From contig CM119381.1 in assembly GCA_051294905.1 (NCBI GenBank), forward strand, positions 11,160,001 to 11,224,000: 64,000 nt of DNA. Reading direction: 5' to 3'. Shown here in pieces: positions 1-64,000 of this stretch. Origin of the DNA: Botryllus schlosseri. Its lineage: Eukaryota. Position 1 is the first letter of the stretch, and every line of letters begins with the position of its first letter. Made by a program: the position numbers and the translations under genes. Below the pieces are notes generated by a model. The model made no database searches, had not been told where the DNA came from, and saw only the letters and a list, made by a program, of their open reading frames with translations.

Positions 1-839
1 ACATATGCAAGATACCTTGATTTTTATCGAGATCGATTGCTTGGTGACTCTAAATTGACTCGGAATTGACTTGGATAGAGAATTCATGCAATTAAAAAGC
101 TTGGCACATAGGCTGGCACACTGGGAACCATCACCCCTCACGAAATTGACTGACCAAACACACCAAGATTCCAACCCGAGTTTCTGGTAATTATGTTTTG
201 CAAAAGAAAAGTGAAAGCTTCAATATAGCATGTTGCATGCAAGTACTCCATTTATCTCGTAATTGACCATGTTGTATCCGTGCAATACACAGCAACACTG
301 CATTCTGCAGCTAGAAAATTACTTCAGGGCTTGCTATACTCTCGATGGCAACATTAATCATGGTGATTATTTTCATGACTGCAGTGCAACCAAAAGAACT
401 GTCTGCAAATCAACACAACAAACCAATGATGCAGTGATGCGATGATCACAAAATCCCCCTGAAAGCCAATCAGGGCCATTTTATTACAGTTTTCAACTAA
501 ACAGGATCATTGATTCGTGATAGTCACCTCACTTCATCGATCCCCGTCCACTCGCCGATGGCTAGCTAATTGCAAATGCTTTGCACGAAATGTTTACGAT
601 ATATTCTGTAAGATTCTTGCCGGATCATTGGGGATTTGATTAGTAATCTACATAACGAGCCTTTACAAGGCAGCATTTTGCAAATTTTGTACAACCCTAC
701 TGCGTTGTCAGCTGTTGTCTATTTTGGTAGCATCTTGGTAGTTTCTCAACGATAATGTTCACGTGTTTTTGCGTCGGTACTGCAATTCATATACGTGGTT
801 TGTGTTGGTTGCATGTCTGTTTTTCTAATTTGGTAATCT

Positions 840-890
840 CGAAAAATCCCGGGATTAAGGACTGGTATTCGATCCCGATTCCCAATCCTA
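840..890. mobile_element. Probable right terminus of a TAGGG-type (hAT-like) MITE; partner end not seen
   Basis: gaaaaatcccgggatt...gatcccgattcccaatccta resembles a TIR with subterminal repeats. No left TIR or TSD was found. Confidence 0.3.
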
Positions 891-1067
891 GTATAAAGGT
901 TTATTTCTATGTAAGCGACACGTTTATTGACTGAAATGATGCAGTTGTCATGGTGGTTCTATCATCATACTATTCTTTCGTCACAATGGTCACGCTCGAC
1001 TCGCTTCACCGGACGGCAGAAGAAGCACGACCACGGGACCACGTGTCAGGTTTCACTCTCTCTTACA

Positions 1068-2188
1068 CAGTAGTGCCACTCCTAGTGTTTTAACACTAGA
1101 TCTAGTGTTTTTTTCTGCCGTCCTAGTATTCTAGTGTTTTTTTTCGCACAATTTTGCTAATCTAGTGTTTTTTTGCAATTGTGCAAACAAGGATTATTCT
1201 ACCATTAGACCAGTAAATTTCACGCTAAATTTATCGCTAATAAGGCGATTTGGTGTCTCTGGCTGTATTTGTTTTCAACAATTCTATGTGATGGTGCAGT
1301 AAGAAGCAATTATTACGTAACATTGTGCGCTGTGAATCCGTATTTATGAGCGAATGTCTTGGAAAATATGAAGAGCGATTTCGCTATAATGCTGTCGTTT
1401 CTTGTTGAAATCACTCTGCATATTCGGGAAAGATGTTCATTTGCCGAGGACAGCATACTTTCGTACTTGAGTGTATTGAATCCGTTAACAGCCTTGTCAA
1501 CACAAAGAAAAACAAAATCAATCGTTCCTCTGAGATATTATTTGATGAGCTTAATGATTTGTCGGAAGAATGGGTTGTTTTGGCAAATTCGCAAAATGAG
1601 CTGCAGGTTATCAGTCAATGCCATCCTACATAATTTTGGCAAAAATTGAAATGTGTGCACAATGGATTAGGTGAATCAAAATTTCCTTTACTGGGGCTCA
1701 TGACAAATCTCTTGGCATTGCGTCATTCCGCTGCATGCATGGAAATGAAGTATGCTGCACACGGACACCTCCCCATTGTTTGGTTGAAGATGTACGGTAG
1801 TGAGCAAGATGTCACACAAAAGATACTTATGTTTGATCGATGGTGTACAATCGAAAGATAATTTTTATGATGCCGTACAATTCGAAAGCGATAATATTTG
1901 ATTTTTCTTACTCTGTTGAATTCGTTTCATTACTTTTCGTTGAATAATCATGCGGTATATCAATTCGTTTCATTACTTTTCGTTGAATAATCATGCAGTA
2001 TATCATACATATGTATTGAATTCTTGTGTGGAACACTTCTTATCTATGGATTTATACCTAGGTCATCATGATTACTTGGCAACGGCAAATTTTTCCTGCA
2101 ATTTACTAATCTAGTGTTTTTTCACCAATCTAGTGATTTTTCACGACACAATCTTGTGTTTTTCCAAAAACCTAGAGTGGCAACACTG
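1068..2188 (+). mobile_element. Non-autonomous hAT DNA transposon (internal deletion derivative)
   Basis: Imperfect TIRs cagtagtgccactcctag / ctagagtggcaacactg. Perfect 8-bp TSD ctcttaca at 1060-1067 and 2189-2196. Subterminal ctagtgtttt repeats at both ends. A 43-bp tandem duplication lies at about 1919-2004. Confidence 0.9.
1433..1760 (+). pseudogene. Frameshifted remnant of the hAT transposase C-terminal dimerisation domain
   Basis: Reads ...FWQKLKCVHNGLGESKFPLLGLMTNLLALRHSAACME, similar to the hAT FW...FP.L...L.LP.S.A..ER motif. It is split across frames. Confidence 0.65.
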
Positions 2189-2779
2189 CTCTTACAACAC
2201 CCGTGCACTTTGTGCAGTTAGCAGAGTCGTGAGTTGCTCCTTGTTTGGTAGGACAATGGCGTAATTTCTTTCATTCTACAGTATTTGCAAGTATTTTTTA
2301 ACGTCTTGTCATAAGTTGGGGTAGTTGATCCGTGGTCACTGTTCGTCAATAATACAAAGTACCGGAAAGACACTGTCAGGATTGGCAAGCTAGTTGAGAA
2401 TATTAGAAGTCAGTCATACATATACTATCAGCCAGATACTCTCGTCCAGCTCGGTCAAAGAGCTGAAACTCGTCCCTCAGGACAGCAGTGCCGAACTCAT
2501 ATGTGTACAATGTTCATGAGAAATAATGCTTAAGCGTGTAGGAGAATTTTTTTACACAAAAATATAAATATGAAGATTTTGTCAAAATAACTAAAAAAGT
2601 AGGGCCTGCTTACAAATCAGCCCGCTCAGCCAGCGTTGGTACTCAGATAGAAGCAGATTTCTAATCAATTACAAGTAACATTTTTTAATGCAAGTCCAAA
2701 CTACTTCAAGTGGAAGTTGAAAAGATCTGAAAGATACTCAAGTTAGTACTTCAGTAACTTTGGTCGGCCGGTCACATAC

Positions 2780-3279
2780 TGTAGCCGCCGTACGGCCCTA
2801 AGGTGTCGCTGTGGCTCCTTCACACTCCCGCCGAGCAAGGAAGTGGACTCAGTGTCATTGTTACCTCACAGCGGTAACTAGGTCTGACGTATCGTGATGC
2901 AATTCACTGTTTAGTGCACGTGCGTTAGTGGTAGGATCGTTTTGGCATTAGTTGAGTTAATAGAATAGGAATAGTTAGGTTTATTGCATTGCTAGAATAG
3001 GGCTAGGTTAATTCATTCATCGTCTCACTGTTTTGATGTCTTGTTACAGTCAAAGTAAATCTATAAATAAAATAAACTAAAAAACCCGGAAGACACATTG
3101 TCAAGTAAGATGCTTTGTATTTGATTAGCTTAGTACGTACTTGCCAATGCTGATTGTATTTCATTTTTAATAGAAAACACGCACCAACAAAGCGAGTCTT
3201 TTTCTCTGTGCCGAAAGGGATCATTAGCAGCCAGATATTTCAATCCACCCTGTGGCGCGATCTGCGGGTTGCGGCTACA
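2780..3279 (+). repeat. 5' LTR (500 bp)
   Basis: TG...CA ends. No difference from the 3' LTR was seen by eye, and the ORF track gives identical 73-aa translations at an offset of 4191. Confidence 0.95.
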
Positions 3280-3412
3280 TTAGTTTTTTGACAATCTTCA
3301 AATCTGTTCGTTGGAACACCTTCATCAACAAAGAAAACCAAAATGGCTGAAGAAGCTAATTCAAACTTGCTGCTAGTGGAGACTGAAGAGCAAAATACGG
3401 TACCGGTACGGA

Positions 3413-6400
3413 ATGATAAATCAAACAATGCCCAGGCGGGCACAAGCAGTGGTTCCTGTGGCCTCGAACAAATCCAAAGAATGTCGAACGCTGACAAACA
3501 AAAAGTCAAAGTCAGCTGTGTCGACGATCCACAAATCAAAGTTACTGAGGTCACATTCTATGACTCTGAGGAGCCTGCCGACCAAAGGTAGGCCGTCCTT
3601 GTCATCGAGCCACTGCTCAAACAAGCCAAAAACCCTACCGGTATTTGCCAAATCACTGAAATCACGATCGTCAGTCTCGAGCACTGCAACAGGATCAAGC
3701 TATATGAGTAACTCTCAAATTCTCAGTTTACAACACTCAAGGGATGTTCACCGTGATAAAAAGGCTGAAATGGACAAAAAGCACGTCGAGCATCGTTTTC
3801 AACAAGAAAATGACGCCTTCGAAGATCAGGTAAGATCTGAAGAAGAACAGATCTTACAGGAATTGCAACTTCAAGAGGAAGAGGAAAAGAGGCGTCAAAT
3901 GGAGTTACGACAAAAACTCGAAATGCATAAAAAGAAAGCTCTCGAAGGCAGAAAGTCCTTGAATCAAAGACTGAAGAACAACCTACAAGAAATTGACGAT
4001 AGAACTGAGCGAGAAAATCTGCAATCAAAAGCTCAATTCGAGGAAATTATGATTGAACGGGGACTATATAACGATTCCAAAAGCATACAAAATGTGCATC
4101 AACCAACATCAAGCTCGAACTCCGTCACAGTATCCGAGAACGCCAACGCTCCACCGGCAGCAGTGGTGAAATCCGAGCCGCAACAACTTCGAGAATTGTC
4201 GGTGACTCCAAATCTCTCAGAAACAGGTACGTCGGCTATTTTCTCACCTCTTGGAAGTTCATATTGTTCCTTACCAATTCGCAGTGTGGGTGCTATGAAT
4301 GCAAGTAGTGTGAGTGCAACGAACGCCAGCAGTACGAGTATAAGTAGCCCTAGTACTGTGATATCTGGCACTAGCGCCTATCTTCAACCTTCTAACTTGG
4401 TTTGGTCTAATAGTCCCATCATGTCAAATCTAACAAACATGGTAGCTACAAGTTTTCCGCTCACTGCTTTGAATCATAAGCCTATTTTCGATGCGAGAAG
4501 GCCACCTGACCCAGAAGTAGTGCCTAGTTCGATTTTGAATTCGATAAAAAATGACTCTCGTTCGCCCGCCAACGTTGTGTATTCTGTAGCTCCGCCAGTA
4601 ATTCAACAAAACCTTTTGCCACCTTTCGAACCCCCAATATTTTCTGGTAACCCCAGTGATTTCAATAGTTTCATGGATATTTTCGAAACGACGATTGGAA
4701 ACAAAATTACTGAACCAAAACAAAAACTGGTCTACTTGATGCGTTACACCAAAGGACCAGCAAATACTCTCGTCAAGAGCTGCTTACACCTTGATGCAAA
4801 CGACTGCTACCGAGAAGCACTGAACCTGCTTCAAGAGATGTATGGCCAAAAGTTCAGAATCGGACCTTCTTGTTTAAACTTAATATCCTCTGGTCCTCAA
4901 GTAAAGTTGCATGATCAGGATGGCTTGGCGATTCTTTCCGCCGATCTTATATCCTGTGTAAATACTCTCAAAGGTATCAACTACCAATCCGTCTCGCTGG
5001 AGACAATTGATAAAATCGCACTCAGAATGCCCGCACAATGGAGGTCAGGCTGGCTTAGCGTCATGGACCATATCCTCCATGAACTGCAGTGCGACGTGAA
5101 AATGAGCGATCTGTCTGCTTACCTGCGTAAAAAGGTACGTGAAGCGTCGAACGTTCCGTCCCAAGAACAAAGTACAAAGAATAATCCAGTGGTTGTAAGG
5201 CAAACAAAATCAAACTTTGCAACTTCTGTTTGTGCCGGTAATAAAGGCACCAAGGATGACTCTGGGTCATCGTGCATAAAATGCAAGAAGAAACACTTTC
5301 TCAATCAGTGTCAGCAGTTCCGTGATATGGACGTTGCTGACAGAAGAGATTTCGTGAAAAATAATAAGCTATGCTTCTCATGCTTGCAACCCGGACACTG
5401 GTCTGACAAATGTACCAGAGAAAAACCATGCAAGTATCAACATTGTAATGGAAAACATACTACACTCCTGCATGTGAATCCAGTGTCCACAAACGATGAG
5501 AACAAACCCGTCGTCCAAAATTCTGCGGCTTCAACTGTCGCCCAAGAAAACGCTCCAAAGGCTCAAGGACCTGTGAAATTCAATGCATTCGCCAAATTAC
5601 CTGAAGAAAATGTGTTACTCAACGTGGCACCTGTCCGCGTCAGAATTCGAGGAACAAACTGCTATATTGCTACACACGCTTTCTTTGACAACGGAAGTCA
5701 TCTTTCCTTCATTAGTGAAAATCTTGCAAATGAACTTTGCCTCCAAGGCGGTCAAACAGAATTTGATCTTCGCACCCTGGCAGGATTATCCGGTTACAAA
5801 GGTAACATATTCGATAATCTTGAGTTATCCGACTTCTATGGCACAGAATATGCTCTGCTCGCACCATTAGTATCAACTGACAGTATTGGTGTCGAGGACG
5901 TTGACATTCCAAGACAAGAAGACGTCAACCAATTTCCGGAATTCCAAGACGTGTGTATTCCAAAACTAGCATCCGAAGTTGGATTATTAATTGGAAAAGA
6001 AAACAGAAGGCTTCACAAGCCCTTGGAGGTTATTCATGGTCCAAATGACTATTATGCAACCAGAACGTTTGCAGGCTGGATGATAAACTGCCCGGCCAAA
6101 TTGGCAGGCGGAACAGAAAAGGTATTTTTCTCAAAGCCTGCAACAAATTCGCCGAAATCCCTATATCAGCTGTGTCGGTATTTTGTCGACTCGAAGAAGA
6201 ACGAGAAACAAGAACTGTCACAAAATGATAAACTGTCTCTTGAATCTGCAGAAAAATCAATGGAACTGTATAATGACATCTCACTTAATGATGGTCTGTT
6301 ACAGGGGCCAGATTTGACAAACGACCTGGTTGAAGTCTCATCCAGTGTCCACAAACATATCGTCGGCATCCAAGGAGATGTTCGAGCTGTGATTCACCAA

Positions 6401-6721
6401 GCGAAGGCTTGTAAAGATGACAAGGATCTGTTTCGCCTCCTATGGAAGAAAGATTTCCCTTACTCTGAAGTGAACTCAAACTCTATGGTCAACAATAACA
6501 AATACTTTCCAAAAGAACCGATATTTCCAATTGGCCTCTCCTTTCTCCGGAGGATCTGTATAACTGTAACGTGGTATCTTGCAACTTTCTGCAAAGTCTT
6601 CAAGACATTCGTTTTCAACCTTGTCAACCAAATCAAAGTTGGGTCCAACCTGTATCGATGGTGGAATGTACCGTCCAAGTTGAATCCCTGCAGACATCGC
6701 CTTGAGAGGCCTTTCTGCTGA
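3413..6721 (+). CDS. BEL/Pao Gag-protease polyprotein ending in degenerate RT/RNase H remnants (1102 aa; true start uncertain)
   Basis: Coiled coil. DUF1759-like PIFSGNPSDFNSF...KLVYL. Three Cys/His knuckles (CIKCKKKHFLNQC, CFSCLQPGHWSDKC, CKYQHCNGKHTTLLH). Aspartic protease FFDNGS. RT fragment SLNDGLLQGPDLTN. No YVDD and no integrase core. Confidence 0.9.
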   Translation: MINQTMPRRAQAVVPVASNKSKECRTLTNKKSKSAVSTIHKSKLLRSHSMTLRSLPTKGRPSLSSSHCSNKPKTLPVFAKSLKSRSSVSSTATGSSYMSNSQILSLQHSRDVHRDKKAEMDKKHVEHRFQQENDAFEDQVRSEEEQILQELQLQEEEEKRRQMELRQKLEMHKKKALEGRKSLNQRLKNNLQEIDDRTERENLQSKAQFEEIMIERGLYNDSKSIQNVHQPTSSSNSVTVSENANAPPAAVVKSEPQQLRELSVTPNLSETGTSAIFSPLGSSYCSLPIRSVGAMNASSVSATNASSTSISSPSTVISGTSAYLQPSNLVWSNSPIMSNLTNMVATSFPLTALNHKPIFDARRPPDPEVVPSSILNSIKNDSRSPANVVYSVAPPVIQQNLLPPFEPPIFSGNPSDFNSFMDIFETTIGNKITEPKQKLVYLMRYTKGPANTLVKSCLHLDANDCYREALNLLQEMYGQKFRIGPSCLNLISSGPQVKLHDQDGLAILSADLISCVNTLKGINYQSVSLETIDKIALRMPAQWRSGWLSVMDHILHELQCDVKMSDLSAYLRKKVREASNVPSQEQSTKNNPVVVRQTKSNFATSVCAGNKGTKDDSGSSCIKCKKKHFLNQCQQFRDMDVADRRDFVKNNKLCFSCLQPGHWSDKCTREKPCKYQHCNGKHTTLLHVNPVSTNDENKPVVQNSAASTVAQENAPKAQGPVKFNAFAKLPEENVLLNVAPVRVRIRGTNCYIATHAFFDNGSHLSFISENLANELCLQGGQTEFDLRTLAGLSGYKGNIFDNLELSDFYGTEYALLAPLVSTDSIGVEDVDIPRQEDVNQFPEFQDVCIPKLASEVGLLIGKENRRLHKPLEVIHGPNDYYATRTFAGWMINCPAKLAGGTEKVFFSKPATNSPKSLYQLCRYFVDSKKNEKQELSQNDKLSLESAEKSMELYNDISLNDGLLQGPDLTNDLVEVSSSVHKHIVGIQGDVRAVIHQAKACKDDKDLFRLLWKKDFPYSEVNSNSMVNNNKYFPKEPIFPIGLSFLRRICITVTWYLATFCKVFKTFVFNLVNQIKVGSNLYRWWNVPSKLNPCRHRLERPFC

Positions 6722-6970
6722 TACACTTCTAAATTTGTCTTTTTGTCAAACAATCCACAGTTGCTCCTAGACCAGCCACTGTGGACTAAATTTTCAAAGT
6801 ACACCTGTTGTATTTTTAAGCTTGCCCTCTTAAATAAGAGAGAATAACTTAGTTTTCATTTCGTTAAATAATTACCATTTCGTTTGGTAGCACCTGCTGA
6901 CTGCGTGAGTGTGTGTACGTGTGGAAATCTCCAAATTCGGAACAAATTTTGAATTTCCAAGGGGCCAGGA

Positions 6971-7470
6971 TGTAGCCGCCGTACGGCCCTAAGGTGTCGC
7001 TGTGGCTCCTTCACACTCCCGCCGAGCAAGGAAGTGGACTCAGTGTCATTGTTACCTCACAGCGGTAACTAGGTCTGACGTATCGTGATGCAATTCACTG
7101 TTTAGTGCACGTGCGTTAGTGGTAGGATCGTTTTGGCATTAGTTGAGTTAATAGAATAGGAATAGTTAGGTTTATTGCATTGCTAGAATAGGGCTAGGTT
7201 AATTCATTCATCGTCTCACTGTTTTGATGTCTTGTTACAGTCAAAGTAAATCTATAAATAAAATAAACTAAAAAACCCGGAAGACACATTGTCAAGTAAG
7301 ATGCTTTGTATTTGATTAGCTTAGTACGTACTTGCCAATGCTGATTGTATTTCATTTTTAATAGAAAACACGCACCAACAAAGCGAGTCTTTTTCTCTGT
7401 GCCGAAAGGGATCATTAGCAGCCAGATATTTCAATCCACCCTGTGGCGCGATCTGCGGGTTGCGGCTACA
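6971..7470 (+). repeat. 3' LTR (500 bp)
   Basis: Direct copy of 2780-3279, preceded by the PPT and followed by the TSD. Confidence 0.95.
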
Positions 7471-9159
7471 CATACTTCTAACAGTTTAGCAGAGGTCGTT
7501 ATTTTCGGAACAGTAGGGTACATCTTGGTGACTAACGCAAGATGATGAATGACAATAATACGAATATAGGTGCAATATTATAAATACTAATCAGTTTCTG
7601 TGATATAGAAGTGATACAAACATATTCCAAAACTACTTTATACTTTACAAAATCTACTTTACAATAAATCGTTAAAGCGTTTTGGTGATAGTCTTTCTAA
7701 TCGGAGTTATATTTCACGGTGCAGTGTGCTATTTTTTATGCCAGGTAACTGACATTAATTACTGCACATATTCGTTTTTCGATTAAGGCGTTGCGAACGT
7801 GTTAACCCGAAAATGCAGCAATGCACCCTAAAACCCTCCTCGCCATCTCGTCCGTGTAACCACACACCATGGATAACGGTGTCGACAAACACCATGAATA
7901 CCGCAAACAAAAACAACCCTAAAACCCTTTTATATACCCAGAAACAGTTGTCGCAACTCGCAACTAAGCGTCTCAATGCGACGTCAGAACCCTGGCGCAA
8001 GAGATAATCACTGTGATTATATTGCGCGCTTTCTCGGACGGTAGCCTACTTGAAATCATCAGTTTCGTAAAAAATTATTGTCTGGAAGATAATGTGCCTC
8101 CACTGAATGTCGAAAATAATGCCTCATAACCAGGGCTTTGGAGCCGAAGCCCCGCAGCCGTGCATTTTTGCTGGAGCCGAAAATTCAGCCGAAGCTGGAG
8201 CTAGTTATTTGAGGGGTAGCTCCGGCTCCGACGTATTTCATAAGATGCTATTATATATGCAACCTGCTAAGTTCACATAATTCAACAGCAGGCCTTCGCG
8301 AAATTAAGAATCTTTTCCTCTTTGGCGCTACCTTTTCCGGCTAACCATTGTTTCTGGGGATTCAACAGCAGAGCAGTCATATGTTCAACGTTCAATCTTC
8401 ATATGAGCGCCGAACCTCGGTATGCTAGATATGCCTGTGAATATTGTGGGTGTTCAGCATACCCGCAATTTCATCATCAACACAACCTTGATGGCCAATT
8501 GTGCGGTTCGAAAATAATGATCACTATGTATTACGCGAAATGGGAGAGAAAATAAAAACGTGATTTCGTTGCACATGGCGATACGACGAGAACGAGCCGG
8601 GAAATTCCATCTCATCGTCGCTATGAATCAATTGAGCAAATACTCGTTCTTTCGTGATAGTTCTTCAATCGGGCCGCGGAATTGGACAGGTGTTATTAAG
8701 TATGCAATTATGCATGCGAATTGGAATTCATTACTACGCATGATCGTCATTCACTCCAGTAAGGATTCTCGAGCGTGGATAGGGGATGGCAGATGAGTAG
8801 CCCAAAACGCCGTCACACTCAGCGAACAATTGTCGCGGTGCGAGCTACTCAATGCGGTGTCAGAACCCGTGGTATTTTATGTTGGAGGCAAATTACTGAT
8901 TTGATACGCGATTTCCAATTTGTAATCATCTGTTTCGTAAATTCATTCATGATGTCTGCGTGATACTGTAGTATTTCGGGATTAACGCGCACTGTGACTT
9001 GTAAATGTGCATAGTTTAATTCGTTACGGGCACGGCACAGTGATTAATTAAGTTGCAATAATAATGAAACATCATATTCTTCGTGCAATTCGTTATGGGC
9101 ATGGCGCAATGTGCATGGCACAATGTTTAATTCGATTCGTTTCAACGGGAGAATATTAT

Positions 9160-9423
9160 GTTCCGAGATAGTGTACTGGTTATGCGTCCGGCTTCTCGAG
9201 CGGTAGGTCGTGGGTTCGATCCCCGGCCGGGTCATACCAAAGACTCGAAAATTGGTATCCGCAGCTATCCTGCTAGGCGCTCAGCAATCACGGATAGCAT
9301 GGAGGAGAAAAAAACGGGTGCGCAGGCTAGACGACCTCACGGCCGTATCGCAAGTCCGTCGTCAAAGCATCTCGATGGTGCAGGCGAAAAAGAATATCAT
9401 CTCTCTCTCTCCCGGATGGACTG
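9160..9423 (+). mobile_element. tRNA-derived SINE with a Meta-domain-like core
   Basis: A-box-like tagtgtactgg, B box ggttcgatccc (9213-9223), then ggtcataccaaagac...ggtatcc...cctgctaggcgctcagca and a (ct)n run. A related copy lies at 24838-24995. Confidence 0.75.
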
Positions 9424-9431
9424 GTAACGAC

Positions 9432-9960
9432 TAGGGCTGGGCAAAATCGAGTACCCGAGTGATTCGATTCTGAATCACGTAAAATGCTTCGAGTCGAGTC
9501 GAGTAATCGAGTATCACTCATTATGACGTCATAGCAGAATATTATTTGTCGAAGTTCAAATCTGTACCTTTTAAGCGACCACAAAGAATATAATGCCTGT
9601 TATCCATCATAATAAGTATACTTTGTTATTTTTTTCGACCATACCGATTTCATTGCACTTGGTGACAATATTGTGGGATGATCATGACTTCGGCAATGTG
9701 CTATTTCCAGTAACGTTCGTAGCTTCGTACTTCATGTTTCATATGCTACGATACGGCCAATCAAGGTTTCAAGGCTTCAACAGTGAAATTAACAGAAACT
9801 CGTTGATCGTTGATTAACTCCTCGTTGATAAATCAACTTTCAGTGGTGAGGAGCGTATAATTTCGGTACTCGAAAAAATCGTATTTTACTACTCGACTCG
9901 AATCAATAAAATTAATACTCGATTCAGATTCGAGTACTCGAATCATTGTGCCCAGCCCTA
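9432..9960. mobile_element. hAT MITE (TAGGGCTGGG TIR), copy 1
   Basis: TIRs tagggctgggc / gcccagcccta, flanked by gtaacgac (9424-9431) and gtaacgag (9961-9968). Confidence 0.9.
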
Positions 9961-9968
9961 GTAACGAG

Positions 9969-10484
9969 TAGGGCTGGGACAATGATTCGAGTACTCGAAT
10001 CTGAATCGAGTATTAATTTTTGTGATTCGAGTCGAGTAGTAAAAGACGAATTTTTCGAGTACTGAAATTATACGCTCCTCGCCACTTAAAGTTAGTTTAT
10101 CAAAGAGAGTTATAGTTTCGATACTAATTTTCACTGTTGAAGCTTTGAAACCCTGATTGGCCGTATCGTAGCATACGAAACATATAGTACAAAGCTACGA
10201 ACGTTACTAGAAATAGCACATTTCCGAAGTCATGATCATCCCACAACATTGTCACGTAGTGCAATGAAATCGGTTTGGTCGAAAAAATAACAAAGTATGT
10301 TTAATGTGTTGGATAACAGGCATTATATTCTTTGTGGTGGCATAAAAGGTACATATTTGAACGTTGACATATTACATTCTGTTGTGACGTCATAATGAGT
10401 GATACTCGATTACTGGACTTGGCTCGAAGCATAATACGTGATTCAGAACCGAATCACTCAGGTACTCGATTTTGCCCAGCCCTA
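9969..10484. mobile_element. hAT MITE (TAGGGCTGGG TIR), copy 2, inverted relative to copy 1
   Basis: Diverged reverse-complement homolog of 9432-9960 over its whole length. TSD gtaacgag at 9961-9968 and 10485-10492. Confidence 0.9.
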
Positions 10485-10547
10485 GTAACGAGTGCACCAA
10501 TATCGAACGTCAAACCATTGGCCATTTGGTACAAATCGAATTTCTAT

Positions 10548-11479
10548 CAGTGTTGGGATCAAGTCACCACCTTCGAGTCATTGTACATTTTGACTCGAGT
10601 CAAGTCAAGTCACTCGATTTTCAAAGGTGACTCGAGTCAAGTCAAGTCACTCGATATTTGGAGGTGACTCGAGTCAAGTCAAGTCAAGTCACGAGTCAAG
10701 TCACAATTCAAGTCAAGTCGCATTTTCCAAGTATGAGGCATTCATACGTCATTGCATTTTGCTAGTTGTCTGAAATACAGATTGAATGGTCATTGAGTCT
10801 GAACCTATGAACGAATATAGAGTTAAATATAAACTCCCGGGGCGATTAATTGCTCACATATACATGGAAATGCTCAATTACGTAATAAGTAATTGCATAG
10901 CATCGGATTAGTTACTAGCCAAAATAGAGAATACAGAAACGAATTGATAAGGTGCAATACATTACCCATTTACAAATTGATATGATACAATTCCAGCTTG
11001 CGCCAATTGTTAAGGACAATATAAACTATATTATAATTCAATTTCAATAAAACAAGAGGTTTGGTTAAGGTAAGAACAGAGAAGAGAAATAAACATTTTA
11101 CTATTAAATTACGTCACTATGCTAGTTTGTGACAACGTAAGCTGTAATCTTCGATCACTTCGTTTGCGATCAATTTATTTATGAGAGAACAATGAAGACT
11201 CATTAAAACGCACGATCATTGTAAGATTGGTCGCTCTCACGGGCTGCACCAGCGTTTCGCGTACAATCCGAACATATGCAAGATACAGTGATTTGAATCG
11301 ACATCGATTGCTTGATGACTCGAAATTGACTCGTGAATTCTGCTCCGAGTCACGAGTCAATCCACATTTCTGATACGCCGAGTCAAGTCAATTCATTTTA
11401 GCGAATTGACTCGAGTCAAGACAAGTCATACGAAAAAGGTGACTCGAGTCAAGTCATGACTCGAGCCATCCAAACACTG
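10548..11479. mobile_element. hAT MITE with GAGTCAAGTC subterminal repeats
   Basis: TIRs cagtgttgg / ccaaacactg. 8-bp TSD atttctat at 10540-10547 and 11480-11487. Confidence 0.9.
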
Positions 11480-12313
11480 ATTTCTATTGATCAGTTCGTG
11501 ATCTCCGCCCATATTGCTCTTGCTACAGTTACAGTTGAATAATAATCGCTTATTAAAAGATTGAATTGAGGTGTATGGCTTAATCTTAACGAGTACAGTG
11601 CCAGTGTTAAAATACCGCATCAGAATTTTCATACTGTACACAGCAATGGCATGGAGTAAAGTGCGTTCTAGTGCAACTGTGATTGTAAGATCTGTCCCAC
11701 CAGGGTGCCAGTAATCTTCCCGCGCAAACCTGCTCCTAACCTCATTTCCCACGACCTTAATCTTATATCGATAAAGTAGTCTGCGAAGCACGTGCTTTGA
11801 GAGATCGCCAGTGTAGCGCCGTAGCGGGCGTGCTCGCGCTTAAGTCATAGAGTCGTATACAGACAATTAGATACATCTAACTGTGTTCTTTCTATTTTCG
11901 TTAATATATTGCAGTATGATTTGATCCTGATAAATCTACAAGTTTCTGACCACTAATTACTACTATTTGGCTGTTCTGTGCTATAAAAGAAAGCTCCTTG
12001 GATCTGCGTGTGTGATCAGGATTGCCAGAGTACTCAGAGCGGTCATTAGTCAGTCAACTAGTGCGTACAACGGGAACTGTAGCTGTAGCGTCGACTCCAA
12101 TCAAGCACTATACCAGCGTGTCTTGCAACAAGTCGTTGCAGCGACCGCTACAGTGATGTTATCGACAATTGACAAGTATTCATTATGACGTCACAAGCCG
12201 ACACGGCGGCACCCATGTCTTCGTTGCTGCATTCCGATGTTACTGACGGCTGACAGACTCTACATTACTGTATAGATAACTAACCCATGGGTAAATTAGT
12301 AATCTATATAGAC

Positions 12314-12988
12314 CAGTGGTGGCTAACCTTTTCGGCTAAAGGGCCACATGGAATTGACGTGCGCTGCCACTAGACGCGCCAGGTGCATAAAATTTTCAAA
12401 GTTAATATTATTATTACTTGGATATATTGCGGGTCGACTGTATACCGCCCGCTGCGTTCAGTTTGCAAGGACAGGAATATTCGGCATCTGGACATATCGA
12501 TATCGAAGATTTCCGCTAATATACGACAATCATTTTGTGCCTACATTTCATCGTCGACGATCTTTCTGCGAGCCTAATTTCTCTCGTAATTGCGAATATT
12601 ATAGTTAGACTCAATCGGCTAAATCAGGCGAATTTTTCATTTTCAGGAGGGGTAGGCTACAAATCAAGAAATCGTGTGACAATTAAACACGCGAAGCGTG
12701 AAGAAAAATTTTATTACTCTTTTAGTTTATTGTAACGTACGACGATTCACTAACAATGTGACTGGACCCTGGATCTGCCAATGCGTATGAACTGATATTT
12801 TAGTCATCAACATCCCAAGTGCCAGACGAATCATAATTTTGGTTGGTCTTGCAAGTTCACAATCTGAGCAATTCAAGTTCGATAATATAACAGGATTTCG
12901 ATAATATAATGGGAAATTAGCTCGCGGGCTACTCAAAACCTTCTCGCGGGCCGCATATGCCCCGCAGACCGCGGGTTGCCCACCCCTG
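12314..12988. mobile_element. Charlie-like hAT MITE
   Basis: TIRs cagtggtggctaacc / ggttgcccacccctg, plus a typical gcgggccgca subterminal motif. The TSD is not conserved. Confidence 0.65.
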
Positions 12989-13626
12989 ATGACCTTCGAT
13001 AGTTTTCAGAGCCGTAGCCGGACCGAGCTGGAGCCCGAGCAGTGGTAATAATGCGGCTCCGGAGCTGGAGCCGGAGCTAGTGTATGATAGAAGAAAGCGC
13101 CGGAGCTGGAGCAATGCAAATTTACGGCTGCTCCAAAGCCCTGCTCATAACTAATTCGTAATTATCGCATGCTAGAGGAATTTATGAGTCACGGAAAGCC
13201 CGTATCATAATTGATTGTAAATAACACGCATAAAGGTAGGTTCTGATTTCGTGAAACTATGTTTATGGCGCAACAAAAGATGCTTTTCGATATTGGATAT
13301 CTCTTGAGAAACATATTTTATATTTTTAATTTTATTTCAACATTTTTGGATGAAATTATTTTCATTTCAACTTCGGACCACTATGTGCATTTCACTGGCA
13401 ACACGGAATGAAATTCAGGACTAAACACCCTGCCAATTTCAAGAATTTTGTTTGCCGTGTTAGAAAAGTTTGATTCCGATATTCAGTTTTTATGTTTGTA
13501 ACACTTAATCCATCACATCAGGGATGTCAAGGAAGCTGCCTGGGGCTCCGATTCGGTTTTCTAAGTCATGGTGAGTAGAGTAAATAAAAACAACAGTCCT
13601 TCAACAAATTTCTAGTGGGTCGCAAT

Positions 13627-13820
13627 CAATGTTCCCTTTAATTTTTGGCGAGTCTGCGCACACTCGCCAACTTACTGCGCAGACCCTTGGACAACAGTGC
13701 GAAACGACGAAAAAAAAGGTAATCACTTCTGCTTTCTTGTGCGCAACTTAGATTTTCTGTGCGCAGAGACCGTGTCAGCACTGCGCATTTGCGCACGTGC
13801 GCAGCTTAGAGAAAACCTAG
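13627..13820. mobile_element. Short hAT MITE (194 bp)
   Basis: 8-bp TSD gtcgcaat at 13619-13626 and 13821-13828. Imperfect TIRs caatgttccctttaa / ttagagaaaacctag. Internal gcgca repeats. Confidence 0.8.
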
Positions 13821-14364
13821 GTCGCAATCAAACTAGAGCTGACAAGCCCTGCTATGTATCATACCCTTCTCGTTCCGCCAATAATCTGCGACATGAACGC
13901 AAACCCCCATATAAAGTAAGAACTGCAATTGTTCAATGTTTTTATACAGAGAATTCACTCGAAGAGGTATATACATATATATTTCATAATTGCGGAATAA
14001 AGAAGAACTTGTATTAGCCGACTGCGCGTCTAGGCTACGTAAGTGAATAAATATAAACACGGATTTATAGTGGCAGGTAGAGCTGGGAAATATCGGGTAC
14101 CTCACTGATTGATTCGATTCTACCGCGTTAGTATCGTTATAGCGTCATAATATTATCGATCACGTGGAAAGTTCAAATATTTACCTTTTTTGCAAACACA
14201 AAGAAAATAATGCCAGTTCTACACCACATTAAGATAATGTGGTATTTTTTCAACCATACCTATTTCGTTGTAGTCGTTTTGGATGCTGTTATCCGACCAA
14301 ATGAGGATCCACTGGTATCCGAATTGTGACAAAGCATCAATTCTAGACTTTTAATGGAAAGGGT

Positions 14365-14465
14365 TGTGTAATTTTATTACTCGAACAAATAGTACGTCAC
14401 TCGAATCATCACAATTGATACTCGATTTGAATTCGAGTACACTCGAATCATTGTGTCCACCCCTA
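14365..14465. mobile_element. Right-end fragment related to the 9432-10484 MITE family
   Basis: tactcgatttgaattcgagtacactcgaatcattgtgtccaccccta matches the end of copy 1. Confidence 0.55.
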
Positions 14466-14710
14466 ATACTGTTTCGGCTATTGCATCCTGTTTGTATAGT
14501 AGGCCTATACAGAACTGCGGATACGGACAAGTGCTCATTTCTAGCTATAATTGCACAGGGTGATGGAGCTCTACGTAAGGCTGTGATGATTCATTACAGT
14601 GTAGGTGGCATGGAATATTTGAAGCGTGGTGTAACAGTACTGCGTATAGAGTCGTAGATTACTAATCAAAAATAAATGAGCTTCGAAGGACGTAGGGCAG
14701 AGATTTTTGG

Positions 14711-17700
14711 TCACGCATTGGTAGCTCCGGGTACAGGCAGTTGTAAGGTCGATTTCTCCAACGTTTGACTGTCCGACGAACTCTCGCTTGAGCGATTAGG
14801 GAGAGTTTTTCGAGTCTTATCTGATTCAAATGAAGGCTCTTTAGTGACACCATGTACGGACTCCAAACCAACTGTAGATGGACCTGTTTTGTAGGAAGAC
14901 CCAGACGGGAAGAAGTTTTCCACGCTTGTACCTCTTTTCATCAAGGCCGTTTTGATATCCGGCATCAGTCTGGTGGAGCCTAATTCTCCCAGGACTTCTA
15001 CAATAGCTCCGCTAGGAAGACGTAGGAAATGTCTGTACAATTCCCTCAAGCCGTCAAGATGAAGAGTATGAATCGACAGGTGAGTGGTGATTTCTTGCCT
15101 CGTAGTCGCGTCTTCATCCTCCGTCTCCTCTCCCCAAATATAATCGTAAACAGTCACTTTTCGTCTCTCCCCGTCTGCACCTCTCCATTGCTCGGCCTTT
15201 TTCACAATGTAAGCAAGCTCTTGAATGCTGATTTCAAGATCAAAAGGTACGAAAAACACTTCCTCTTCGCCATGCAACCGATGGAATATGTCCAACATCC
15301 TGCCGTTGTTATGCAATTTCAGGAAGTAAAGATAAAGAATCACTATCGATACGAACATCAGCAGGGCGTACAGATAGATTGTCAACGGTACGCCAATCAC
15401 TCCGGAACCTTGCGTTTGGTAAAAGTGCCAGTACAACTTATAAGCATCTCCGATTGGTTGAGTAGCGCTAAATTGGTATCTCCCCAAAGCGGAATCGACG
15501 ATCAGAATTGCTATAGGGTCGAACGCAGTCCACAAGGCATACATCATTATAAATTTCGAGAACAGCGGTGGAAATGACCCGATAGTCATCTGACTGACCC
15601 AGGACACCAACACGAATAGGACCAAGATCAGAATATTCGCGACTGGCCCAAGCACGACCACGCCTATCACCTCACCCGTGCGGAGCAAATCAGCTTGGTA
15701 GTTGAGATCCACTGTATACGGATAGAAGACGAACGCGTTGACGGGGATGGATATTGCTTGCAGAAACAGCCATTGTCCGCAGTAATGGACGTACAAACGA
15801 ACGAACCATATCAACGCCACCAGGAGCATGAGCACCCAAAATTCCCTTGTTCGCCACTGCGAAAATCCCATTTCCGACAAAAACATTCTTCTTACATAGT
15901 CTGCACGTTCGTGGCCCGTAGACTGCACCTGACCTTTGGTAGAGAATGGTTTCTGCACAGCAAAGCTGTGCCTTTCCAGGTCCTCCAAATAAGTAAGCTT
16001 TGGTTTCGGGGTCTTTGCATCCAGCACAGCTGTGTGGGGAATCAATTTCGCTGCTCGCTTAGCATTGTAATCTTCCACCGGGTTTTCGAAATGAACTTTG
16101 TAATACATTCCCTTCTCGTTTTTGACTGTCATGAATTGACCATCATCAATTGTACCAGATTTGCTGGCGATGTCACTGTCTTCGTCGGATGACGAGTCGT
16201 AACCCAGTTTGCTTGCTTTGCCGGAAGATGAGAGACGGCTTTTCCCGCGATACCTTATGCTCGACCGTTTACCAGTTTCGTCCGAGTATGAAGCTGATTT
16301 CAATTCACTTGACGATGCGTTGCTTTTCTCCAAAGTGCCCGTCATGTTCAAACTCAAGTTGGAAGCAGAACGTATTGACTCAGCGCCCGATACTGATTTT
16401 GCATCAGAGCGTTCCGGAGCTTCTTCTCCGTCTATTGCATCTTCTGCGTCTAACAATCTGTCCGGATAGCTGAGCAATCCGGAGCTAAACTGCAATTCAA
16501 CTTCATACTCTTTCTGCCCGGAAAGGTACCTGGGAAGTCTCACTATTTGAAAGTAGACGTTCGCCAACCAATGGTCAAGATCTGTAGCCACCAATTCTTC
16601 GATCAGTCCGTGTCTGTCGATTCTGGTGTCGATGTGCCCGCGTAACATGGGAGACTTGTAATGTCCTTGTACGATGTCGAATTGGCCATCGCATATCGGG
16701 AAGCAAGACCAGGCTACAACTCTGTCGGTGGGTGTTACAGCGCCTCGAAGCAGGAATAGTTCGAATATTAAAACCATACCTGGCCTTACTTCGTCTTTAG
16801 AGGGCACTACAGTGAAGACACTTTGGTCCAAATGGATCTGAGATGATGAAAACTTTCCATCGTGGTACACCGGTAACGTTGATCCTCCCCATTGCTGCCC
16901 AGTCATACGAGACCATCTCATTACATGACCTCCCAATCTGTCATATAGGGACACCATGATGGCGTATCGACCGCCGGGGATTTTGTCCCTCAATCCGCGA
17001 ACGCACTTCAGTTTGACTTGGATAGGCTGAGGCGTTTTTGACCACTCTAGCCTCCACCGTCTTCCTTTGCTACCTCCATATTGATCATCTGCAAAAGTGA
17101 GATCGCCGTATAACGACTTTATTTCACCTTTACGCTCATCGAGGGCTTGTGCGAGTTGACTTTCGGATTTCCTGAAGGCGATTTGTAATCTCTCCTGGTA
17201 CAGACGTTCTCTTTGACCAAGCAAGGCTTCCCTTCTCATTATTTCTTGTTTTTGACGCTGAAGCTCCACCAATAAACGCTCCTTGGCCGTTTCCTCTTTT
17301 TCTGCAATCTCCATCTTTCTTTGTTGCTGCTCTTCAGCAAGATACTTGGTGTAGGCGACATGCTCTTCTCGTAGTCTGAGCTCCTCTTGCTGAATCTCCT
17401 CGATTGAAACCGGAGCTAGCATAACCACGTCATTTTTGATTTCGTCCTCAAACTCATCAAGATATTGCGGTACTGCGCTAGTCTCAATTTCGGTGCGCAG
17501 AGAGGTCAGCTTCGAATCATACTTATCGTGAACATCTTTATTTTCCGGAGCCTCCGAACTTTCGATTTCTTCGAATTGTTTGAGAAATTGGTCTAAGTTA
17601 TGGTTCTGCTCTGGGGCATCAAACCAATCTTCTTTGTCGATATCAGATTCGTTCTCCATGTCAGTATCGACAGGCAGCTCTGGCGATTGAGGCTGTAGTG

Positions 17701-17830
17701 GTCGCAGTGATGTTTGTGATACAGAAGGCGTTCCCAAGGTATTGGTTTCGTTTTCAATGGTTACACTCCCACTACCAGGCGGTGAAGTAGCGGGAATAGG
17801 GTTCTCTATTCCCTCCCCAATCGCATCCAT
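14711..17830 (-). CDS. OFCC1: OFCC1/ojoplano-like multi-pass membrane protein, single coding exon (1039 aa)
   Basis: Uninterrupted ORF with ccaaaATG context. Acidic N-terminus and coiled coil. Conserved block WSKTPQPIQVKLKCVRGLRDKIPGGRY...LYDRLGGHVMRWS...RPGMVLIFELFLLRG. Four hydrophobic segments in the C-terminal half. The family call is from recall, not a search. Confidence 0.7.
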   Translation of the reverse strand: MDAIGEGIENPIPATSPPGSGSVTIENETNTLGTPSVSQTSLRPLQPQSPELPVDTDMENESDIDKEDWFDAPEQNHNLDQFLKQFEEIESSEAPENKDVHDKYDSKLTSLRTEIETSAVPQYLDEFEDEIKNDVVMLAPVSIEEIQQEELRLREEHVAYTKYLAEEQQQRKMEIAEKEETAKERLLVELQRQKQEIMRREALLGQRERLYQERLQIAFRKSESQLAQALDERKGEIKSLYGDLTFADDQYGGSKGRRWRLEWSKTPQPIQVKLKCVRGLRDKIPGGRYAIMVSLYDRLGGHVMRWSRMTGQQWGGSTLPVYHDGKFSSSQIHLDQSVFTVVPSKDEVRPGMVLIFELFLLRGAVTPTDRVVAWSCFPICDGQFDIVQGHYKSPMLRGHIDTRIDRHGLIEELVATDLDHWLANVYFQIVRLPRYLSGQKEYEVELQFSSGLLSYPDRLLDAEDAIDGEEAPERSDAKSVSGAESIRSASNLSLNMTGTLEKSNASSSELKSASYSDETGKRSSIRYRGKSRLSSSGKASKLGYDSSSDEDSDIASKSGTIDDGQFMTVKNEKGMYYKVHFENPVEDYNAKRAAKLIPHTAVLDAKTPKPKLTYLEDLERHSFAVQKPFSTKGQVQSTGHERADYVRRMFLSEMGFSQWRTREFWVLMLLVALIWFVRLYVHYCGQWLFLQAISIPVNAFVFYPYTVDLNYQADLLRTGEVIGVVVLGPVANILILVLFVLVSWVSQMTIGSFPPLFSKFIMMYALWTAFDPIAILIVDSALGRYQFSATQPIGDAYKLYWHFYQTQGSGVIGVPLTIYLYALLMFVSIVILYLYFLKLHNNGRMLDIFHRLHGEEEVFFVPFDLEISIQELAYIVKKAEQWRGADGERRKVTVYDYIWGEETEDEDATTRQEITTHLSIHTLHLDGLRELYRHFLRLPSGAIVEVLGELGSTRLMPDIKTALMKRGTSVENFFPSGSSYKTGPSTVGLESVHGVTKEPSFESDKTRKTLPNRSSESSSDSQTLEKSTLQLPVPGATNA

Positions 17831-20640
17831 TTTGGATGTGATTGTAAAGTTAGGTATTACCTACAGAGGCTATAGTTGCCTGAAATAAGAAGGGACTGTC
17901 GTTAAAAGTTTAAATCCTAAGCATACAGGATGTGAGAATCTTGAAATCGTCAAGATTCTGTCAAAGCCAAATTTCACTGTCCCGTATATTTGAACGACAT
18001 TATCTCACTTCTGCATCGAAAGCGCATAAGTTCAACACTCGTGCGTCTTTGCCGTCGCATTACCGCGTGATCAGCAGGAAATACAAGAAAACGCACAACC
18101 ACACGAATTACGACTGTGGAACAGTAATTCGTTCGTCGCAATCCTATAATCCCCAAGCATATGCCCACATTCAAGATGAAGCACATAATCTCCAGAAAGG
18201 ATACTAGTCTGCACGGTGCACACGACGGAGCAGGGAGCACGATCTGACGTAGGCTACCTATATTGCCAACCAATAGGTAGCCTACGGATAGGTCTTAAAA
18301 AAAGAATGACAAGCATCACCACGCTTGAATACAAACGCTGTTGAATGATGCTTGTGGAGTTGTCGACAGTGTCGCAATTGGTCAAATTAATTTTTGCTGT
18401 TGCTCGCCACGTTAACTCAATTTAAACGTTCTTGTTAGGCAGCGAGTAGGACGAACATGACCCGGCTAAGTAAGAATACAAGGACATTGAATGAAAAATA
18501 GCCAGGAAAAAGCTCATCAGCTTGGGCAAATTACCGAAAGTCCAAAATTGTTTCACCTAACAGTGGACGACACGAAGTAGGGCGATTTCTACACCATGTT
18601 CCGCCGCGTTATAATCAGAGCCTGGATGGAGGCAGAAATAGAAGTCAGATGTCATTTTTCGGGTTCGGGCACGACGTTGGCAAATATTTCCGGCGTTAAA
18701 ATGAGTGATCATTGAACTAATCAACCGTATGAATTCGTACTAGTGCTCGGTAAAATAAGGCAACAAAAATCAAGTGTCGGGCGCCGAGGTGATGTATGTT
18801 CGCGGCCTGACTCCACAACTGACAGGATAGTTGAAATGGTCGGGAAAAACTAGACTCAGCCCTAATTTCCAACTGACCGATATTCCACATCGATGTATAG
18901 AAAGCTGGCGAGCGAGGATATGGGGCTAATAGGCAATATATCGCGTCTGCCTGTAATCGATAAACCAACAGCGCGACGCCACGTTAAAACTATAAAACAT
19001 GATTTTCATATAAGGCAAGAAGATTGTAAAGAATACTGTAAATTAGCGTAACTACTGCTGTATGAGCTGGATGGATGTCTTGACCTCCGGCGAAGCCCTG
19101 AGACTGGGTCAGCCCTGTGGAGTCGCTTGCGATTAAGAATCACACAGTACTATTAAAAATGACTAAGATGAACTGACACCAACTTGGTACTCTGGCCTAC
19201 CTAAATAGGTCTGCGATCTACTACTGCTCTATGTTAGCCATTAGCATTTGGCGTTGTCGTAAATCCTCAATTATTTTAAGCAAATACCCTAGGATTGATG
19301 TATGAATGGTAATATACTCACGTCGTAACAAATCCGCACTGCTCGCTATTACCAATCTAGCTTCGAGATGTGCATTGTGCAATTGTGTTGTACATTTAGC
19401 GTACATTATTCATATTGAAATGTACATTTACGATTTTGGCGATTCATTACGAATATTAATAAAGTGCAGGTGTTCCATGCTCGAAGTTAAATATCGGAGT
19501 TCTAATACATTGGAATTGAAAGTATTCAACTGGATAAATTATTCCAGCATCAAGAATTCGTTTCGCGAAAAAATCTTCCCGGATACCTAATTATGAGGTT
19601 TGAATAACGGAATATGCGTTACTCCATTTCATACGTCATTTCAGTTGTTGCCTCTTCTGCTAATTTAAGGACGTCTTTACCTTGCATCCAAGGCGAAATA
19701 CTATCAGTTGCTGTCGATTAAATACTACCTTATTACAACACTATCGCAATTTGTAGAACAAAACTATTATTATTATTAGACTTCATAAAGTAACTTTGAT
19801 GCCTTTTTATTTCTTGAATGTTCCGATGTTGTGAGGTGATAAAAGAGATATAAATGAACCAACTCTTCTCTCTCGGCTTAGCACGTCATAATCAGCCTGT
19901 CTTTTATTTTCGTCCGCTCAAGACACACTTTGATTGCACTTATCGTACTTTACTATCTCGACCGTCCAATCTCTCAATACTATTCTGAAATGCGACAAGC
20001 ACACAATTGCATGGAAACTGTGAGCGATACTATATACTCAGTGAGGCTCTACCCAGTCGAATCAACTGTAGACGCTATACTTCAGGCTCAAGAATGGAAT
20101 CCGGCACTTCAGAAATGTATAGCTTGAGCACAATATTGACACAGACAATGACGACAAAGCACGTCAACAAAGCGACGCGATTCGATAGAACTCATAAAAT
20201 ATCCTTCGTCTTTTGACGGTTTCCTTGGAGATAATCGTCAACACCAATAAACCAAGCGATATTGTCGGATTCTGTAAACTAGGGCCAATTACATTGAATA
20301 GCTTTGCTATTGCCCAACGCTATTTTGCCCGCAACTAATAATAATTGACCTGACTTGAGGTTGCGTTAACGAATCTACCATTCAACAAAAGGCGGGCTGT
20401 GGAGCCAACAATGATACGTATAATTGGTCGACCATACAATGTATAATACCTCGTAACACGATGACGGCTACTATCCTGGCACCTGCCTATTTATTTACAA
20501 AGAATACATACCCACGAATGGTTTGTTATAGAATAGTATATTGTTCTTTCACCGAATGATAATGGCTTGTATATTTATATCAACATGTAAGGAGGCTTTC
20601 AAAATCATGTCCAGTTTCAAGGCGGCGATGGTCAGAAACA

Positions 20641-63096
<42,456 letters not shown>

Positions 63097-63451
63097 CTGA
63101 AACGATACAAAACGAATGAAAAATGAAGCAACATTGTGCAACTGGAAGTTCGGAGAAGACAATTGAGTATTCCAAAACAACATATAAGATTATAAGTGGA
63201 ATATTGTGTCGCATCGGCCAATTGTATACCAAAATACACAAACTAAAATATTACAATTGACTCGAAATTGATTCAGTATCAGAATATAGTAAATATTAAA
63301 TAGAACACTAGCTTGTGCTCGAGATTACCGAACCACGATATGACTTATCTATTTTGCCTATCGACACTTGATTTTCATTGTTTGTCCATTTTATGTTATC
63401 TTCATCTACTATTAATTCAGGATGCACGATTCTCATTTACACGTTCTAGGC

Positions 63452-63839
63452 CAGTGGTTCTCAACCTTTTTCGACTCGTCGTCCCTTTATCAAGCTAGTC
63501 AAATATTTATCGATCCCCATATTTTCGGATCTGAGGAAGAGGACATATAAACGGAAAAATTGTACAGCTGACTCTGATCTCTGATAAATAGAGTAAAAAA
63601 AGGTCAACTTGACTCCGCGATCCCTGAAAATCCCGGCACCTGGGGATAGTTTGTGGCGAGTGCACCGTTGTTTTAGTTAACTTGCGGCAGTTCCAGACTA
63701 ACCCGTTTTTCATGTGTATTTTGTGCCAGTATGCGGTTGCTGGATGATTAAATATATTCGACTGAACATTCAAACATGTTCACCCCCTTCGTACGTTTTC
63801 GCCCCCGTTTCTCAAAATCGATCACCTTGGGAATCACTA
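63452..63839. mobile_element. Charlie-like hAT MITE
   Basis: Left TIR cagtggttctcaacc. Degenerate right TIR ccttgggaatcacta. Flanks ttctaggc / ttcctggc match 6 of 8. Confidence 0.6.
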
Positions 63840-64000
63840 TTCCTGGCCAAGGTGGGTGTTTGATTGAAAGACTACTCTATGTAGCTTTCACTCATTCCTA
63901 GCTTTTTATTTTATCATAATCTTGTCATGTAGTCATATGATGTTATTAATAAACTGAACTGAACTGCAGCTTCAATACAAATGATTAGAAATTTTCAGTG

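Follow-up and report, generated by a model that had tools for sequence, protein, structure and literature searches.

A semi-autonomous lifestyle among LTR retrotransposons is known from wheat Sabrina and Quinta, where RLG_Sabrina_SA/RLG_WHAM is paired with RLG_Wilma, and RLG_Quinta with RLG_Cereba (PMC9744471, PMC11302176). In the excerpts of these reports drawn on here, the elements termed 'semi-autonomous' carry an intact Gag or Gag-protease without reverse transcriptase (RT) or integrase, like the short Botryllus schlosseri element described below. As here, their full-length partners have common LTR ends, primer site and polypurine tract, and sequence exchange between partners is credited to template switching. 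The wheat elements are plant Ty3/gypsy, whereas the present element is an animal BEL/Pao; their Gag is highly diverged from that of the partner, whereas here it is interchangeable; and the same excerpts describe no counterpart of the in-frame, neutrally drifting pol remnant found here.

Mammalian genomes offer further likenesses. In the C and D types of cattle ERVK[2-1-LTR] (PMC10924933), the defective form outnumbers the competent one, four-gamete evidence points to recombination in the flanks that the types share, both inside each type and across the two, and linkage persists near the type-specific segment, all as here. However, these are retroviruses, and the D-type has no intact frame and a swapped-in piece of an old retroelement as its middle, whereas the BEL/Pao element here retains its own decayed pol and a coding Gag-protease. 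The mouse IAP 1-Delta-1, an internally deleted, non-autonomous form and the most active one, can be likened to the short element; its deletion leaves a single frame open, and the product of that frame aids retrotransposition in cis (PMC6466679). In comparison, the element here has four deletions, a whole Gag and protease, and a remnant 20-38% diverged from its full-length relative. With regard to priming, the Tf1/Tf2 and Tj1 reports (PMC4600332, PMC3601003) describe a primer site after the 5' LTR that, as here, complements the element's own LTR and not a tRNA end. Those elements, chromoviruses of the Ty3/gypsy group, have an uninterrupted primer at the 5' end of their RNA, whereas in this BEL/Pao element the match is completed only by splicing, and a host spliced leader is added upstream.

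Our literature search for a Gag-protease element with a helper-borrowing lifestyle in BEL/Pao found no case. The silkworm Pao, in its original description, is said to be a short element without RNase H and integrase that retained RT, which the short element here has lost; plant TR-GAG elements, LTR elements carrying gag only, are another likeness. We consider it quite probable that the locus studied here is a recently inserted member of a BEL/Pao family with many copies, in which Gag-protease is selected and scraps of pol drift, and which is likely packaged together with the RNA of a full-length relative.

Results and Discussion

The window, a stretch of 64,000 nucleotides of Botryllus schlosseri DNA, contains a BEL/Pao insertion of 4,691 bp at 2780-7470, with all stranded features on the + strand. 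It is flanked by a 5-bp target-site duplication, CATAC (2775-2779 and 7471-7475), and bounded by a 5' LTR (2780-3279) and a 3' LTR (6971-7470) with TG...CA ends, identical at 500/500 bases; a polypurine tract at 6959-6970 is the same as that of the full-length relative, hereafter the helper. LTR ends, polypurine tract and duplication length are all of the BEL/Pao kind. The preliminary description had reported identical LTRs, a perfect target duplication and a length of about 4.7 kb, and exact comparison bears this out, with 100% LTR identity in place of any substantial divergence. With regard to insertion polymorphism, a single X5 contig spans 2609-2780 of the left flank and stops there; this flank is repetitive. 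No tRNA genes were found within the 64-kb window.

An open frame of 1114 codons (3377-6721; first ATG at 3413) comprises Gag, protease and then pol remnants. The Gag is of BEL/Pao type, with a capsid region that matches Pfam DUF1759 over the cut-off (4640-4999; E 2.8e-8) and three Cys/His zinc-knuckle motifs read from the sequence (5273-5473; Pfam zf-CCHC weak, E 0.059). The protease active-site motif FDNGS (5684-5698) is the same in the helper, and its Asp aligns in 13/13 proteins compared. The earlier statement that Gag-protease is intact thus holds for the capsid, knuckles and protease, which are uninterrupted within 3377-6721, but not for the beginning of Gag: an 11-nt deletion near 3495-3502, unique to the window copy, shifts the frame, so that reading from the native start codon (3343-3591) terminates at 3589-3591 after 82 codons. 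The window copy is a damaged family member whose native start codon is separated from Gag.

Behind the protease lie remnants that follow the BEL/Pao gag-pol order. An RT remnant of 62 codons (6268-6454; motifs at 6281-6445), 80% identical to the helper, stands after a 291-nt in-frame deletion; ten codons directly behind the deleted YVDD (6455-6484) after one of 171 nt, also in frame; an RNase H remnant (6485-6766; motifs at 6602-6688) after one of 657 nt, again in frame; and an integrase tail (6784-6848), 62% identical to the helper and outside the open frame, after a deletion of ~1.5 kb. An extra base at 6685 ends the open frame at 6721, within the RNase H remnant. The preliminary description had correctly placed the RT, RNase H and integrase-tail motifs and a frameshift near 6685, and had overlooked the remnant at 6455-6484 as well as the LTR intron and primer site discussed below. 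It had also noted the lack of YVDD and of a DDE core; indeed, the YVDD position falls inside the 171-nt deletion, and the integrase core is 0% covered in the alignment to the helper. In the RNase H remnant, 12/12 short copies carry another residue in place of an Asp that six full-length families keep without exception, and 10 of 27 residues invariant in those families are lost from the remnant. Judged by a YxDD RT, RNase H and an integrase catalytic core, the short element is not autonomous. On sequence evidence the remnants are clearly not chance resemblances; their amino-acid identities to the helper are 61% and 50% (E 7e-23 and 7e-18), and the helper is the nearest of 14 full-length elements to the RT remnant (61%; next 55%). 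Splicing was rejected as the origin of the deletions, none of the four beginning with GT and ending with AG.

The common pol deletions define a family of 13 loci in the assembly, with identical junctions in 13/13 aligned copies where covered; among the matches listed, three of four other runs hold junction-bridging contigs and two of four hold full-type pol. Perfect 5-bp target duplications, each distinct, flank 11 loci, and in the nine copies with a pair compared the two LTRs agree at 99.0-100%. The Gag-protease frame is intact in 6/11 readable short copies and broken in the remainder, the window copy included; these broken frames occur despite young LTRs. The preliminary description had suggested that further copies with the same junctions, and a full-length BEL partner with matching LTR ends, be sought. 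Both were found, so the element is not single-copy and its deletions are common, not private. The partner, our helper (G000:C10:14649972-14657416), is the one intact full-length relative in the assembly, with LTRs 100% identical and a 2092-codon frame holding all domains in the order DUF1759, RVT_1, Peptidase_A17, Integrase_H2C2, rve and DUF5641, that is, a single BEL/Pao gag-pol frame of Gag, protease, RT, RNase H and integrase. It shares LTR ends and polypurine tract with the short element, and its primer site differs at one base, outside the pairing stretch. Like Sabrina_SA, the family thus combines multi-copy recent insertions and a selected Gag-protease frame with an autonomous partner.

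The same genome contains further pol-less BEL/Pao families. Family B has no RT or RNase H and encodes Gag, protease and integrase in one frame, the integrase with a dN/dS of 0.22-0.30. Scoring of 85 of 289 candidates gave no helper for it; the top match outside B is 56% identical. A neutral remnant is not a general rule, since the RT remnant of family D gives a dN/dS of 0.3-0.4 against its relative, and the one family F copy an intermediate 0.6.

The family is transcribed in the sense direction, with an RNA depth over the remnant of at most 1.1; LTR and gag reads are not assignable to short or full-length copies, and run X21 contributed 0 reads. A splice acceptor inside the LTR (3041-3049; 21 reads, 2 runs) takes a host spliced leader, which joins at 3050 and matches the 'Chordata 1' spliced leader (PMC3795323). 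Downstream lies a 69-nt GT-AG intron (3105-3173), present in 25/25 matched LTR copies and spliced in seq reads of two sets (7 in X24, 1 in X23; not assignable to the 5' LTR), and X6 contigs end at both intron edges. Splicing would join the two parts of a predicted self-primer, eight bases at the exon end (3097-3104) and five at the next exon start (3174-3178). The primer-binding site (3283-3295), without a TGG start, is complementary to this junction: it pairs at 13/13 bases with 3104/3174 and at 8 when unspliced. Among family members whose primer site can be read, 10/11 pair at 13/13 after splicing. Across families, primer site and LTR covary as in Tf1-type self-priming, with a complementarity score of at least 8 to the element's own LTR in 29/32 elements versus 87/248 cross pairs (medians 11 versus 7.5); a good match is absent, with or without an intron, in 2/21 elements (L060 and L073), whose LTR ends are uncertain. 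The predicted primer differs in position from that of Tf1, which sits at the extreme 5' end of the RNA: spliced reads extend upstream of the donor by 40 bases or more, and the leader joins at 3050. A transcription start near 3097 behind a TATA box was considered and dropped after RNA-read mapping. We regard it as likely that reverse transcription is primed from the element's own spliced RNA, by a primer built inside the LTR.

A comparison of gag-protease with the remnant, advised in the preliminary description, gives a dN/dS of about 0.27 for the former among short copies (dS 0.139, dN 0.037), a sign of purifying selection, versus corrected values of 0.78-1.02 for the latter. Among gag-protease alleles absent from the helper, shared ones have an S/N of 99/73 and private ones of 81/107 (P 0.008); with only one intact helper in the assembly, such alleles may derive from full-length copies of other individuals. 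The remnant drifts neutrally in its amino acids, yet its frame stays open, with three deletions that are all multiples of three and with no stops (0 observed versus 4.3 expected in 12 copies, P 0.012; stem-branch test, P(no stop) about 0.01), in tests that are post hoc, run on related copies and, for the stem, place all differences on the short branch, where 30/35 polarised amino-acid changes fell.

The three in-frame deletions, all multiples of three, may be relics of an earlier stage at which the element supplied integrase, a serious possibility toward which we nonetheless do not lean. It concerns the deletions only and is compatible with our main reading; if it holds, the deletions are uninformative about present selection. 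Family B, with its constrained integrase, illustrates such a stage, but the stop-free polymorphisms of the present, which arose after integrase loss, would be left unexplained.

Less readily, the short elements could be pure passengers whose RNAs give no protein, with the gag-protease selection signal imported from full-length elements by recombination. Exchange with the helper is indeed extensive, 5/11 copies are broken, and the assembly shows the full-length copies of one animal only. The helper, however, cannot refresh the remnant, which is nevertheless without stops; each of the four indels that shift the gag-protease frame occurs in one copy alone, shared indels are multiples of three, and stop alleles are found solely as private alleles. 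Short copies moreover exceed the intact helper 13 to 1. We consider this explanation unlikely.

Slightly less probable still is that the remnant now works as a polyprotein tail, for instance as a membrane anchor or helper inhibitor. The RNase H remnant is hydrophobic (best 19-residue hydropathy 1.24-1.69 versus 0.05 in the helper), with P 0.036 in two of three copies tested and P 0.23 in the window copy, these values being uncorrected and post hoc. Changes in this remnant are nonetheless neutral among copies, with a corrected dN/dS of 0.99.

Exchange with the helper is evident from distances of 0-17% per 250-nt gag-protease window, whereas the remnant never falls below 19.8%; helper and short copies therefore recombined after the collapse of pol. 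Gag-protease has 21 fixed differences over 2,978 sites, the RT and RNase H remnants 77 over 433, and neighbour incompatibility is 0.21 versus 0.58 in shuffles. In the LTRs, incompatible pairs rise from 0.19 within 50 nt to 0.53 beyond 200 nt. Because gag-protease and LTR sequence is exchanged with the helper, the short lineage is not a closed clone. Gene conversion or ectopic recombination among inserted genomic copies, rather than co-packaging, might produce such mosaics, as the copies are 92-98% alike, which is sufficient similarity, and on C10 the helper and one short copy are within 30 kb of each other. The LTRs, however, are mosaic between copies but 99-100% paired within copies that have their own target duplications, which places the exchange before or during reverse transcription and makes the ectopic route improbable.

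Finally, that a full-length element was deleted just once, at this locus, or that the assembly is at fault has no supporting point and can practically be dismissed, since the junctions are common to 13 loci and three other runs and the remnant differs from the helper by 20-38% beside identical LTRs. The earlier claim that the deletions predate the last transposition is supported.

Conclusions

We propose that the full-length relative supplies RT and integrase to the short RNA. Short and full-length RNAs would share particles, where template switching during reverse transcription could swap gag-protease and LTR blocks; the remnant would be too diverged for crossover and so stay specific to short elements. 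Propagation might require translation of the short RNA to near the 3' LTR, which would keep the remnant in frame. Reverse transcription would begin on the element's own spliced RNA, in the manner of Tf1, and the intron could be regained from the unspliced 3' LTR copy. The lineage had been described as stable and equipped with its own Gag and protease; selection and the 13 loci agree with this, although the window copy has a broken Gag start and the lineage exchanges sequence with its helper.

These findings would extend the helper-parasite lifestyle of wheat elements and mammalian ERVs to BEL/Pao, with the mosaic as evidence for two-RNA packaging and template switching in BEL/Pao particles. 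A further caution is that gag or LTR trees will not split autonomous from non-autonomous lineages. The remnant, a segment that the helper cannot refresh, serves as a clean internal control in which selection for an open frame can be told apart from selection for a protein sequence, a distinction relevant to the question of why translation persists in non-autonomous elements. The splice junction itself is read-supported, and a primer completed by splicing, if true, would couple the onset of reverse transcription to RNA processing by the host. More broadly, and as close to an even call with a slight lean against, the BEL/Pao elements of this genome may form helper-parasite communities with one recombining Gag-protease/LTR pool, in which partial members (Gag only, Gag-protease, Gag-protease-integrase) supply different parts; in the present family, host splicing of the 69-nt intron would build the primer and gate replication of helper and parasite, and translation to the end alone would keep dead pol scraps in frame.

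Results

The Gag-protease BEL/Pao family is real and recently active; it has a full-length partner, and its gag and LTR sequences form a recombining pool. Its copy in the window is a short element at 2780-7470 whose 500-base LTRs are identical throughout and whose target duplication is CATAC. A single open frame of 1114 codons (3377-6721, plus strand) contains a Gag region with DUF1759, then three zinc knuckles and, behind them, a protease motif. The positions given for the RT, RNase H and integrase-tail motifs in the preliminary description are correct. Gag had also been described as intact there; in fact, translation from the native start at 3343 meets a stop after 82 codons, caused by an 11-nt deletion that is absent from all 11 other copies aligned over gag. 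The ATG at 3413 is a putative alternative start.

The search of the same genome returned at least 48 matches (39 of 89 candidates scored), and family counts are therefore lower bounds. The remnant, meaning the leftover pol pieces, was aligned across thirteen loci that have the short interior, and each locus shares every junction that it covers; 12 of them span the first deletion junction (L033 is 5'-truncated). Locus L047 consists of two tandem units, one of which was aligned. Apart from L047, 11 of the short loci are each flanked by a perfect 5-bp target duplication of their own. Within a copy, the two LTRs are 99.0-100% identical (nine copies compared), and gag-protease divergence between short copies is about 6%. 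Where the native start is readable, the frame is open over 1143-1187 codons in six of 11 copies and broken in five, by a separate lesion in each. Among the contigs listed for other public runs, those of X9, X11 and X13 bridge the junctions, those of X5 fall short of the required margin, and full-type pol is also present in X9 and X13. One short copy (L024) is embedded in an array of tandem repeats whose period is about 80 or 159 nt.

The full-length partner (G000:C10:14649972-14657416, in the same genome) measures 7,446 bp and has identical LTRs and a 2092-codon frame with all BEL/Pao domains. It shares its LTR ends and polypurine tract with the short copies; in the primer site a single base differs, and this base is outside the stretch that pairs. 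When its pol was used as a query (40 of 40 candidates scored), only the partner itself and two 3' fragments exceeded 91% identity. Relative to the partner, the short form lacks 291, 171, 657 and about 1,530 nt, the first three deletions being in frame, and the pol pieces left to it measure 187, 30, about 280 and 65 nt; the nearest of 14 full-length elements to its RT piece is the partner. At G000:C10:14621000-14658000 (L026-L029, L050) an interrupted short copy adjoins the partner, and a block that includes the 3' part of the partner and the 5' LTR of the short copy is present twice, through either a tandem duplication at this place or an error of assembly.

When gag-protease is cut into 250-nt windows, the distance between the partner and individual short copies is 0-17%, and which copy is nearest differs between windows; over the remnant this distance is at least 19.8%. 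Fixed differences between partner and short copies number 21 in 2,978 sites of gag-protease and one in 503 of the LTR; the RT piece has 31 in 184 and the RNase H piece 46 in 249. Incompatibility between neighbouring informative sites is 0.21, compared to 0.58 when shuffled (lowest of 300 shuffles 0.54; 10 sequences), and mosaicism among copies extends to LTRs and remnants. Since the two LTRs of each copy agree, this exchange most likely took place at reverse transcription.

Gag-protease has a dS of 0.139 and a dN of 0.037 among short copies, and 0.135 and 0.035 against the partner; at the allele level, 240 synonymous changes were observed where 141 were expected. For alleles absent from the partner, synonymous/nonsynonymous counts are 99/73 when shared and 81/107 when private (P 0.008), and the synonymous share of shared alleles is higher in gag-protease than in the remnant (11/28; P 0.001). 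The amino acids of the remnant are neutral: corrected dN/dS is 0.84-0.86 between short copies and 0.78-1.02 when they are compared with the partner. Its 48 fixed amino-acid differences fall on the short lineage (30), the partner (5) or ambiguously (13), and it has lost 10 of 27 residues invariant across six full-length families. In post hoc tests on copies related to one another, 12 copies had no stop in the remnant where 4.3 were expected (P 0.012), and adding the truncated L033 gave 1 where the expectation was 5.1 (P 0.036), while a stem without stops has a P of about 0.01 if all changes are assigned to it. We infer that the open frame of the remnant is under selection and that its amino-acid content is not. 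The RNase H remnant (6530-6610) has turned hydrophobic in all short copies, to a level that is marginal for a membrane helix.

Two single-cell RNA runs (about 3-4% of each) yielded 358 and 480 reads, predominantly sense and concentrated in the LTR and 5' gag, with a depth of at most 1.1 in the remnant. Because most are only 90-99% alike, these reads represent the family and not the window copy in particular. A contig of X6, a run that we guess to be RNA, covers 6221-6755.

The family's primer site does not begin with TGG. Of 32 BEL/Pao elements in this genome, which do not amount to 32 independent families, 29 have bases behind the 5' LTR that pair with their own LTR (the median is 11; across families it is 7.5, with at least 8 in 87 of 248). 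Unspliced, the window family reaches only 8 Watson-Crick pairs. A GT-AG intron at 3105-3173 is removed in 7 and 1 reads of the two runs, and the resulting joint pairs with the primer site at 13 of 13 positions in 10 of 11 family members whose site can be read, the partner among them; the intron is kept in 25 of 25 LTR copies matched. Across 21 elements, the match is at least 9 bases unspliced in 15, gains 3-5 bases through a predicted intron in four, and is unexplained, spliced or unspliced, in two. In three other full-length families (L049, L064, L070) it is complete only after removal of a predicted LTR GT-AG intron. A leader at 3050, carried by 21 reads, matches the published chordate spliced leader (PMC3795323). 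The leader motif has 254 dispersed occurrences genome-wide, followed by a splice donor in two of three loci read (L093-L095).

Some other BEL/Pao families of this genome lack pol parts; these loci were chosen from match lists by frame length, and their frequency cannot be read from them. Family B, with 41% Gag-protease identity to the window family, has lost RT and RNase H in every mapped copy (L037-L046, L051, L052). Gag-protease is fused in frame to integrase (e.g. G000:C8:26687383-26692799), and there are three deletion classes. Four copies are Gag-protease-integrase, five have partly lost integrase, and shorter forms also occur. Its LTR pairs are 97-100% identical and its integrase is under selection; no helper was found in the assembly among the 85 of 289 candidates scored. 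Family D (four copies) has an RT remnant that is not neutral, one copy of family F was seen, and the Gag-only family E has four frames, with LTR pairs mapped for three. Beyond family B, the pol-less sets (L081-L084 with L080; L085 with L071; L089-L092 with L076; L086-L088) include Gag-only elements of 3.0 kb whose LTRs are identical, and remote relatives of family B measuring 2.8-3.0 kb. The long frame of most young short copies stops about 100-375 nt short of the 3' LTR.

Elsewhere, the window holds a 1-kb MITE-like fold-back element (9430-10486; arms about 90% complementary), an open frame of 1049 codons that matches nothing in Pfam (14711-17860, minus strand) and an RVT_1 fragment (21849-22763, plus strand), probably of another retroelement. 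VWA-domain exons occupy 25674-63100 on the minus strand in blocks recurring every 22-24 kb, and inside this stretch a tandem duplication of 4,108 nt lies at about 41.6-50.3 kb.

Discussion

The available texts describe semi-autonomous Gag or Gag-protease elements in wheat (PMC9744471, PMC11302176), a fusion frame acting in cis in mouse IAP 1-Delta-1 (PMC6466679), self-priming in Tf1 and Tj1 (PMC4600332, PMC3601003), and, in cattle ERVK C and D types, the same recombination pattern as the partner-short exchange found here (PMC10924933). In mainly open-access literature, we found neither a semi-autonomous BEL/Pao family nor BEL/Pao self-priming, and published cases of either may exist.

We propose that the spliced 5' end of the element RNA would act as primer. 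Strong-stop DNA would then cover only the LTR portion behind the primer, and the LTR intron could be restored from the unspliced 3' LTR. Specialists are likely to be surprised by a remnant that is open but neutral, and by a splice junction, supported by reads, through which the primer match becomes complete.
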